Part shown: piece after piece, positions 1 to 58,716 of the stretch
Numbering within the stretch: the first letter of the stretch is position 1
Layout: each line of letters starts with the position of its first letter
NCBI GenBank assembly: GCA_045653825.1
Contig: JAZOMI010000049.1
Location: forward strand, 1-58,716
Source: Candidatus Aphodosoma sp.
Lineage (GTDB): Bacteria > Bacteroidota > Bacteroidia > Bacteroidales > Paludibacteraceae
Length of the DNA stretch: 58,716 nucleotides
Direction of reading: 5' to 3'
Position numbers and translations under genes: made by a program
The notes under the pieces: model-generated
The model's input: only the letters and a program-made list of their open reading frames with translations
Database searches by the model: none
What the model was told of the DNA's origin: nothing

Positions 1-2330
1 CCTTTAACGATAAGGTTGAGTTCTTGGAAGTTGCCAAGGGCAATACGACGACCAATCTCTTCGAGAGTAAGGTGGTTAGAAGTACGAAGGCCTTGTTCGC
101 GAGCAAGTTGTTCGCGTTTGTTTGCAATATCGCGAGCCTCGTGGTCTTGATCGAAAATATTGAAGTTGTCGCCTGCTTGAGGTGCACCATTAAGACCCAA
201 TACGATAACTGGTTCAGCAGGACCTGCCTCTTTGATGCGTTGGTTACGCTCGTTGAACATTGCTTTCACACGACCATAAGCAGTACCAGCAAGCATAATA
301 TCACCTACACGCAACGTACCATTGTTTACGAGCACAGTTGCCACGTAGCCACGACCTTTGTCGAGCGAAGATTCGATAACCGAACCTGAAGCTTTACGAT
401 TAGGGTTTGCTTTGAGGTCAAGCAATTCGGCTTCGAGCAACACTTTTTCAAGCAACTCATTGACACCCATACCATGTTTAGCCGAAATGTCTTGCGATTG
501 ATATTTACCACCCCACTCTTCTACGAGATAATTCATCGCAGCGAGCGACTCTTTAATCTTATCAGGATTAGCACTTGGTTTATCTACTTTATTGATAGCA
601 AATACGATAGGTACACCTGCTGCAGATGCGTGGTTGATAGCCTCAACTGTTTGTGGCATGACATTGTCGTCAGCAGCTACAATGATAATTGCAATATCGG
701 TAACTTGAGCACCACGAGCACGCATCGCCGTAAATGCTTCGTGACCTGGAGTATCAAGGAACGTAATATGACGTCCATCTTCAAGCGTTACGTTGTAAGC
801 ACCGATATGTTGAGTGATACCACCAGCTTCACCTGCAATAACATTAGATTTACGAATATAGTCGAGCAATGAAGTTTTACCATGGTCAACGTGTCCCATC
901 ACAGTTACGATAGGTGGACGAGGAAGAAGATCTTCTTCGCTATCTTCCTCTTCTTGAATAGCATTGACAACATCAGCAGAAACAAATTCGGTTTGATAAC
1001 CAAACTCGTCAGCCACAATATTAATAGTTTCAGCATCGAGACGTTGGTTGATAGAAACGAACAAACCAAGATTGAAGCAAGTTTGAATAATCTGAGTTAC
1101 AGGCACATTCATCATCGCAGCCAACTCATTAGCAGTAACAAACTCAGTCAATTTAAGAATTTTTGATTCAAGTTGTTCCATTTCTTGCTCATTTTGCAAG
1201 CGTTGAGCATTGGCTTCACGTTTTTCTTTACGATATTTAGCACCTTTTTTCACACCTTTGTTACCTTCAGTAAGACGTGCCAATGTCTCTTTTACTTGAC
1301 GTGCAACATCTTCTTCACTAACTTGAGGGGCATGAATAACTTTTTGATTTTTATTCTTTTTCTTACCCTCTTTTTGTCCACCGCCTTGGCTTTGACCACC
1401 TTGTATAGCCTTACTTACATCAACACGTTCACCTCCACCAATGCGTTTGCGTTTTTTCTTATCGCCTTTTTCGCCACCTTTATTTTCGTTATTTGCTTTA
1501 TTTATCTCGCTACCTCCCTCTTGAGATGCCTTTTTGTTAGCCTCTTTTTGAGCTTTACGACGAACTTCAGCCGCTTGACGCTCTTTTGCTATACGATCTT
1601 TACGCAACTCCTCTTTCGATTTTTTAGCAGGACGAGTATTGCTATTTATTGCAGAAAGATCGATTTTATCAAGCACTTTAATATCGCTCTTAAACTCAAC
1701 TTTACGGAAAGTAAAGATTTCTTCCTCTTTTTTCTCTACTACAGGTTCTTCGGTTTTCTTTGGTTCTTCAACCTTTTTAACCTCGGCTTTCACAGTAGGT
1801 TTTTCTGTTTTATTTTCTTTGGCAAGATTTTCTTTTTCGACTGGTTTTGATTCTTTTTGTTTTTCCTCTTTTTTAGGTTTTGGTTCTGCCTTTTTCTCCT
1901 CTTTTTTAGGCGCAGGCTGAACAGAAGCAACCTCTTTTTTGGGCTCCTCTTTCTTTGGTTCTACTTTTGGCTCCTCTTTTTTCTCTGCAACTTTAGGTTT
2001 GTTAAGAGCATCCAAATCTATTTTACCTACAACGTTAAGTTGTGGTTTTTCTTGTTCTACTTTCACCTCTGGTTTCTTTACTTCTTTTTTGGACTCTTCA
2101 ACTACCTTTTTAGGTACTTCTACTTTTACTTTTTTCGCCTCTTTCTTTTGAGCTTCAAATTCAGACAACATTTCAGGTGTAGCAAATTCCTTCAAAAGCA
2201 AAGCCTCTTGTTCTCCTGTAAGTTTCGAATTAAAATCCTCTTCCACAGTAAAACCTTTCGATTTCAAAAAATCTGTTGCAGTACCAATACCAATCTTTAA
2301 TGTTTTTACTAATTTTCCTAATCTTGCCAT
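1..2330 (-). CDS. infB: translation initiation factor IF-2, N-terminal ~776 codons (3' end lies beyond window start)
   Basis: Minus-strand frame is open from ATG at 2330-2328 ([14 protein letters not shown]) through a K/E-rich region into the GTPase core. GHVDHG reads from revcomp ~880-900, DTPGHEA ~735-760, NKVD ~585-600. Absent from the ORF track because there is no stop inside the window. Lies downstream of nusA as in the conserved operon. Confidence 0.9.
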
Positions 2331-2442
2331 ATAATAATTAAATTAAAAATTAAAAATTAAAAATTAAAAACTAAAAATTAAAAACTATAACAATCTCGTT
2401 TCATTACGAAATAATTATTAATTGTTAATTATTAATTGTTAA
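2331..2442. repeat. intergenic heptamer-word array (AAAATTA and ATTAATT/GTTAATT words)
   Basis: Visible period-7 tandem repeats fill the nusA-infB spacer. Confidence 0.8.
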
Positions 2443-3693
2443 TTAATCTTCGAATTCTGCTTTCAACACAGCCAATACCTCATCGATAGTCTCTTCTTCG
2501 AGGTCTGAACGTTGAATCAACTCTTCACGAGTGAGCGACAACACGTTTTTAGCTGTATCGCAACCGATACCTTTCAATACATCAATAATCCAGCTATCGA
2601 TTTCATCGCTAAATTCATCAAGGTAAATATCTTCTTCATCCACTTCAACGTCGTTACGGAATACATCGATTGTATAACCTGTAAGCATTGTAGCCAATTT
2701 GATGTTGTTACCGTTTTTACCGATAGCGAGCGAAATCTCTTCTGGGCGAAGATATACGTTTGCTTTTTTGTTTTCTTCGTCAAGCTCAATAGTTTGCACT
2801 TTCGCTGGGCTCAATGCGCGAGCGATATAAAGGCTTGGATTTGCTGTATAGTTGATAACGTCGATATTTTCGTTGCGCAATTCACGCACAATACCATGAA
2901 TACGAGCACCTTTCATACCCACACATGCTCCTACTGGGTCAATACGGTCGTCGAACGACTCAACAGCCACTTTCGCACGCTCACCAGGAATACGTACCAC
3001 CTTCTTGATAGTAATCAAACCGTCGTGAATTTCAGGCACCTCTTGTTCGATAAGACGTTCCAAGAACAAAGGTGAAGTACGCGAAAGATAGATTTTTGGA
3101 TTATTATTTTTATTATCTACACGAAGCACAACCGCACGAATAGGTTCGCCTTTACGATAGAAATCATTAGGAATTTGCTCTTGTTTTGGAAGAAGCATTT
3201 CATTTTTATCCTCATCCAAAATAAGCACCTCTTTCTTCCACACTTGATAAACATCGCCAGTCACCACTTGACCAATAATATCAGCATATCTCTCATAGAG
3301 AGCCTCTTTTTGAAGTTCGAGAATACGAGATGCCAAAGTTTGACGAAGATTGAGAACGGCACGACGTCCAAAACTCAAAAACTCTACTTTATCCACAACC
3401 TCTTCGCCCACTTCATAGTCTTCATCTATCTCTTGAGCTGCACTAAGTGCAATCTCCATGCTTTCATTTTCCAATTCATCGTCCTCAACGATAGTACGTG
3501 TACGAAGAATTTCGCAGTCACCTGTCTCAGGATTGATAATCACATCATAGTTCTCATCTGTTCCATACATCTTAGCAATCACACTACGGAACGAATCTTC
3601 CAAAATACTGATCAATGTAGAACGATCAATCGCCTTCAAATCTTTGAACTCCGAAAAGGTTTCAATAAGATTTACTTTCTCTTTTTTAGCCAT
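2443..3693 (-). CDS. nusA: transcription termination/antitermination factor NusA
   Basis: 416 aa ORF with the typical NusA N-terminus (LIETFSEFKDLKAIDRSTLISILEDSFRSVIAKMYG), S1/KH region, and position between rimP and infB. Confidence 0.95.
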   Translation of the reverse strand: MAKKEKVNLIETFSEFKDLKAIDRSTLISILEDSFRSVIAKMYGTDENYDVIINPETGDCEILRTRTIVEDDELENESMEIALSAAQEIDEDYEVGEEVVDKVEFLSFGRRAVLNLRQTLASRILELQKEALYERYADIIGQVVTGDVYQVWKKEVLILDEDKNEMLLPKQEQIPNDFYRKGEPIRAVVLRVDNKNNNPKIYLSRTSPLFLERLIEQEVPEIHDGLITIKKVVRIPGERAKVAVESFDDRIDPVGACVGMKGARIHGIVRELRNENIDVINYTANPSLYIARALSPAKVQTIELDEENKKANVYLRPEEISLAIGKNGNNIKLATMLTGYTIDVFRNDVEVDEEDIYLDEFSDEIDSWIIDVLKGIGCDTAKNVLSLTREELIQRSDLEEETIDEVLAVLKAEFED

Positions 3694-3773
3694 TTTTTCA
3701 AGTTGAAAATTGAAAATTGAAAGTTGAAAGTTAATACCTACGGCAAAATTTCAAATTTCAAATTTCAAATTAA
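3694..3773. repeat. intergenic heptamer-word array (TGAAAAT/TGAAAGT then AAATTTC words)
   Basis: Period-7 tandem repeats. The two halves are near reverse complements around a short unique centre. Confidence 0.8.
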
Positions 3774-4232
3774 TTAAAATTTATATTTTGTATATTTTAT
3801 TTCAGAATATTTAAATTCGATGCGCTCAGTATAAGGCTTCTTACGCTTATCACCCTCTTTACGTATCATTTTAGTCTCCTCAATCACAAAACTCTCATCA
3901 CCCACTTCAACCAATACACCCTCATGTTTAATACCATTAGCCTCCAACACCTCAACGTCCTTATTAAGATTTTTCTCGTACTGACGTTTCACTTTGAATG
4001 GAGAAGTAAGTCCAGCCGAACCCACCTCAAGCTCATAATCCTCTACCTCACGGTCGAAATTCGCCTCAATAAAACGATTTAATTCTACACAAAAATCAAT
4101 ATCCACGCCCTCATCGGCATCAATTTCCACCTTAATCACGTTGTCAACCGACACCGTAACATCAACTAAAAAATATCTTGTATCAGCCAACTTACTGATA
4201 ACCAAATTAGTAATAATATCTTTTTGTATCAT
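3774..4232 (-). CDS. rimP: ribosome maturation factor RimP
   Basis: RimP-like sequence (YELEVGSAGLTSPFKVKRQY) directly upstream of nusA. The ORF track start at 4238 is GTG; the ATG two codons downstream at 4232 is used here. Confidence 0.88.
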   Translation of the reverse strand: MIQKDIITNLVISKLADTRYFLVDVTVSVDNVIKVEIDADEGVDIDFCVELNRFIEANFDREVEDYELEVGSAGLTSPFKVKRQYEKNLNKDVEVLEANGIKHEGVLVEVGDESFVIEETKMIRKEGDKRKKPYTERIEFKYSEIKYTKYKF

Positions 4233-4252
4233 AATCACTTAATACTACGAAC

Positions 4253-4300
4253 TGAGGGGACTACTCGTCCCCTCAATATCTTAAATTCGGTGCAAAGTTA
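4253..4300 (-). promoter_or_regulatory. promoter -7 box plus leader hairpin of the rimP-nusA-infB operon
   Basis: Revcomp of 4293-4300 is TAACTTTG (Bacteroidetes TAnnTTTG -7 consensus). A 9-bp GC-rich hairpin (4253-4261 / 4267-4275) sits between the box and the rimP start. Confidence 0.6.
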
Positions 4301-4357
4301 CAACTTTTTTTACTAACCACCAAATTTTATGAATTAAAAATTTGATTTTATGCAAAA

Positions 4358-4771
4358 TTAAATTTCAAAATCTACATCAAAATCATATTTTTTCTCTTCT
4401 GTTGCAGGAGCAACCTCCACTACTGGAACTTCTGTCGCAACAGGAGCCGCTTGCTCGTTACGATAACTGCGGAACTCACGAATATCACGTGCACCATTAG
4501 CAGCATTGTTTTCATTGATGAAACCAATAATCTCAGTCAACGCGTCTGTAAATTTCTCAAAATCTTCTTTGTAAAGGAAAATTTTGTGCTTTTCGTACAT
4601 TACAGGAGCACTTTCATCTTCTGCGAATTTCTTCTTACTCTCAGTGATTGCAAGAAATAAATCATTGTTACGACTACGTTTCACATCAAGGTAATAAATA
4701 CGTTTACCTGCTTTTACTGACTTAGAGAACACAATTTCTTGCTCTTTTCTCTCATTTTTGAATTCTTCCAT
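4358..4771 (-). CDS. PUR-alpha-like DNA/RNA-binding protein (DUF3276 family)
   Basis: 137 aa. The segment IVFSKSVKAGKRIYYLDVKRSRNNDLFLAITESKKKF matches my recollection of Bacteroidetes DUF3276/PUR proteins. Confidence 0.65.
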   Translation of the reverse strand: MEEFKNERKEQEIVFSKSVKAGKRIYYLDVKRSRNNDLFLAITESKKKFAEDESAPVMYEKHKIFLYKEDFEKFTDALTEIIGFINENNAANGARDIREFRSYRNEQAAPVATEVPVVEVAPATEEKKYDFDVDFEI

Positions 4772-5046
4772 ATCAATTCAACTCTTTTTGTAATTAACTG
4801 ATTTACAACAAATCAGCTTTAAATAAATTTGTTTTAATAAATTAATTTATTGAAATATTTTTCAGTCCTCAAAGTTGTAATTTTTTTTTGACATAACAAA
4901 ATGTTTTTTAATATTTTTTCAAAAAAAATTACAAAAAACACTCATTGCAACAACCACAATACTAATAATCAACATATTAACCCAACTCTATTCTCAATTC
5001 TCAATTCTCAACTCTCAATTCTATTGCTACTTTCAACTTTTTTTTG

Positions 5047-5054
5047 TAACTTTG
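5047..5054 (+). promoter_or_regulatory. -7 promoter box TAACTTTG upstream of nusB
   Basis: Exact TAnnTTTG match 23 nt upstream of the nusB start. Confidence 0.6.
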
Positions 5055-5076
5055 CAAGTCAAATAAATTAAGCGTA

Positions 5077-6093
5077 ATGATCAACAGAGCTCTTTTAAGA
5101 ATTAAGGTAGCGCAAGTCTTGTATGCTTGTTTTGCAAAAGAAAATTCCGACCTCACAACGGCTGAAAACGAATTGCAATTAAGCATACAAAAATCGTATG
5201 ATTTATATCACTACATATTGCTACTCATTGCCGAATCGCGCCGTTACACAGAAGTAAAAGCCGATTCTCTTCGCGACCGTATTGGTGGTGTTCGTGTAAA
5301 CGAAATGTTTAACGAACAATTCATGAATAACAAATTTGCTCGTCAACTCGGCGAAAACAAAGATTTATATTCGTATGCAAACGAACGTGGACTAACATGG
5401 GAAGACGATATTGAATTCATAAAATATCTAATCTCACAAGTAAACCGCCGCGAATACTACTGCATCTACATCGCCAAAAAGAACCCTTCGTATGGCGAAG
5501 ACAAAAAATTCTGGCGCGACATCCTCGCTAACGAATTCCAAGAAAACGAACAGTTCGACCACCTACTCGAACAAAAATCAATCTATTGGAGCGACGACAT
5601 CGACATCGTTTTCAGTTTCGTGGAAAAAACTATCAAACAATTCAAAGAAGAAAATGGTCCTGACCAACCTCTTCTCCCTATGTACAAAGACAAAGCCGAC
5701 AAAACTTTTGCATTCAAACTCCTCGACTCTGTACTACTCCACAACACCGAACTCGAAAACATCATCACTAAATATCTCATCGATTGGGACATTGACCGCG
5801 TGGCTATGATGGACAAAGTTATTCTTAAAACTGCCATCGCCGAACTTCTCTACTTCTCTACCATCCCTGTCAACGTAACCCTCGATGAGTATATCGAACT
5901 TGCAAAATATTACGGCACTAAGAAAAGTAGCAAATTCATCAACGGCGTACTCGACAAAGTCGTAAAAGAACTTCGCGAAACAAGCGAACTCAGCAAGTTC
6001 AAAATCTCAAACAAAAAATCAAAAAGCGAAGTCTCTTCCGAACTCAAAGAATCAGAGCCCAAATCTAAAACCGAAGAAACCGAAAACAACTAA
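5077..6093 (+). CDS. nusB: transcription antitermination factor NusB (long Bacteroidetes form)
   Basis: 338 aa with N-terminal RALLRIKVAQVLYA and a C-terminal NusB fold region (DRVAMMDKVILKTAIAELLYF...ELAKYYGTKKSSKFINGVLDKV). Confidence 0.85.
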   Translation: MINRALLRIKVAQVLYACFAKENSDLTTAENELQLSIQKSYDLYHYILLLIAESRRYTEVKADSLRDRIGGVRVNEMFNEQFMNNKFARQLGENKDLYSYANERGLTWEDDIEFIKYLISQVNRREYYCIYIAKKNPSYGEDKKFWRDILANEFQENEQFDHLLEQKSIYWSDDIDIVFSFVEKTIKQFKEENGPDQPLLPMYKDKADKTFAFKLLDSVLLHNTELENIITKYLIDWDIDRVAMMDKVILKTAIAELLYFSTIPVNVTLDEYIELAKYYGTKKSSKFINGVLDKVVKELRETSELSKFKISNKKSKSEVSSELKESEPKSKTEETENN

Positions 6094-6165
6094 TAACTAA
6101 TAACAAAGCGAAGCTGAGTACGAAAATCGGGCAACTCACTACTCGCTACTAAAAATCTCTATACT

Positions 6166-6495
6166 ATGTTAGCTACAATCTTATTACAAGCTGCTACTGC
6201 AGAAGGCGCACAAGGCGCAGGTTGGATGAATATGGTAATGTTGCTTCTAATCTTCGTTATCTTCTACTTTTTCATGATTCGTCCACAAACTAAACGTCAA
6301 AAAGAGATCAAAAAATTCCAAGACTCTCTCGAGAATGGTAAAACTGTCATCACTCAAGGCGGTATCTATGGTCGTGTACGCGAAGTAAAAGACAACTATG
6401 TACTTGTCGAAATCGCTGATGGCGTAAAAATCCGTGTAAACAAAAACATGGTTTTCGACTCTCCTGAAGATGCAACACAACAACCTGCAAAATAA
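6166..6495 (+). CDS. yajC: preprotein translocase subunit YajC
   Basis: 109 aa with one TM helix, then FFMIRPQTKRQKE and GGIYGRVREVKDNYVLVEI, typical of YajC. Confidence 0.9.
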   Translation: MLATILLQAATAEGAQGAGWMNMVMLLLIFVIFYFFMIRPQTKRQKEIKKFQDSLENGKTVITQGGIYGRVREVKDNYVLVEIADGVKIRVNKNMVFDSPEDATQQPAK

Positions 6496-6503
6496 TTAAA
6501 ACT

Positions 6504-7487
6504 ATGAATTCAAAACGCTTTTTGGTGTACATTAAGCGACAAGGGAATAAAGTTGCTACATTCTTGAAATCTCGAGATGTAGTAACTTTTTTGTTCTTCT
6601 TCGTCCTCGCTTTCTTCTTATGGTATATGTATAACATTGGCACTCAACGCGAAATCAGTCGCCGAATACCAATCACATATATCGGTATCCCCGACAACGT
6701 CCAACTCGAAAAAAAATTACCACAAGAGATAAAATTTGTAATCAAGGACGAAGGTAAAACCATTTGGAGCTATCGCAAATCCCAATTCGATACGCTCCGA
6801 ATCGACCTAACCAACCATTTCAACGAAAACAACACCCTCGAAATAAAATTCGAAGAACAATTCAAAAAAATCCTCTCTCATCTCTCACCAACCACCAAAG
6901 TTATAGAACTAAATCCGGGCTATTTCTCATCAAAATACATACGTCTATACTCTAAATCAGTGCCTGTTGTTACAAGCAATGTAATCAAACTCGCACCACA
7001 ACACGTCATGTACGACACAATAGCCATATCGCCCAAATTCATCTCACTAATTGGCACAAAAGAATCTGTTGACACCATCTCCTATCTCTATCTCGAACCA
7101 ATAACCGAAACCTTCGACAAAACCAAAACCCTCTCTGTCAACATTCAAAAACCTCAAGGCGTAAATATCAATCGCACATCCGTAAACGTAACAATCCCAG
7201 TCGAAATGTGCACCGAAAAAGAAGTAACAGTTCCAATCGTAGTCGAAAATCTACCACGAAACACCTATATCCGCACCTTCCCATCCGAAGTCAAAATTCG
7301 TTTCAGCGTAGGTCTCAGCCACTACAACTCCGTAACCGAATCCACCTTCCGTGCCATATTCGACTACAACGATATCCGCCTCAACCCCGACAAAAGTACT
7401 GCCACCCTCCAACTCGACTACACCTCAGGCTACATCTTCAACATCCAACTCACCCCATCCGAAGTCGAATACATAATTGAGAATTGA
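6504..7487 (+). CDS. YbbR-like domain-containing membrane protein
   Basis: 327 aa with an N-terminal TM helix. Its position between yajC and coaE matches Bacteroides. The family call is from memory. Confidence 0.55.
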   Translation: MNSKRFLVYIKRQGNKVATFLKSRDVVTFLFFFVLAFFLWYMYNIGTQREISRRIPITYIGIPDNVQLEKKLPQEIKFVIKDEGKTIWSYRKSQFDTLRIDLTNHFNENNTLEIKFEEQFKKILSHLSPTTKVIELNPGYFSSKYIRLYSKSVPVVTSNVIKLAPQHVMYDTIAISPKFISLIGTKESVDTISYLYLEPITETFDKTKTLSVNIQKPQGVNINRTSVNVTIPVEMCTEKEVTVPIVVENLPRNTYIRTFPSEVKIRFSVGLSHYNSVTESTFRAIFDYNDIRLNPDKSTATLQLDYTSGYIFNIQLTPSEVEYIIEN

Positions 7488-7789
7488 TATTCCTCCCACA
7501 AATATCACAAATTCACACAAATATCTTTTGTGATTATTTGTATCATTCGTAGGAATATACATCATATTATATTTCTATCTTCAGCCAGCGAAGCTCGGCG
7601 TTCTTCCGTGAACCAACGGTCTTTGAACCTTTAGGTGAAAAAATTCTGTATATTCCGTGAGAAAAATATCATCAGTGAGAAAAGAAACGCTGAAAATCTG
7701 TCTTTAGTGTCGAGATTTTGCGAAGCAAAAGCAAGACCATCATGTAAAAAAGTAGGGACGCTCGGCTCTAGCGTCCGCAATATATTATT

Positions 7790-8389
7790 ATGTCATTCTG
7801 TCTTAAAAAAAACACAAAAAAAATAGGTATCACAGGCGGTATAGGTTCAGGCAAAAGCGTAATATCACGCATATTAAAAACTATGGGCTACCCTGTCTAT
7901 GACTCTGATTCGTGGGCAAAACACTTGATGAACCACCACCCCGATATCCGTCAAGCCCTAACCCTCAAATTCGGCATAGAAACCTACACCTCCGAAGGCT
8001 TAAACCGCACCTATTTAGCCCAACAAATATTCAATAACAAAGAAAATCTCGCCTTCGTCAATTCTTTAGTTCACCCTATCGTCGGACAACATTTCTTAGA
8101 GTGGGCAAATTCTCAAAATTCAGGACTCGTATTCATCGAAAGCGCAATACTTTTCAGCAGTGGATTAAATAAAATTCTCGATGAAACAATATATGTTGAT
8201 GCACCACAACATGTTCGTCTTCAACGCGCGATGGCTCGCGACAACGCCTCTGCCGAAGCAATTATAGCTCGCATCAACAGCCAACAGCAAGACAACGAAT
8301 ATGCCATTGCACATTCAACTCACATAATTATCAACGACAACCAAACACCTCTAATACCACAAACTCTATCAATATTACAAAAAATATAA
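7790..8389 (+). CDS. coaE: dephospho-CoA kinase
   Basis: 199 aa with the P-loop IGITGGIGSGKS near the N-terminus and CoaE-like length. Confidence 0.9.
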   Translation: MSFCLKKNTKKIGITGGIGSGKSVISRILKTMGYPVYDSDSWAKHLMNHHPDIRQALTLKFGIETYTSEGLNRTYLAQQIFNNKENLAFVNSLVHPIVGQHFLEWANSQNSGLVFIESAILFSSGLNKILDETIYVDAPQHVRLQRAMARDNASAEAIIARINSQQQDNEYAIAHSTHIIINDNQTPLIPQTLSILQKI

Positions 8390-9126
8390 TGCAAAAAAAA
8401 GCGACAAAAAGAAACAATAAAATTTCATTTGGCAAACGCATCTGGCAATATACCTACCGAACAATACTCATCCTCTGGGTCCTAACCATTGCATCAGTTT
8501 TTCTTCTAAAATACATTCCAGTATATTTCACACCTTTAATGGTTTTGCGCTCTTGCCAATCAATTTTTGATGGCAAAATGCCTCGCAACAACAAAAAATG
8601 GGTACCCCTCAACGAAATATCACCAAATCTCGCAATAGCATGTGTTGCAAGTGAAGACAACCTTTTTATGCAACACAAAGGATTCTCTGAGCGAGCCATA
8701 AAACAAGCTCTCATCGAACGCCTAGAAGGAAAACGCATACGAGGAGGTAGCACCATATCCCAACAAACAGCAAAAAATGTCTTCACGTTCTGCTCCCGCA
8801 CATGGTTTCGTAAAGGTATAGAGACCTACTATACCATCCTAATCGAACTCATATGGGGCAAAGAACGTATCATGGAAGTATATCTCAACATTGTCGAATT
8901 AGGCGATGGCATATATGGAGCCGAAGCAGCATCGCAATATTATTGGGGAATACCAGCTAGCAAACTATCAAAAGCCCAATCTGCCCTAATCGCAGCAGCA
9001 CTACCCAATCCACTGCACTATAGCATCTCCCGCCCTGGACCTTACATGCAAAAACGACAAAAACAAATATTAGATCTAATGCCCAAAATGGGTAAAATAG
9101 ATTTCCTACAGAAAAAAAATCACTGA
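8389..9126 (+). CDS. mtgA: monofunctional biosynthetic peptidoglycan transglycosylase
   Basis: 245 aa with an N-terminal TM helix and GT51 motifs (EDNLFMQHKGF, RGGSTISQQTAKN). Confidence 0.9.
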   Translation: MQKKATKRNNKISFGKRIWQYTYRTILILWVLTIASVFLLKYIPVYFTPLMVLRSCQSIFDGKMPRNNKKWVPLNEISPNLAIACVASEDNLFMQHKGFSERAIKQALIERLEGKRIRGGSTISQQTAKNVFTFCSRTWFRKGIETYYTILIELIWGKERIMEVYLNIVELGDGIYGAEAASQYYWGIPASKLSKAQSALIAAALPNPLHYSISRPGPYMQKRQKQILDLMPKMGKIDFLQKKNH

Positions 9127-9209
9127 ACAATAATAACATTTAATAGATTGACTAGTGGGCATTTAGCATGCATACGGAATAGAAAATATGTTTTTAAATT
9201 GATACCATA

Positions 9210-10601
9210 TTAATGAAAATTAACTTTTTTATTGCAAATATATTTTTTTACTATTTTCTCAATTTTTTTCTTTGCCTCTTGAGAATCATCAAGTTGAATA
9301 TTTAATACTTTTTGTATAATAGATCGTCTATTATAATAGTATTTAGACGAAATATTTAGTAATTTGCACATAGTGTCTCTATCACAATCCATAAAAGCTA
9401 ACCAGATAATAGCTAAATCAGTATTTGTTAGTTTTGGATAATCTTCGTGTAAAGTTTGCAAATTTTCTTTTGCATCTATAAAGAGAGTTTCTCTATTTAA
9501 ATTATATCCTTTTTTATACTCTTCAAACAGAGTATTAAATCTTTCTTTACTCTTCATCACACTTTTTTCTAGTAAATTGATATTTTTTTTATAACGAATT
9601 ATAACAATAAAAGTTATAATTAGTCCCCCTATAACCAATAGTAAAGCAATATTATATATTCTCATAATCATCAATTTTCCTTTTTTATTTTCTAATTCAG
9701 CATTCAATAGATCATACTCTGCATTTATTGCACTAAGGCGTTGATTCATCATAAATTTCCATGTCTCTTCATTACTTTCGTAAGCTATTTCCCACCATTT
9801 ACAACTTTCTTTATATTCTCTATTTGCTGCCATTACTTTAGCATTACAGTAAAAATAGTCATTTTCAAAGTCTTTTCTTGATGCTAAATGTTGTATATAT
9901 TGTTTTGTACTATCAGGCATCTCTTTTCGTATATATGCATCAACCAATGTATATGCATATCCCACATAGTTTATTTTTTTATAATATGGTCGTACGTATT
10001 TTATAACACTATCGGCATCCATTTCTAGAGCATGATATTTTCCAAATAATGCTTTAGCCATAATTTTTTTGTTTTCATCAAAAAAACAAAGACTCTTATT
10101 TAAATAATATTGAGCTGTATCTCCTTTTGTTAACAGACTCAAATTCAGATACGAATAAGGTAATCGTCTTAGATTATTATATTCTAAATCTTTTTTTAAT
10201 GCTTTGTGTGCATAATTCAGTGCAAGAATAGTATCTGTAGTCATTGTATTTTTTACAATATATCCATATACAAACGAAGCTATAGAATCACAATATTGCA
10301 GATTTATTTCTGCTCGCTTTAAATGCATCATTGATTTATCATAATCACCATCAATGTATAATTTACAACCAATTAAAGCATTACATAAGCAAATTTTTCC
10401 TTTTTCTCCTTTTTTTTCATATAGAACAGCGCAATTTTCTAAAGCTTTGATATCTATACCATTATCGCTTTGTTGTCGTGCTGCCTCAAAAGCCCGCATT
10501 AATACATAATCATACTCAGGATCTAAAATTTCCTTTTTATCACACGAAACGATAGAAGCCAATAATATTATAGCTATTACTTTAAAAATTATTTTTCTCA
10601 T
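9210..10601 (-). CDS. membrane-anchored one-component regulator: lipoprotein signal, TPR-like sensor, TM helix, C-terminal LuxR/GerE-type HTH
   Basis: 463 aa. Lipobox LLASIVSC, one internal TM helix (IYNIALLLVIGGLIITFIVII), and C-terminal LTNTDLAIIWLAFMDCDRDTMCKLLNISSKYYYNRRSIIQKVL, which resembles a LuxR-type HTH. Confidence 0.5.
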   Translation of the reverse strand: MRKIIFKVIAIILLASIVSCDKKEILDPEYDYVLMRAFEAARQQSDNGIDIKALENCAVLYEKKGEKGKICLCNALIGCKLYIDGDYDKSMMHLKRAEINLQYCDSIASFVYGYIVKNTMTTDTILALNYAHKALKKDLEYNNLRRLPYSYLNLSLLTKGDTAQYYLNKSLCFFDENKKIMAKALFGKYHALEMDADSVIKYVRPYYKKINYVGYAYTLVDAYIRKEMPDSTKQYIQHLASRKDFENDYFYCNAKVMAANREYKESCKWWEIAYESNEETWKFMMNQRLSAINAEYDLLNAELENKKGKLMIMRIYNIALLLVIGGLIITFIVIIRYKKNINLLEKSVMKSKERFNTLFEEYKKGYNLNRETLFIDAKENLQTLHEDYPKLTNTDLAIIWLAFMDCDRDTMCKLLNISSKYYYNRRSIIQKVLNIQLDDSQEAKKKIEKIVKKYICNKKVNFH

Positions 10602-10770
10602 ATTTATAATAATTTTTCCCTAGATTTTTATTTTTACAAATTATATGAATTTCACAAATAAATTTGTATTTATTTATGGGTATAAAGAATTTCACTACAA
10701 AATTACTAAAATATTCATTAAAAAATCATTGTTTTATATTTACTAAAAGATTTTGTGATATATCATATTA

Positions 10771-10780
10771 CCCCCCCCCC
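10771..10780. repeat. C10 homopolymer in a divergent promoter region
   Basis: Ten consecutive C within otherwise very AT-rich intergenic DNA between 9210..10601 (-) and 10935..11354 (+). Confidence 0.95.
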
Positions 10781-10841
10781 ATGACAACACTTTGATTTAC
10801 AATAATATACAAATACACTCGATTTATTTAAAATAATATTT

Positions 10842-10853
10842 TGTGATATCACA
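10842..10853. promoter_or_regulatory. perfect 12-bp palindrome TGTGATATCACA (candidate regulator site)
   Basis: Exact palindrome. A related TTTTGTGATATATCA occurs at 10751-10765, next to the poly-C tract. Confidence 0.4.
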
Positions 10854-10934
10854 ATTTTGGCTAATTCAGATAAAGTCTCTAAATTTGTCATAGATATTTA
10901 ATCTATTTGTTAAATTTTTAAACTTGTTAAAATT

Positions 10935-11354
10935 ATGAAAAAGAAAATTCTTTTTGCAATAGGAGCAATATTGCTCTTTTGCAGTCTCATCTTTGCCCAA
11001 AATGAAGGAATCCCAGTAGAACTTAAACCTTACAATCCACCAAGTAAACCTCCATTTGGAAATATTACTCCTCCTAAAGACACATTTATTGATATACCAC
11101 CAGCTAGTATAATAGAACAAATTCTTTTTAACTGCTATCAAAATTCAACACATCTCACATTGCAATGCAACACAGATGAACGAGTAGAAGTGGTAATCTA
11201 CGAAATGCTTTCAGGCGTAAAACACACCTCTATTATTAATATGGTAGCTGGCGAAATATATACTATTGACACCCCATGGGACACTGGTCTCTACACTATC
11301 CGATTGACCCTCTCTAATGGAACAACCCTTGAAGGTGATTTCCAGATTAAATAA
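10935..11354 (+). CDS. small secreted protein (DUF3244-like)
   Basis: 139 aa with a signal peptide (MKKKILFAIGAILLFCSLIFAQ). The C-terminal GLYTIRLTLSNGTTLEGDFQIK resembles DUF3244 proteins from memory. Confidence 0.5.
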   Translation: MKKKILFAIGAILLFCSLIFAQNEGIPVELKPYNPPSKPPFGNITPPKDTFIDIPPASIIEQILFNCYQNSTHLTLQCNTDERVEVVIYEMLSGVKHTSIINMVAGEIYTIDTPWDTGLYTIRLTLSNGTTLEGDFQIK

Positions 11355-11408
11355 CCTTATATTAATATGAAAAATATTACAACAAATTAAATTTAACTTA
11401 AAAAACTT

Positions 11409-11573
11409 ATGAGTATGAACAATAAAATATATTTAGTAATCGTTTTTCTTCTAAGCTTAGGTCTCTTTTCTTGTTCAGATAAAACAAAAGAACATTCTAG
11501 TTTATTAGCAAATAATGATACGAGGAATATAATTACAGAAGATGGAGTTAGTATTTATGGGGGTAAAAACTAA
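11409..11573 (+). pseudogene. 5' stub of a lipoprotein gene, apparently truncated by the prophage insertion
   Basis: 54 codons (MSMNNKIYLVIVFLLSLGLFSC lipobox...DGVSIYGGKN*). The stop lies within the first bases of the prophage left end. It is too short for the ORF track. Confidence 0.45.
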
Positions 11574-11676
11574 ATGTACAAAAGTGTAGTTTGGGAATTG
11601 GGTTGGTAAGTGTTTGGTGGTGAGTTGGTTGTGTGGAGTTTTGTGGATTTGATTGGTGTAAACCAAATGTACAATT
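11566..11676 (+). repeat. prophage left-end transposase-binding-type sites
   Basis: AAAACTAAATGTACAAAA (11566-11583) and AAACCAAATGTACAATT (11660-11676) are exact reverse complements of the two right-end sites. Confidence 0.8.
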
Positions 11677-11679
11677 TAT

Positions 11680-11771
11680 TTTACTTTGCTTTACTTTTGG
11701 TTTACATTTTGATGGGGGTTGTGGGATGGTTTTTTGCGTTTGGTTTACTTTGCTTTACTTTTGGTTTACAT
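11680..11771 (+). repeat. two copies of a 28-bp direct repeat, each containing a TACTTTTG -7-like box
   Basis: TTTACTTTGCTTTACTTTTGGTTTACAT occurs at 11680-11707 and 11744-11771. The TAnnTTTG matches are at 11692-11699 and 11756-11763. Confidence 0.75.
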
Positions 11772-12067
11772 GGGTTGTCTTTTGTGGTTTAATGCGATTA
11801 GTTGGTGGGGTGATTATTGGTGCGTCATGAGGCAGGATGATGTAGTGTGAGTTTGTGATTAATGAGGTTGAATGTATGCGCTATATGGTTGTAAATGAGA
11901 TTTGTAAATTGATATGCAAGGTGTAGATGTGGTGGTATTATTGAGCTGGTGAGAATTGGCGAAATGATGCAATATATGTGGATGAGATGGATGCTAATGA
12001 TGGTGAATATGATGCGAAATGTATGCTGAAATATAAGCTAAAAATAGACTAAAAATGGGCTAAAAAA

Positions 12068-12105
12068 AGAGCCGATGGACGTTGTGTCTGTCGGCTCTTT
12101 TTTTT
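12068..12105 (+). terminator. intrinsic terminator (A-tract, 8-bp stem, T-tract)
   Basis: AGAGCCGA (12068-12075) pairs with TCGGCTCT (12091-12098) and is followed by a T run. Confidence 0.65.
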
Positions 12106-12401
12106 GGTGTTTTTTTGGTGTTTTTTGGGTGTTTTGGAGGTTGGGTTTGCAGTTGGGATTGCAGTTGGGATTGCAAAAAGTGGTTTGAAAAGTGGCGTAT
12201 AAATACCCCATTAAGGCATTTTTTGAGTAGTTAACCCACGAAAATGGGGTTATATGATACCCTGTGAAATGGGTGTGAAATGGGATAAAATAGGCTTTTG
12301 GGGGGTTATAAATACCCCTATATGCCACGTATTTTGGTGGTTTATAGTGAGTTATGGAAAAATGGTGTGTTTTTTGGTGTTTTTTGGTGGTTTTGGATAG
12401 C

Positions 12402-12439
12402 AAAAAAGCGCGATCGGGAGAGGGATTGCGCTTTTTTTT
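12402..12439 (-). terminator. bidirectional terminator downstream of the repressor gene
   Basis: A6, then a 7-bp stem (12408-12414 / 12425-12431, one G-T pair), then T8. Lies 19 nt past the repressor stop. Confidence 0.6.
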
Positions 12440-12457
12440 GTGAGGAGATGATAGATG

Positions 12458-13177
12458 TTATTTGACAAATACCGCTCCAGAGCTGTATGTTTTGACAACG
12501 TAGCCGAGGATTTGCCATAGCGCGCGTATGTTGGCGGTTGGGATAACGAGGGGTTCGTGGATGAGGCGGCCGTCGGGGTGGGTGGCAGTGTTGGATGAGT
12601 AAGCCACAATGGTGTCGGGCGTGGCGCCAGTTTGGAGACGTTTGGTGATGCGGAACTCGTCGGTTTCGATGCAGTAGTTGGTGCCCCAGACGATTTGGCG
12701 TACGTCTTCGACACGGCGAAGGACGAGGATGCAACCACTTGGGTATTCGAGCATAGAGTCGCCATAGTGGCGAATGGCAGCGGTGGCGTTGTTGAACCAG
12801 TCGCCAGCGTCGAGCCACTCGTTGGTGGGCATATTGCCATCGACAACGGCGGCGATGGAGTTGGTGCCACCGATGGTCATCACATCGTCGAAGAAAGGGA
12901 TGAGGCGTTTGTCGTGGGGCTTGTTTGGGTCGAAATTTTCGGTTGTAGTAACGAATTTTGCCTCTTTTTTGAGCATCTCTCCCTCACCAGTTAGCAACCA
13001 TTCTGGCGAAATTTCGGAAAAAATAGATAATATATTACCTAATGTATTTGAATTTATAGGTGTTTTTTTATTACTTCCTGTAAAATTTCCGTATGTTAAC
13101 CCTATTTTTTCGCAAAATTCAACCTTTCCAATTCCCTTATATTCTGCAATTTGCAAAATTCTTTCTTTAATATACAT
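12458..13177 (-). CDS. phage repressor, XRE-type HTH plus S24 LexA/CI-like autopeptidase domain
   Basis: 239 aa with an N-terminal HTH (IAEYKGIGKVEFCEKIGLTYGNF) and C-terminal YGDSMLEYPSGCILVLRRV...ITKRL (S24 Ser/Lys motifs). Divergent from the early operon. Confidence 0.85.
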   Translation of the reverse strand: MYIKERILQIAEYKGIGKVEFCEKIGLTYGNFTGSNKKTPINSNTLGNILSIFSEISPEWLLTGEGEMLKKEAKFVTTTENFDPNKPHDKRLIPFFDDVMTIGGTNSIAAVVDGNMPTNEWLDAGDWFNNATAAIRHYGDSMLEYPSGCILVLRRVEDVRQIVWGTNYCIETDEFRITKRLQTGATPDTIVAYSSNTATHPDGRLIHEPLVIPTANIRALWQILGYVVKTYSSGAVFVK

Positions 13178-13280
13178 AAAATATTACTCAAAATGTTTGG
13201 TGGATAGAAAATAAATTAGTTAATTTGCAGCGCAGTTAAGAATGTAACCACGTGCAAATATACTAAAAAAAAGTGAGACT

Positions 13281-13466
13281 ATGAAGAAAAAGCATGGAAT
13301 TCTACTATCATCGGGCGAGAAAAATCGCTTAGCGGCGGCAATGAACGTGAGTCGGATGACGGTGTATAGGGCGTTGACGTTCCAGCGCAACACGCCACTA
13401 GCGGAGCGAATACGATTCACGGCAGTGAAGCACTTTGGAGGAGTTGAAGTAGGGAATAATTCATAA
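13281..13466 (+). CDS. small HTH protein in the Ner/Cro position
   Basis: 61 aa, with LAAAMNVSRMTVYRAL as an HTH. First gene of the rightward early operon, opposite the repressor. Confidence 0.6.
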   Translation: MKKKHGILLSSGEKNRLAAAMNVSRMTVYRALTFQRNTPLAERIRFTAVKHFGGVEVGNNS

Positions 13467-13889
13467 TGCACAATGCATAATGCACAATTATTAACCCCCT
13501 CCCCCTTTGGATAAGACAGTGAAGAGGCTGCATGAACTGAAGGTCGCACAAGATAAATAGACAGAATGAGGTCTAATGAAATCGTATGTTGCACAGGATA
13601 AATGTAGGGAATGAGCCTACAACGGAGGTTGCACATAGGCAATGCCTATTGTAGCGGACAAATCGCCAACTCGCCCTGTGTTCACGGTCTGATAGTCTGG
13701 GACTCGCCTTGTGTACTGCGTTGGAATCTGGGAACTCGCCCGAAGGGAGGATTTTTTTAACAACACCGAGATAAAGCTGACAGAATGAGGTCGGCACACT
13801 TTGACTTTAGAAATTGATTGTGGAATTTGGCACTCGCCTCGGTGTTTTTTTTGATGACAATTTAAACAACAATTAAACAATATTTAATT

Positions 13890-14084
13890 ATGAGTGAAAA
13901 GGGTTATACAATCGTACAATTGGTTTTGGCATCTTGCGTATTGGGATGCTCAACCGTGTCGCTCGTTGGAGCAATCGTGGTGCATGGGTTTCAGACCTGG
14001 CAGTTGGCAAATCTTACGTTCGTTGTGTTGTCGGCAGTGATGATGAAGTGGGCGGTTGAGGAGTACAGGGAAGCGAGGAAATAA
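13890..14084 (+). CDS. small two-TM membrane protein
   Basis: 64 aa with two hydrophobic helices. No family recognised. Confidence 0.5.
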   Translation: MSEKGYTIVQLVLASCVLGCSTVSLVGAIVVHGFQTWQLANLTFVVLSAVMMKWAVEEYREARK

Positions 14085-14163
14085 TGCATAATGCATAATG
14101 CACAATGCACAATTCACAATTCACAATGCACAATTCATAATTCATAATTCATAATTCATAATT
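14083..14163. repeat. heptamer-word array (AATGCAT/AATGCAC/AATTCAC/AATTCAT)
   Basis: About 11 tandem 7-nt words fill the spacer before the AAA+ gene. Confidence 0.85.
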
Positions 14164-14166
14164 ACT

Positions 14167-15048
14167 ATGTTAACAGAAGAACAAAAACAGAGAATAGCCG
14201 AAGCGATGGTGTTGCGCCGTGAGATGTTTGCGGGCACGGATTCGCAATGGGCATTGTCGTTGGGCATCAATGCCTCGGTATATAATCGCATCAAGCGCGG
14301 TGAGCGCGAGCGCGTGTTGGCAGATGCGAAATGGATAACGATAGCACGCTTGTTGGAGGTGGAGCTGTCGACAGCTTCGCCATGGAACACAGCACGCACG
14401 GCGGTGTTTGTCAGCGTGACGGCGCAGTTGCAGTTTTGCCAAGAGAACTCGTCGTGGGCGATACTATGCGACGAAGCTGGTATTGGGAAGACCTATGCAG
14501 CACGCTACTACTCGCGCACGAACAAGAATGTGGTGTATGTGGATTGTTCGCAACACAAGACTCGTCGCCGCCTCATGATAGAGATAGCACGAGCGCTGGG
14601 CGTTGACACCCACGGGACGTATTACGAAGTGTTTGACGACTTGCGCTACTACATCAAGACGATAGACCATCCACTGATTATTCTCGACGAAGCAGGCGAT
14701 CTGCGCTATGAGGCGTTTTTGGAAGTGAAGGCGTTGTGGAATGCGGTGGAGAACTGTTGCGGTATCTACATGCTCGGCGCTGATGGACTACGAGCAAAGA
14801 TAGAGCGAGGCATCAACTGCAGGAAGGTGGGTTTTGTGGAGCTCTTCGACCGTCAGGGGGCACGCTTCCAGCGCATCACGCCCGAAGGCCGAGAGGCACG
14901 CCAAGAGTTTCATGCTGCACAAGCAGCTGCTGTGATACGCGCCAATGCACCAGCCGACACCGACATACGAGCCATGCTTGCCGCTACTGACTGCCGACTT
15001 AGGAGGATATATATTGAGGTGAAGAAAAGAATGAGGAATGAGGAGTGA
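14167..15048 (+). CDS. MuB/TniB-like AAA+ ATPase with N-terminal HTH (transposition target-selection type)
   Basis: 293 aa with Walker A DEAGIGKT, Walker B LIILDEAG, and an N-terminal HTH-like WALSLGINASVYNRIKRG. Adjacent to the DDE transposase. Confidence 0.7.
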   Translation: MLTEEQKQRIAEAMVLRREMFAGTDSQWALSLGINASVYNRIKRGERERVLADAKWITIARLLEVELSTASPWNTARTAVFVSVTAQLQFCQENSSWAILCDEAGIGKTYAARYYSRTNKNVVYVDCSQHKTRRRLMIEIARALGVDTHGTYYEVFDDLRYYIKTIDHPLIILDEAGDLRYEAFLEVKALWNAVENCCGIYMLGADGLRAKIERGINCRKVGFVELFDRQGARFQRITPEGREARQEFHAAQAAAVIRANAPADTDIRAMLAATDCRLRRIYIEVKKRMRNEE

Positions 15049-15129
15049 GGAGTTAGGAGTTAGGAATTACCTCTAATCTCTAATCTCTAACCTCTAACCT
15101 ATAACCTTTCAACTTTCAACTTTTAACTG
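15046..15129. repeat. heptamer-word array (AGGAGTT then CTCTAAT/CTCTAAC/TCAACTT words)
   Basis: Purine-type words follow the stop; pyrimidine-type words precede the next ATG. Confidence 0.85.
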
Positions 15130-17136
15130 ATGGAGTATTACAATAACATATTATGCTTGACTTATGACGAGATGCTTGAGTTGATGCCAAAGGGCACGCT
15201 TGGGTCGTTGTGTTCGCGGGGCAAGGTGGAGCGTGTTCGCCGAGCGAGCTATGAGCGTAGTGCGTTGTATTCATTGGACAATGCTCCGCAACGAATAAGG
15301 ATTATGGCATACGAGCGATTTCCCGAACTGAACGAAGCAGCGACGAGCCGAGATGCGCTGGAGGGGTATGGATTGATGGAGCGCGAGATGCTCCCCGACA
15401 TGGCAGCGGTTGAGTATTACGCCAGCTACATCACTCCGATGGGCGAGCACTTGACCGACACGAAGCAAGCCGAGTATGTGAACAATGCGATGATACTGAA
15501 TGCGTGCACACGGTTGTGGCAACGGTCGTACTCGCAACATGCACGTCAGGGGCGAGCGCGTCAGATGCCAGCGAAGGGCGAGTTTTGGGAGCGCACAGCT
15601 CGCGCCTTGCCACGCTTGGCAGAGCGATGGCCACACTCGTTGCCGATGAACGCTCGTAGATTGCAGACGAAGCACAAGGAGTATCAGCATGTAGGGTATG
15701 CCTCGTTGGTGAATGGTCGCTTCGGCAACAGCAATTCGCGCAAAGTGACGGCAGAGATAGAGCAGCTCATCATGTCGATATATTCGACATCGGGCAAGCG
15801 ATTCGTGACAGAGACATTGGCCGTGTATGAGCAATGGTTGGCTGGCAAGATAGAGATAGTGAACCAAGCGACAGGCGAACTGTTCGACCGCACAGGTGCG
15901 CCGAAGATAACCGAATCTACAGTGCACAACGTGGTGAACACGCCACAGAACCGTCGCATAGCCGACCTCCGACGCAACGACACGCTCTACAACAAGTCGC
16001 ACCACACGCCACACGTTGTGCGCCATGCGCCACAATACGCATTCTCGAAAATATCGATGGACGACCGCGACCTCACACGCAAGACCACGGCAGGCGAGCG
16101 CATATCTGCCTACTATGCTTACGATGTAGCAAGTGGATGTGTGATAGCTGCAGCCTATAGCAAGCAGAAAGACATGGAGCTTGTGTTGGAGTGTTTCCGC
16201 GACATGTTTCGTTTCATCACACGGCACAACCTACGCATGCCGTACGAAGTGGAGGTAGAGCACCACTTGATGAACAACATTAAGGAAGAGCTTGAGGTGA
16301 TGTTTCCAGCCGTGAGGTTCTGCCAAGCGGGTAACTCGCAAGAGAAGCGAGCCGAGCACCTGAACCGAGCGAAGAAATACTCAGCCGAGAAGCAGCTTGG
16401 GCAAGTGGTCGGTCGATGGTGGGCACGATCGGAGGCATATCGCGAGCGGTCGGAGCGTGTGGGTGCCGAATACAAAGAGCAACGATTGCCGTACAGCAAG
16501 TTGGTAGCCGAAGACCTCGAGGCGATAGCACTCTACAATTCGCAATGCAAGCCAGGCGAAACACGCTCGAGACTCGAGGTGCTGCTCACCACCCAGAACC
16601 CAAACCTACAAGAGGTGAACCGAGCCGTGATAATGCGCTCGATAGGCCACCGAACCGAAACCACATTGCGCCGCTCGCAATACGTACAAGTGCAATATGC
16701 GCGCTACCAATTGCCCGACCCAACGATGATAAGCCGTTTTCGCGAAGGGAACAGTTGCACCGCCTATTGGCTCGAAGCCGACGATGGCACAATACCGAGC
16801 GTGATACTCTACCAAGGCGACCGCTTCATAGCCGAATGCAAGAAGATGACCACCTTCAACGAGTCGATAGCCGAGCGCACAGCCGAAGATGAAGCAGCAA
16901 TGACCGAGCAACTGAAGTATGTAGCCCAATACCACAAGATGAACCGCCTCGGACGCGAAGAGAAGATACGCAACCTTAGCATCATCGACAACGCACAGGT
17001 GGAAGAAGCAATAGCCAAGGCGAGCGACGAAGAGGTAGTAATGCAACCCCTCCCACCTGACGACCCATATCACATTGCATCGATCGACACCACCGATGAC
17101 GGCGATTGGCTCGAAAGAGCGATAAAAAGTTTGTAA
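15130..17136 (+). CDS. Mu-like DDE transposase
   Basis: 668 aa (MuA-like size) with an rve-type core signature ISMDDRDLTRKTTAGERISAYYAYDVASGCVIAA. Context next to the AAA+ gene and inside the inverted end sites. Confidence 0.75.
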   Translation: MEYYNNILCLTYDEMLELMPKGTLGSLCSRGKVERVRRASYERSALYSLDNAPQRIRIMAYERFPELNEAATSRDALEGYGLMEREMLPDMAAVEYYASYITPMGEHLTDTKQAEYVNNAMILNACTRLWQRSYSQHARQGRARQMPAKGEFWERTARALPRLAERWPHSLPMNARRLQTKHKEYQHVGYASLVNGRFGNSNSRKVTAEIEQLIMSIYSTSGKRFVTETLAVYEQWLAGKIEIVNQATGELFDRTGAPKITESTVHNVVNTPQNRRIADLRRNDTLYNKSHHTPHVVRHAPQYAFSKISMDDRDLTRKTTAGERISAYYAYDVASGCVIAAAYSKQKDMELVLECFRDMFRFITRHNLRMPYEVEVEHHLMNNIKEELEVMFPAVRFCQAGNSQEKRAEHLNRAKKYSAEKQLGQVVGRWWARSEAYRERSERVGAEYKEQRLPYSKLVAEDLEAIALYNSQCKPGETRSRLEVLLTTQNPNLQEVNRAVIMRSIGHRTETTLRRSQYVQVQYARYQLPDPTMISRFREGNSCTAYWLEADDGTIPSVILYQGDRFIAECKKMTTFNESIAERTAEDEAAMTEQLKYVAQYHKMNRLGREEKIRNLSIIDNAQVEEAIAKASDEEVVMQPLPPDDPYHIASIDTTDDGDWLERAIKSL

Positions 17137-17250
17137 CAATGCACAATGCAGAATGCAGAATTAGGAATTGAGAATTAAGAATTGAGAATTGAGAATTTAG
17201 AATTGAGAATTAAGAATTGAGAATTGAGAATTGAGAATTAACTTTCAACT
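17137..17250. repeat. heptamer-word array (AATGCAC, AATGCAG, ~12 x GAGAATT-type words)
   Basis: Long uninterrupted period-7 array. Confidence 0.9.
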
Positions 17251-17877
17251 ATGATAATAACAAATAGCAATATACAGCGTACGCGTCATGAAGTGATGGC
17301 GTTTGAGGGCGAATGGCTTGCGTCGTTTGGCACGCCGTCGCCCCATGGCACATGGATCATCTATGGGATGTCGGGTTCGGGCAAGACCACATTTGCGCTA
17401 CGCTTGGCAAAATACTTGACTCAGTTTGGCCGAGTGGTGTATTGGTCGTTGGAGCAAGGCAATACCCTCTCGTTTCAGCGAGCATGGCAGCGCGAGCACA
17501 TGGCCGAGGCAGGCAGTGGCGTGATAGTAGCCGACGACGAAGAGACCACCGACACGATAGCCGAACTGATGTGTGCCCGCAGAGGGCGTCAGATAGTGAT
17601 TATCGACTCGCTCACGCCACTGAGGGCATTGCAGTTTGACATTCGCGCCTACGAGCGTTGGCGCAAGCGGATGAAAGGCAAACTGCTGATATTCCTCTCG
17701 CACGAGCGACAAGGAGTGCCCGACAGCTCGGTAGGCGACTACATCTATAAACTCGCCGACCTGAAGATGCGAGTAGAAGGCTACCGAGTGATGACCAACA
17801 CCCGCGCAGGCGAATCGCTTGCCGACTACACCATTTGGAAAGAAGGTGCCGACCAATATTGGTTGGAGAACATTTGA
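17251..17877 (+). CDS. RecA/KaiC-like P-loop ATPase, function unknown
   Basis: 208 aa with Walker A GMSGSGKT and Walker B-like IVIIDSL. Confidence 0.55.
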   Translation: MIITNSNIQRTRHEVMAFEGEWLASFGTPSPHGTWIIYGMSGSGKTTFALRLAKYLTQFGRVVYWSLEQGNTLSFQRAWQREHMAEAGSGVIVADDEETTDTIAELMCARRGRQIVIIDSLTPLRALQFDIRAYERWRKRMKGKLLIFLSHERQGVPDSSVGDYIYKLADLKMRVEGYRVMTNTRAGESLADYTIWKEGADQYWLENI

Positions 17878-17962
17878 ACAATGCACAATACATAATGCAC
17901 AATGCACAATCTTTCACCTATAACCTTTCACCTATAACCTATAACCTCTAACCTCTAAATTT

Positions 17963-18415
17963 ATGGCACGAGAAATTGACAAAATTGAATCGAAGTTGCG
18001 TCGTACGTTTCATGCGATATGTGCGCAATTGGGCATGTCGGAGGATGAGCGCCGACAGATGCTTATGGCGAACTATGGAGTAGATACATCGACCGCCCTT
18101 GATGCTCATCAGCTCACCGACTTGGTGCACTCGCTTGAGGTGCATGTAGATTCGTCGCTCGACACATGGCGCAAACGCTTAATAGCCGTGATAGGCAAGG
18201 TGCTGAAGGCGCAAAGCAAAGAGGCAAACATAGCCTACATCAAAGCCGTAGCCGTGCGAGCATCGGGAGCCAAGGCGTTTAACCGCATACCACTGGACCG
18301 CCTGCGCTCGCTCTACAACTCGTTTCGCCACCAGTTGCACGACCTTGAGCATGCACCACGAGTGACGACCTACGAATTTCAGTACAGACCGAGTGGCAAT
18401 GAGTTGCCGAATTGA
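17963..18415 (+). CDS. GemA-like (Mu gp16, DUF1018-like) regulatory protein
   Basis: 150 aa. IHAICAQLGMSEDERRQMLMANYGVDTSTALDAHQLTDLVHSLE resembles the DUF1018 pattern, and the position in the Mu semi-essential early region fits. Confidence 0.5.
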   Translation: MAREIDKIESKLRRTFHAICAQLGMSEDERRQMLMANYGVDTSTALDAHQLTDLVHSLEVHVDSSLDTWRKRLIAVIGKVLKAQSKEANIAYIKAVAVRASGAKAFNRIPLDRLRSLYNSFRHQLHDLEHAPRVTTYEFQYRPSGNELPN

Positions 18416-18549
18416 GAATTGAGAATTGAGAATTAACTTTAACCTATAACCTCTAACCTTTAACCTATAACCTATAAGCACTAATCTTTAATTACTAACC
18501 CCAACGACTGCGAGTCTCGCTACTCGTTACTAAAAATCTAAAAAAAACA

Positions 18550-19053
18550 ATGAGAAAGAAAATTCAAAAAATGGACCGCATCAGCGATGCAGAAATGTAT
18601 GTAGCGATGCAACAGTATGCTGAAATTGACACACAGCTTGAGAAAGTAAATGCCCGTATTGATGCCGAAGTGGCGAAGGTTCGCGCGAAGTATGCCAACG
18701 AGATTGAAACCCTTGAGGCGAAACGTCAACACGAATTTGAAGTAGTAGAACGCTATGCAGAACAACATCGCGATACGCTCTTCCAACTCAAACGTTCGCA
18801 CGTGACCGTGCATGGCACATTTGGTTACCGCTTGGGTCGTCCGAGCTTAGTGCTCACTAATCCGATGGTGAAATGGGACAAAGGCGTGCTCGAGCACATG
18901 CGCAACTTTGCGCCACAATACATCCGCACCGTGGAAGAGGTGGATAAAACTCGCCTCATAGCCGACCGCGAGAAACCCGAAGTGCAAGCATTGATGCAAG
19001 CGGCACACATCAAGGTGGAACAATCGGAGACATTCTACATTAAAAAGATTTAG
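18550..19053 (+). CDS. gam: host-nuclease inhibitor Gam-family protein
   Basis: 167 aa with an N-terminal coiled coil (IDAEVAKVRAKYANEIETLEAKRQHEFEVVERYAEQHRDTLF), typical of Mu Gam-like proteins. Confidence 0.6.
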   Translation: MRKKIQKMDRISDAEMYVAMQQYAEIDTQLEKVNARIDAEVAKVRAKYANEIETLEAKRQHEFEVVERYAEQHRDTLFQLKRSHVTVHGTFGYRLGRPSLVLTNPMVKWDKGVLEHMRNFAPQYIRTVEEVDKTRLIADREKPEVQALMQAAHIKVEQSETFYIKKI

Positions 19054-19060
19054 ATTACAG

Positions 19061-19273
19061 ATGAAAAAGAAGTTGCCATATCATGTATCGATACGCGGTT
19101 ACTCATGGTGCGTTTATCGCTATAGAGATGAAGACCTTCGACGTGATGGAGGTATTTCGAGCAAAATATCGAGTCATGCCACCTATCTCGATGCTCGCAA
19201 CGAAGCCTATCGCCTTAATGGCGAATGGCTCGCCGAGCAACGAGAGAAGAAAACACCACCGAAAAAGTTTTGA
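19061..19273 (+). CDS. hypothetical early protein
   Basis: 70 aa ORF in the same orientation with tight spacing. No family recognised. Confidence 0.45.
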   Translation: MKKKLPYHVSIRGYSWCVYRYRDEDLRRDGGISSKISSHATYLDARNEAYRLNGEWLAEQREKKTPPKKF

Positions 19274-19412
19274 ACAATGCACAATTCATAATGCACAATG
19301 CACAATTGAGAACCTAAGGTCTTTGAGCCTTTGGAGATAAAATTAAGAATTAACTCTTAACTCTAACCTCTAACCATTAACCTCTAATCTCTAACTTCTC
19401 AACTTTCAATTT

Positions 19413-19634
19413 ATGAAACGACATAAGAACATATTATTACGCATACAGCACGTGCAAGAACTTGCATCGCAACACTACGAACCCGGCAACCAGTCAAAGT
19501 GTTATAAGCAAGTGTGGCGACATCATGTCTATCCAGTTTATCCTATGTCGTACCGCACATTTCTCAACTACATCAATGAGCAGATAGAACCAGAGCGACC
19601 AACTGAAGACCCACGTCAGCTGAAGCTGTTTTAA
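19413..19634 (+). CDS. hypothetical early protein
   Basis: 73 aa ORF preceded by the standard pyrimidine-word leader. No family recognised. Confidence 0.45.
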   Translation: MKRHKNILLRIQHVQELASQHYEPGNQSKCYKQVWRHHVYPVYPMSYRTFLNYINEQIEPERPTEDPRQLKLF

Positions 19635-19724
19635 TTAAGGAGCAAGGAATAAGGAGTAAGGAGTAAGGAGTAAGGAGTAAGGATTCTCAACTCTAACCAT
19701 TAACCTCTAACCATTAACCTAAAA

Positions 19725-20222
19725 ATGCGAAAAGAGATTTATGAAACAATAAAGAGTCGATTGGCGGAGCTCACTGCCGACGACATATCGGTTCAGCTGC
19801 ATGTTGGACTATGGAACGAGCAATTGACCAACATAGAAGAAGAAATGGCGATGGCATTGCCAGCGGTGTTGGTGGAATTTGAGCCAGTGCAATGGGCACA
19901 ACGAGCTTCATCGCAGAGCCAGACAGGGCGTCAGCGCATCACACTGCACATATTGATAGACACGATGCACGAAGATGTGGTAGAATTTCTTTGGGGCGAC
20001 AGTGTGCCCGACATATTCGAGATAGCCGACCTTGTGGTGGATAGGCTTGTGGGTGTGGGAGGCACGCGATTCAACCGATTGATGTCAGTGGCCTCGGAAC
20101 TCGACCACGACTTCGACCAAATCATTCATCTACGCGAAGCATTTGAGTGTGAAGTGGTGCGCAGAAAAAACAACGCACAAAGTACAATAGAAAATGTGCA
20201 ACTTCAACAGAAACGACAATAA
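19725..20222 (+). CDS. hypothetical protein, possibly Mu gp37-like (DUF1834)
   Basis: 165 aa. The pattern IKSRLAEL...LPAVLVEFEP is reminiscent of gp37-type proteins. This is a weak call. Confidence 0.4.
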   Translation: MRKEIYETIKSRLAELTADDISVQLHVGLWNEQLTNIEEEMAMALPAVLVEFEPVQWAQRASSQSQTGRQRITLHILIDTMHEDVVEFLWGDSVPDIFEIADLVVDRLVGVGGTRFNRLMSVASELDHDFDQIIHLREAFECEVVRRKNNAQSTIENVQLQQKRQ

Positions 20223-20366
20223 AATTGACAAAAAAGTTCTTTGAATATTTGAAATTACTGGAAAATAGGGTAAAAAAAGGTTTATTAAACTCATAAAATT
20301 ATCCGATAAACACTGATAATTGGCATTGTTTTTGCGAAAATACATACAACCTATTGATTTTTTTTG

Positions 20367-20374
20367 TAACTTTG
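20367..20374 (+). promoter_or_regulatory. -7 promoter box TAACTTTG of the AT-rich moron
   Basis: Exact TAnnTTTG match 23 nt upstream of the ATG at 20397. Confidence 0.6.
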
Positions 20375-20396
20375 TAGGTGAAAAACAAATAAAATT

Positions 20397-21014
20397 ATGA
20401 CAGAAGCAATAGTTAGTAAATTGATAGATATTTCACCTACTATATTTACAATTATAGTGGTGGTAGTCGTTGTTTGGAAAATTGCCAACTTTTATTTTAC
20501 ACGATTCAACAGTACAGAATACAAGGTCGACAATTTGCCATGCAAAGAACGTCATGATTATATGAGTGATATGAAAATAGATATTTCGTCGTTGCGTGCA
20601 TCATTCGAAGAGCTAAAGACAATTATCCTTGCTACGAATGATAAGGTCAGAAACGTTTATTCAGTCAAACAAAGTCCTCGACAACTCAATGAAATGGGCA
20701 ATAGATTGTATGGCGAATTTAAAGGGGAAGAGTTTTTGATGAAAAACAAAGAGCGATTGTTTAAAGCAATAGACGCAAAGAAACCAAAAACAGCATTAGA
20801 TGTAGAGATAGTAGCAAATGAAGTGTTGATATGCCTTCTTAACGATGAAATGTTTAATCCTCTCAAGGATTGGGTGTATAATAGTCCGTCGCAAATGATG
20901 GTTATAGATGGTAGAGAGGTTGCACACTCTATATCAATGCAAGAAGTTTGTTTTATCTTGAGTCTTCCTTTAAGAGATTTATATTTACAAGAAAATCCTA
21001 TTAGTGCAATTTAG
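20397..21014 (+). CDS. AT-rich moron: N-terminally membrane-anchored protein of unknown function
   Basis: 205 aa with a TM helix (IFTIIVVVVVVWKIANFYF). GC content is host-like and unlike the flanking phage genes. It has its own promoter and terminator. Confidence 0.6.
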   Translation: MTEAIVSKLIDISPTIFTIIVVVVVVWKIANFYFTRFNSTEYKVDNLPCKERHDYMSDMKIDISSLRASFEELKTIILATNDKVRNVYSVKQSPRQLNEMGNRLYGEFKGEEFLMKNKERLFKAIDAKKPKTALDVEIVANEVLICLLNDEMFNPLKDWVYNSPSQMMVIDGREVAHSISMQEVCFILSLPLRDLYLQENPISAI

Positions 21015-21054
21015 AATCTAAGTCATTCTATTGGGCACTTTAAAAGTAATAAGT

Positions 21055-21090
21055 CGTTCTCTGTTTGTAGCAACGGAGAACGCTTTTTTT
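21055..21090 (+). terminator. intrinsic terminator after the moron
   Basis: CGTTCTC (21055-21061) pairs with GAGAACG (21076-21082), followed by C and T7. Confidence 0.65.
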
Positions 21091-21117
21091 ATATACATAA
21101 ATTAAATAATAGGCAAA

Positions 21118-21591
21118 ATGAAAAGAGTGATTGAAACGATATGTCGCGACTTGGAGGTTGAGTTGCGAGAGTTGTTTGACCAGAACTTCAGCGATGGGTC
21201 GTGGTTTGGGCGCAAATGGCAGCGCAAGCGCGACGGAACGGCATCGCACTTGCAACGCACATCGCAGTTGCGCAAGTCGCTACGCTACAGGCGTACGGGG
21301 TCGGGCGTGCAGGTGACATCGTCGCAACCCTACGCCTCGATACACAACGAAGGTGGAGAGATAGAGGTAACACGGCGGATGCAACGCTTCTTTTGGGCGC
21401 AATACTACAAGTCAGGCAAGCGAGGGAAAGAGGCAGATGAGTGGAAAGCATTGGCACTGAAACCCGTTGGCAGTAAGATACGGATACCCGAGCGACGCTT
21501 CGTAGGCGACCATCCACGAGTGCACCAAGCGGTGAAGGAGGTGGTAGATGCAGCAGTGGAAGAGATAGCAAAAAAAATAGGTTCACGATAA
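21118..21591 (+). CDS. phage virion morphogenesis protein (Mu gpG-like)
   Basis: 157 aa. SSQPYASIHNEGGEI and IPERRFVG match the gpG/Phage_tail_S pattern as I recall it. Confidence 0.65.
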   Translation: MKRVIETICRDLEVELRELFDQNFSDGSWFGRKWQRKRDGTASHLQRTSQLRKSLRYRRTGSGVQVTSSQPYASIHNEGGEIEVTRRMQRFFWAQYYKSGKRGKEADEWKALALKPVGSKIRIPERRFVGDHPRVHQAVKEVVDAAVEEIAKKIGSR

Positions 21592-21610
21592 TCCGTGAAC
21601 CTATTTTTTT
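21578..21610 (+). terminator. intrinsic terminator overlapping the gpG-like stop codon
   Basis: TAGGTTCACG (21578-21587) pairs with CGTGAACCTA (21594-21603), followed by T7. Confidence 0.75.
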
Positions 21611-21783
21611 AGGAGTGAGGAATATGGAATGTGGAATTTTTGCGATAAGCGAAGGCAGAATCAAGCTCTGCTTGAGTTATGCTGAGCGAAGCAAAAATCA
21701 CGACCATAGGGAGGAATGAGGAATTAGGAATGAGAAATTAGGAGTGAGGAATTAGGAATTGTGCATTATGCATTGTGCATTGA

Positions 21784-22020
21784 TTAAATTTCTATGCAAA
21801 ACGCATGACACACATACATCACACCTGCCGGATTGAGCAATTTGGCTCGAGGAGCATTGCCCAGCATCTCAAGTTGCGATTGATGAGGCTTCAGCCAACG
21901 AGCAAATGTAGTGGTCGATACACCAGCCGCACGTGCAAGTTCCGATTTCAACATAGCTTTCATTCGATTTGTATCAGGATTGTAGTCAGGTATTAAACGA
22001 TTTTTAAATACTATTTTCAT
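21784..22020 (-). CDS. DUF4248-like HTH DNA-binding protein
   Basis: 78 aa with LKSELARAAGVSTTTFARWLKPH. This family commonly neighbours amidases in Bacteroides (from memory). Confidence 0.5.
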   Translation of the reverse strand: MKIVFKNRLIPDYNPDTNRMKAMLKSELARAAGVSTTTFARWLKPHQSQLEMLGNAPRAKLLNPAGVMYVCHAFCIEI

Positions 22021-22035
22021 ACCATTTAAACTCTT

Positions 22036-22587
22036 TTAATACTTGCCACTTCGGGCGTAGCGTATCAGTACATCGGCAATGTGGCGAGCCACGTCGTGTT
22101 TGGTACGCTCGTAGGCTTCGGCATCGCGCTGGTTGGTGCAGAAGCATACTTCGACAATCATAGTGCGACAAGGGAGAGTGAGCATGCGCAGACCCTCACG
22201 GCCAGCGATGATTTCGCGTTTGACACCACGATTCTTGGTGCCCATGATGGAGCAGAGACCCACGAGCAGTTTTTCGCCCACTTGCCATTCGTCGGCGCTG
22301 TAGTCGTTAGACACGATGACCTCAGTGCCACACGCCTGCGGATTGCTGACGGCGTTGAAGTGGAGGTCAACGCAGATGTCGTATTCCGTCATCACGCCAC
22401 GCAGAGCACTGACAACGGCGGTGAGCGTGTCGCAGTCGGAGTTCTCCTCGATAGGCACTACGCCACGGAGGCGCAATTCGGTAGCGACCATATTGCGCAG
22501 TTCGATGTTGGCACGTCCCTCGTCGAAGTAGCCACGGGCACCAGTGAGTGCGCCATGGTGGCCAGCGATAACAGCAATTTTATACAT
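22036..22587 (-). CDS. N-acetylmuramoyl-L-alanine amidase (endolysin, Amidase_3-like)
   Basis: 183 aa with the motifs IAGHHGALTGARG and DLHFNA. Confidence 0.75.
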   Translation of the reverse strand: MYKIAVIAGHHGALTGARGYFDEGRANIELRNMVATELRLRGVVPIEENSDCDTLTAVVSALRGVMTEYDICVDLHFNAVSNPQACGTEVIVSNDYSADEWQVGEKLLVGLCSIMGTKNRGVKREIIAGREGLRMLTLPCRTMIVEVCFCTNQRDAEAYERTKHDVARHIADVLIRYARSGKY

Positions 22588-22747
22588 TGCGAGCCTCCTT
22601 TGTTTTGGTTAGTTTCGCTTCGGGTATCACCATTTCGGTGGCGCAGATGCCGCAACCATAGGCTTCAGCCTCCTCGATGGAAGCAAACTGTTGGCGGTCG
22701 ATCTCCTTGCCATGGTGTTTGTAGATGTAAGTTCTCATTTCGCCCAT
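22580..22747 (-). CDS. small hypothetical protein, translationally coupled to the amidase
   Basis: 55 codons (MGEMRTYIYKHHGKEIDRQQF...). Its stop overlaps the amidase ATG (ATGTATAA). Below the ORF-track size cutoff. Confidence 0.45.
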   Translation of the reverse strand: MGEMRTYIYKHHGKEIDRQQFASIEEAEAYGCGICATEMVIPEAKLTKTKEARNV

Positions 22748-22808
22748 AAGATTTTAAATTTTTTTCGTTAAGGGTATTGACATTTGATTGAAAATGTTGT
22801 ATCTTTGC

Positions 22809-22917
22809 GGTGCGAGTCAAACTGTAGGTTTTCTTTAGAGGGTTTTCTCTCTAGGAATTCCATCGATGGACCTTGGTATTGCTTAGCGTAGATCAAATTT
22901 GTTCTACGCTTTTTTTG
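22809..22917 (+). ncRNA. candidate small RNA C (promoter box to intrinsic terminator)
   Basis: TATCTTTG -7 box at 22800-22807. Terminator AGCGTAGA (22885-22892) / TCTACGCT (22903-22910) plus T7. No ORF. Antisense to the stop codon of 22904..23563. Confidence 0.45.
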
Positions 22918-23563
22918 TTGCCCTGTCTAGTTCTGCCATTGCTAGTAGAAACTCTTCTTCGGTATGTGCATGATATACACGTAATTCCCTATTTAGCTTT
23001 TTCATCTCTTCAGAAGCATTTTTGTATTTATAGGCATGCAATAGCCTTGAAACTTCCAAATGATGTGCTTTATAATGTTCTACTTCTGAATATTCTTCAT
23101 TCATTTGATGCCAAATCCAGAAGTCGCCTAAATAAAAGTCAAATTCTGCACGCACATGCCATATACGACAACAACCATTTAGTTCTATAATTGCCCAATC
23201 ACGGTAAGTTTTATGTTCTGCTACTATTTTAGCCCAAACAAAGTAGCTTTTTCCGCAGGCAAAACTATCGCTTTGATCTTCGTTAGCGATTACTTGTCGG
23301 CTAATGATAGTTTCAAGGCCTCTTACTTTTTTAGTTATAAATTTAGGCGTAATATATTTCACTTGTTCTACCCACATCTTTTTTATTTCAGAGCCTTGAG
23401 ATTCGTAACGCAGGCGCAATTTACGGCCTCTTGCTACAGAACGACCTTGTTTGCCTGGATACGGAGCTCCAAATACCGAAGTCAGTAGCGCACGTTCTTG
23501 ATCGGTTTCGGCTTCGATTTGCATCTGTGTAGTGCCTTTGTAGGGTTTAAATGTTGTTTTCAT
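22904..23563 (-). CDS. hypothetical protein (AT-rich moron)
   Basis: 219 aa from ATG at 23563 (MKTTFKPYKG). The 21 codons upstream in the track ORF are translated AATGCAC words and are excluded. No family recognised. Confidence 0.55.
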   Translation of the reverse strand: MKTTFKPYKGTTQMQIEAETDQERALLTSVFGAPYPGKQGRSVARGRKLRLRYESQGSEIKKMWVEQVKYITPKFITKKVRGLETIISRQVIANEDQSDSFACGKSYFVWAKIVAEHKTYRDWAIIELNGCCRIWHVRAEFDFYLGDFWIWHQMNEEYSEVEHYKAHHLEVSRLLHAYKYKNASEEMKKLNRELRVYHAHTEEEFLLAMAELDRATKKA

Positions 23564-23710
23564 ATTCTTTAAATTTTTAGTAGCGAGCTTTTTTTTAATG
23601 CACAATGCACAATTTTTAATGCACAATACACAATTGTTTAGGTTCGCCAGGGGTGAATAAAAAAAATTGTTAGTTATAGTTGGTAATTAGGAAAAATGTT
23701 GTAAATTTGC

Positions 23711-23785
23711 AGTCAGAAGAGTAAATGACTAACTTGACACGGGTGCTTGAGCCCCGCGGTTAGTCGTTTACTCTTCTTCTTTTTT
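23711..23785 (+). ncRNA. candidate small RNA A1 (19-bp terminal stem, apical hairpin, T-run)
   Basis: TAAATTTG -7 box at 23702-23709. Stem 23715-23733 / 23759-23777 with an inner hairpin CGGGTGC-TTGA-GCCCCG, then T5. Confidence 0.55.
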
Positions 23786-23854
23786 ATTCCTTTGGTAAAT
23801 ATTAATGTTTTTAGCCATATCCTTTGGTAATTTCAAAAAAAGTTGTAACTTTGC

Positions 23855-23954
23855 AGTGTCTTGACGGGTTCTTGCAATACAGAACAATCGGCGTGGGGCT
23901 TTGTGTCGCCACGCTTGTAAGTAAGATAACCACCCTTCGGGGTGGCTTTTTTTT
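23855..23954 (+). ncRNA. candidate small RNA B
   Basis: TTTG-N19-TAACTTTG promoter with the -7 box at 23846-23853. Terminator CCACCCTTCGGGGTGG (23930-23945) plus T8. Shares a CTTGAC..GGGT.CTTG motif with A1 and A2. Confidence 0.55.
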
Positions 23955-24024
23955 ATTCCCTTGGTAAATATTAATGTTTTTAGCCATATCCTTTGGTAAT
24001 TTTAAAAAAAAGTTGTAACTTTGC

Positions 24025-24100
24025 AGTCAGAAGAGTAAATGACTAACTTGATTCGGGTGCTTGAGCCCCGCGGTTAGTCGTTTACTCTTCTTCTTTTTTT
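24025..24100 (+). ncRNA. candidate small RNA A2 (near-identical copy of A1)
   Basis: Duplicate ~70-bp promoter module with the -7 box at 24016-24023. Stem 24029-24047 / 24073-24091 plus T7. The 3' arm covers the MuF stop codon on the opposite strand. Confidence 0.55.
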
Positions 24101-25368
24101 GCCATCAAGAAATATGGGTGCTCTTGCATTTTATCGTTATACTCTTTAGCATAGCATTTAACAACGAGAGTAATGCCATCGAACGGAACTTCGTATTTCA
24201 CGAAATATTTCATACCTACATTTACCTTGTCTTGGTAGTTAGGACGTTTTTCGTTCAGTTCTTCATATTTACCATTTTTCAATAATGGTAATATTTCGTT
24301 CATCCTCTTTACACATTCCACCTCTAACATTGAAATGCAGTGTGATATAATAGCACCAACATCATCCGATCCATAATATATATTGCCAGAATATATTTTG
24401 TCAGAGGTAAAAGTGATAGGAGGATTTTTCTTTAGTTGCTTTTTAACAACATCTCTATAGCGATAGAAACAAGGCACATTCTTATATGTCAGATTTCTCA
24501 TTGTTTCTATATTTTCCCTTTTTCGTAATACATTAAGCATCGCGCACGCTTGGCAGTTGGCGTTGCGAGGGTTGTATTTGAGGTTGAGGTTTGAGTCGCA
24601 GCCTTGGCACTGACCTTTGGGTGGGTAGTTGGTAGAGCGTTCGAATGCCTTGCGAGAGCGCCCCACATTGGTGCGGAAGATTTGGTTGCCTTTCTTCTCG
24701 GTGTAGTGGTTGCCGATGGCAATGGCTTCGTCGCTCGATAGTGTTGATTGGTACTTGCCACGGCGCACTTGCACAGCCGAGCAACGGCATCCCCAACCAT
24801 TGGGTGGGTAGTACGATTGCCAAAATGGGTCGGAAGGAGGGAGTGTGACGCCGTCGAGGTCGCGGTGTTCGGGGCGGACACGGTTGTCGCCCACGGTGCG
24901 ATATTGGAGGTCGTAGTGGTCGCCATCGCGCTCGATGTCGGCCCAATGCGCTGCCATTTGAGCCACTTGAGAGGCGTGTTGATATTCGGCACGGAGGTTC
25001 AACCCCTGTTTGCGGAACACATCGCCTGCCGCACGTTCGAACTCCTCATAGGGCAATATGCCACCATCACGATCGACTATCATCAGGCCAGCCTCCTCCA
25101 TGGTGCGCACCGCTTTCCAACCAGAGAAGATAAAAGCATTGTCGCGCAGCGCAGCTGTCAGTTCGGGCGACACCTCACGCTCTATTGCTCCAGTGCGCTC
25201 GCTACCTTGGTCGGCAGAGCCAGCCATATAGTCTGCCATACCCCTATCGATAGCATCGCAGATGATGCGATAGTTCTCCATGACGACAGCTTCGCCCTCG
25301 GAGGTGGTGAGCAGTTTGGGGCTGTAGCCTTTCTCCTTCCAGATACGGCGAATAGCATCGGCAATCAC
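24082..25368 (-). CDS. MuF-like head morphogenesis protein (SPP1 gp7 family) with an extra AT-rich C-terminal domain
   Basis: 428 aa with the core motif VGDNRVRPEHRDLDGVTLPPSDPFWQSYYPPNGWGCRCS. The track start at 25368 is GTG. The last ~150 codons (24082-~24540) switch to host-like AT-rich composition. Confidence 0.85.
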   Translation of the reverse strand: MIADAIRRIWKEKGYSPKLLTTSEGEAVVMENYRIICDAIDRGMADYMAGSADQGSERTGAIEREVSPELTAALRDNAFIFSGWKAVRTMEEAGLMIVDRDGGILPYEEFERAAGDVFRKQGLNLRAEYQHASQVAQMAAHWADIERDGDHYDLQYRTVGDNRVRPEHRDLDGVTLPPSDPFWQSYYPPNGWGCRCSAVQVRRGKYQSTLSSDEAIAIGNHYTEKKGNQIFRTNVGRSRKAFERSTNYPPKGQCQGCDSNLNLKYNPRNANCQACAMLNVLRKRENIETMRNLTYKNVPCFYRYRDVVKKQLKKNPPITFTSDKIYSGNIYYGSDDVGAIISHCISMLEVECVKRMNEILPLLKNGKYEELNEKRPNYQDKVNVGMKYFVKYEVPFDGITLVVKCYAKEYNDKMQEHPYFLMAKKEEE

Positions 25369-25502
25369 TTGAGAGTTGATTTCAAAGAGCTTCTCCTCGT
25401 TGGCGAGGGTTTCGAGCGTACCCCAAAGTAGAGCATTGGCTTCATCGTAGGCTTGGTAGTATTGTAGGGCTAACTCTCTCGAGCGGTGAGGGTCGTTAGC
25501 CC

Positions 25503-26750
25503 CTACACGAAAAAATCGTCGGCACGGATTAAATCAGCGGGCAAAGATGCGCCACCACGTTTGCCGATGATAGGCACTTTGTATTTGTCGATGAAATACT
25601 GTGGGTCGATTTCGTACTCTTGAAGCAAGAGGCGTTCGAGTTCGCGTTGTTCGCTGGCAGAGAACTGGAGTGTGTCGTCCCACTCGAAACGGCAACCCTC
25701 GAGCGGGAAACCGTGGCGCACCATCATAGGCAACAGTCGGTCGTTGATGATGTAGCCCATAGCACGGGCATCGCTTGCGCATAGGTTGTTGAACACCTCG
25801 AGGTGGGTTTCGGACTGCGAGTGAGAAGAACCATTGTCGATGGTCATCGTTTGACCGAGGATGGCTTTCGACATTTCGGAGTTGCAACGGTCGACACGTC
25901 GGTCGTAGACATTGTAGGCATCGCCACGCGAGGTTTCCTTGATATCGATAGATGTGCCTTCGGGGAAAATGCCCCACCCAGCAGCACCCATGTCGCGAAG
26001 CACGCCAGCGATGACGTTCCAATCCTGCTGATTTTGCGATGGCGAAGTAGCCACACGCATAGGCATGCCGAATATTTCGCCAAAGACATCCCAGTATGCC
26101 AACATATTCTTCTTAGCCAAGCATTGAGGTGCCACCTTGAGTAGCAGACCGAGGTCGTGAGCCTCGCCCACTTCGATGCACCAAAGCGAGAGGTCGCCTG
26201 TGCGGTAGGAAACACCAGAGTCGAGCGAGTCGTAGGTGTGGCGGAGTATCACGCCACGTTCGGGGTAGACGTGTTTACGAGGCACTAAGCGACAATAGGA
26301 GTAGCGTTTGCCCTGGGGCGATTCGACTACATTGCCAAACTCGATGAGTGAGTGGCCCCAATAGCGAGCATCGAGAGCAAGGTCGAGGAAGTGGGTGAAC
26401 CATTCGCTCTCGAAGAGTTCACGAAGCTCATCGTTGCGCTTGCCCTCGCGGTCGATGATGACGAAAGGCTTTTGTAGAGTGCGCCCCTTGCGCTGAGAGA
26501 TGCAACCAGTGAGGTGGTCGTCGATGAGGGCGTTGGTATATACATCGTAGAGTGGACCACGGCGAGGATTTTCGACATCGATAGCCGCTTGCCAAGCACG
26601 ATGCCAGTCGCCAATATCTTTTTTGGTGAGCGCATCGGTGCGTTGCTCAATGTTGAGCATGCGCTGACGGCGTTCGGCAGTGAGTTGTCCTGCCAAAGCA
26701 AGCATGTTGCGATCGTGCTTGCTGAGAAGTATGCGTTGTAGGAAATTCAT
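25503..26750 (-). CDS. portal protein (Mu gp29 / DUF935-like)
   Basis: 415 aa positioned between terminase and MuF. The N-terminal region (DIGDWHRAWQAA...LYDVYTNALIDDHLTGCISQRK) resembles DUF935. Confidence 0.8.
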   Translation of the reverse strand: MNFLQRILLSKHDRNMLALAGQLTAERRQRMLNIEQRTDALTKKDIGDWHRAWQAAIDVENPRRGPLYDVYTNALIDDHLTGCISQRKGRTLQKPFVIIDREGKRNDELRELFESEWFTHFLDLALDARYWGHSLIEFGNVVESPQGKRYSYCRLVPRKHVYPERGVILRHTYDSLDSGVSYRTGDLSLWCIEVGEAHDLGLLLKVAPQCLAKKNMLAYWDVFGEIFGMPMRVATSPSQNQQDWNVIAGVLRDMGAAGWGIFPEGTSIDIKETSRGDAYNVYDRRVDRCNSEMSKAILGQTMTIDNGSSHSQSETHLEVFNNLCASDARAMGYIINDRLLPMMVRHGFPLEGCRFEWDDTLQFSASEQRELERLLLQEYEIDPQYFIDKYKVPIIGKRGGASLPADLIRADDFFV

Positions 26751-26811
26751 AAGAGTGAGGAGTTAGGAGTTAGGAGTTAGGAGTGATGAGTGATTTAATT
26801 GTGCATTGTTA

Positions 26812-27228
26812 TCACCAATCGTATGTTTGTTTTTTCATTCCGCCAGCCATGCAAGGGAATGAGTTTTGGTTAGGACTCTCGCCAGCGAGAGGGAGCGAGG
26901 CGGTGACTTTGCCAGCTTGAGCGAGGCGTAGCCATTCGATGGTGCGTTCGTACTGTTCGGCACGATGGGCAGATGCCATTTTCTGAGGCAAACACTGCAC
27001 GAGGTAGTGGAGTGTTACGTTCACGCAGATTTGCACCAGGTGAGCATTGCGCTCGTTGCCAATAGCGGCATAGGCGCGGTCGATGTCGTAACGAGTGCGG
27101 AGGTAGCTGGCAACCTCCTCCATAGCGACACGTTCGGTACGGAGGCGTGTGGGAGTGTCGGCTTGTTGCAAAACCTCAAGTTCGCGAGGCGAGCAAACGG
27201 TGCGGTAGTCTTCTTCTTCGATGAACAT
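26812..27228 (-). CDS. Mu gp36-like protein (DUF1320)
   Basis: 138 aa. MFIEEEDY...AMEEVASYLRTRYDI fits the DUF1320 pattern, and the position between TerL and portal fits. Confidence 0.55.
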   Translation of the reverse strand: MFIEEEDYRTVCSPRELEVLQQADTPTRLRTERVAMEEVASYLRTRYDIDRAYAAIGNERNAHLVQICVNVTLHYLVQCLPQKMASAHRAEQYERTIEWLRLAQAGKVTASLPLAGESPNQNSFPCMAGGMKKQTYDW

Positions 27229-27286
27229 AAGAGTGAGGAGTTAGGAGTTAGGAGTTAGGAGTGATTTAATTGTGCATTGTGCATTG

Positions 27287-28828
27287 TCAATAAAGGTTTT
27301 TTGGAGATGGGCGGCGACCGATGCGAGGGGTGAAGGTTTCGTGGCGTGTGCGTTGTTGCAGGATGTAGATTGCGCCCTCGTCGGCATCGGGAGCATCGTC
27401 GTGTCCGCTCATGCCTTTTTCGAAAGCGAGTGTTTGGTCGAGACCAGCCAGCATATCAGGGTCTTTCTTCTTCTGTTCGTTGTAGAAGACCACGCCACGC
27501 TCCCAGAGAGGGCTGATGCTTTCGATGCGCTGAAACTTGTCGGGCTTTTTGCGGCGGTCGGCACGGATGGGGAGTTGGTAGCCACGACACTCGCCCTCAC
27601 GGCGGAACTCGTCGAGGATGATATCCTGAAGGAAATTGGCTTCGATGTAGTAGCTTGCGACGGCATGAGCAGCTTGCACACGCTCGTGTAGGTCGTAGAA
27701 CCAACGCACCATTTCGGTGACGGTGGTTTGTCGCACAAAGGCGTCGATGTGGTGTAGTTCGCCCGACTTGGTTTTGCCCCAGAGCTTGATAGCCTTGTAG
27801 TCGTTTTTGGTCGAAGCCTTGAACGAGGGGTCGCAGTAAGCCACAAGTTCGTGGTAGTCGCGCAGAGGCAACATGCGTCGCCAGCGCACCCAGTCGGCAC
27901 GGAAGACTGCACCCTCGGTGATAGGATTGTTCATCATCTCCTTTTGGAAGGAGCGGTAGCCCATGAATCGGGCTTGAGCTTCGACCTCTTCGCGACTCCA
28001 TTTGGTAGCCCACGACGGATTGCCTTGAGCATCGAGGGCATTGACACGAGTGACGTGGACGCCATCGGTTTGAGCAATGCGAGCGAGCACACTATTTTTG
28101 CCAATGAGGTTGCCAACCATGATGAAACGCCCACGGCCACCGTCGAGCGCACCAAACAGCGCCTCCTTAACCCAGTCGGTGAGACGAGAGACACGTTGAG
28201 GATTTTCGACAAGTTCGTCGTCGTCGAGGTCGTCGATGACGATATAGTCGGGACGATGAGAGCGGTAGCGCAACCCACGAGGCGACTGACCACGACCACG
28301 AGCAAAGAAAGCCACATCGTCTTGAGTGACGAATTCGCCATCGGTCCATTCGCCCTCCTTCTTCTGCACGCCAAAGTCTGCAATGTAGCGTTGGTTGAAC
28401 TCAAGTTCCGCCTGAATGTCGGAGAGCAGAGTGTTGGCATTGTCTTGCGACTTGCCCACGAGCACCATCACATTGAGCTGGCGTTGGCGTTGACACTTGA
28501 GCCATAGCGGAATCATCACATCGCAATGGGTAGATTTGGCATGGCCACGCGCCCACATAAACACAGCTTTGAGGTTAGGGTTTTTCTTCACCTTGTTGGC
28601 CGCTTCGATGTGGAAGGGAGCCGATGCTGTGATAGCACCAGTTTGGGGATTGGTGCAGTAGTGAGGGAAATAGTATTCCACAAAATAGGCATAATCCTTG
28701 CGAGCGCGCTCGATACGGCGGTCGCGGTCGGCAGGAGTCTCCTGTCGGTTGACAATGGTCATGCTCTGAATGGTCTTGCACAGTTCGCGCCAATCGGCGA
28801 GGGCTTTTTTCTTATTAGATAGATTCAT
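27287..28828 (-). CDS. terminase large subunit
   Basis: 513 aa with an ATPase region (MWARGHAKSTH, IVIDDLDDDE) and a C-terminal nuclease-like region. Follows the small subunit. Confidence 0.8.
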   Translation of the reverse strand: MNLSNKKKALADWRELCKTIQSMTIVNRQETPADRDRRIERARKDYAYFVEYYFPHYCTNPQTGAITASAPFHIEAANKVKKNPNLKAVFMWARGHAKSTHCDVMIPLWLKCQRQRQLNVMVLVGKSQDNANTLLSDIQAELEFNQRYIADFGVQKKEGEWTDGEFVTQDDVAFFARGRGQSPRGLRYRSHRPDYIVIDDLDDDELVENPQRVSRLTDWVKEALFGALDGGRGRFIMVGNLIGKNSVLARIAQTDGVHVTRVNALDAQGNPSWATKWSREEVEAQARFMGYRSFQKEMMNNPITEGAVFRADWVRWRRMLPLRDYHELVAYCDPSFKASTKNDYKAIKLWGKTKSGELHHIDAFVRQTTVTEMVRWFYDLHERVQAAHAVASYYIEANFLQDIILDEFRREGECRGYQLPIRADRRKKPDKFQRIESISPLWERGVVFYNEQKKKDPDMLAGLDQTLAFEKGMSGHDDAPDADEGAIYILQQRTRHETFTPRIGRRPSPKNLY

Positions 28829-28894
28829 AGGTTAGTGAGGAGTGAGGAATTAGGAATGAGGAATTAAAAATTCTCAATTCTCAACTCTCAACTC

Positions 28895-29350
28895 TCAATT
28901 TTCTTCGGTGAGGGTAAGGTTGTTGAGTTTTTCGGAGATGAAAAGGTCTTGGTAGCGATTCATCACCTTGACGAGTTCGGGGGTGAGTTCGGGGTCGAGG
29001 TTCATGCGATTGACGAGCCATTGGTTATAGACCGAGAAGACCTCGATGACGGTAACGATGTTGGTTTGGCGGTCGATTTTTTCGATAGCAGTAGCCGCTT
29101 TGCAGACCTCGTCGGCAGTCCAGTCGCCCGATTCGATTTTGTCGTCCAACTGTTGGAGCATTTTTTTGACGATTTCGCCACGGCTGACGGTTTTAGCAGC
29201 ACGGCGTTCGCTCCAGCCGTTGTCGTTGATCCATTTGTTGATGGTTTGGCGAGTGACGCCCACTTTTTCGGCAATCTCTTGTTGCCCCATGCCTTGCATG
29301 TAGAGCGCAAAAGCAAATTCGCGTTGCGCCTCTTTTGTCATTTTTGTCAT
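28895..29350 (-). CDS. terminase small subunit (HTH)
   Basis: 151 aa with an N-terminal HTH (QQEIAEKVGVTRQTINKWINDNGW). First gene of the leftward late operon. Confidence 0.6.
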   Translation of the reverse strand: MTKMTKEAQREFAFALYMQGMGQQEIAEKVGVTRQTINKWINDNGWSERRAAKTVSRGEIVKKMLQQLDDKIESGDWTADEVCKAATAIEKIDRQTNIVTVIEVFSVYNQWLVNRMNLDPELTPELVKVMNRYQDLFISEKLNNLTLTEEN

Positions 29351-29598
29351 TCAATATTATTATAGGTTAGAGATTAGAGGTTAGTTAGAAATGAGGAATG
29401 AGGAATGAGGAATTGCTGAGCGAAGCAAAAATCACGACCGAAGGGAGTAATTCTCAATTCTCAACTCTCAATTCTCAATTCTGCATTGTTTTTACGGTGC
29501 AAATTTCGCCATATATTTACATATATAAAAAAAGTATGTAAGTTATTGACACTCTATTTTTTGCAATGACAAAAAATAGTGAAATTTGCACCAGCAAA

Positions 29599-29671
29599 AG
29601 CGGGTTGGAGCAGAGGTCAGCTCGCGGGGTTCATTCCCCCGAGGTCGGTGGTTCGAATCCACCACCCGCTA
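29599..29671 (+). tRNA. prophage-encoded tRNA with CAU anticodon (Met/Ile2-type) and an unusual U at position 37
   Basis: Hand-folded cloverleaf. Acceptor AGCGGGT/ACCCGCT, D arm GAGC-AGAGGTCA-GCTC, anticodon arm CGGGG-TTCATTC-CCCCG, variable AGGTC, T arm GGTGG-TTCGAAT-CCACC, discriminator A. Confidence 0.75.
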
Positions 29672-29727
29672 CAATTTTTACAATGCACAATTAACTCTAA
29701 ACTCTCAACACTCAACTCTAAACTAAA

Positions 29728-30612
29728 ATGGTTGTAATATCAACAGAAAGAATCAACTGCTATGGCTCGCGTATTATCACGGCGGGCATCGACATTGAGC
29801 AATACAAACGCAATCCAGTGTTGCTCTACATGCATCATCGTTCGAGCGACACAATGCCAATCGGACGCATGGACGATGTGCACATCGACGGCGACCGCCT
29901 TGTAGGCACGCCAGTGTTCGACATGGACGACCCACGAGCAGCAGCTATTGCCGAAAAGTGGGAAAACGGTTTCCTACGCATGGTGTCGCCAGGACTTGAA
30001 ATCATAGAGACATCGGATGCACCCGAAATGCTCATGCCAGGGCAACGCTATCCAACCATCACACGCTCGAAGCTCATCGAGGTGTCGATAGTAGACATCG
30101 GAGCCAACGACGATGCATTGCGACTCTCGCGCGACTGTCATCTCATCAACGATGTAGAACTCATGCCACTAATCAACCTAAATAATAACCCTAAAAAAAC
30201 TGAAAACATGAAAGAAATCCTTTTGGAACTTGGTTTGCCAGAATCGACAACCGCCGACGAGGCTCGTGCAGCCATCGTCAACCTCAAGCGTGAAGCAGAA
30301 GAATCACGCAATGCTACTATCGATAGCGAAGTGAATCGTGCTATTGCTGAGAATCGCATCACGGCTGACACACGCGAGAAATTCGTTGACCTCGGTCGTG
30401 AAATCGGTGTGGAACGCCTCAAAGAGACTCTCTCGCTCTTGAAACCAGCGCAAGTGGCCGGCACACGTCCGTCGGACATCATCGGTCGTGAAAACGAGAA
30501 TAAGCAACTCAAGTGGGCTGACCTCACTCCAGAAATTGCCGAACGTCTCAAACGCGAGAACTACGACGAATACCAACGATTGTATATCGAAGAATTCGGA
30601 ATCAGATTTTAG
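29728..30612 (+). CDS. prohead protease/scaffold fusion (HK97 S78-like N-terminus, helical C-terminus)
   Basis: 294 aa. The N-terminal part (LYMHHRSSDTMPIGRM...VSPGLE...SIVDIGAND) is protease-like. The C-terminal acidic coiled coil is typical of a scaffold. Immediately precedes the capsid gene. Confidence 0.6.
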   Translation: MVVISTERINCYGSRIITAGIDIEQYKRNPVLLYMHHRSSDTMPIGRMDDVHIDGDRLVGTPVFDMDDPRAAAIAEKWENGFLRMVSPGLEIIETSDAPEMLMPGQRYPTITRSKLIEVSIVDIGANDDALRLSRDCHLINDVELMPLINLNNNPKKTENMKEILLELGLPESTTADEARAAIVNLKREAEESRNATIDSEVNRAIAENRITADTREKFVDLGREIGVERLKETLSLLKPAQVAGTRPSDIIGRENENKQLKWADLTPEIAERLKRENYDEYQRLYIEEFGIRF

Positions 30613-30711
30613 ATTACAGAGTACAGATTACAGAGTACAGATTACAGGTAATTCCTAACTCCTAATTTCTAACTAACCTTTAAACATTATTTAAACCTCA
30701 ATTAAACAATT

Positions 30712-31773
30712 ATGAAACACATTTTTTCTATTCTATTTCTCATGGCTTGCGTAGCTGTGAACTCGCTCTTCGGAGCAACTGTGGCTTCGGCCGTTGGTTT
30801 TACACCTGAAATGGGTGCAATCGCACTCAATGTTGTCTCTATCGTATCGGGCGCATGTGGTGGCGTGATGCCTGCAGGCGTGCTCGGTGCTGGTGTGTTC
30901 ACCGAAGTGTGGACTGGCTACCTTAATAAAGCATTCCGTCTTGGCGAAGAGGCAATCGGTTGGTATCGTCGTATTCGTTCGTTCGACCAACATGTGCAAA
31001 ACGATGTCATCCACCTCACCAATGTAGGCGTTAAACCTGAAGTACTGATAAATAACACTACATACCCAATCGGAGTTAGCGACAACGAAGATGCCGACCG
31101 CCCTATTCAGCTTGATAAATACCAAACAAAACGTACAGTGGTGAGCGACGACACACTCCATGCCATATCATACGACAAAATGGCGCTTGACATTGAGCAA
31201 CACAAAGAGGCAATCGAGGAGAAAAAATTTGCTAAAGCAATCCATGCCCTTGCTCCTGATGCTAATGCTAAGCTCACTCCAGTGGTTACCACATCGGGCG
31301 AAACATACGAAGGACGTAAACGCTTGACCGAAGCCGACCTCTTGAAACTCAAAAAAGCATTTGACGAACAACGAGTGCCAATGGCCGATCGTGTGCTCGT
31401 GCTCTGCCCTGACCACGCTAACGACCTTCTTGCCCTCGACCAAAAATTTGCTCAACAATATGCCGACCACGAAACAGGTCGCATTGGTCGAAAATTCGGT
31501 TTCGAAGTGTATGAGTTTGTGGATTGTCCGCTATTCGACACAGCGAACGGCAAAAAAGTGCCATTTGGTGGTAGCAACGAATCGGCAACTATGGCATCGG
31601 TGGCATTCGCCGCGTCGAAAGCCATGCGTGCTGATGGTTCGCTCACGATGTACCACAAAGAGGCAGCATCGAACCCTGAAACACAACAAAACGAGATTAA
31701 CTTCCGCAAATACTCAATCTGTTTGCCAATGGCAGAAGAGTGTATCGGAGCAATCTACTCGGCGAAAGCCTAA
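30712..31773 (+). CDS. major capsid protein (start uncertain)
   Basis: 353 aa ORF directly after the protease/scaffold with HK97-like length. The hydrophobic N-terminal ~45 aa may be a cleaved segment or lie upstream of the true start. Confidence 0.65.
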   Translation: MKHIFSILFLMACVAVNSLFGATVASAVGFTPEMGAIALNVVSIVSGACGGVMPAGVLGAGVFTEVWTGYLNKAFRLGEEAIGWYRRIRSFDQHVQNDVIHLTNVGVKPEVLINNTTYPIGVSDNEDADRPIQLDKYQTKRTVVSDDTLHAISYDKMALDIEQHKEAIEEKKFAKAIHALAPDANAKLTPVVTTSGETYEGRKRLTEADLLKLKKAFDEQRVPMADRVLVLCPDHANDLLALDQKFAQQYADHETGRIGRKFGFEVYEFVDCPLFDTANGKKVPFGGSNESATMASVAFAASKAMRADGSLTMYHKEAASNPETQQNEINFRKYSICLPMAEECIGAIYSAKA

Positions 31774-31782
31774 CAATGCTGA

Positions 31783-32169
31783 ATGAATCAAGAATTGATA
31801 TTCCGATATTTGCAGACCTTCCTACTACCCGTGCTCACGGGAGTAGTAGGGTGGGCAATTAGCAAGTGGAAAACCTCACGAGAAAAGCGAGCCGATGACG
31901 TGCGATTGGTGAACGAGTCGATATCGCCACTGCTGGCATCGATTACCGAACTGACCGACACCGTGCGCACCATGACCGAACGACTGATGGACGAGCAACG
32001 CAAGAACCTGGCACTACTGCAAGAGAAAGCCGATTGGCTTGCCGAACGCTCAGACCTGATGGCAAAAATCGAAGAACTCGAAAAGAAGGTGCAGAAGCTG
32101 ACCACCCTCGTGCAAAAACTCAACAAAAATGCAAAGATGCAAGACGATACTACTATTGCTACTACTTAG
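31783..32169 (+). CDS. N-terminally membrane-anchored coiled-coil protein
   Basis: 128 aa with a TM helix (FLLPVLTGVVGWAISKW) followed by a long heptad-rich helix. Confidence 0.55.
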   Translation: MNQELIFRYLQTFLLPVLTGVVGWAISKWKTSREKRADDVRLVNESISPLLASITELTDTVRTMTERLMDEQRKNLALLQEKADWLAERSDLMAKIEELEKKVQKLTTLVQKLNKNAKMQDDTTIATT

Positions 32170-32596
32170 CACATTGCTTGGATGCCGAACTCAACGTTCG
32201 GCACAGGAGGCACAAACCGAAATGCGACAAACTGCGACGGCGAGATGCGATTCGACCCAATGGACAACAACAACCCAGAGCGAAGAACAGAGCGAAGAGG
32301 TGGTAACAGTGCAAATCAGCACCGAAGAGTTTGACCTTACGCCCGATGGTACACCCTACCTCAAGCGGCGCACAACCACCACCACCGAGAGAGGCATAAC
32401 ACATCAGTCGACAGCAGCGAGCGAAAGCTCGATAGCACAAACGAGCCACACAAAGGCAGACACCACAACCGTCAGTCAACAGGCAAGTGAGAGCAAATTC
32501 GCACAAAAGCCCGATGGAGGCATAGCCTTTAATTTCGGTTTTGCACTGGCAATGATTATCGTCGTTGCACTGCTAATAGTAATCACCCAACAATAA
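32129..32596 (+). CDS. lipoprotein with C-terminal TM anchor
   Basis: 155 aa with lipobox LLSTLLGC, a T/S/Q-rich middle, and a C-terminal TM helix (FGFALAMIIVVALLIVI). The start overlaps the previous gene by 41 nt. Confidence 0.5.
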   Translation: MQRCKTILLLLLLSTLLGCRTQRSAQEAQTEMRQTATARCDSTQWTTTTQSEEQSEEVVTVQISTEEFDLTPDGTPYLKRRTTTTTERGITHQSTAASESSIAQTSHTKADTTTVSQQASESKFAQKPDGGIAFNFGFALAMIIVVALLIVITQQ

Positions 32597-32608
32597 ACTA
32601 TACCTAAA

Positions 32609-32944
32609 ATGGCAACAAAAAAAACAACCCAAACCGAAGAACCTGTTGAACAAACAACAGAACAAACAGCTGAAGCTACTGCCGAAACTACAACCGAAGC
32701 ACCTGCAGAACAAAAGGTAGAACAACCTGCTGAAGCTACTGCTGAAGGCGAAGTTGTGAAGTCGTGCAACATCGCAGTGTATAACGAAGTAGGACAACGA
32801 TTGCTTGCGCTACATCCAACGGTGAACGAAGTGTATGTGACCAGCGATGGCTATGCGTTCCTCTCGCTCAACGCAGCGCAAAACAACGCTCGCAACCTAC
32901 GCGGCCATAAAGTATTTGTCGTGAAACGAAGCGAAAATCAGTAA
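32609..32944 (+). CDS. hypothetical structural-module protein with acidic T/E/A-rich N-terminus
   Basis: 111 aa ORF in the same orientation in the head-tail module. Confidence 0.5.
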   Translation: MATKKTTQTEEPVEQTTEQTAEATAETTTEAPAEQKVEQPAEATAEGEVVKSCNIAVYNEVGQRLLALHPTVNEVYVTSDGYAFLSLNAAQNNARNLRGHKVFVVKRSENQ

Positions 32945-33011
32945 TCAAACCAAACGAGCAAAGCGAGTATGTCTTGCTACTCGCTACTCGTTACTAAAAA
33001 TCTAAAAAAAA

Positions 33012-34094
33012 ATGAATTCAATAGAAATAACCCGTACGAACGGAAACATACCAAAAGCATTGCCAAACAACGATCACATCTCAGCATTTGCGTTTGTGGA
33101 TGAAAATGCTATGGATGACGTTGTTCTTCTCTCGTCTGTCGAAGATTGGACTGTGGAAAATGCAAAAAAACTCTTTGGTGACGATACAATAGAAGAGAAT
33201 ATGTATTACGTGATGTCAACCCTTTTTATTAAACAATTCTATGCAATGGCACCAGGGGCATCGCTATGGGTAGGTGCATACACAACCGACGATGCAGTTG
33301 TAAAAATGCAACGCAAAGCAGGTGGTGAAATTCGCCAGATGGCTATGTATGGAAGTCTATCGGTAGAGGATATTATAGCTAAGGTTGAACAACTCGAACA
33401 GGAAAGTATGCCATTGTTGGTCATGATTGCTTCAAATGGGCTTGAGATTGATAATTATTTGAATGAAGAGATGCTACTTAATGAACGTATATCAGTGGTA
33501 ATTGGAGAAGAAGGGGAGACTTATGTGCCTGCTGCAGGCTACGCTCTCGGTGCAGTGGCAGCTGCAGCGGTCAATGAGTCGATATCGTGGGTGAGAAAAT
33601 TCCCTGTGCCTGTGTCAAGTGCAAGCATTAGCACTACTAATGTCAATAGCATCAACCAAGCGGTGCTTAATATGCTCGACCAAAAGGGCTACATCTTCCT
33701 CCGTACTTATACAGGTCTCAATGGCTACTATTTCAACGACAGCCGCACCATGTCGGATCCTACATCGGACTACAACACCATCGAGGCAGTGCGCACAATG
33801 GACAAAGCCGTGCGTGGCATACGCACCTACCTCTTGCCAGAACTCGGCGCTCCGCTCAAGCTCGATGCCGAAACTGGCTGTCTCGCTCCCGAAACAGTGA
33901 AACATCTCGAAACTGTGGCAGCGCAACAACTCACAGCAATGGAAAAAGCTGGCGAATTGTCGGGCTGGTCGGTAGAAATCGACCCAGAGCAAAACGTACT
34001 CGCCACATCGACCGTAGAATTCGTTGTGAAAAACGTGCCTATCGGCGTGATGAGAAAAGCATCTGTGAAAATCGGCTATGCACAATCGGTGTAA
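33012..34094 (+). CDS. tail sheath protein (DUF2586-like)
   Basis: 360 aa, immediately upstream of tube, chaperones and tape measure. The family assignment is from memory. Confidence 0.6.
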   Translation: MNSIEITRTNGNIPKALPNNDHISAFAFVDENAMDDVVLLSSVEDWTVENAKKLFGDDTIEENMYYVMSTLFIKQFYAMAPGASLWVGAYTTDDAVVKMQRKAGGEIRQMAMYGSLSVEDIIAKVEQLEQESMPLLVMIASNGLEIDNYLNEEMLLNERISVVIGEEGETYVPAAGYALGAVAAAAVNESISWVRKFPVPVSSASISTTNVNSINQAVLNMLDQKGYIFLRTYTGLNGYYFNDSRTMSDPTSDYNTIEAVRTMDKAVRGIRTYLLPELGAPLKLDAETGCLAPETVKHLETVAAQQLTAMEKAGELSGWSVEIDPEQNVLATSTVEFVVKNVPIGVMRKASVKIGYAQSV

Positions 34095-34257
34095 ATTAAG
34101 GAATAAGGAACAGGGAGCAGAGAGCAGAGAGCAATGCACAATGCATAATTAAGAACCGAAGGTCTTTGAGCCTTTGGCGATAAAATTGAGAATTCTCACT
34201 CCTCATTCCTCATTCCTAATTCCTAACTAACTTCTAACCTTTCAACTTTCAACTATT

Positions 34258-34692
34258 ATGGCAATAACAAACGGTATTCCACTAATCAATGGCGTGTCAT
34301 ACGCCTGGGCCGACATTGTATGTCTTGTAGCAGGCACACCTGTTACAGGCATCTCGGCAATCGAATATAGCGACCAACAAGAGATGGTCAACAACTATGG
34401 AGCAGGTCGCTACCCTGTGTCGCGCGCCAAAGGTCGCATCACTTGCGAAGCGAAAATCACACTCGACATGGACGAAGTGATTGCAATTCAAAACCGATCG
34501 ATCAATGGTCGATTGCAAGACTTGGCACCATTCCAAATTCAAGTGTCGTACATTCCCGATGGCGGTAAGATTGTGCACGATGTGATTCACAACTGCCAAT
34601 TCAAGTCGAACGCCCGCACATGGAAAGAGGGCGACACTCGACAAGAGGTAGAACTCGAACTCATCGTCAGTCACATCGACTGGGGAAAATGA
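34258..34692 (+). CDS. tail tube protein
   Basis: 144 aa positioned between the sheath and the chaperone pair. Confidence 0.6.
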   Translation: MAITNGIPLINGVSYAWADIVCLVAGTPVTGISAIEYSDQQEMVNNYGAGRYPVSRAKGRITCEAKITLDMDEVIAIQNRSINGRLQDLAPFQIQVSYIPDGGKIVHDVIHNCQFKSNARTWKEGDTRQEVELELIVSHIDWGK

Positions 34693-34838
34693 TATTAAAG
34701 AACAAGGTGCAGGGAATAGGGAGCAGAGAGCAATGCACAATGCAGAATTAAGAACCGAAGGTCTTTGAGCCTTTGGCGATAAAATTAAGAATTCTCACTC
34801 CTCATTCCTCATTCCTAACTAACCCTAACCTCTCAATT

Positions 34839-35156
34839 ATGAACATAATCAACGGAGGCGTTACAGAAGAACGCATTGCACAATGGAAAGTGCAACATCG
34901 TCGTGTGGCAGAAGTGTCGATAGAAGACGATGGAACAACGTATGTAGGCTATTTTCGTCGTCCAGATATGGAGACGATGGCAGCAGTGAGCAAACTATCG
35001 AAAACCGATGAGGTGAAAGCAGCTAATGCTTTGTTTGAAAACTGTTGGCTCGGAGGTGCTGACGAACTACGCCACGAGGCAGTGCTTCGCATGGCAGCAA
35101 TCGGTCAGCTCAACCAATTGATGGAGGTGAAACGTGCCGAAATAAAAAACTTGTAG
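34839..35156 (+). CDS. tail assembly chaperone (G-like, 0-frame product)
   Basis: 105 aa from ATG 34839. The track ORF start at 34773 lies in heptamer words. Sits directly upstream of the tape measure region. Confidence 0.6.
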   Translation: MNIINGGVTEERIAQWKVQHRRVAEVSIEDDGTTYVGYFRRPDMETMAAVSKLSKTDEVKAANALFENCWLGGADELRHEAVLRMAAIGQLNQLMEVKRAEIKNL

Positions 35157-35371
35157 GGGCTTACTTGCTTGATGCTACGACTGACAATCCCAATCCTGCC
35201 GACGAACTCATGCAGGCAGAAGCCCTGATACGTGCTAACCTACATCTCGACACCGCATTGCTCAACTCAGACGAGTGGGCACGAGCATTCGCCGAAGCCC
35301 TTTGGCTCGAAAACTATCGATTGCAGAACACAGCCCGACTATTGGCTGCTATGTGGAACTCGGGAAAATAA
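34839..35371 (+). CDS. tail assembly chaperone, predicted -1 frameshift (GT-like) product
   Basis: Slippery A_AAA_AAC at 35144-35150, two codons before the 0-frame TAG. The -1 frame is open across the site and continues to 35371. Confidence 0.5.
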
Positions 35372-35412
35372 AAAAACATCATTTTCCTGACGTCAGGAAA
35401 ATGATGTTTTTT
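35371..35412. terminator. perfect ~42-bp palindrome, bidirectional terminator
   Basis: AAAAAACATCATTTTCCTGAC|GTCAGGAAAATGATGTTTTTT is centred at 35391/35392, with an A-run and a T-run on the flanks. Confidence 0.7.
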
Positions 35413-35432
35413 TATAGGATATCTTAATAAGA

Positions 35433-35585
35433 TTATTTCATATAACGCATATTGCGTTTCCACTCTTTTTGTTGCTTTTCAAGCTGCTTTTGTTTTTTGT
35501 TTTTTGGTTGTGGATGATTGTCGTCTGTATTAAAACATGCAATAACAAATAAAACACAAATTATAAATCCTAAAATCATTGTCAT
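35433..35585 (-). CDS. 50-aa single-TM protein (AT-rich moron, opposite strand)
   Basis: MTMILGFIICVLFVIACFNTDDNHPQPKNKKQKQLEKQQKEWKRNMRYMK. GGAGG lies 7 nt upstream of the ATG. Below the ORF-track cutoff. Confidence 0.45.
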   Translation of the reverse strand: MTMILGFIICVLFVIACFNTDDNHPQPKNKKQKQLEKQQKEWKRNMRYMK

Positions 35586-35627
35586 AATAACCTCCTTTGC
35601 TTTCGACTACAAAGTTATAAAAAAAAT

Positions 35628-37682
35628 ATGAGCACACAAAATTTTAACTATATTTTTAACATAACGGACAATGCTTCATCTACATTGAATGACATCAACG
35701 CCCATTTGACACAAGTGAGTCAATCAGCATCAAATGCAGTGTCAAGTTTCAGTGGTTTTGAAAAAACAGTAATATTTGCTAAAAATTTTGCTAATGTAAT
35801 TATGGGTGTTGCTAATGCTATAAGTTGCACTTTGGAGCCAGCTATAGCATTGGATTCATCGCTCAAAGACCTGTCGGCTATCACAGGCGAAACTGGTGAG
35901 GGGTTGAAGTTGATAGAGAAATATGCTCGTCAGTCGGCTCGCACGTTCGGTGGTTCTGCCGCACAGGCGGTGGAGTCGTACAAATTGGTGCTCTCGCAAT
36001 TGTCGCCCGAAATAGCCAAATGTCCTGAAGCATTGCGCTCGATGGGCGACCATATAGCCACACTCAGCAAAACTATGGGCGGTGATGCTACAGCAGCGGC
36101 TGAGGTGCTCACCACGGCGATGAACCAATTTGGTGTTGACCTCTCTGACCCGATTCGTTCGGCTGAAGTGATGGCTGAGATGATGAACGTGATGGCAGCT
36201 GCTGGTCGTGAAGGCTCAGCCGAATTGCCTCAAATCAAACAGGCATTGGAGCAGTGCGGTATGGCTGCCAAAGGGGCGAATGTCTCATTCGAAGAAACGA
36301 ATGCCGCAATCCAAGTGCTCGACAAAGCAGGCAAAAAAGGAGCTGAAGGTGGTGTCGCGCTTCGCAATGCGCTCACCATTCTCGGTCAAGGACGATTTAT
36401 GCCGAAAGACGTTCGGGAAGAACTCGCAGCTGCTGGCGTTGATGTCAATGTGCTTGCCGATAGTTCGATTCGTCTCACTGACCGATTGCGCATGCTTGCA
36501 CCTGTGATGAACGATGCTGCGTTGTTTGGCAAACTATTCGGACGTGAGAACGTTAATGCCGCTATGGCACTCGTGCAAGGCACTGCCGAAATCGACCGAT
36601 TGACCGATGCTATCGGCGGAACAAATACAGCCTACGAACAAGCTGAAATCGTTATGGACTCAATGGCTGAGAAACAATCGAGATTGAAAGCTGCTTTTGA
36701 TAATGCCTATATTGCTATATCGAAATTTACAGGTGGGGTTTTGATGCATATTCAAGCATGGGCTCCTGTGGCAACCGCATTAAGTGACCTTTATCCTATT
36801 GCAAATGGAGTATGGAACAGTTTCGTCAGACTCAAAACAGTCATGGCGACAGGTTGGCCAAAGGTAGTTGCCAACATTAAGGGTGCTGTCGTAGGAACTA
36901 TAATGAACATACAACTGCTCAATGCTTCGGCTACAGCTTCGGGTGGTTGGCTCAAGATGATGGGGCAAATGGGTGTGTCGGCGTGTCGCTCGATAGGCAT
37001 TGCTATCATGAACATCCCTATAGTGGGTTGGATTGCGGCTGCTGTGGCTGGGCTTGTAGCTCTATTCGCTACGTTGTGGGAGAAGTGCAAAGGATTCCGT
37101 GTGGCTGTATTCACCTTGTGGGAGGGAATCAAAGCTTTGTTCAGTGGTATTGGTGAATGGTTTGCCAATCTATGGCAATGGTTGTCTGGTGTGTTCGACC
37201 GCTTCATGGCGTTTGGCTCTAAAATCCTCGCTCCGTTTAGGTGGGCTTTCGGTCAGATAAAATCGCTATTCATACGTTTGTTCGACTGGATTACAGCCAA
37301 ATTCGATTGGCTGGTGGACAAAATCAAACGAATAGTGCCTAAAGATTGGCTCGCTCGTGGTCGTGAAGCCGCCGACCGCTCGTGGGCAAAAGATCATCCT
37401 GATGCATCGCCAACCGAACAACCTCTCATGACAGACACTTCGGCTCTCGCTCCTATGCCAACGATGTCGCCTATAGGCATCGGTTCGGACATCAACTCAG
37501 TGGGGTCTGCTTCAGCCGAAAAACATGGTGGTTCGATAAAAAACATCAATGTCAATATCGAAAGCCTCGTCGAACAATTCAACGTAACGACCAACAATCT
37601 ACAACAATCTTCATCACAAATAAAGGATATGGTGGCACGCGTGCTCATCGATGCCGTTAACGACTTAAACTATGCAATCTAA
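35628..37682 (+). CDS. tail tape measure protein
   Basis: 684 aa with a TP901-type core (LKDLSAITGETGEGL...), alanine/glycine-rich TM-like segments, and the expected position after the chaperones. Confidence 0.85.
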   Translation: MSTQNFNYIFNITDNASSTLNDINAHLTQVSQSASNAVSSFSGFEKTVIFAKNFANVIMGVANAISCTLEPAIALDSSLKDLSAITGETGEGLKLIEKYARQSARTFGGSAAQAVESYKLVLSQLSPEIAKCPEALRSMGDHIATLSKTMGGDATAAAEVLTTAMNQFGVDLSDPIRSAEVMAEMMNVMAAAGREGSAELPQIKQALEQCGMAAKGANVSFEETNAAIQVLDKAGKKGAEGGVALRNALTILGQGRFMPKDVREELAAAGVDVNVLADSSIRLTDRLRMLAPVMNDAALFGKLFGRENVNAAMALVQGTAEIDRLTDAIGGTNTAYEQAEIVMDSMAEKQSRLKAAFDNAYIAISKFTGGVLMHIQAWAPVATALSDLYPIANGVWNSFVRLKTVMATGWPKVVANIKGAVVGTIMNIQLLNASATASGGWLKMMGQMGVSACRSIGIAIMNIPIVGWIAAAVAGLVALFATLWEKCKGFRVAVFTLWEGIKALFSGIGEWFANLWQWLSGVFDRFMAFGSKILAPFRWAFGQIKSLFIRLFDWITAKFDWLVDKIKRIVPKDWLARGREAADRSWAKDHPDASPTEQPLMTDTSALAPMPTMSPIGIGSDINSVGSASAEKHGGSIKNINVNIESLVEQFNVTTNNLQQSSSQIKDMVARVLIDAVNDLNYAI

Positions 37683-38217
37683 AAACTATCTGCTCACATC
37701 CATTCCGTTGCAGTTTATAGCATCCGCTGCACTCGTACAGGCGAAAAGTGCACTCTACAATATGTTGCCCGACGAGGCAATCAATCGACAGTTTCGCACT
37801 TCGCTCTCGCTCGGAACCAATGAGTCGGCATCCGACATCGTGATGGTCGATGCCGTGTGCTCGGTGTCGCTCGCTCGCAATATTGTGCGTACTTCGCTCG
37901 TAGGCATGAGTGGAACGATAAAGGAGTATGTGTCGGCAGGCGACTATGAGGTGAAAATCACCGTAGGGCTTGTTGCCGTCGATGCAATGGGCGAAGTGAT
38001 TGACCAATATCCAGCCGATGGCGTGCGCGACCTGACGGCTCTGCTCAATCAGCCCAATGCGCTATATATCGATAGCGAGTTCCTACAACTATTCGACATC
38101 ACTCGATTGGTGGTGGTCGATTTCCAAATACAACAAATGACCCATTCCAACATGCAAATAGTAACGATTTCGGCTATCTCCGACACCGACTATCAAATCA
38201 ATTGCAACGACTATTAA
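37672..38217 (+). CDS. tail/baseplate protein (Mu gp43 position)
   Basis: 181 aa. The start overlaps the TMP stop. Assigned by gene order only. Confidence 0.5.
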   Translation: MQSKNYLLTSIPLQFIASAALVQAKSALYNMLPDEAINRQFRTSLSLGTNESASDIVMVDAVCSVSLARNIVRTSLVGMSGTIKEYVSAGDYEVKITVGLVAVDAMGEVIDQYPADGVRDLTALLNQPNALYIDSEFLQLFDITRLVVVDFQIQQMTHSNMQIVTISAISDTDYQINCNDY

Positions 38218-38367
38218 ACGCTATTTAAATCACGTTTAATCATGATATTCCTCCCCTGTCTTAGGGGAACCGACGCTCGAAGCAAGAGCAGAAGGCAAGC
38301 TCGCTTGCATTATGCCTTGCAAGGAGGAGGAAGACAAAGTCAAAGTACCCACAGGACGGAGGGGTTT

Positions 38368-38399
<32 letters not shown>

Positions 38400-38400
38400 T

Positions 38401-39351
38401 ATGCTTCAACTGACAGCTAACATAACCATACGTTCGGCGCAAACATGGCAATTTGACCGTGTGAGCGAAGTGGAAATCGTGCGCGATAGCGAAACATTGA
38501 CCGACACCTGTCGCATAGTGTTGCCTCGCAAAGTGAAATGGAATGGGTCGGACGACATACCTCTGCGCCGTGGCGATACTATCACCATAGAACTTGGCTA
38601 CAACGGCAATAACCAATTTGCCTTTGCTGGATATGTGACATCGATAGGGCTGAAATCGCCTATCGAAATACGATGCGAAGACGAGATGTGGCGCATGAAA
38701 TCAATTGCTACCACAAAAAAAGCCTACAAAGCTGCCAATCTGAAAACCCTCATCAGCGACCAAAAGGTGGGAATACCCGTCAATGTGTTTGGCGAACAAA
38801 ACATAGGCGACTATCGTGTAACTGCCGACACGGTGGCAGAACTGCTCAACGAACTACGCAAACAAGGCATCCGCTCGTTTATTCGCTACAACAACGGACA
38901 AGCCGAACTCTGCATCGGAGTGCTATTCGACCGACAAGGAGCGCACCGACAAGTGTTCGACAACCGACGCAACATCATCAGCGACTCGCTACAATGGCAG
39001 ACTGCCGACGATGTGAAACTAAAGGTGAAAGCCGTGAACCTCGACAAGAACAATAAGCAAACCGTGGTGGAAGTGGGCGATGCCGATGGCGAAGTGCGCA
39101 CACTATACGCCACAGGCAAGAGCGACAGCCAACTGCGCTCGTGGGCAGAACAAGAACTGAAACGATTGAAACGCGACGGATTGGTTGGCTCGTTCGACAC
39201 CTTCGGTCATCTGCTCGTCGATAAACTCGACACCGTAGCAATCGTAATCGACTCGGTCCGCCGTGGCGAATATCAAGTGCAAAACAACACAATAAAATAT
39301 GGCTCATCAGGATTCAGACAATCAATAACCATTGGAGATAGACTCGCATAA
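38401..39351 (+). CDS. baseplate hub / late-control-D-like tail protein (Mu gp44 position)
   Basis: 316 aa from ATG 38401. The upstream part of the track ORF (38242-38400) is intergenic word sequence. Confidence 0.55.
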   Translation: MLQLTANITIRSAQTWQFDRVSEVEIVRDSETLTDTCRIVLPRKVKWNGSDDIPLRRGDTITIELGYNGNNQFAFAGYVTSIGLKSPIEIRCEDEMWRMKSIATTKKAYKAANLKTLISDQKVGIPVNVFGEQNIGDYRVTADTVAELLNELRKQGIRSFIRYNNGQAELCIGVLFDRQGAHRQVFDNRRNIISDSLQWQTADDVKLKVKAVNLDKNNKQTVVEVGDADGEVRTLYATGKSDSQLRSWAEQELKRLKRDGLVGSFDTFGHLLVDKLDTVAIVIDSVRRGEYQVQNNTIKYGSSGFRQSITIGDRLA

Positions 39352-39353
39352 CT

Positions 39354-39902
39354 ATGGACATAAAAACTGCTATTCAAAATCTTGCAAAATCAAGCGACGA
39401 AATATATTGCAAAATATGCAAGATAGATGCTGTTGACGATTCGGCACGAACAATCGACTGCACGCCCATCGACGGCTCGGCACAAATACTCGGCGTAAAC
39501 CTCCAAGCCAATCAAGATGCTACTACAGGTATCGTCTGTCTGCCGAAAAAAGATAGTTATGCCGTAGTGGCTTTCATCGATAAAGCTCACGCCGTGGCTC
39601 TGCTGTTCGATGAAATTGAATCTATTCACATCAATCTGGGCGACACATCGATAGAAATAGACAACGAGCAAAACATCACATTCAACGAAGGAACGCACAC
39701 AGCCGTACGTGGCGACACATTGAAGCAAGAACTCGACAAAATGTCGGCTCGCATCGATGTGATAATAAATGCACTGAAAAATTCGCCAACCGCAGTGCAG
39801 GATGGTGGCGCAACGTATAAAGGAGCAATAGTTGCAACATTGTCGGCTATAGCTCAAAAAGAGAACTTCGGTCAAATCGAAAACGACAAAATAAAACACT
39901 AA
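39354..39902 (+). CDS. baseplate spike/assembly protein (gpV / Mu gp45 position)
   Basis: 182 aa. Assigned by gene order and size. Confidence 0.5.
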   Translation: MDIKTAIQNLAKSSDEIYCKICKIDAVDDSARTIDCTPIDGSAQILGVNLQANQDATTGIVCLPKKDSYAVVAFIDKAHAVALLFDEIESIHINLGDTSIEIDNEQNITFNEGTHTAVRGDTLKQELDKMSARIDVIINALKNSPTAVQDGGATYKGAIVATLSAIAQKENFGQIENDKIKH

Positions 39903-39904
39903 CT

Positions 39905-40177
39905 ATGAACGGTATCACAACTCACAACAACAAACTACGCATCGAAAACGGACACCTCGTAATCGCCGATGCCGACCCACAAACAGCCGAGACCATTGTG
40001 CTTGCCAATCGTGGAGAATTGCGTGATGCGCCCCTCGTGGGTGGTGAACTCACCCGAATGCTCGGTGGCCCAATCACCTCGCTACAACTTACAAACCTCA
40101 AACAACAAATCAAATCGCAAGGTATCAACATTCGCTCAGTCGAATATGCCGACGGAAAACTAAATATACTTAAATAA
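39905..40177 (+). CDS. small baseplate protein (gpW / Mu gp46 position)
   Basis: 90 aa. Assigned by gene order and size. Confidence 0.5.
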   Translation: MNGITTHNNKLRIENGHLVIADADPQTAETIVLANRGELRDAPLVGGELTRMLGGPITSLQLTNLKQQIKSQGINIRSVEYADGKLNILK

Positions 40178-40298
40178 TCTCAATTTTTGCGATAAGCGAG
40201 AGCAATTGAGTTTACTCGAATTGCCTAGCAAAGCAAAAATCTTGAGCGCAGCGAAAAACTCTCAACTTTCAACTCTCAACTTTCAACTCTCAACTCTT

Positions 40299-40529
40299 AT
40301 GACTGCAACCGTACATCCTCGCCAATGCGTGCTCGACGTAGCACTACAATACTTCGGTAGCATTGAAGCTGCCTACATCGTAGCCGAACGCCTCGACGCA
40401 TCTATCGACCAAACGCTAACCGCTGGCGCAACATTCGAATACTCGCCCGACGAAATCATCGACCCCTCGGTCGTAAACTATTATAAAAACAACAACATAA
40501 TACCAACAAACAATGGCACGGACTATTGA
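40299..40529 (+). CDS. hypothetical baseplate-module protein
   Basis: 76 aa from ATG 40299. The track start at 40206 lies in intergenic word sequence. Confidence 0.45.
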   Translation: MTATVHPRQCVLDVALQYFGSIEAAYIVAERLDASIDQTLTAGATFEYSPDEIIDPSVVNYYKNNNIIPTNNGTDY

Positions 40530-41364
40530 CGAAATCAAACAAGAAATGGGCGATGCTTTCATTAGCAATGCCACTATCAAACAACTCTATGGCATAGAGT
40601 CGGGCAAATCGTTCAACCAACTATTTGCCGCAGCATCCATCGAAAACATTCTTTTTAATGCCCTCGCTACAGGCATTTGGGCATTGGAGAAGATATTCGA
40701 CCGCCACACTGGCGAAGTCACCGAAACCATCAACCAACTCAAACCACACTCTTTGCGTTGGTATGTCAATATGGCAAAACAATATCAACACGGTCACTCG
40801 CTCGTGGATGGTGAGACGTATTACGATAATTCGGGTCTTACCGACGAAGAGATAGAAGAGGCTCGCGTGGTGAAATATGCCGTAGCAACCGAAATGTCGA
40901 ACACCGTCATAATAAAAGTAGCCTCGCTCGACCCCAACACCAATCGACCAAAAGCCCTCGCCGATGAGGAAATGGCAGGTTTGCGACAATATATCTCCGA
41001 AATCAAAGATGCAGGCGTCTATTATCGTGCAGTCACTGGCTCAGGCGATGCGCTCGACATTGCAATGACTGTCTATTATGCTCCTGCTCAACTCTCGGTG
41101 GTAGATGACGACCTCTCTGATGGCGACAACGACACAATCATTCACTCTACTATCCAGCAATTGATTGCCGACCTGCCATTCAATGCCGAACTCGAAGTAG
41201 CTACTATTGCCGACGCTGTGCGTGCTCTGCCAGGGGTGAAAACCGCATCGGTCGATAGTATCAGTGATAAAGACAGTAGCATATCAGCCTATTGTACATC
41301 TGAATGTGGTTACTTTATTCTTAACTCTCTATCATTGACTCTAATCGCTTATAGCTATGAATAG
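40513..41364 (+). CDS. baseplate J-like protein (Mu gp47 position)
   Basis: 283 aa. Overlaps its neighbours, and size and position fit the gpJ family. Confidence 0.55.
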   Translation: MARTIDEIKQEMGDAFISNATIKQLYGIESGKSFNQLFAAASIENILFNALATGIWALEKIFDRHTGEVTETINQLKPHSLRWYVNMAKQYQHGHSLVDGETYYDNSGLTDEEIEEARVVKYAVATEMSNTVIIKVASLDPNTNRPKALADEEMAGLRQYISEIKDAGVYYRAVTGSGDALDIAMTVYYAPAQLSVVDDDLSDGDNDTIIHSTIQQLIADLPFNAELEVATIADAVRALPGVKTASVDSISDKDSSISAYCTSECGYFILNSLSLTLIAYSYE

Positions 41365-41833
41365 AACAGAACATTTTACACCGTCTCAACTATTGCGGCA
41401 ACTTATTCCGCATTCGTTGCGTCAAGCTCTGGAATCATTCATCAGTGCAATGGCTCAATGTCTATCCACTACGATGAACAATCAAAACAATTTGAGCTCT
41501 GATGTCGATTATAAACTCAAACACAATGGGCAAATCCGTCTGCTTCGCTCGCAACTCAACGAATATTTCAATGTCGATACCTTCAAAATCATCGATGGCG
41601 CAGAGGTAGGTGATTGGACATTTATCTACCCCGAAACTACTGGTGTTGCTCTCATGCTTACACCTTCATCGCCTATCATCCTCTCCGAAGCATACATGAT
41701 AAAACAAAAAGACACATTCATCGTGAAAGTGCCTTCTGAAATATACAACGACCCAATGTCGCTCGAAAAAACAAAAGAAATTATCAATAACTATAAACTC
41801 GCGGGCAAAACCGCATTATACCAACCATTATGA
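41357..41833 (+). CDS. baseplate/tail protein (Mu gp48 position)
   Basis: 158 aa with overlapping starts and stops on both neighbours. Confidence 0.5.
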   Translation: MNRTEHFTPSQLLRQLIPHSLRQALESFISAMAQCLSTTMNNQNNLSSDVDYKLKHNGQIRLLRSQLNEYFNVDTFKIIDGAEVGDWTFIYPETTGVALMLTPSSPIILSEAYMIKQKDTFIVKVPSEIYNDPMSLEKTKEIINNYKLAGKTALYQPL

Positions 41834-42696
41834 ACAAATTAAACATCACTGGGAATACATTCCCCCTCACAGTCGAAAACCTCGAACTCCTACAAAAACA
41901 AAACGAAGTCCTTTGCGATGTATTGTCTGCAATATTACCTGACTCAAAAAGCACTCCTGTTGGACTACGGGAACCAACAATGTTCATTAATAAAGTTTTT
42001 TTTTATAATGGAGAAATATATCCTATACAGAGAGGTGGATCATCATCATATGTCTTTCTTGTAGAAAAAAGAATAACTATAAATACCGATACGGCCACAT
42101 ATCCTGACGTCCGAATCCTTAGATATGCCGTGTCTGATAAAGTTAATAGCGACGAAGTGTTGATTCATAAGTTTTTATCTTGGAATGGATATAAAACTTT
42201 TTCTCTCGCTTCCGAATTAGATACAATTAATAACAACATAACTACAGCCCAACAAACTGCCGAAACTGCAGTAACCAAAGCTCAAACAGCCCAACAAACT
42301 GCCGACGAAGCTCAACTACATAAAACTTACCTCATCAAGGGGTACACAATTGAAGATGAAATTGTTTATGGCACTATGGTTGTAGATTATGGAATGGAAG
42401 AAATTTATTTAAATTTAAAATGTATTGCTAATCAAAAGTGTACAACAATCTTCTATGAAGAAAGTGATTTATATGGAAATGTCCGATTAATAAATTTACT
42501 TGATGAAAATGCAGGACTTCCTGATAATAATGGTACTTATGGCGATGATTTTTATTTTAATCAATACCTAATTCAGGGTGATTATAGTATCATTGATTTT
42601 CATCTATATGTAAACTCAAATTACGATGATTCCTCGTTATATAATACATTAATTAACATAGCAACAACAAAAAAAACAATCAAGTTATCATTTTGA
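41830..42696 (+). CDS. tail fibre / receptor-binding protein
   Basis: 288 aa, the last gene before the right end. The N-terminal ~50 aa have phage-like GC and the rest is AT-rich. Contains a short TAQQTAETAVTKAQTAQQTADEA repeat. Confidence 0.55.
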   Translation: MNKLNITGNTFPLTVENLELLQKQNEVLCDVLSAILPDSKSTPVGLREPTMFINKVFFYNGEIYPIQRGGSSSYVFLVEKRITINTDTATYPDVRILRYAVSDKVNSDEVLIHKFLSWNGYKTFSLASELDTINNNITTAQQTAETAVTKAQTAQQTADEAQLHKTYLIKGYTIEDEIVYGTMVVDYGMEEIYLNLKCIANQKCTTIFYEESDLYGNVRLINLLDENAGLPDNNGTYGDDFYFNQYLIQGDYSIIDFHLYVNSNYDDSSLYNTLINIATTKKTIKLSF

Positions 42697-42743
42697 TTGA
42701 TAATTCAAAAACAGGTTAAAATTAATTAAACATAATAACTGTT

Positions 42744-42782
42744 TTTTGTACATTTAGTTTTTTATAATTGTACATTTGGTTT
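42744..42782 (-). repeat. prophage right-end transposase-binding-type sites
   Basis: TTTTGTACATTTAGTTTT (42744-42761) and AATTGTACATTTGGTTT (42766-42782) are exact reverse complements of the left-end sites. Confidence 0.8.
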
Positions 42783-42911
42783 TTTTGATTATATATTGAA
42801 GATTTAGAAGAACGTAATGTATACATTAATGAAAATTATGAATTATTTGAAGGAATTAGAATTTTTGATTCTTCCGAAGATTTATTTTATACATTATCCG
42901 AACTTGAAGCT

Positions 42912-43787
42912 ATGAATTATACAAGTTTGAAAGCTTGGTGTGAAATTAATAGTTTTTATAGTCCAATACTTGAATCAAGAATAATTTACGATTCTGTTTT
43001 TTCCGATATTCTAGAAGAATTTGGATATAACTATGACGATTATGTAAATGATCAAAATTATATTATCGATAGTGAAGATGTTTTTGAAACTTTTAAAGAA
43101 CATATGATCCGAGAACATTCTAATCATATCAATATTTTTGAAGAATATGATGAGGAATATGGTAATGAATATTACATTGAACCTTTCTCAACAGATGGTT
43201 TTGATGAATTAATTTTTATGAATAACAAAAACATTGTTATAATAGGGTTAAATGTATATAAACTTGTAGAAAACTTGTTATTGTCAACATCTGTATATAA
43301 TTTTAATGCGGAATTTGCAAATTTAATGTCTCCAGAAGCAGTTTATCGGTATTTGTCATCAGAAAATACAACAGAGAATGTCTATTTATCGCATATAGGT
43401 TCAAATAGCAATACAGAAGATATTTTACCTATAAAAAGGGAAGAAAAGGGAAATAGGACTAAAATGAAAGTCAAACTTAAAGCTTTTGATAGCCCCAACT
43501 GGAAAGGAGTTATCATAAGACACGCTAGACTCATCGTAAACAACTACAAATATGGATGTTGGAAAAGAGTATATACCACAATTAATGTTTCGGCGTACAT
43601 TAAAAATTGTGATAATTATAATAATGATGACAGCGTTAATAATTCTTACTTATTTCGTGCCGAAGGAAAATTTTATAAAAAAACCTGTAAAGCTAAAAAG
43701 GCTATACCTTTTGGCTTTGATAGAATTTGTTTATATAACATCACTGGTAGCATTGAAAATAATTGGGGTTTAAGTATTAATTTTTAA
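42912..43787 (+). CDS. hypothetical protein, probably the 3' part of the lipoprotein gene split by the prophage
   Basis: 291 aa with no signal peptide. The reading frame stays open upstream to 42789, a few bp from the prophage end. Confidence 0.5.
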   Translation: MNYTSLKAWCEINSFYSPILESRIIYDSVFSDILEEFGYNYDDYVNDQNYIIDSEDVFETFKEHMIREHSNHINIFEEYDEEYGNEYYIEPFSTDGFDELIFMNNKNIVIIGLNVYKLVENLLLSTSVYNFNAEFANLMSPEAVYRYLSSENTTENVYLSHIGSNSNTEDILPIKREEKGNRTKMKVKLKAFDSPNWKGVIIRHARLIVNNYKYGCWKRVYTTINVSAYIKNCDNYNNDDSVNNSYLFRAEGKFYKKTCKAKKAIPFGFDRICLYNITGSIENNWGLSINF

Positions 43788-43798
43788 TTTTTTAAAAT

Positions 43799-44278
43799 AT
43801 GAAAAAGATAAATTTATTATTAGTTGTTTTTAATCTGATGCTTATATTCTCTGCATGTGAAAAAGAGACATATATCAAGTATGATTATTATATTGAAAAT
43901 GCATCAAATAGTGAAATCTATTTATCGTATAACAATAAATATAACAATGATTCTATTCCTTTTTTTAAGTTAGAACAAAATGATTATGAGAGTTTCTATG
44001 CTTATTATATCATTGATGAAAATGAAGTACCGTCTATATTAGATAATATGGAATTTGAATTCACATTGAAACACAATGATAAGTTCTATACTATAACAAA
44101 AGAAAATATAGATGGACCTACTTGGGCTAGAAACTATAACAGAAATACAAATTTAGACTATGAAGGTTCTACAAATTTAGACTATGAAGGTTCTATAAAA
44201 AAATTACATTACAATTGTGAATCATATGTTTTCACTATAACAGATGAATTTATAGCAACTCTTACACCTAACCAATAA
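43799..44278 (+). CDS. lipoprotein, function unknown
   Basis: 159 aa with lipobox LIFSAC. Contains an exact 24-nt tandem duplication (TNLDYEGS x2). Confidence 0.6.
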   Translation: MKKINLLLVVFNLMLIFSACEKETYIKYDYYIENASNSEIYLSYNNKYNNDSIPFFKLEQNDYESFYAYYIIDENEVPSILDNMEFEFTLKHNDKFYTITKENIDGPTWARNYNRNTNLDYEGSTNLDYEGSIKKLHYNCESYVFTITDEFIATLTPNQ

Positions 44279-44382
44279 TAACCTAATAAGAAGAGGTGAA
44301 AAAAATAATTTATTGGTACCCGATAATTATAAAGTATTTTTTATATGTTTGCAATATGTTTAACTTTAAAATTAGTATTGTT

Positions 44383-45288
44383 ATGAAAAAGTCTATTCTA
44401 TTATTTTGCATTATAGCGATAGCTATGAATGTAATGGCATACCACCCAATCGTGGTTGATGGCTATAATTGGAATGTGGTTAATCGTCGAGCAAATCTCG
44501 ATGAAAATAATACTATTGTATATTCTACTGTAGTTGAAAAAATTGAAGGTGATTCAGTCGTAAATGGCATAACATATAAAAAACTTTGGCGCAGTACAAA
44601 CAAAGAAATGACCGAATACAATGTTATTGCTATTATACGCGAAGATATCGAAAATCAAAAAATATGGACTTGTATTGGCGAAAAAGAATATTTGATTTAT
44701 GATTTCGCTTGTAAAGTAGGTGATAAGGTAACTATTCTTAAATCGCTACAAAGCGCAGAAATCACCGCCGAAGAGGTTGAAATGACTATCAATGCTATTG
44801 AAGAATTTGAAGATTTTAATGGCGTAAAACTAAACAAATATATTGCAACAGTTGACAATAAAGAAACTGTTTATTATGAACGTTATGGTTCAGAAAATGG
44901 TTGGTATAGTCGTTCTTTCGATGGCATCAGTGGCGGTGGAATCAATTTCATGATTTGCGCTTTCGATGCAAACGGCGAATTGCAATTCAAACCTACATAC
45001 AATAATGAATTAGACGAAATAGCTGATTGTTATATAAACGAAACCAAAAGTGATATTGCTGACATCAATACATTGACACAAAACATCTATTACAACTCAC
45101 AAGAAAAGATGTTGTTTGTTGATATAGAAAACGCAGAAACTCTAATGGTTTATGACGCAATGGGCAAAATTGTTATGACAAAAGAAATCAATTCTACTAC
45201 TAAATCAATTCCTATTAACTTAAATACTGGCATCTACATCATAACAACCAACAACCAGAACATATATTCAAAAATATTCATTAAATAA
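44383..45288 (+). CDS. secreted protein with T9SS type A C-terminal sorting domain
   Basis: Start at MKKSILLFCIIAIAMNVMA (ATG 44383). The C-terminus LMVYDAMGKIVMTKEI...LNTGIYIITTNNQNIYSKIFIK is a typical Por/T9SS tail. Confidence 0.7.
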   Translation: MKKSILLFCIIAIAMNVMAYHPIVVDGYNWNVVNRRANLDENNTIVYSTVVEKIEGDSVVNGITYKKLWRSTNKEMTEYNVIAIIREDIENQKIWTCIGEKEYLIYDFACKVGDKVTILKSLQSAEITAEEVEMTINAIEEFEDFNGVKLNKYIATVDNKETVYYERYGSENGWYSRSFDGISGGGINFMICAFDANGELQFKPTYNNELDEIADCYINETKSDIADINTLTQNIYYNSQEKMLFVDIENAETLMVYDAMGKIVMTKEINSTTKSIPINLNTGIYIITTNNQNIYSKIFIK

Positions 45289-45303
45289 AAACTAAAAACA
45301 AAA

Positions 45304-45337
45304 GGCGGACACCCAAAACAAGGATGTCCGCCTTTTT
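45304..45337. terminator. bidirectional intrinsic terminator between convergent genes
   Basis: GGCGGACA (45304-45311) pairs with TGTCCGCC (45325-45332), with an A-run upstream and a T-run downstream. Confidence 0.75.
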
Positions 45338-45350
45338 ATTTTATATAACA

Positions 45351-46814
45351 TTAATTTCTTACCCTTTCAATTCGCATTGTATCAAGTTTCAGAAACAAAA
45401 ACAATAATATCGTAAAACTCAAAAAAGATGATCCTCCATAACTAAAAAATGGCAATGGAATACCAATCACAGGCACAAGCCCTATCACCATACCTACATT
45501 GATAAAAAGGTGAAATGCAAATATTCCTACAACTCCATATCCATACACTCGTGTGAAACGATTATCCTGACGTTCTGCAATATACAACAATCTATATAAA
45601 AACAATAAATAGACAATCAATACACCCGCACTACCCACAAATCCCCACTCCTCACCTACAGTACAAAAAATAAAATCTGTATGTTGCTCTGGTACATATT
45701 TCAATTTGGTTTGTGTTCCTTGCATAAATCCTTTACCCCAAAATCCACCCGAGCCAATAGCTATACGCGCCTGATTGGTATTATAACCAATACCTGTTGG
45801 GTCATCAGTCAATCCAAGTAAAAGTTGAATACGCTTTTGTTGATGTGTTTGCAACACATCATTAAATATATATTCTGATGAATAACAATAGCCTAAAGTC
45901 CCCAACAAAAATATAGCAATAAACAAATATGTACGACGCCACTTAATATATGCCAATACAAACAAATAAATCGCAGCACAAAGCGTAACTGCCAACATAA
46001 CATATACTAAATTATAACGCACAACCCATTTAAATAAAACCAAAGCTAAAACAAAAACACCCATAGGCACAAACGAAAGTATGAGCAAATGCTTTTTTTC
46101 AAATTGATATACCCTAATAAATATCAACATTATAACATACGAAATCAATAACCCTAAAAACAATCCCGTTGAAGCCCCTTCTACACCTAAAAATGGCACT
46201 ACGCTAAATCGCAAAACTACAATAAACAATAGTACAGCACAAAATCCTAAAGCAGGTATCAATCCTGGCAATCCCTCTCGATAAAGTAAAAAAATAAACG
46301 ATAAAAAAACCAAAGCTGATCCCGTTTCGCTCTGTGCCACAATAATAAACATAGGCAACAATATAAGCGAACAAACAATAGCATAATTTTTTGATGATTT
46401 CAATCGAAATTGAGGATGACTCATTACTTTGGCAAGAGCCAATGCAGTTATAAATTTCGAAAATTCAGCAGGCTGAATACTAAGAGGACCTAAAGGCAAC
46501 CACGAACGTGAACCCTTGATATCTTTGGCTACAATAAGGGTTACTATCAATAATATCAATATCAAACCATACAACAAATATGGCAGTGACATTATCAATC
46601 TACTATCGGTAAATAATATAATCAGCGCCATCACCAAACTAATACACATCCACACAAATTGCATCCCCGAACTACCATTCATGTCAAATATCGACATCTG
46701 ATATTCTGCAACACTAGCACCATATATATTTATCCAACCAAACACCACTAAGACGATATAAAAAAATACCGCCCATTTATCTAACGCTTGTATTACATTG
46801 AAATTTCTTGACAT
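45351..46814 (-). CDS. rodA: rod shape-determining protein RodA (SEDS family)
   Basis: 487 aa polytopic membrane protein with FtsW/RodA motifs (GSRSWLPLGPLSIQPAEFSK, TDFIF). Lies downstream of mrdA. Confidence 0.85.
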   Translation of the reverse strand: MSRNFNVIQALDKWAVFFYIVLVVFGWINIYGASVAEYQMSIFDMNGSSGMQFVWMCISLVMALIILFTDSRLIMSLPYLLYGLILILLIVTLIVAKDIKGSRSWLPLGPLSIQPAEFSKFITALALAKVMSHPQFRLKSSKNYAIVCSLILLPMFIIVAQSETGSALVFLSFIFLLYREGLPGLIPALGFCAVLLFIVVLRFSVVPFLGVEGASTGLFLGLLISYVIMLIFIRVYQFEKKHLLILSFVPMGVFVLALVLFKWVVRYNLVYVMLAVTLCAAIYLFVLAYIKWRRTYLFIAIFLLGTLGYCYSSEYIFNDVLQTHQQKRIQLLLGLTDDPTGIGYNTNQARIAIGSGGFWGKGFMQGTQTKLKYVPEQHTDFIFCTVGEEWGFVGSAGVLIVYLLFLYRLLYIAERQDNRFTRVYGYGVVGIFAFHLFINVGMVIGLVPVIGIPLPFFSYGGSSFLSFTILLFLFLKLDTMRIERVRN

Positions 46815-46989
46815 AATAAATAAAATTGAAAGTTGAAAGTTGAGAATTGAGAATTGAGAATTGAGAATTGAGAACCGAAGGTCTTTGAGCCTTTGGCGAT
46901 AAAATTGAAAATTGATAATTGAAAATTGATAATAAAATATTTAATTTCTAACTCCTAACTCCTAACTCCTAACTCCTAACTCCTCACTC
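46815..46989. repeat. composite intergenic unit: heptamer-word arrays flanking a hairpin word
   Basis: TGAAAGT and GAGAATT words, then GAACCGAAGGTCTTTGAGCCTTTGGCGATAAAATT, then TGAAAAT/TGATAAT words, then 5 x CTCCTAA words. Confidence 0.9.
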
Positions 46990-48867
46990 CTAATTCCTCA
47001 TTCCTAACTCCTCATTCCACATTTTAACATTAGGATTCAACACCATTGTTCTCATTCTATCGAATAACGCCTCCTGCTTTATCTCGCCATAAAGATACTG
47101 TTCAAGACAGAGCATAGCAATAGGACAAGCAAATTGCGCTCCAAAACCAGCATTTTCAATTACCACTGCAATAGCTATCTGCGGATTCTCTCGCGGAGCA
47201 TACCCGAAAAATATTGAGTGTGGTTTGCCTTGACTATTATCTGTAGTACCTGTTTTGCCACACACAACCAATTCTGAGAACTTATAAAAATGCGGAGTAC
47301 CATACTCACACACTCGCCACATACCTTCTTGCACTACATCATAATGTTTCTGACTAACATTTGCTTCATGTCGATGAGTCAAAAAAGTATCACATTTATT
47401 CAAATGCGGAGTTATATAATAACCTTCATTGGCAATAACAGCCGCAGCATTAGCAAGTTGAATTGGTGTTACCAACACCTCACCTTGTCCAATCGAGTTA
47501 GAACGAATAGTGAGAGCCTTCCACCCTCGCTCTCCATAAATTTTATTATACGTTTCTTCTCTATATATAGCCCCATCTTTCAACCCATACACATCTGAAT
47601 CTTCCCACTTAAAACCCAATCCAAAACTTAAAATATCTTCACGCCAACGAGTATAATTCTTTTTAAAATTAGCATTTCGCTCACCATAACCGTCTCGTTC
47701 AAGCGTCTCTTTATAAGCTAACCAAAAATATGGATTACAACTCTCTTGTATTGCCTCTTCAAGCCCTACTGGTGAACCATGATTGTGAGTACACTTTATT
47801 GGTTTAGAAAGCGGTCCGTTACAAGGAAATTTTGTGTAACGCGTAATCCCACCATGCTCCAAACAAACCAAGGCTTGTAAGGTTTTAAATGTCGAACCTG
47901 GCGAATACAACCCTCCTGTCGCACGATTGAGAAATGGTTTTGTCGCATCTTTCTGCAATATCGGATAATACTCCGAACGCAAACGTCCAACCAACAACGA
48001 TGGATTCCAGGTAGGATTAGATGCCATAGCCAAAATCTCTCCCGTCGATGGCTCTATTGCCACTATACTACCTATCTTTCCTTCCAACAACTTCTCGGCT
48101 ATCATCTGCAACTCTACATCTAACGTCGTTGTTATATTCTCACCTGCAACAGGCATTTTATCCAACTCGCCATCTTTATATTTTCCCTGAATACGACCCC
48201 GCGAATCGCGCAAAAGTATCTCTACTCCATTCACTCCCCTCAACTCTTTCTCGTAAGTCAACTCCAACCCTTCCGAACCAGCATAATCACCAGGACGATA
48301 ATAATCATCTCGCTCTATTTGTCGCTTACTCACCTCTCCAATCGAACCTAAAACATGTGCACCACAAGGATAATTATAATTACGCAATGTACGATTTTGA
48401 ACCGTAAAACCTGGAAATTTACGCAAATGCTCTTGAAGCATTGCATAATCCTCAGGCGACAATTGCGTCATAAATCTTTGTGGAGTCAATTGCGAATATC
48501 CATAATTCTTACGTCGATCTTTGATATATGCCATTCGATCACAAAATTGATCATACGTAATACCCAACAATCCACACAACTCTAATGTATCTATCGGAGT
48601 ACCTGCTTTTTTCTGATCTCGCAACTCCTTCATCGTTACCATCAAATCATACGTTGGCTGATTATATACCAACAACTTTCCATTACGGTCATAAATCAAT
48701 CCACGAGGCGCATAAAGTGTCTTTTGATAAAATGCATTTCCCTCTGCCGCATCAGTATAATTACCAAACAACTGCAATTGTGCCAACCTACCTATGAATA
48801 AAACCACAAATAGTGCTAACACAACAGAAATTATAATACTTCTATCTTTATATTTATCGTCTAACAT
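46990..48867 (-). CDS. mrdA: penicillin-binding protein 2
   Basis: 625 aa with an N-terminal TM helix and transpeptidase motifs (STFK, SNS, KTGT). Lies in the mreBCD-mrdA-rodA cluster. Confidence 0.9.
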   Translation of the reverse strand: MLDDKYKDRSIIISVVLALFVVLFIGRLAQLQLFGNYTDAAEGNAFYQKTLYAPRGLIYDRNGKLLVYNQPTYDLMVTMKELRDQKKAGTPIDTLELCGLLGITYDQFCDRMAYIKDRRKNYGYSQLTPQRFMTQLSPEDYAMLQEHLRKFPGFTVQNRTLRNYNYPCGAHVLGSIGEVSKRQIERDDYYRPGDYAGSEGLELTYEKELRGVNGVEILLRDSRGRIQGKYKDGELDKMPVAGENITTTLDVELQMIAEKLLEGKIGSIVAIEPSTGEILAMASNPTWNPSLLVGRLRSEYYPILQKDATKPFLNRATGGLYSPGSTFKTLQALVCLEHGGITRYTKFPCNGPLSKPIKCTHNHGSPVGLEEAIQESCNPYFWLAYKETLERDGYGERNANFKKNYTRWREDILSFGLGFKWEDSDVYGLKDGAIYREETYNKIYGERGWKALTIRSNSIGQGEVLVTPIQLANAAAVIANEGYYITPHLNKCDTFLTHRHEANVSQKHYDVVQEGMWRVCEYGTPHFYKFSELVVCGKTGTTDNSQGKPHSIFFGYAPRENPQIAIAVVIENAGFGAQFACPIAMLCLEQYLYGEIKQEALFDRMRTMVLNPNVKMWNEELGMRN

Positions 48868-48943
48868 TTAAATTGAAAGTTGAAAGTTTTCCTTATTCCC
48901 CTGCGGACGCTCAAGCCAAGCGTCCCTACTTGATCCTTACTCC

Positions 48944-49435
48944 CTATTTTCTTACTTTTTCGAGCACAAACACCAACAAAATTGTTATCAATGAACTAAC
49001 CAAGGTTTTGAGAAGAATAATACCAAAATATTGAAAAGAAAAAGCTTCTAATAAAAACAAAGACAGATGATGAATAAACACCATTAACACAATATATTTC
49101 ACATAATTTCCACCCATTGTACGAAAACGAGGCATCACCTTATCCAATTCCTCTTGAGTCGAAACTATACTAAATATATATGGCCGCAAAAAAGCAATCA
49201 AAGTTGTTGCCATCGCATGAATACCCCATGTATTAGAAAAAGCATCTATAACTAAACCGAGGGAAAAACCTATAAAAATCAACGAAATACGATTTGTATG
49301 TATTGGTAATGTAATTATGAGATAAACATACAAAAAAGGATTAATAACACCAGCTATCTCTATATTGTTAAACAACAAAACTTGCAACAACACCAATCCA
49401 ATAAACCATGACAAAAATTCTATCGCATTTTTCAT
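48944..49435 (-). CDS. mreD: rod shape-determining protein MreD
   Basis: 163 aa polytopic membrane protein immediately downstream of mreC, with a 4-nt overlap. Confidence 0.75.
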   Translation of the reverse strand: MKNAIEFLSWFIGLVLLQVLLFNNIEIAGVINPFLYVYLIITLPIHTNRISLIFIGFSLGLVIDAFSNTWGIHAMATTLIAFLRPYIFSIVSTQEELDKVMPRFRTMGGNYVKYIVLMVFIHHLSLFLLEAFSFQYFGIILLKTLVSSLITILLVFVLEKVRK

Positions 49436-50283
49436 TTTTCTAACGATTTTTGAAGATTCAACAACTCATTCTGATTTTCAAAAGCAAACACTGTCACATA
49501 CGTCAACGACTGAAAATCAACAGCTAGAGCAATATCTATATCACAATACATCGTATTTTCTACAATCGTAGCCTTATCAACAACACCTATCATCATACCT
49601 TCAGGAAATATTGCAGAAAAACCACTTGTCACAATCGTATCGCCAGCCACAACATTTACATGATTTGGTATTTCATATAATTTAGCTTTCAACGGACTCT
49701 TTCCATTCCATTTTACAGAACCTAACTGATTATTACCCTTTATCTTTGCACTTATCACCTGCTCTGGATTTATAATTGGCAACACTACAGAATAATTTTC
49801 ACTCACTCGTTGCACAACTCCCACAACACCCTGCGGAGCAAATACCCCCATATCCTCTTCCACTCCTTGCGCACTTCCCTTGTCGATAATTATATAGTTC
49901 TGCATATCATACACACTATTATAAACCACCTTCGCCGACAAATAATTATCACCACACTGCACCTCAACACTATCTACAATCTCTAATCTGTTATCTGTAA
50001 TCTGTAATCTGTTATCTGTAATCTGTAATCTATAATTCGCTATCTCTTTGTACAATCGAGCATTCTCCTCTGCTAAATACTTATTCGCCTCTGCCAATCC
50101 AAAATAATCTGTTACCGAATTAGTAATTCCATACACCCATGCCGTCAAAGTTGTCGCATAACGAAATGCCACCGAACGTTGCAAATCATTTTTATTCACG
50201 ACAAGCCCAAGTGCCAACATCTCCAACACCACGAAGATAATGACAGCCAAATATTTATAAAAAAACTCTAATATTTTATTCAT
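49432..50283 (-). CDS. mreC: rod shape-determining protein MreC
   Basis: Start taken at MNKILEFFYKY (50283). TM helix, coiled coil, and a conserved C-terminal core (GDTIVTSGFSAIFPEGMMIGVV). Confidence 0.85.
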   Translation of the reverse strand: MNKILEFFYKYLAVIIFVVLEMLALGLVVNKNDLQRSVAFRYATTLTAWVYGITNSVTDYFGLAEANKYLAEENARLYKEIANYRLQITDNRLQITDNRLEIVDSVEVQCGDNYLSAKVVYNSVYDMQNYIIIDKGSAQGVEEDMGVFAPQGVVGVVQRVSENYSVVLPIINPEQVISAKIKGNNQLGSVKWNGKSPLKAKLYEIPNHVNVVAGDTIVTSGFSAIFPEGMMIGVVDKATIVENTMYCDIDIALAVDFQSLTYVTVFAFENQNELLNLQKSLEK

Positions 50284-50420
50284 CCTTCTATCCCCAAAAA
50301 AAGACAAAATAACACAATAACATAAATTATTTCCGCCCATTAAGCCTACAAAGCCTATTAAACCTCGATAATAAAAGTTATGTTATTCTGTTATTCTGCC
50401 TTCAAAAAACATATTATTTC

Positions 50421-51443
50421 TTATCTCAATAAGAAACGGAATCTATCTACATTCTTCAATGCAATTCCAGTACCACGAGCTACCGCACGCAATGGGTCTT
50501 CTGCTACATGGAATTGTATTTGAATCTTATCTGTCAAACGTTTTGCCAATCCTCTCAACAACGCACCACCACCAGCAAGATAAATACCTTTATCAATCAA
50601 ATCAGCATACAACTCTGGTGGAGTCTCTCCCAAAGCAGCAAGAATAGCTGTCTCGATCTTCGAAATTGTCTTATCCAAGCAATGCGCAATCTCTTGATAT
50701 GATACTGGCACCTCCATAGGCAAACCAGTAACTCGGTTCGGACCACGAACAATCATATCTTGTGGTGCCTCATCACCCAAATCTATCAATGCCGAACCTA
50801 CCTGTTTCTTGATGCGCTCTGCCATCACCTCACTGACACGAATATTATGTTGCTTAAACATATAATCGATAATATCTTGTGTGAAAGCATCACCTGCTAC
50901 ACGAAGTGATTTATCTGTTACGATACCACCAAGCGAAATAACCGCAATCTCAGTAGTACCACCACCTATATCGACCACCATGTTACCTTCTGGTGCTTCA
51001 ACATCAAGTCCTATACCCAATGCAGCTGCCATAGGCTCAAAAATCATATACACATCACGCCCTCCTGCATGCTCTGCCGAGTCACGCACCGCACGAATCT
51101 CAACCTCAGTACTTCCCGAAGGAATACCAATCACCATACGCAACGATGGCGAAAACAAATGATTCTTATTCGGAATCATCTTTATCAAACCACGAATCAA
51201 CAATTCCGCAGCATGGAAGTCGGCAATCACACCATCACGCAAAGGCCGAACGGTATAAATATTTGGATTCTCTTTACCTCGCATTTGCGCAGCTACAGCT
51301 CCAATCGCCTCCAATTTCTCCGAACGTCTATCCAACGCAACAACCGATGGCTGATCCACTACAATCTTGTCATTATGAATAATGACCGTATTCGCAGTAC
51401 CCAAGTCCATCGCTATCTCTTGTGTCAACGAAAAAATACCCAT
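50421..51443 (-). CDS. mreB: rod shape-determining protein MreB
   Basis: Start taken at MGIFSLTQEIAMDLGTANT (51443). Actin-like ATPase motifs are present throughout. Confidence 0.93.
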   Translation of the reverse strand: MGIFSLTQEIAMDLGTANTVIIHNDKIVVDQPSVVALDRRSEKLEAIGAVAAQMRGKENPNIYTVRPLRDGVIADFHAAELLIRGLIKMIPNKNHLFSPSLRMVIGIPSGSTEVEIRAVRDSAEHAGGRDVYMIFEPMAAALGIGLDVEAPEGNMVVDIGGGTTEIAVISLGGIVTDKSLRVAGDAFTQDIIDYMFKQHNIRVSEVMAERIKKQVGSALIDLGDEAPQDMIVRGPNRVTGLPMEVPVSYQEIAHCLDKTISKIETAILAALGETPPELYADLIDKGIYLAGGGALLRGLAKRLTDKIQIQFHVAEDPLRAVARGTGIALKNVDRFRFLLR

Positions 51444-51562
51444 TTTTTTTAATTTATAATTAGTAATTAGCAATCAGTAATGAAAGTCATAATTATCAAC
51501 AAGCAAATTAGCATCTAAGACGTTAATAACTAATAACTAATCATTAATCATTATTTCAGTTG

Positions 51563-51570
51563 CAAAGTTA
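51563..51570 (-). promoter_or_regulatory. -7 promoter box for the mreBCD-mrdA-rodA operon
   Basis: Revcomp of CAAAGTTA is TAACTTTG, ~120 nt upstream of the mreB start. Confidence 0.55.
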
Positions 51571-51604
51571 CAAAAAATAGCCCAAATAACCAATTATTTA
51601 CACC

Positions 51605-53104
51605 CTATTTTTTACACATTTTTTTCAACAATGGTATCTCACTCAAAGGCAAATCTTTTCGCACCAAATAAACCAAAAACACCACCAACAACACCGTTCT
51701 ATAACCCATTCTCAACCAGAAATTTGGTATCTTCACCACCTCGCCTGCAATCCACAATCCCGCTGACAACAAGCAATAAACCCCTATGCTCTTCAGAGGA
51801 TAACTGATAGCATAGTATCGCTGACCTATAAAATAACTCAACAACATCATCACCACATAACTCACCAACGACGCACCTGCACTCGCCCAATAACTATATT
51901 TCGGCACAAACACTACATTGATAATCAACGTAATCACAAATCCCACAATCGAAAACCATGCTCCATACATCGTCTTATCTATCAATTTATACCACAACGA
52001 CAAGTTATAAACCACCCCCTGCACCAAATAGGTAATCAACACTATCGGTATTATCTCCAACCCTTCACGATACTGAGGTCCAAGCACATACTGAAACACA
52101 TCCATATAAAACACCATACCCAAAAATATCAACAACGCCGCAATTATATAGTATTTCATCGCATCGGCATAACTCTCTTTACTGTCCCTACTGCCATGTT
52201 TTGCAAACACAAATGGCTCATACGCAAACCTAAACGCATACGTAAACATCATCATAATCATCGCTATCTTAAAGCTCGCCCCATATATCCCCAACTGACG
52301 CATACCCTCCTCTGCATCAGGATATACCATCGGAAATATAATCTTATCAACCGTCTGATTCATAATCCCCGCAATACCCAAAAGCAACAACGGCAAACTA
52401 TATTTCAACATCCTTTTTAATAAATCCCAATCAAAAGTCCATCGTCCCACAAACACAAATGGCAACAATGCCAAAGTAACCGACACTGTCGAAATCACAT
52501 TCGATACAAAAATATACCCCACACCATACGACGGATTATAGAACCAATCTATCAACTCTGGCCTCCAATCCATTATCAACGGACATCCCACCAAAAAGAA
52601 CAAGTTGCACGCAATATTCATGAATATCATAAACAACTTCAATGCCGCAAACGTCAAAGGTCTATTCTTATATCGCAAATAACTGAACGGAATACTATCA
52701 AACGCATCCATCGCCACTGCCACACCAAGCATAGCAATAAACTCAGGATGAGCACTATACCCCATTGCATCCGCCACATTCTGCTGAAACAACAAACACA
52801 ACACCGCAAACACCGTAGATGTAACTGCTAACGATGTCAACGTAGTGCTATACACCCTATTAGTTCGCTTCTCATCATCTGGATTATTATTCACAAAACG
52901 GAAAAAACCCGTCTCCATTCCGTATGTCAAAATAATAATCACAAGTGCTGTCCAAGCATACAAATTCGTTACAATCCCATACTCCGACGCATCTGCCAAC
53001 ACATAACTATACAATGGCACTAAGCACCAATTCAAAAACTTACCCACGATACTACTCAACCCATATATCGCAGTCTCTTTTGCCAACTGTTTCAATCCAG
53101 CCAT
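51605..53104 (-). CDS. MOP-superfamily oligosaccharide/polysaccharide flippase
   Basis: 499 aa with about 12-14 TM helices. The N-terminus KETAIYGLSSIVGKFLNWCLVPLY is typical of Wzx/MurJ-like proteins. Confidence 0.65.
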   Translation of the reverse strand: MAGLKQLAKETAIYGLSSIVGKFLNWCLVPLYSYVLADASEYGIVTNLYAWTALVIIILTYGMETGFFRFVNNNPDDEKRTNRVYSTTLTSLAVTSTVFAVLCLLFQQNVADAMGYSAHPEFIAMLGVAVAMDAFDSIPFSYLRYKNRPLTFAALKLFMIFMNIACNLFFLVGCPLIMDWRPELIDWFYNPSYGVGYIFVSNVISTVSVTLALLPFVFVGRWTFDWDLLKRMLKYSLPLLLLGIAGIMNQTVDKIIFPMVYPDAEEGMRQLGIYGASFKIAMIMMMFTYAFRFAYEPFVFAKHGSRDSKESYADAMKYYIIAALLIFLGMVFYMDVFQYVLGPQYREGLEIIPIVLITYLVQGVVYNLSLWYKLIDKTMYGAWFSIVGFVITLIINVVFVPKYSYWASAGASLVSYVVMMLLSYFIGQRYYAISYPLKSIGVYCLLSAGLWIAGEVVKIPNFWLRMGYRTVLLVVFLVYLVRKDLPLSEIPLLKKMCKK

Positions 53105-53126
53105 TTCTTCAATGCATTGTGAATTT

Positions 53127-54143
53127 TTAAAATAATGTTTGTTCTAAATCTGTTCGTGTACGCCCAAGATGCTTATATGCCAAGTCCGTCACCTCACGTC
53201 CTCGAGGAGTCCTTTTTATGAAACCCTCTTTAATCAAAAATGGCTCATACACCTCCTCAATCGTACCCGCATCCTCGCTCATCGCTGTCGCTATCGTAGT
53301 CAAACCCACAGGACCACCCTTGAATTTATCAATCATCGTCAACAATATCTTATTGTCGATTTCATCCAAACCATAGCGGTCGATATTCAACGCTTCAAGC
53401 GCATAACAAGCAATCGTGCGGTCAATTCTACCGCTACCCTTCACTTGCGCAAAGTCACGCACACGACGCAACAAAGCATTCGCTATACGAGGCGTCCCCC
53501 TACTCCTACGCGCAATCTCCACTGCTGCCTCTCTCACAATAGGCACCTGCATAATCGCCGCCGAACGATTGATAATATTCACCAACACCTCGTCATCGTA
53601 ATACTCAAAGTGGCAATTTATACCAAAACGCGCCCTCAACGGAGCAGTCAAAAGTCCACTACGCGTAGTAGCCCCAATCAACGTAAAAGGCTCTAAATCA
53701 ATCTGTACCGACCTTGCCGAAGGACCCTTATCAATCATAATATCAATACGATAGTCCTCCATTGCCGAATACAAATACTCCTCTACCACAGGGCTTAAAC
53801 GATGAATTTCGTCAATAAACAACACATCGTTTCTCTCCAACGACGTCAACAAACCAGCCAAATCACCTGGTTTATCAAGCACAGGACCCGAAGTCAACTT
53901 AAAGCCAACTCCCAATTCATTTGCAATAATATTGCTCAACGTAGTCTTACCAAGTCCCGGAGGTCCATGAAGTAAAGTGTGGTCAAGACTCTCGCCACGC
54001 ATACGCGCCGCCTGAACAAAGATGCTAAGATTCTCAACCACTTTGTCTTGTCCCGCAAAATCGTCAAACGACAACGGACGCAACGCCTTATCCAAATCAC
54101 CCTCAGCCTCTCGCTTCGGATTATGTATATCAAAATTATTCAT
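53127..54143 (-). CDS. ruvB: Holliday junction branch migration helicase RuvB
   Basis: 338 aa with [12 protein letters not shown], Walker [10 protein letters not shown] and LFIDEIHRL. Confidence 0.95.
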
Positions 54144-54178
54144 AATTCATAATTAAAACAATTCCTCATTCCTAATTC

Positions 54179-54931
54179 CTAACTCCTCATTGTATGAAAT
54201 ATATTCTCTATCGACCCATATTTCGCCACAAGCGCATCCTTCTCGCCCTGCTCAATCACATTACCCTTATTGATAACTATTACATCGTCGCATACTTGCT
54301 CCACCTCTTGCATAATATGAGTAGAAAATATCACCAATCTATCACGCCCCAAATCCTTAATCAACTGACGAATTTCTATCAACTGATTAGGGTCAAGACC
54401 TGTAGTAGGCTCATCGAGTATCAACACTTTCGGATTATGAATGATAGCCGCTGCAATACCCACTCTCTGACGATACCCCTTCGACAACTGCTTAATCAAC
54501 TTATGAGACTCACTCGTCAACCCCGTCCGCTCAATCACCTCCTCCACAACTTCTTTTTTCGCTAACTGTGCATTGTGCATTTTTCGCCAAGGCTCAAGAC
54601 CTTTGGTTGTGCATTGTGCATTATATATCCCTGCCACAAAGTCCAAATATTCACGCACATACATATCCAAATACAACGGATTGTGTTCTGGCAAATATCC
54701 CACCAATCTCTTAGTATCCACATCATCCACCGCCACTCTCTTGCCATCAATCAACACTTCTCCCTCATCGGCAGCAATATAACCCGTAACAATCTTCATC
54801 AACGTAGATTTACCCGCCCCATTCGGACCCAATAAACCCACAATGCGCCCAGCACCAAACTCCTGACATATAGAGTTCAACACCCTCTGCGCATCATAAC
54901 TTTTCGATATATTCTTTATTTCTAACAACAT
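54179..54931 (-). CDS. ABC transporter ATP-binding protein (GldA-like) carrying a ~19-codon repeat-derived insertion
   Basis: 250 aa with Walker A GPNGAGKST, signature LSKGYRQR and Walker B VLILDEPT. The extra segment NAQCTTKGLEPWRKMHNAQ is encoded by intergenic-type words (54566-54622). Confidence 0.85.
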   Translation of the reverse strand: MLLEIKNISKSYDAQRVLNSICQEFGAGRIVGLLGPNGAGKSTLMKIVTGYIAADEGEVLIDGKRVAVDDVDTKRLVGYLPEHNPLYLDMYVREYLDFVAGIYNAQCTTKGLEPWRKMHNAQLAKKEVVEEVIERTGLTSESHKLIKQLSKGYRQRVGIAAAIIHNPKVLILDEPTTGLDPNQLIEIRQLIKDLGRDRLVIFSTHIMQEVEQVCDDVIVINKGNVIEQGEKDALVAKYGSIENIFHTMRS

Positions 54932-55181
54932 AATCTAATAACATCTATAATACCCTACATTACATTAACATTGTACATCAAAATACTATTAACCTAATAT
55001 TGTCCCCCTGTCTTAGGGGGACGAGCCCAATGGGCGGAAGGGGTCAAAAAATTAATAATAATTGAAACGCAAAAATACAAAAAAATTATGAATTCAACAC
55101 TAAAAAAATATAGTTATTTTCACTCAAAAAAAATAATTGTGCATTGTGCATTGTGCATTTTTTAGTAACTTTACGATCCGT

Positions 55182-55580
55182 ATGAAGACAAGAGAACAAA
55201 CACATATTCTAACACTCATCTTTGCAATGCTCATCAGCATTGCAACCACTTCTGTTGTCTCTCTCTTCACTACCGAATACGCCAAAGTTATATGCCAAAC
55301 TATAGAAAATAGCGAACCCCAAGAGCAACAAAAACCGCTATTTTCTCAACTATCGGCACTCAACATACAAATCACGGCAAACAATAGCAAACTGCCAACC
55401 TTCTCAACTCAAACTTTGGCAAAACGAGTATCGCAACAATCGACACTCAACAACCAACTCATATTAGCAAATAATATAATACACAACATCTTACGCGAGA
55501 ACAACTGTAGCCATATCCTATCTTACAGTCATCGTCCTCCGCTGTATTATATCTTTGCACTACATCGTATGCGGAATTAG
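55182..55580 (+). CDS. hypothetical membrane-anchored protein
   Basis: 132 aa from ATG 55182 (MKTREQTHILTLIFAMLISIATTSVV). The upstream 15 codons of the track ORF are TGTGCAT words. Confidence 0.4.
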   Translation: MKTREQTHILTLIFAMLISIATTSVVSLFTTEYAKVICQTIENSEPQEQQKPLFSQLSALNIQITANNSKLPTFSTQTLAKRVSQQSTLNNQLILANNIIHNILRENNCSHILSYSHRPPLYYIFALHRMRN

Positions 55581-55684
55581 CCTCCGCCCTTCCCCCCTAA
55601 ATAACACACACTTTTTTTCATGTCTGACAAGTCCGACTTGTCCGACCCGTCAGACTTATATACCAACTCTAAATTAAAAACTAA

Positions 55685-56188
55685 ATGAAAAATAATAATA
55701 TTCCAAAAAAGCTTCTCGAAGGTCTCAACACAACGGAAAAGCGCAATAGCGCATCAATCGTCAAAGCACTTGTATATCTTGCAGTGGCAGTAGCAGCAAC
55801 ATGCTCACTCATCTTTATCAAAGACAGCAAATCATCACTCTACATGTTCGCGGGTATCGTGGCAGCATTTGGCTACATCATGGCAGTATGCGTTCTAATC
55901 TTCGCTCATAAAGATATTCTCTGCGAAGGCAAACGCCTCAATGGACACACACTATATTTCGACACAGCCAACGCTAACGTTAAAAAAGCCATTGCATCAA
56001 AAGATGCCAAAGCATTGAAAAGTTACAAAAATGAAAGCGAAAATGGTCTTAAACTCGAATTGGCTTACTCAGACGACCACAGCATCGCACGCTATCGTCT
56101 CTATCGCTACATTCCATTTGAATTTCAACCAGATAGCGAAATCATCGAGCTCAATGCCAAACAAGTTAAAGTGTTAACACAACTTTAA
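55685..56188 (+). CDS. hypothetical two-TM protein with cytoplasmic C-terminal domain
   Basis: 167 aa with two TM helices. No family recognised. Confidence 0.5.
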   Translation: MKNNNIPKKLLEGLNTTEKRNSASIVKALVYLAVAVAATCSLIFIKDSKSSLYMFAGIVAAFGYIMAVCVLIFAHKDILCEGKRLNGHTLYFDTANANVKKAIASKDAKALKSYKNESENGLKLELAYSDDHSIARYRLYRYIPFEFQPDSEIIELNAKQVKVLTQL

Positions 56189-56411
56189 TACACAAAACAA
56201 ATAAAAGCACGGAAGTCACATTTTTCATAATCAAAAAGTTTAAAGTTAAAAGTTTCCACCGGCTTCCGTGCTTTTCATAAAAAAAAATAGCTGATAGCAA
56301 ATGCTTTCAGCTGTTTTTGCATAAAAAAGCCTTACAGAGGCGTAAAATGAATCCAAAAATTCTTTGTCTAACACTTAGGTTCACTTCAATTTTTAATTTC
56401 TTTGCAATATA

Positions 56412-57002
56412 TTACATTTTCATTTTCAGAAATGCACTTAATAAATTAAAATCCACTTCTATTTTACCAATAAGCTTTTCTTTCGGAAGTTCATATATTT
56501 TACTACGTTTCATAAAAGCATATGGTACTCCGTAAGAAAAATTTTCATACCCAATCCCCGTTTTACAAAGCACTCCGCGTGAATGCGTTCCGTCCCAAGA
56601 TTGACCAAATTTACTATATTCCATAGTATCTGATATAATTCTTGCCGCATGTGTCCATTCTTCAGAATCCTCTTTTTTATATAAAACAACCTTATCAAAA
56701 CCATCTTCCAAATGACTATTGGCGCATAAAGTAAATCCAACAGCTTCAAAAGCATGAATTAAGTCACTTGGCAACATTGTCTTTTCGACACCGTTAGGCC
56801 ACCAAAAACCAGGTCCATCCACGACATCAACCCATCTATCTTCAAATTGCATTGCCCATGCGATGCAATTATATTTTGGTGTTTCAGGACTAAGTATTTC
56901 AAAATTTACATCATCCATAAGATCTGGAAATACACTAATCAGTTTATCTCTATTATATTGAGTATTTAGATTTGTTCTAGTATTTGTATCCATCTTTGAC
57001 AA
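56412..57002 (-). CDS. hypothetical protein with papain-like Cys/His candidates (third gene of orphan operon)
   Basis: 196 aa. PKYNCIAWA and EEWTHAARI resemble the Cys and His motifs of papain-fold hydrolases. The start overlaps the upstream gene. Confidence 0.5.
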   Translation of the reverse strand: MSKMDTNTRTNLNTQYNRDKLISVFPDLMDDVNFEILSPETPKYNCIAWAMQFEDRWVDVVDGPGFWWPNGVEKTMLPSDLIHAFEAVGFTLCANSHLEDGFDKVVLYKKEDSEEWTHAARIISDTMEYSKFGQSWDGTHSRGVLCKTGIGYENFSYGVPYAFMKRSKIYELPKEKLIGKIEVDFNLLSAFLKMKM

Positions 57003-57394
57003 GCATCATTTAAACTGACATAACCTTCATATTTCATTACTCCAGGAAAAATCTTATCTAGTGCATGAACTAAAGGGGTTGGACCTTTCTTTAATTCATC
57101 AAGAATAAATGGCACAGCATCAACTCCCATATTGACAATACTCTGAAAATATGAATTATCAACATTATTAGTTGAGAGAAATACGGTTTCTTTATTCCAA
57201 TATTTAAAGTTCTGCACAAAGATAGCGTTCTGATCCGTTTTGCGCATATCTATATTCTTAGCATTACCATTATTATCTACTAATGAAATAGAAGAAGAGA
57301 ATGTAAATGCTGGCTCACCATTTGCTTTTAATTCTCGTTCAGATAAAGATAAATCCAAACGGCCTATTGTATTTACATTAACACTATTTACCAT
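56966..57394 (-). CDS. hypothetical protein (second gene of orphan operon)
   Basis: 142 aa. Overlaps both neighbours (11 nt and 37 nt). No family recognised. Confidence 0.5.
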   Translation of the reverse strand: MVNSVNVNTIGRLDLSLSERELKANGEPAFTFSSSISLVDNNGNAKNIDMRKTDQNAIFVQNFKYWNKETVFLSTNNVDNSYFQSIVNMGVDAVPFILDELKKGPTPLVHALDKIFPGVMKYEGYVSLNDACQRWIQILEQI

Positions 57395-57770
57395 CTTTCA
57401 ATATTAATTTAAATGGATGATTAACTACAAGTTCATCATCAAAAAAGACTTGAAATTTATATTCACCAAGAGAATTAAATATAATACCTTTAAAACCTGC
57501 AAGTAAATTCATTTTTTCAGCCTTATCAATGTGGTTATATGAACCATTTGTATCAAATAATACTTCACAATCATCATCTGATTTTATAATAAGCATTCGT
57601 ATTTTTTGATACTCCTTTTGATTATCTGACATGTTTATTTTTGCTGCAAAATGAAAATAAGCTCTCCAAGGAAATTTCAAAGCAACGATTGCATCAAATG
57701 TATCTACAATAGTAAGACGCCCATTATGTTCTGATGCATATTCACATAGGGTGCAAATTTCTAGTTTCAT
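57384..57770 (-). CDS. hypothetical small beta-rich protein (first gene of orphan operon)
   Basis: 128 aa (MKLEICTLCEYASEHNGRLTIVDTFDAI...). No firm family assignment. Confidence 0.5.
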   Translation of the reverse strand: MKLEICTLCEYASEHNGRLTIVDTFDAIVALKFPWRAYFHFAAKINMSDNQKEYQKIRMLIIKSDDDCEVLFDTNGSYNHIDKAEKMNLLAGFKGIIFNSLGEYKFQVFFDDELVVNHPFKLILKDGK

Positions 57771-57792
57771 AATCTTATAGTAATTCGGTTTG

Positions 57793-57800
57793 CAAAGTTA
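57793..57800 (-). promoter_or_regulatory. -7 promoter box of the orphan three-gene operon
   Basis: Revcomp of CAAAGTTA is TAACTTTG, 23 nt upstream of the ATG at 57770. Confidence 0.6.
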
Positions 57801-58047
57801 CAAAATTATTTTCATATATAATCATCTTACCATGCAAATATTAATGATTGTTTGATATAATACATACATATTACAAATTATAGACCATTTTATGTATAGA
57901 CAATTATTAAATATAACCCGTTGGCGGAATTAATTTTTAATTTTACTAATAAAAATAGAACAAAAAAACAACAAAAAAAGTTGCACATATCGTTGATTTT
58001 TAGTAACTTTATAGTGACCAAACAATAAAAAACTAAAAATTTTCAAC

Positions 58048-58716
58048 ATGTACAACTTGGTTTCAAATTTCGTAAAAATTCTTGACATATGCAAGAAATT
58101 CTCAAATAATCTAGTAGACAATCGTGGAAATATACCCAGAAGAGGAGTTATACCTCGTTTTTCTGATTTAGAAGTTATTGCACTTAGTCTTACTGCTGAA
58201 AATTTTAGCATTGATAGTGAGTCTTATCTATTTCATTTACTTAAAAAATATAAATCAGAAATACCAAATTTAATTTCTCGTCGTCAATACAATGATAGAC
58301 GAAAATATACAGCTGATCTATGTGAGCAAATACGAAAAAATATTGTTCAAGCAATAGATGGGAAAGAAGATATTTTTAGCATAGATTCAAAACCAATTCC
58401 AGTTTGTCGCAAAGTACGTGCAAAACGCTGTAAATTAGGAAAAACAGATTATATAACAGCACCAGATTTTGGATATTGTGCTTCACAACGTTGTTATTAT
58501 TGGGGTTATAAACTACATGTTTTATGCGGTGTTAATGGTATTATTCACTCTTATGATATGACAAAAGCTAGTGTAAATGATGTGAAATATTTACAGGATG
58601 TCAAATACGAGTATTTCAATTGTACAATCATAGGTGATAAAGGTTATATAGGAACTGATATACAACTCGATTTATTTGAATCGTCTCAAATTAAATTAGA
58701 AGTTCCTTATCGCTTA
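58048..58716 (+). CDS. IS982-family DDE transposase (N-terminal 223 codons, runs off window end)
   Basis: Open frame from ATG 58048 to the window end. RFSDLEVIALSL, IDSKPIPVCR, YWGYKLHVLCGVNGIIHSYDMTKASVNDV and IIGDKGYI match IS982-type transposases from memory. Not in the ORF track because there is no stop in the window. Confidence 0.7.
   Translation, partial: MYNLVSNFVKILDICKKFSNNLVDNRGNIPRRGVIPRFSDLEVIALSLTAENFSIDSESYLFHLLKKYKSEIPNLISRRQYNDRRKYTADLCEQIRKNIVQAIDGKEDIFSIDSKPIPVCRKVRAKRCKLGKTDYITAPDFGYCASQRCYYWGYKLHVLCGVNGIIHSYDMTKASVNDVKYLQDVKYEYFNCTIIGDKGYIGTDIQLDLFESSQIKLEVPYRL

Follow-up and report, generated by a model that had tools for sequence, protein, structure and literature searches.

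The spacer under study (positions 46815–46989) lies between two genes of the minus strand, pbp2 (mrdA; 46990–48867; Pfam PBP_dimer and Transpeptidase) on its upstream side and rodA (45351–46814; Pfam FtsW/RodA/SpoVE family) on its downstream side. The window, that is, the whole stretch of 58,716 nucleotides that was analysed, belongs to a Candidatus Aphodosoma-like Bacteroidales: its PBP2 is 85–91% identical to those of Ca. Aphodosoma/Paludibacteraceae MAGs, and the occurrence in the window of a T9SS sorting domain and of Bacteroidetes-type promoters also points to a Bacteroidales host. The window contains as well a Mu-like transposable prophage (approximately 11556–42797). Both in this gut Bacteroidales host and in its resident phage, many of the gaps between genes are runs of fast-changing 7-base words placed in a consistent order.

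Read in the sense of the flanking genes, the arrangement of words starts inside pbp2. The stop-side array (46948–47023, minus strand) is purine-rich and C-free, with words AGGAATG, AGGAGTT and AGGAGTG in gene sense (TRF period 7, 9.3 copies). It comprises about 11 units, begins 34 nt inside pbp2, encodes the last 11 codons of the gene (47023–46990, MWNEELGMRN*) and provides its TAG stop; the PBP2 of relatives end in ...NVKKY* or ...NVKTY*, without the array-encoded tail. A segment of 41 nt of this array is 95% identical, in gene sense, to the tail and trailer of the AAA-ATPase gene of the phage (15029–15069). Then come, on the minus strand, central AT-rich G-free words, (CAATTTT/CAATTAT)n, at 46900–46947 (TRF 46901–46933, period 7 and also 14); a 27-nt mini-hairpin word, AACCGAAGGTCTTTGAGCCTTTGGCGA, at 46873–46899 of the plus strand, i.e., antisense to the flanking genes; and, again on the minus strand, start-side G-free pyrimidine-type arrays at 46826–46872, with five copies of CTCAATT followed by two of CTTTCAA (TRF 46824–46874, period 7, 7.3 copies). 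The last 11 nt of the leader, TTTTATTTATT (46815–46825, minus strand, as read from the sequence), adjoin the rodA ATG at 46814–46812.

No Bacteroidetes-type promoter was found on the gene strand of this spacer; the promoter pattern TTTG N18–21 TAnnTTTG matched 10 times in the window versus 2.0 matches expected. No terminator-like site (a G+C-rich stem followed by a U-tract) was found on the gene strand of 46815–46989 either, and the genuine terminators sit in array-free spacers, e.g., at 45300–45336. A search of the whole window against Rfam at gathering score gave only tRNA-Met, and the matches obtained for 46700–47100 were at chance level (E 0.2–0.5), far below gathering.

Concerning the window as a whole, a preliminary description based on the letters alone had claimed that nearly every spacer is a run of 7-nt words. 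Period-7 tandem arrays were indeed detected by TRF at all 21 intervals that it listed, with copy numbers reaching 11.9 in the window. A strict custom scan of the window yielded 25 arrays of period 7 and none of periods 4–6 or 8–12, and second-order Markov shuffles (n = 20) gave no strict array. About 85% of the array bases are non-coding, and in the strict scan arrays occupy 8.8% of the non-coding versus 0.3% of the coding DNA of the window, which confirms their enrichment between genes. The wording "nearly every" was too strong, though, as tandem heptamers were present at 21 of 32 curated co-directional junctions and, with a stricter array threshold, at 14 of 31 co-directional junctions of the prophage and 5 of 22 junctions of the host. 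Spacers bearing terminators, and several of those bearing promoters, are array-free. Nevertheless, a confinement of arrays to promoter-less junctions was discarded, the TAnnTTTG box being found in 15 of 50 array-bearing upstream regions versus 65 of 191 overall (p = 0.6). Two apparent cases of arrays inside coding sequences were also discarded as ORF-calling artefacts: the ORF around 4990–5018 is spurious, and at 38368–38400 the baseplate-hub profile aligns from residue 1 with the true ATG at 38401, so that the array is non-coding. Many word types coexist (12–27 canonical words per set), and arrays made of A and T only are present too (2340–2384 and 51457–51553).

Most arrays of the window sit at gene junctions of the prophage. 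The limits of the latter are given by the empty site of a 99%-identical strain (L068), which joins position 11555 of the window to position 42798, and its ends are inverted repeats, AAC(T/C)AAATGTACA. Its genes encode a transposase, Gam, terminase, Mu portal, Mu F, major head and baseplate hub. The junction at 34095–34257 (plus strand) displays the full order, with purine, AATGCAC, hairpin, ATTCCTC and CTAACCT/CTTTCAA words followed by ATG; 125 nt of it are 93% identical to the next junction (34694–34818), and variants occur in eight other copies of the phage. The junction at 15029–15129 (plus strand) is made only of heptamers in one continuous period-7 phase (two GGAGTTA, GGAATTA, CCTCTAA..., CCTTTCA..., ATG). 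The major-head genes of the eight further phage copies are 97.4–98.1% identical to that of the window; at every junction examined the copies differ in how many words they have, in the types of these and in their hairpin inserts, with the order kept. The junction lengths are 58–178 nt at one site and 91, 98, 126 or 140 nt at another, all multiples of 7 apart, and hairpin words are gained, lost, swapped or inverted among the copies. The nearest phages are unannotated human-faecal contigs (65% terminase identity), the Mu-like isolates from Bacteroidota (about 33%) being uninformative on the repeats. Related Mu-like phages from other hosts have no arrays, and their median gaps are of 3–20 nt (76 nt in one of the five). 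Exact-protein look-ups with PBP2, the major head protein and a 73-aa phage protein gave no match. In unrelated phage contigs of 58% GC, (CTCAATT)4–5 lies directly before the ATG of many genes, which looks more like a selected signal than like tolerated junk.

The arrays differ according to the side of the spacer that they occupy, and the characterization of leaders as G-poor and trailers as purine-rich was borne out. G-free arrays accounted for 17 of the 23 start-proximal versus 6 of the 23 stop-proximal ones (Fisher p = 0.003), and the purine content of both groups differed (Mann–Whitney p = 1e-4). The ratio of G-free to C-free arrays was 17:2 on the start side, while that of C-free to G-free was 10:6 on the stop side. 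Arrays ending at ≤25 nt from ATG were G-free in 16 of 21 cases, and start-side arrays have 25–45% C and no G over 30–110 nt. None of the 23 start-proximal words contains ATG, and any start codon is found in two of them. A word located after the stop is mirrored by its reverse complement before the start, the purine and pyrimidine vocabularies being reverse complements of each other. The idea that stop-side words were picked for carrying stop codons in all three frames was rejected, as such a codon is carried by 13 of 23 stop-side versus 12 of 23 start-side words, the frequency for random AT-rich heptamers being 0.51.

The fixed, gene-oriented order of words that had been proposed stood in part. 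Among 55 co-directional junctions of nine phage copies, taken from both strands and not independent across copies, AATGCAC-type words preceded pyrimidine words in 33 of 33 cases and purine words preceded pyrimidine words in 19 of 19, but the order of AATGCAC and purine words was not fixed (6 of 11). Both invariant relations also held in the window alone (5/5 each), and CTTTCAA/CTAACCT-type words were nearest to the ATG in 35 of 43 cases from the nine phage copies. The proposal that orientation follows the gene strand has to be narrowed because reverse complementation leaves a purine-to-pyrimidine order unchanged, so that this order alone is no proof of gene orientation. In the phage, 35 junctions have AATGCAC-type words in gene sense and a single one has them antisense; in the host, arrays of AATGCAC are also found reading away from the starts of genes, where they overlap a Bacteroidetes-type promoter. 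In agreement with the preliminary description, part of the vocabulary is common to host and prophage (6 of the 12 host words), and other Aphodosoma loci also use 10 of the 18 prophage words.

The hairpin word, previously taken as unique, turned out to be a repeated 27-nt element present in both orientations and antisense in the flagged spacer itself. It has four copies in the window (three of them in the prophage) versus none expected by chance, and about 20 sense copies and two independent antisense sites in related loci. It is flanked by heptamer words and a stem is predicted for it, with no compensatory changes. The terS–terL junction occurs with or without it in phages that are ~98% identical; its 19-nt core had no match in IMG/VR. 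A second hairpin-forming word, of 38 nt, is also dispersed and nested in heptamer arrays. A hairpin module of 69 nt has five copies in host and phage, neighbouring junctions share modules (50 nt at 94% identity, besides the 125-nt case mentioned above), and near-identical modules flank single phage genes. At the sequence level, whole modules recur at non-orthologous junctions, in host and phage alike.

Among the related loci L001 to L010, arrays were found in L001–L004, L006, L007 and L010 (PBP2 74–91% identical), while the strict scan gave none in L005 (PBP2 86% identical), L009 (70%) and L008 (55%). The genes pbp2 and rodA overlap or abut in L008–L010 and are separated by a plain gap of 30–45 nt in L004–L006. 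The pbp2–rodA words differ among L001, L002, L003, L007 and the window, all of them with G-free words next to the ATG, and independent arrays of different words, 9-mers included, show the same polarity. This comparison shows that the arrays were inserted recently, in particular lineages, between genes that ancestrally overlapped or abutted.

Changes were also seen between strains. The near-identical strain L064 has the same spacer with four CTCAATT copies versus five in the window. Strains L068–L071 are 98.4–99.1% identical up to position 47023 of the window, which is the array start, and continue with a different spacer of 66 nt; the rodA allele of the window is only 86% identical to strains that are 98–99% identical on both sides of it. 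The word AATTATG before ruvB is present in two versus five copies between strains 97–99% identical. Inside mreC, a heptamer array with a 21-nt super-period (49971–50045, minus strand; TRF periods 7 and 21) encodes RLQITDN RLQITDN RLEIVDS, and its 21-nt unit is found twice versus once, with one fewer in L070 and L071 (295 versus 302 aa). Inside an ABC-transporter ATPase gene, an in-frame insertion of AATGCAC words plus a variant of the hairpin word (54566–54622, minus strand) reads NAQCT-TKGLEPWRK-MHNAQ in the window; it is absent in L002, L007, L010 and L068, and consists of words without hairpin in L006 and L003. These comparisons show that the turnover of the arrays is far quicker than that of the genes around them, and that it affects copy number (often by steps of 7 nt), word type and hairpin content.

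As for structure, the claim that the two halves of a spacer can pair holds for the flagged one in the sense that pairing is possible (MFE −42.2 kcal/mol), but the folding is no better than that of dinucleotide shuffles (z = −0.39). In most other spacers the folding z was near 0, between −2 and +0.7. A specific complementarity of the halves was thus rejected, since, besides these z values, the arms of the same spacer are usually not exact reverse complements. The proposal that array leaders are more open than ordinary ones was rejected too, with a predicted openness of the start region of 0.528 versus 0.497 (p = 0.31).

The flagged spacer, and with it about two-thirds of the co-directional junctions of the window, can probably be described as hypermutable heptanucleotide SSR arrays with nested mini-hairpin elements of ~27–38 nt, generated by slippage, insertion and module copying, and filtered by their compatibility with a leader. 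The arrays would colonise transcribed gaps between genes in one Candidatus Aphodosoma subclade and its Mu-like phages. Their origin would lie in slipped-strand mispairing, in the insertion of the small hairpin elements, and in exchanges between junctions through ectopic recombination or gene conversion. In Bacteroidia, Shine-Dalgarno sequences are not used, low structure tunes initiation, and AUG is under-represented near starts (PMC6847099). The apparent grammar would come mainly from a one-sided filter: because initiation takes place without Shine-Dalgarno pairing, on unstructured AUG-poor leaders, only G-free words would be tolerated beside the ATG, as they cannot hold ATG, GTG or TTG and fold weakly. 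The stop side would hence be the only place left for G-containing words like AATGCAC and for the reverse-complement, C-free purine orientation of the vocabulary. The arrays would then be ordinary acceptable intercistronic leaders rather than special enhancers, and the hypermutability of the junctions and the sequence shared for recombination would be side effects. Both co-transcription across the arrays and their effects on translation are what we infer from sequence. The near-uniform sense orientation of AATGCAC in the phage is something that the filter fails to explain, and it may provisionally be attributed to the copying of whole ordered modules. It should be noted in this regard that both orientations of this word hold G and start codons, so the 35:1 bias counts against a simple leader filter, as does the (CTCAATT)4–5 placed before many starts in the unrelated phage contigs of 58% GC.

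Other interpretations give the words a function of their own. They could be sites for a sequence-specific RNA-binding protein (ribosomal protein S1, a cold-shock-type OB-fold or an RRM), within a post-transcriptional network into which the phage plugs. Start-side arrays would recruit or position ribosomes, as a Shine-Dalgarno substitute or an enhancer, and the AATGCAC/purine words of the stop side would have terminating ribosomes, or the processing of the mRNA, as their target. G-free direct-repeat leaders, e.g., the TMV omega sequence, enhance Shine-Dalgarno-independent translation through S1, and the abutment of arrays to ATG, recurring with CTCAATT in the unrelated high-GC phage contigs, would fit with this, as would the sense bias of AATGCAC and the conservation of order despite quick turnover. 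The same proposal was made for the TAACTGA repeats (PMC4679880). However, from one orthologous junction to another the words change, or the array is missing, in close relatives and even within a species, so no particular word is required; the start regions are alike in openness with or without arrays, the many canonical words of each set coexist, and no candidate binding protein was identified, all of which makes this interpretation unlikely. About as doubtful is the more ambitious view of the ordered spacers as an expression code placed between cistrons, specific to this lineage and read by a ribosome that makes no use of Shine-Dalgarno sequences. A stop-side module (AATGCAC plus Shine-Dalgarno-like purine words) would handle terminating ribosomes or mRNA and a G-free runway would lead to the first AUG, the code being written and spread by an active mechanism of mini-hairpins and module copying, and adopted by Mu-like phages at nearly every gene junction. 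If this were true, Mu-like phages might ferry the code between hosts, and copy-number slippage might act as a rheostat for relative gene dosage within operons. A selected hairpin of RNA (or ssDNA), with a purine arm from or before the stop paired to a pyrimidine arm at the next start, would allow translation of the upstream gene to open the downstream start (translational coupling), or would be a processing or stability element. The halves can pair through A-U, G-C and G-U, some spacers fold better than half-wise shuffles (z = −4.5 at 3694–3773, −3.1 at 2331–2442 and −3.0 at 34095–34257), purine arrays often begin inside the upstream coding sequence (47023, 15029), and the ancestral pbp2 and rodA overlapped and hence were coupled. 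Nonetheless, the z values given above for the flagged spacer and for most others, the many junctions without purine arm and with MFE near 0 (26751–26811, 27229–27286, 17878–17962), the usual lack of reverse complementarity between arms, and a hairpin word that appears in both orientations without compensatory changes render this view highly improbable.

The arrays could also be kept as recombination joints, their common low-complexity sequence at gene boundaries favouring the exchange of genes or alleles between phages, between junctions or between phage and host, the order being maintained by concerted evolution of one ancestral module. The block of 99% identity that ends exactly at the array start (47023), followed by a spacer, rodA and part of the next gene as an 86%-identical allele, the near-identical modules around single phage genes and the hairpin cassettes swapped between junctions of the phage copies agree with this, and long heptamer arrays have been proposed to take part in rearrangements (PMC4679880). 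But this was one clear breakpoint examined, in alignments that necessarily stop where arrays differ; the common polarity of independent arrays made of different words, even 9-mers, cannot be explained by module copying alone; and a benefit from recombination would be a consequence rather than a demonstrated cause, so we find it quite unlikely that the arrays are kept for this. With even less probability, the C-rich G-free arrays pointing into genes might be Rho loading sites that stop untranslated or antisense transcripts entering genes. This would account for the mirror symmetry, in which the G-free strand faces the nearest gene not only at its start but also, on the opposite strand, after its stop, and even upstream of candidate promoters, and for the length and C content of the G-free start-side arrays; against it speak the cost to a phage of having Rho sites in front of each cistron of its late operon, the weakness of the stop-side bias and the existence of arrays of A and T only. 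Finally, it is scarcely conceivable that the arrays are assembly or synthetic artefacts, which the preliminary description had considered. Low-complexity repeats can break or mis-join short-read assemblies, and a chimeric join is possible in the case of L064, whose contig ends ~170 nt upstream of the array, beside a gene that has a strong Shine-Dalgarno sequence. However, the same orthologous junctions appear with arrays and conserved flanks in many independent assemblies from different projects, most single arrays fit within one sequencing read, the frames of the genes are preserved, and the in-frame arrays of coding sequences keep the 21-nt step.

Heptanucleotide repeats, which are known mainly from experimentally difficult organisms (cyanobacteria and giant sulfur bacteria), have stayed unexplained for thirty years, and to our knowledge no mechanism or function has been established for any of these systems. 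The spacers described here are a new, unusually orderly example of this known class of repeats and not a new kind of element. So, the earlier statement that they do not correspond to a described repeat family does not stand for the class, described as heptanucleotide STRR, LSSR or TAACTGA-type repeats, although it does for the present family and host. The STRR (short tandemly repeated repetitive) sequences of heterocystous cyanobacteria, reportedly described by Mazel et al. in 1990, are said to have the canonical units CCCCAGT, TTGGTCA and CAACAGT. They resemble the present arrays in being tandem 7-nt units with many words per genome, mostly intergenic, lineage-specific and hypervariable. The differences are that the host is here a gut Bacteroidales and that the arrays fill operon-internal junctions, with a consistent purine-to-pyrimidine order, also in a phage. 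A cyanobacterial origin or STRR membership was rejected, given the Bacteroidales host and the absence from the window of tandem copies of any of the three units. The SDR (small dispersed repeats) of Nostoc (Elhai et al., 2008) are reportedly hairpin-forming mobile elements of 21–27 nt, often embedded in heptamer arrays. Compared with this description, AACCGAAGGTCTTTGAGCCTTTGGCGA and the 38-nt word are like them in being hairpin-forming, dispersed, array-nested and present in both orientations, and also in their presence or absence at orthologous sites and in the occurrence of one hairpin word in frame inside a gene; the phylum differs and probably the sequence too, and no transposase associated with the hairpin elements was found in the window. 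The likeness to REP/BIME consists of short intergenic palindromes, in mosaics, inside operons, but the present spacers are mostly tandem 7-mers rather than palindromic units. Two GTAG-headed hairpins of the window (7752–7778 and 48903–48929) are not array units, and the proteins of the window that were scanned included no RAYT (Y1) transposase.

In the literature, no description of heptamer arrays in Bacteroidales phages was found, the only relevant work being that of MacGregor 2015 (PMC4679880). It deals with intergenic TAACTGA heptamer repeats in Beggiatoaceae, cyanobacteria and five Bacteroidetes, including Paludibacter propionicigenes, which in Shine-Dalgarno-poor genomes are forward just upstream of starts (from a few to ~40 nt), with a reversed set after the stop. 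It also mentions relatives with shorter, repeat-free spacers and "larger assemblages of heptamer repeats" in Bacteroidetes spacers. The same placement was found here, given the predominance of G-free arrays close to the ATG and the reverse-complement words after stops. Differences are the many words, whole spacers built in order, nested hairpins, phage involvement and strain-level variation. TAACTGA itself occurs in the window as five single copies, none of them tandem, the nearest words being TAACTCC and TAACCTC. The LSSR, or long simple-sequence repeats of prokaryotes (Mrazek et al. 2007, as summarized in PMC4679880), are unexpected tandem units of 5–11 nt, most commonly 7 nt, sporadic across phyla and attributed to polymerase slippage; according to the same summary, coding DNA tolerates only multiples of three. 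The 25 period-7 arrays beyond chance, the copy-number variation between close relatives and the 21-nt step of mreC are in line with LSSR. These are, however, a statistical class without positional grammar, whereas the present arrays depart strongly from randomness in their position and strand with respect to start codons.

The interest of these arrays is that a heptamer system is now available in a genus of gut Bacteroidales and also in a Mu-like phage that is active and polymorphic, with dozens of natural variants of the same junctions already in public assemblies. Comparative genomics and Bacteroides reporters could address the mutation rate of the arrays, the role of word orientation in Shine-Dalgarno-independent translation, the movement of the 27-nt hairpin and whether junction repeats drive mosaic exchange between phage and host. 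In practical terms, arrays extend or truncate protein C-termini, insert in-frame peptides and mislead the calling of starts, as in the baseplate hub gene, and they may break or mis-join assemblies.

Another observation concerns the arrays that precede a candidate −7 promoter box and so may not belong to the mRNA leader. They were G-free towards the gene in 8 of 11 cases, a bias that counts against the leader filter.

The feature pointed out in the preliminary description is real and striking, though only partly as described. Tandem Repeats Finder gave period 7 at 21 of the 21 listed intervals, and a strict custom scan found 25 period-7 arrays (tandem runs of 7-nt words), none at periods 4–6 or 8–12 and none at period 7 in second-order Markov shuffles. 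The arrays of this strict scan covered 8.8% of the non-coding DNA versus 0.3% of the coding DNA. The statement that nearly every spacer is so built was nevertheless too strong, with tandem heptamers at 21 of 32 curated co-directional junctions (gaps between neighbouring genes on one strand). No arrays were found in spacers with classical terminators, and several promoter-bearing spacers were likewise devoid of them; a general exclusion of arrays from upstream regions with promoters was rejected, as no such exclusion was seen. Arrays can mislead start-codon calling: at 38218–38401, the longest baseplate hub ORF starts from 38242, yet the profile match starts at the ATG at 38401, with a (TCAACTC)x4.6 array immediately 5′ of it. 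A long AT-rich divergent spacer also contains a C10 run (10771–10780), possibly a phase-variable tract.

The spacer between pbp2 and rodA (46815–46989), read in the sense of these genes (minus strand), comprises the last 34 nt of pbp2, about 11 purine-rich, C-free heptamers (AGGAATG, AGGAGTT, AGGAGTG), one of which provides the TAG stop, G-free AT-rich words (CAATTTT, CAATTAT), a hairpin-forming 27-nt word (46873–46899), CTCAATT x5, CTTTCAA x2, and TTTTATTTATT followed by the rodA ATG. It contains no Bacteroidetes-type promoter on the gene strand, a search for terminator-like sites rejected it as a terminator, and no Rfam family matched it. The two halves of a spacer had been said to be able to pair with each other. 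The pbp2-rodA spacer is indeed foldable (−42.2 kcal/mol), but no better than its shuffles (mean −40.6 kcal/mol, z = −0.39), and its interpretation as a selected hairpin was rejected. Most other spacers likewise fold as shuffles, several are without the purine arm, and a minority fold unusually well. A tRNA-Leu(CAA) called by ARAGORN at 48381–48468 (−), within the pbp2 coding sequence, has no Rfam support and is thus a likely false positive.

The arrays are recent, lineage-specific and hypervariable. The host genes of the window include rimP-nusA, nusB, coaE, an ABC ATPase gene, ruvB and mreB-mreC-mreD-pbp2-rodA, besides one whose product has a type IX secretion sorting domain; PBP2 shows 85–91% identity to those of animal and human gut MAGs that carry the name Candidatus Aphodosoma or Paludibacteraceae. 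Among the MAG loci of relatives, the rodA ATG overlaps or abuts the pbp2 stop in the distant L008–L010, a plain gap of 30–45 nt is present in L004–L006, and L001, L002, L003, L007 and the window have arrays that differ from each other, 9-mers included, with G-free words adjoining the ATG in every array-bearing case. Words of 9 nt instead of 7 occur at some orthologous junctions of L001, L003, L067, L072 and L077 (CTAGAAAAC, GACTTGTCT, CCGTAGACT/CCGTTGACC), so the phenomenon is not strictly bound to period 7.

Turnover is also evident between strains. In the near-identical strain L064, the spacer has this hairpin word in unchanged orientation, one CTCAATT less and roughly half as many purine units. 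Directly 5′ of the purine array, the first ~170 nt of its contig (JAEIGA010034033.1, rodA sense) belong to a GC-rich gene with a strong Shine-Dalgarno in place of pbp2, owing either to a chimeric join made in assembly at the low-complexity array or to insertion of foreign DNA. Four contigs with identical MreB are 98.4–99.1% identical to the window over 6.1 kb, and this block stops exactly at 47023, the array start, beyond which they have another 66-nt spacer and a rodA at only 86% identity; identity is back at 99% from 44304. In comparison with one of them (L068), 44304–47023 is an allelic replacement (~86% identical, flanks 98–99%) that includes the spacer, rodA, a terminator and the greater part of the adjacent T9SS-tail protein gene, one breakpoint being the start of the array. 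Before ruvB, (AATTATG) is repeated x5 in the identical-MreB strains versus x2 in the window.

Coding sequences are affected as well. The in-frame heptamer array of mreC (49971–50045) is kept to steps of 21 nt. Its product is a heptad peptide repeat, RLQITDN, within the N-terminal part of MreC, where strains differ by exactly one 21-nt unit (302 vs 295 aa). The ABC ATPase gene (54179–54931) carries an in-frame 15-residue insertion (54566–54622, −), made of AATGCAC words around a hairpin word, which is present or absent between strains, relatives having either no insertion or the words alone; it looks like a two-step invasion of the coding sequence.

The GC-richer block is a transposable Mu-like prophage, with genes for transposase, AAA-ATPase, Gam, a GemA-like protein, terminase, Mu-type portal, Mu F, major head, tape measure and baseplate hub. 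In L068, which is 99% identical on both flanks, 11555 is joined straight to 42798 with a ~4-bp TATT duplication; this empty site sets the prophage limits at ~11556–42797 and shows polymorphism within the species. The ends carry inverted AAC(T/C)AAATGTACA repeats at 11568–11580 and 11661–11673 (+) and at 42747–42759 and 42769–42781 (−). A G-rich block with 10–12-nt repeats at the left end (11.6–12.45 kb) may contain transposase-binding sites. Where the packaging and head operons diverge, the prophage holds a tRNA-Met gene (29599–29672); AATGCAC and CTCTAAA words come after it, and then the next ATG. A ~170-nt unit is duplicated (23692–23785 / 24006–24099, with 23780–23841 / 23949–24010), each copy having a Bacteroidetes-type promoter (TTTG N19-20 TAACTTTG, + strand) and then a strong hairpin; they may be small RNAs that run antisense to the operon for head morphogenesis.

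None of five comparison Mu-like phages, found by portal similarity (57–60%), has period-7 arrays. Their median co-directional gap is 3–20 nt in four and 76 nt in the fifth; that of the window prophage is 81 nt, with arrays at 14 of 31 junctions. Array density per 10 kb is 8.9 in the prophage versus 4.4–5.0 in the adjoining host DNA. Of the 18 prophage tandem words, ten are also used in host loci of other Aphodosoma MAGs, array-bearing Mu-like contigs from elsewhere share only one, and the 27-nt hairpin word has an identical copy in host and phage. The phage is known in eight more copies, integrated elsewhere, with major-head genes 97.4–98.1% identical, and every examined junction differs among the copies. 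The terL-gp36 junction ranges from 58 to 178 nt; at the one 5′ of the major head gene, the eight copies have lengths of 91, 98, 126 or 140 nt, spaced by multiples of 7, and the window's own has 99 nt. Hairpin words are present, absent, inverted or swapped for another hairpin, and whole modules are found again at junctions that are not orthologous (125 nt at 93%, 50 nt at 94%). Word sharing, together with junction differences at near-constant genes, thus indicates that the vocabulary tracks the host lineage and that arrays change far faster than genes.

The words had been said to follow a fixed, gene-oriented order. Among 55 non-independent junctions of nine phage copies, on both strands, AATGCAC-type words precede pyrimidine (G-free) words in 33/33 cases and purine (C-free) words do so in 19/19, but the order of AATGCAC and purine words held in only 6/11; in the window alone, both former orders hold in 5/5. 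Also in these non-independent copies, CTTTCAA/CTAACCT-type words are closest to the ATG in 35/43, as proposed. The AATGCAC-type words are in gene sense at 35 of the 55 non-independent phage junctions and antisense at one. Purine-then-pyrimidine reads the same on either strand, so that this order alone does not prove gene orientation. Stop-side and start-side vocabularies are mutually reverse-complementary (AATGAGG/ATTCCTC, AGGAGTT/AACTCCT, AAATTTG/AAATTTC). Host AATGCAC arrays also point outward from gene starts; the one at 55136–55159, like its L002 orthologue, places a TTG 19 nt upstream of a TAACTTT(A/G) box, matching the Bacteroidetes promoter consensus. In the co-directional spacers of the window and ten MAG loci, 17/23 start-proximal arrays are G-free, against 6/23 stop-proximal ones (p = 0.003), and purine content differs between both positions (p = 1e-4). 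The G-free:C-free ratio is 17:2 on the start side, while C-free:G-free is only 10:6 on the stop side; the asymmetry is largely one-sided, at starts. Selection of stop-side words for stop codons was rejected (no enrichment), as was greater openness of array-preceded start regions, their predicted openness being the same as that of ordinary starts.

Concerning origin, tight junctions later gained and expanded arrays, which change by 7-nt steps, or 21-nt steps where the array is in reading frame; mini-hairpin words are gained, lost and inverted, and modules are copied from one junction to another and between host and phage. Arrays in either orientation would arise through slippage, insertion of small elements and ectopic recombination, and selection at the translation start would purge those placing G beside the ATG, where it could bring start codons, Shine-Dalgarno-like sequence and pairing potential. 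Such selection fits known initiation in Bacteroidia, where Shine-Dalgarno pairing is unused, unstructured leaders favour initiation and AUG is scarce around starts (PMC6847099). That unrelated words in independent arrays share polarity argues that the start side is set by a constraint, and not solely by common descent from a single module. A sequence-specific regulatory role of the words is kept alive by observations that start-side selection against G leaves unaccounted for: the near-uniform gene sense of the phage AATGCAC words; the G-free polarity of arrays possibly upstream of promoters; and (CTCAATT)4-5 placed directly before the ATG of numerous genes in unrelated phages of 58% GC (IMG/VR contigs L016/L026 and L020/L023), where the purine arm is absent and copy number varies between related contigs. 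Several other array-bearing IMG/VR contigs, Mu-like relatives, show the same layout, which also leaves room for such a role.

Heptanucleotide STRR of cyanobacteria are a known repeat class, and the nested 27-nt hairpin words presumably resemble in behaviour the small dispersed repeats of Nostoc. Among long simple-sequence repeats, 7-mers dominate (summarised in PMC4679880). TAACTGA direct repeats lie just upstream of starts in Shine-Dalgarno-poor genomes, among them those of five Bacteroidetes, including one Paludibacter, with one reversed set after a stop and relatives having shorter, repeat-free spacers (PMC4679880). The window arrays differ from these named families in unit sequence and host, but belong to the generic heptanucleotide simple-sequence-repeat class; they are thus of a known class and not a new category. 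What appears to be new is the host group (gut Bacteroidales), operon junctions built almost completely of ordered words, an active Mu-like phage colonised by host vocabulary and the documented strain-level turnover; full-text literature searches found no description of ordered host and phage heptamer junctions. Interest lies mainly in the many natural variants of these junctions that public assemblies already contain, from a lineage that has tractable model organisms among its near relatives.

Other hairpin elements were also observed. A GTAG-headed hairpin, GTAGGGACGCTyGGCTynAGCGTCCGC, present in two copies (7752–7778, +; 48903–48929, −), resembles REP elements; the window showed no RAYT-type transposase. 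Besides the 27-nt hairpin word, another recurrent one (TGCTGAGCGAAGCAAAAATCACGACC...), with a GCGAAGC mini-hairpin motif, occurs at 21680–21717, 29414–29451 and 40222–40259; phage copies L074 and L079 have it in place of the 27-nt word at one junction.

Follow-up and report, generated by a model that had tools for sequence, protein, structure and literature searches.

A GldA-like ABC-2-type transporter ATPase gene of 250 aa (54,179-54,931, minus strand) contains, inside its reading frame, repeat DNA of the kind that otherwise lies between the genes. This raises the question of how the repeats came to lie in the gene and why the gene survives them. The window, which here means the whole stretch of 58,716 nt that was analyzed, contains genes for NusA, a NusB-like protein, RodA, PBP2, MreD, MreC, MreB, a Wzx-like protein and RuvB besides the ABC gene, and a Mu-like prophage at about 13-45 kb. 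Period-7 arrays fill most of its spacers. The nearest genomes were Candidatus Aphodosoma and Paludibacteraceae MAGs from animal guts. A first-pass annotation had interpreted the segment as a spacer-type repeat unit sitting in frame inside the ABC ATPase gene, and the present analysis supports this interpretation. We consider it highly probable that the 57 nt represent a nested, in-frame insertion of the repeats from which this lineage builds its spacers, located where a functional ABC ATPase gene codes for a loop.

The composite and its host protein

On the coding strand, from 54,622 to 54,566, the composite reads AATGCACAATGCACAA-CCAAAGGTCTTGAGCCTTGGCGAAA-AATGCACAATGCACAG, that is (AATGCAC)2AA, the 25-nt hairpin and (AATGCAC)2, 57 nt in total, and encodes the peptide NAQCTTKGLEPWRKMHNAQ. 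The arrangement described before, AATGCAC words on either side of a hairpin word, can thus be read directly on the minus strand. The left half of the array (54,607-54,622, minus strand, AATGCAC AATGCAC AA) encodes NAQCT, the short miniature hairpin repeat (54,582-54,606, minus strand, RNA fold energy -6.0 kcal/mol) encodes TKGLEPWRK and the right half (54,566-54,581, minus strand, AATGCAC AATGCAC AG) encodes MHNAQ. The short hairpin together with a duplicated AA adds 27 nt. The whole unit keeps the frame of the ORF and contains no stop, as had been noted, and it is predicted to be read through as 19 added residues.

Both components of the composite are strongly overrepresented in the window. 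The word AATGCACAATGCACA was found 29 times with at most two mismatches (0.33 expected), and the hairpin core AAGGTCTTTGAGCCTTTGG had four exact matches in spacers (19,316, 34,159, 34,758 and 46,878; 0.01 expected). The claim that the same composite occurs in the spacers stood in part. The window spacers carry a 28-nt long sister variant, while the gene copy is the 25-nt short form, which lacks three single T's of the long form; the exact short form was present in spacers of relatives, for example at 4826-4852 of L001 and in L100, L107, L122 and L141. The identical 25-mer was also found inside other genes of relatives. Because the short form circulates unchanged in spacers, its origin by three deletions after insertion was rejected. 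A structured-RNA role of the gene copy was likewise rejected, since it folds no better than shuffled sequence (z = +1.26). Rfam at gathering level gave tRNA as the sole match and none on the repeats, and the permissive level returned chance matches only (MIR408, E = 0.13; RT-3, 15.8 bits against a threshold of 40.5 bits).

The host protein matched TIGR03522 with 321.6 bits, under the equivalog cut-off of 402.6, over profile positions 1-221 of 301, and the C-terminal third of the profile was unmatched. The protein should therefore be called GldA-like, and the earlier naming holds in this sense. PF00005 was present in its homologues. The stretch from A100 to T136 comprised 35 aa here and 16-21 aa in 67 diverse homologues of 43-61% identity, and it was short as well in the orthologues from Minthenecus (61% identity) and Flavobacteriia. 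The insert segment was missing from every orthologue outside the genus-level group and from all 67 representatives, which agrees with the proposed lineage-specific insertion of about 19 aa. Ancestral protein sequence would have been indicated by a homologous segment of 19 aa, encoded by unrelated DNA, in distant orthologues, and no such segment was found among these representatives.

In alignments with solved ABC domains from the PDB the gaps fell exactly over the insert, at the ..F(Y)A.LKG.. turn that follows the first helical-subdomain helix. An AlphaFold run with 36 near-identical sequences was discarded (pLDDT 56), and a rerun with the 67 diverse representatives added reached a pLDDT of 93.7, with low values confined to residues 101-125 or so (two ten-residue blocks there average 69 and 60). 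In the model they protrude from the helical subdomain between helices 92-107 and 114-135, in keeping with the surface loop that had been expected. The model resembled ABC nucleotide-binding domains such as 1VPL (TM 0.87/0.91) and LptB. In ABC domains the insert position belongs to the periphery of the helical subdomain, which varies in structure and is remote from Walker A/B and the signature motif, and the inserted peptide is most likely a neutral passenger sequence. The flanks of filled alleles had a dN/dS of 0.09-0.14, equal to that of empty alleles, indicating that the ABC gene is not decaying. Judged from its sequence, the gene is still functional, with its flanks under purifying selection.

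Arrays precede hairpins at the insertion site

The 120 closest homologues ranged from 234 to 277 aa. Their length varied mostly at the insert site, the remaining variation being small N- and C-terminal differences, and they could be divided into eight allele classes at this one site. Class A is the empty site (GLKGVARRETVEG), class B contains (AATGCAC)4, encoding NAQCTMHNAQ, and class C combines a B-type array with a decayed second array, F[RMI]SK[KR]xMI[KQ]. Class D, the allele of the window, is class B plus the hairpin, and class E is class C plus the hairpin. Class F has a short array and a second repeat, module 2 (LTPSARWARPPKTGGQ...), class G has the full array with module 2, and class H is class G plus the hairpin (277 aa). 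The comparison of relatives for presence or absence, which had been suggested as a check, therefore revealed polymorphism at exactly the insert site. Since relatives carry the site empty, half-filled or fuller, the insertion steps are directly readable.

At the DNA level, 15 loci were compared, and neither the 25-mer nor its place in the array differed among the hairpin-bearing alleles, so that the hairpin was identical in all four allele backgrounds. At the hot spot of the nearest relative, L081 (class B), the array (AATGCAC)4AA is unbroken, and the window differs from it by exactly 27 nt and one substitution. The array itself differed in length among alleles, with about 1.3 versus 4.3 units, and its arrival was not a clean insertion: the 30-nt (AATGCAC)4AA stands in place of 12 nt (GLKG). 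Birth of the array in situ by slippage was rejected, because empty alleles contain no AATGCAC-like seed. Independent assemblies from ENA, Logan and NCBI yielded the same alleles (P0003 with 14 member sequences, P0009 with 24). All of them were gathered via protein-based searches or intact ORFs, and broken or out-of-frame alleles would therefore escape.

Module 2 is a two-hairpin palindromic repeat (TTTTTGACCCCTTCCGCCCATTGGGCTCGTCCCCCTAAGACAGGGGGACAAT), of which the window carries a copy in the 5' spacer of the ABC gene (54,998-55,050, minus strand). The tetranucleotide CGTC lies immediately 5' of its main stem (CGTCCCCCT..AGGGGGAC) and overlaps the stem. In relatives, module 2 was found in frame inside both the ABC gene and the Wzx-like gene. 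In the latter it was present in L001, L085 and L088 and absent from the window, L081, L002, L005, L006 and L007. The Wzx-like gene is located two genes downstream of the ABC gene.

The hairpin 25-mer displayed no differences across three lineages whose flanking coding DNA differed by 13-14% (26-29% at third positions, dS 0.55-0.68). At the third-position rate, the chance of such identity under neutrality is about 2-5 x 10^-4 per pair, indicating that the hairpin is either recent in each lineage or homogenised. Classes C, E, F, G and H all occurred on a single species-level backbone (98-100% identity over the 5' part). Its "empty" member, L090, was a recombinant: the 5' part matched one species at 98-99% identity and the 3' part another at 93%. 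Whole hot-spot alleles recombine between lineages.

A second gene shows the same course of events. In L159, the composite recurs between the two OEP repeats of a TolC-like gene and is read in the frame used in the ABC gene, Y-NAQCATKGLEPWRKMHNAQ-F. The ABC and TolC-like genes share a unit of about 63 nt, TAT(AATGCAC)2AA-hairpin-(AATGCAY)(AATGCAC)AATTT. A single loop of the TolC-like homologues is variable: some have AATGCAC arrays, either bare or holding the short hairpin, others have reverse AATTGAG arrays (NSQFSTL...), again bare or holding the long hairpin in reverse (IAKGSKTFG), and further short repeats and many array lengths were seen as well. Compared with L181, which has the array only, L159 contains exactly 27 nt more; compared with L183, which has the reverse array only, L182 contains exactly 30 nt more, the long form in reversed orientation. 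In both genes the array came before the hairpin, and a hairpin adds 27 or 30 nt, always at the same type of junction.

Further ORFs read through the repeats. The DapB ORF continues through a hairpin-plus-array composite, and its DapB_C match spans 151 residues for a profile of 121 positions. MurF contains three inserts, one of which is the second open frame of the same composite (CTMHNAQPAVLSLGEKCT). Read-through composites were also detected in EPSP synthase, RsmB/F, CinA, PcrB, a GT2 glycosyltransferase and an MnmD-like methyltransferase, and in the window's MreC an (ACAGATT)8 array lies in frame directly ahead of the barrel domain.

Spacer copies and competing explanations

Four long (28-nt) hairpins were located in spacers of the window, all on the plus strand and each flanked by period-7 arrays. 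The copy at 19,313-19,340 lies within the Mu-like prophage between AATGCAC/AATTGAG and AATTAAG heptamers. The copy at 34,156-34,183 forms the centre of a spacer (34,095-34,257) that folds as a long imperfect hairpin (z = -2.84), the third copy is at 34,755-34,782, and that at 46,875-46,902 sits within an AATTGAG array in the spacer that separates rodA from the PBP2 gene. Near the ABC gene, an (AATGCAC)3 array is present in the upstream spacer (55,138-55,159, minus strand), and the spacer between the ABC gene and ruvB is filled by heptamer arrays (54,138-54,191, minus strand), of which the AATGAGG type overlaps the ABC gene at its final codons and stop, and the AATTATG type overlaps the start codon of ruvB.

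When metagenome contigs were scanned for the hairpin core, 89 stretches matched, mostly from one assembly; after GC-rich chance matches were dropped and copies from other loci were added, 81 distinct copies were obtained. They were located mostly between ORFs and in both orientations, and nearly all of them lay inside a period-7 array with an equal unit on both sides. For the 18 long copies with clear arrays on both sides, in silico excision of 30 nt restored the lag-7 phase (6.2/7 matches), while other excision lengths gave about 2/7 matches. The optimum for 14 short copies was 27 nt, modulo 7. The junctions were of the form ..AA|CC(G/A)AAGG..GGCGA(T/A)AA|AA.., with a net gain of 27 or 30 nt. 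As both junctions are A runs, the element ends and any target duplication are fixed to 0-2 nt at best. The suggestion that the spacer unit is or was mobile is supported by the clean gains of 27 and 30 nt in two genes and by the restored array phase after excision. Relative to neighbouring genes, 17 spacer copies were same/same and nine opposite/opposite (26:19 overall), a weak bias that argues against a directional terminator role. No mobilising enzyme was detected in the 20 window ORFs scanned, which had only Mu-phage functions and no RAYT or IS200-like gene.

The alleles show the following course. In a first step, the 30-nt (AATGCAC)4AA replaced 12 nt (GLKG) in the helical-subdomain loop. 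In a second, the 25-nt hairpin entered the array after its second unit, with exactly 27 nt gained, and the relatives show that a second palindromic module and the decayed second array can adjoin. The hairpin may be a non-autonomous mobile unit aimed at an A-rich position of period-7 arrays and probably moved by some host function, and homologous recombination would afterwards shuffle whole hot-spot alleles between strains and species. The ribosome is expected to read straight through, adding 19 residues to a solvent-exposed, structurally tolerant loop, and selection would discard versions that break the gene.

Read-through is suggested because the added lengths are multiples of three and the repeats are largely stop-free. 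The AATGCAC array is free of stops in all six frames, the short hairpin is open in five of six and the long hairpin in four of six, and both hairpins add a multiple of three. An array longer than 21 nt gives the same seven codons in three frames, so that a strand is wholly open or wholly closed. AATTGAG and AATGAGG are open only in reverse, the sole orientation seen in ORFs.

The main rival to this insertion of a mobile unit is that no transposition took place and that the hairpin with its flanking heptamers was copied from array to array by ectopic gene conversion or template switching, the heptamers serving as homology arms. We regard such copying as the less probable reading, though one with a substantial share of the likelihood. 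The short form was confined to AATGCAC- or CTCACGG-type arrays, with AAATGCA invariably on its right, and with regard to this tie homology-dependent copying fits as well as target preference. The unit of about 63 nt common to the ABC and TolC-like genes, the cross-species recombination documented in the ABC gene (L090) and the identity of the 25-mer in diverged lineages, as concerted evolution predicts, are in line with it. However, the long form was found with an identical core in at least six unlike array types (AATTGAG, AGTTGAG, AATGAGG, AGTGAGG, AAGTTGA and AATTAAG), which share only GAA|..|AA at the junction, and the copying explanation does not account for this spread. Within the genes, each homology arm measures just 16 nt or so, and short-form spacer copies sit at varied array positions (1+3 and 2+2), which also speaks against it.

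Alternatively, the in-gene array could be a contingency switch, in which adding or losing a single 7-nt unit would shift the frame and so switch the transporter off or on. The model for this is neuO of E. coli K1, a gene with a heptanucleotide array in its coding region that gives a 7-residue periodic peptide when in frame. The ABC gene resembles neuO in having a translated tandem 7-nt repeat in the coding region, a unit that is not a multiple of three; the array length varies among its alleles as given above, and the TolC loop likewise shows many array lengths. However, neuO, which is mentioned as a phage-encoded, phase-variable gene (PMC13001214), has a long 5' on/off array, whereas the arrays here are short, internal and present in many genes and spacers, with no off-state seen among intact alleles. 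All alleles were in frame, although only intact ones are retrievable, and with just 2+2 or four units slippage would be slow. Moreover, the same arrays occur in ordinary spacers and in DapB, MurF and EPSP synthase, where switching makes little sense, and the flank dN/dS of about 0.1 reflects constant selection. A switch is therefore improbable.

Still less likely, and in our opinion very doubtful, is that the insert remains untranslated owing to ribosomal bypassing or mRNA removal, comparable to the 50-nt gap of T4 gene 60 or the mitochondrial 'byp' elements of Magnusiomyces. The hairpin does lie between identical direct repeats (AATGCACAATGCACA on each side), which would provide matching take-off and landing codons. 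However, every in-gene copy has a length divisible by three and is stop-free in the used frame, a filter that bypassing does not need, stop-bearing strands or frames were never seen inside ORFs, and the fold of the gene segment was no better than that of shuffled sequence. Ancestral protein sequence or an assembly artefact can practically be dismissed, since the segment is absent from the 67 diverse homologues and all orthologues outside the genus-level group, the insert DNA is identical to dispersed spacer repeats and the same alleles occur in the independent assemblies, and we found no evidence for either.

Relation to known repeats and biological meaning

The nested in-frame insertion of spacer repeats, which we prefer to these alternatives, can be compared with several known systems. 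Rickettsia RPEs are palindromic dispersed repeats located in frame in many unrelated housekeeping genes and also in spacers, and they are translated as an extra peptide at fold-compatible positions (PMC10969869, PMC3733652). The first-pass annotation had drawn a parallel to RPEs, and it holds as to the way of working: a palindromic repeat in frame, with the ABC ORF intact, a flank dN/dS of about 0.1 and the hairpin retained. It does not extend to membership, because RPEs measure some 100-150 bp and their host is an obligately intracellular alphaproteobacterium, whereas the repeats described here are 25-28 nt plus about 50 nt long and belong to a gut Bacteroidales. The units here are, moreover, nested in translated 7-nt tandem arrays and are set apart from RPE-1 to RPE-10 by size and taxon.

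Cyanobacterial SDRs are reportedly hairpin mini-elements of 21-27 nt located in tandem heptamer repeats (STRR); they are also said to occur inside each other, and their mobility to have been inferred from presence/absence. By this definition, SDR4-6 and STRR match the present repeats in size class, nesting in heptamer arrays and presence/absence polymorphism. They differ in phylum and in sequence, and the repeats here form a clean multi-state allele series inside putative essential-type genes, with both hairpin variants adding a multiple of three. Homology to SDR1-8 or STRR1-3 is unlikely because the host here belongs to the Bacteroidota.

GTAG- or CGTC-tagged REPs are palindromes of 20-40 bp, mostly extragenic, with some wholly in ORFs (Di Nocera et al. 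2013, PMC3733652); the termini of intragenic REPs sometimes give stop codons, and no functional constraint is evident (PMC3733652). Like REPs and REPINs, the hairpin is a short imperfect palindrome of high copy number (81 distinct copies) and mainly extragenic. In contrast to REPs, hairpin 1 (CCGAAGGTCTTTGAGCCTTTGGCGATAA and its complement) has no GTAG or CGTC, and the CGTC of module 2 overlaps the stem; hairpin 1 occurs in heptamer arrays and not as inverted dimers, and no RAYT was found in the window. MITEs are defined by a size of 70-300 bp with terminal inverted repeats of 15-30 bp (PMC3733652), and a hairpin of 25-28 nt with a stem of 6-7 bp falls outside both ranges. A literature search of limited reach found nothing on repeats in Aphodosoma. 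The phenomenon thus appears to work like RPEs, like intragenic REPs and, with regard to size and heptamer context, like SDR/STRR. In-frame repeat invasion is already known elsewhere; its Bacteroidota version is a new variant.

The allele series constitutes a stepwise record of non-coding repeat DNA becoming protein, from the empty site to the array, the hairpin and the modules, seen in one enzyme loop and replicated in a second gene. It extends in-frame repeat invasion of the RPE, REP and SDR type to free-living gut Bacteroidota, and it is of interest because the series is unusually clean and because the repeats appear to have invaded coding regions widely in this gut Bacteroidales lineage. 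For annotation and alignment, TKGLEPWRK, PKVLSLGEK, IAKGSKTFG and 7-residue periodic peptides should be treated as repeat-derived and not as functional motifs. The hypervariable hot spot may be of use for strain typing, and the tight link between hairpin and heptamer array offers a handle for finding the mobilising activity.

A wider proposal, which we put forward tentatively and hold to be somewhat less likely than its negation, is that in Aphodosoma and related Paludibacteraceae the period-7 arrays and the nested hairpins of 25-30 nt form one active, host-wide modular repeat system. If so, almost all intergenic spacers would be built by this system, those of the resident Mu-like prophage among them, and it would colonise loops of housekeeping proteins such as the ABC ATPase, TolC, MurF, DapB, EPSP synthase and MreC. 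The hairpins would then be among the smallest mobile elements known, integrating specifically into heptamer arrays by an undescribed mechanism, and their length in multiples of three and near-absence of stops would be adaptations to survival inside genes.

Hairpin forms and in-frame composites

Across all loci, the short and long forms of the hairpin repeat were separated by three separate single-T deletions. Despite these single-T differences, both forms add a multiple of three nucleotides (27 and 30 nt, respectively). Most copies are nevertheless intergenic, and for these no effect of reading frame would be expected.

Composites of a heptamer array and the hairpin, read through in frame, were identified in housekeeping genes on related metagenome contigs, namely those encoding MurF (L132), EPSP synthase (L119), DapB (L094), CinA (L106) and RsmB/F (L093). 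Each gene contained one to three composites; both orientations were represented, as were several frames. The CinA of L106 displayed an additional, different palindrome-derived peptide, KDAIYCVSTWAETSDCISAS.

Heptamer arrays in mreC, the ABC-ruvB region and the Mu-like prophage

An in-frame (ACAGATT)x8 array was located at 49969-50036 (minus strand) of the window, within mreC (49432..50340). Its translation, NYRLQITDNRLQITDNRLEIVDSV, is positioned after the N-terminal coiled coil and before the MreC barrel (Pfam match to residues 138-285). The RLQITDN peptide of this array recurred on related contigs, within ORFs for CinA and GT2.

At window 54138-54191, the 35-nt spacer between the GldA-like ABC ATPase gene and ruvB consisted of heptamer arrays throughout. 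The final three codons and the stop codon of the ABC gene lie within an AATGAGG-type array, and the ATG of ruvB lies within an (AATTATG)2 array. In keeping with a gene end in a heptamer array, ABC homologues differ in their C-terminal tails (HTMRS, YTMRNEE, YSMRNEELGMSNE). One allele of the ABC gene (L090; ENA ERZ27227516 k141_541407, 3001-3708) arose by recombination between species. It shared 98-99% identity with one Aphodosoma species in the 5' part and 93% with another in the 3' part, and the crossover lies close to the insertion hot spot of the gene.

A Mu-like prophage occupied approximately 13000-45300 of the window, encoding a MuB-like AAA_22 protein, Mu F, a Mu portal and a tape measure protein, together with a tRNA (29599-29671). 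The prophage spacers carried heptamer arrays as in the host chromosome, together with three hairpin copies. The spacer at 34095-34257 formed an extended imperfect palindrome (MFE -38.7 kcal/mol, z = -2.84), with the hairpin at its centre; the heptamers of the left arm are rich in purines and pair with complementary, CT-rich ones in the right arm.

Module 2 and module-2-like elements

The two-hairpin palindromic repeat module 2 (GACCCCCTCCGCC..GGGCTCGTCCCCCTAAGACAGGGGGAC) was located in the spacer 5' to the ABC gene (window 54998-55050, minus strand). In relatives it was found in frame within the ABC gene (L006, L007, L083, L088 and L089) and within a Wzx-like gene (L001 5150-5197, L085 5293-5340 and L088 5240-5287). 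The reading was always LTPSA..ARPPKTGGQ across these two different genes, and presence or absence of the module differed within a species.

A superfamily of module-2-like elements (L095, L112, L122, L130, L131, L137, L165, L166 and others; window ~38314-38366, minus strand, and ~13488-13520, plus strand) was arranged as ACCCCTCCG, a small stem-loop and CTCCCCT..AGGGGAG. The first stem displayed compensatory pair changes (GCCC/GGGC, GCCT/AGGC, GCTC/GAGC, GTCC/GGAC, GGTC/GACC and CCC/GGG). Either CGTC or CCTC precedes the second stem, a feature reminiscent of CGTC-tagged REPs.
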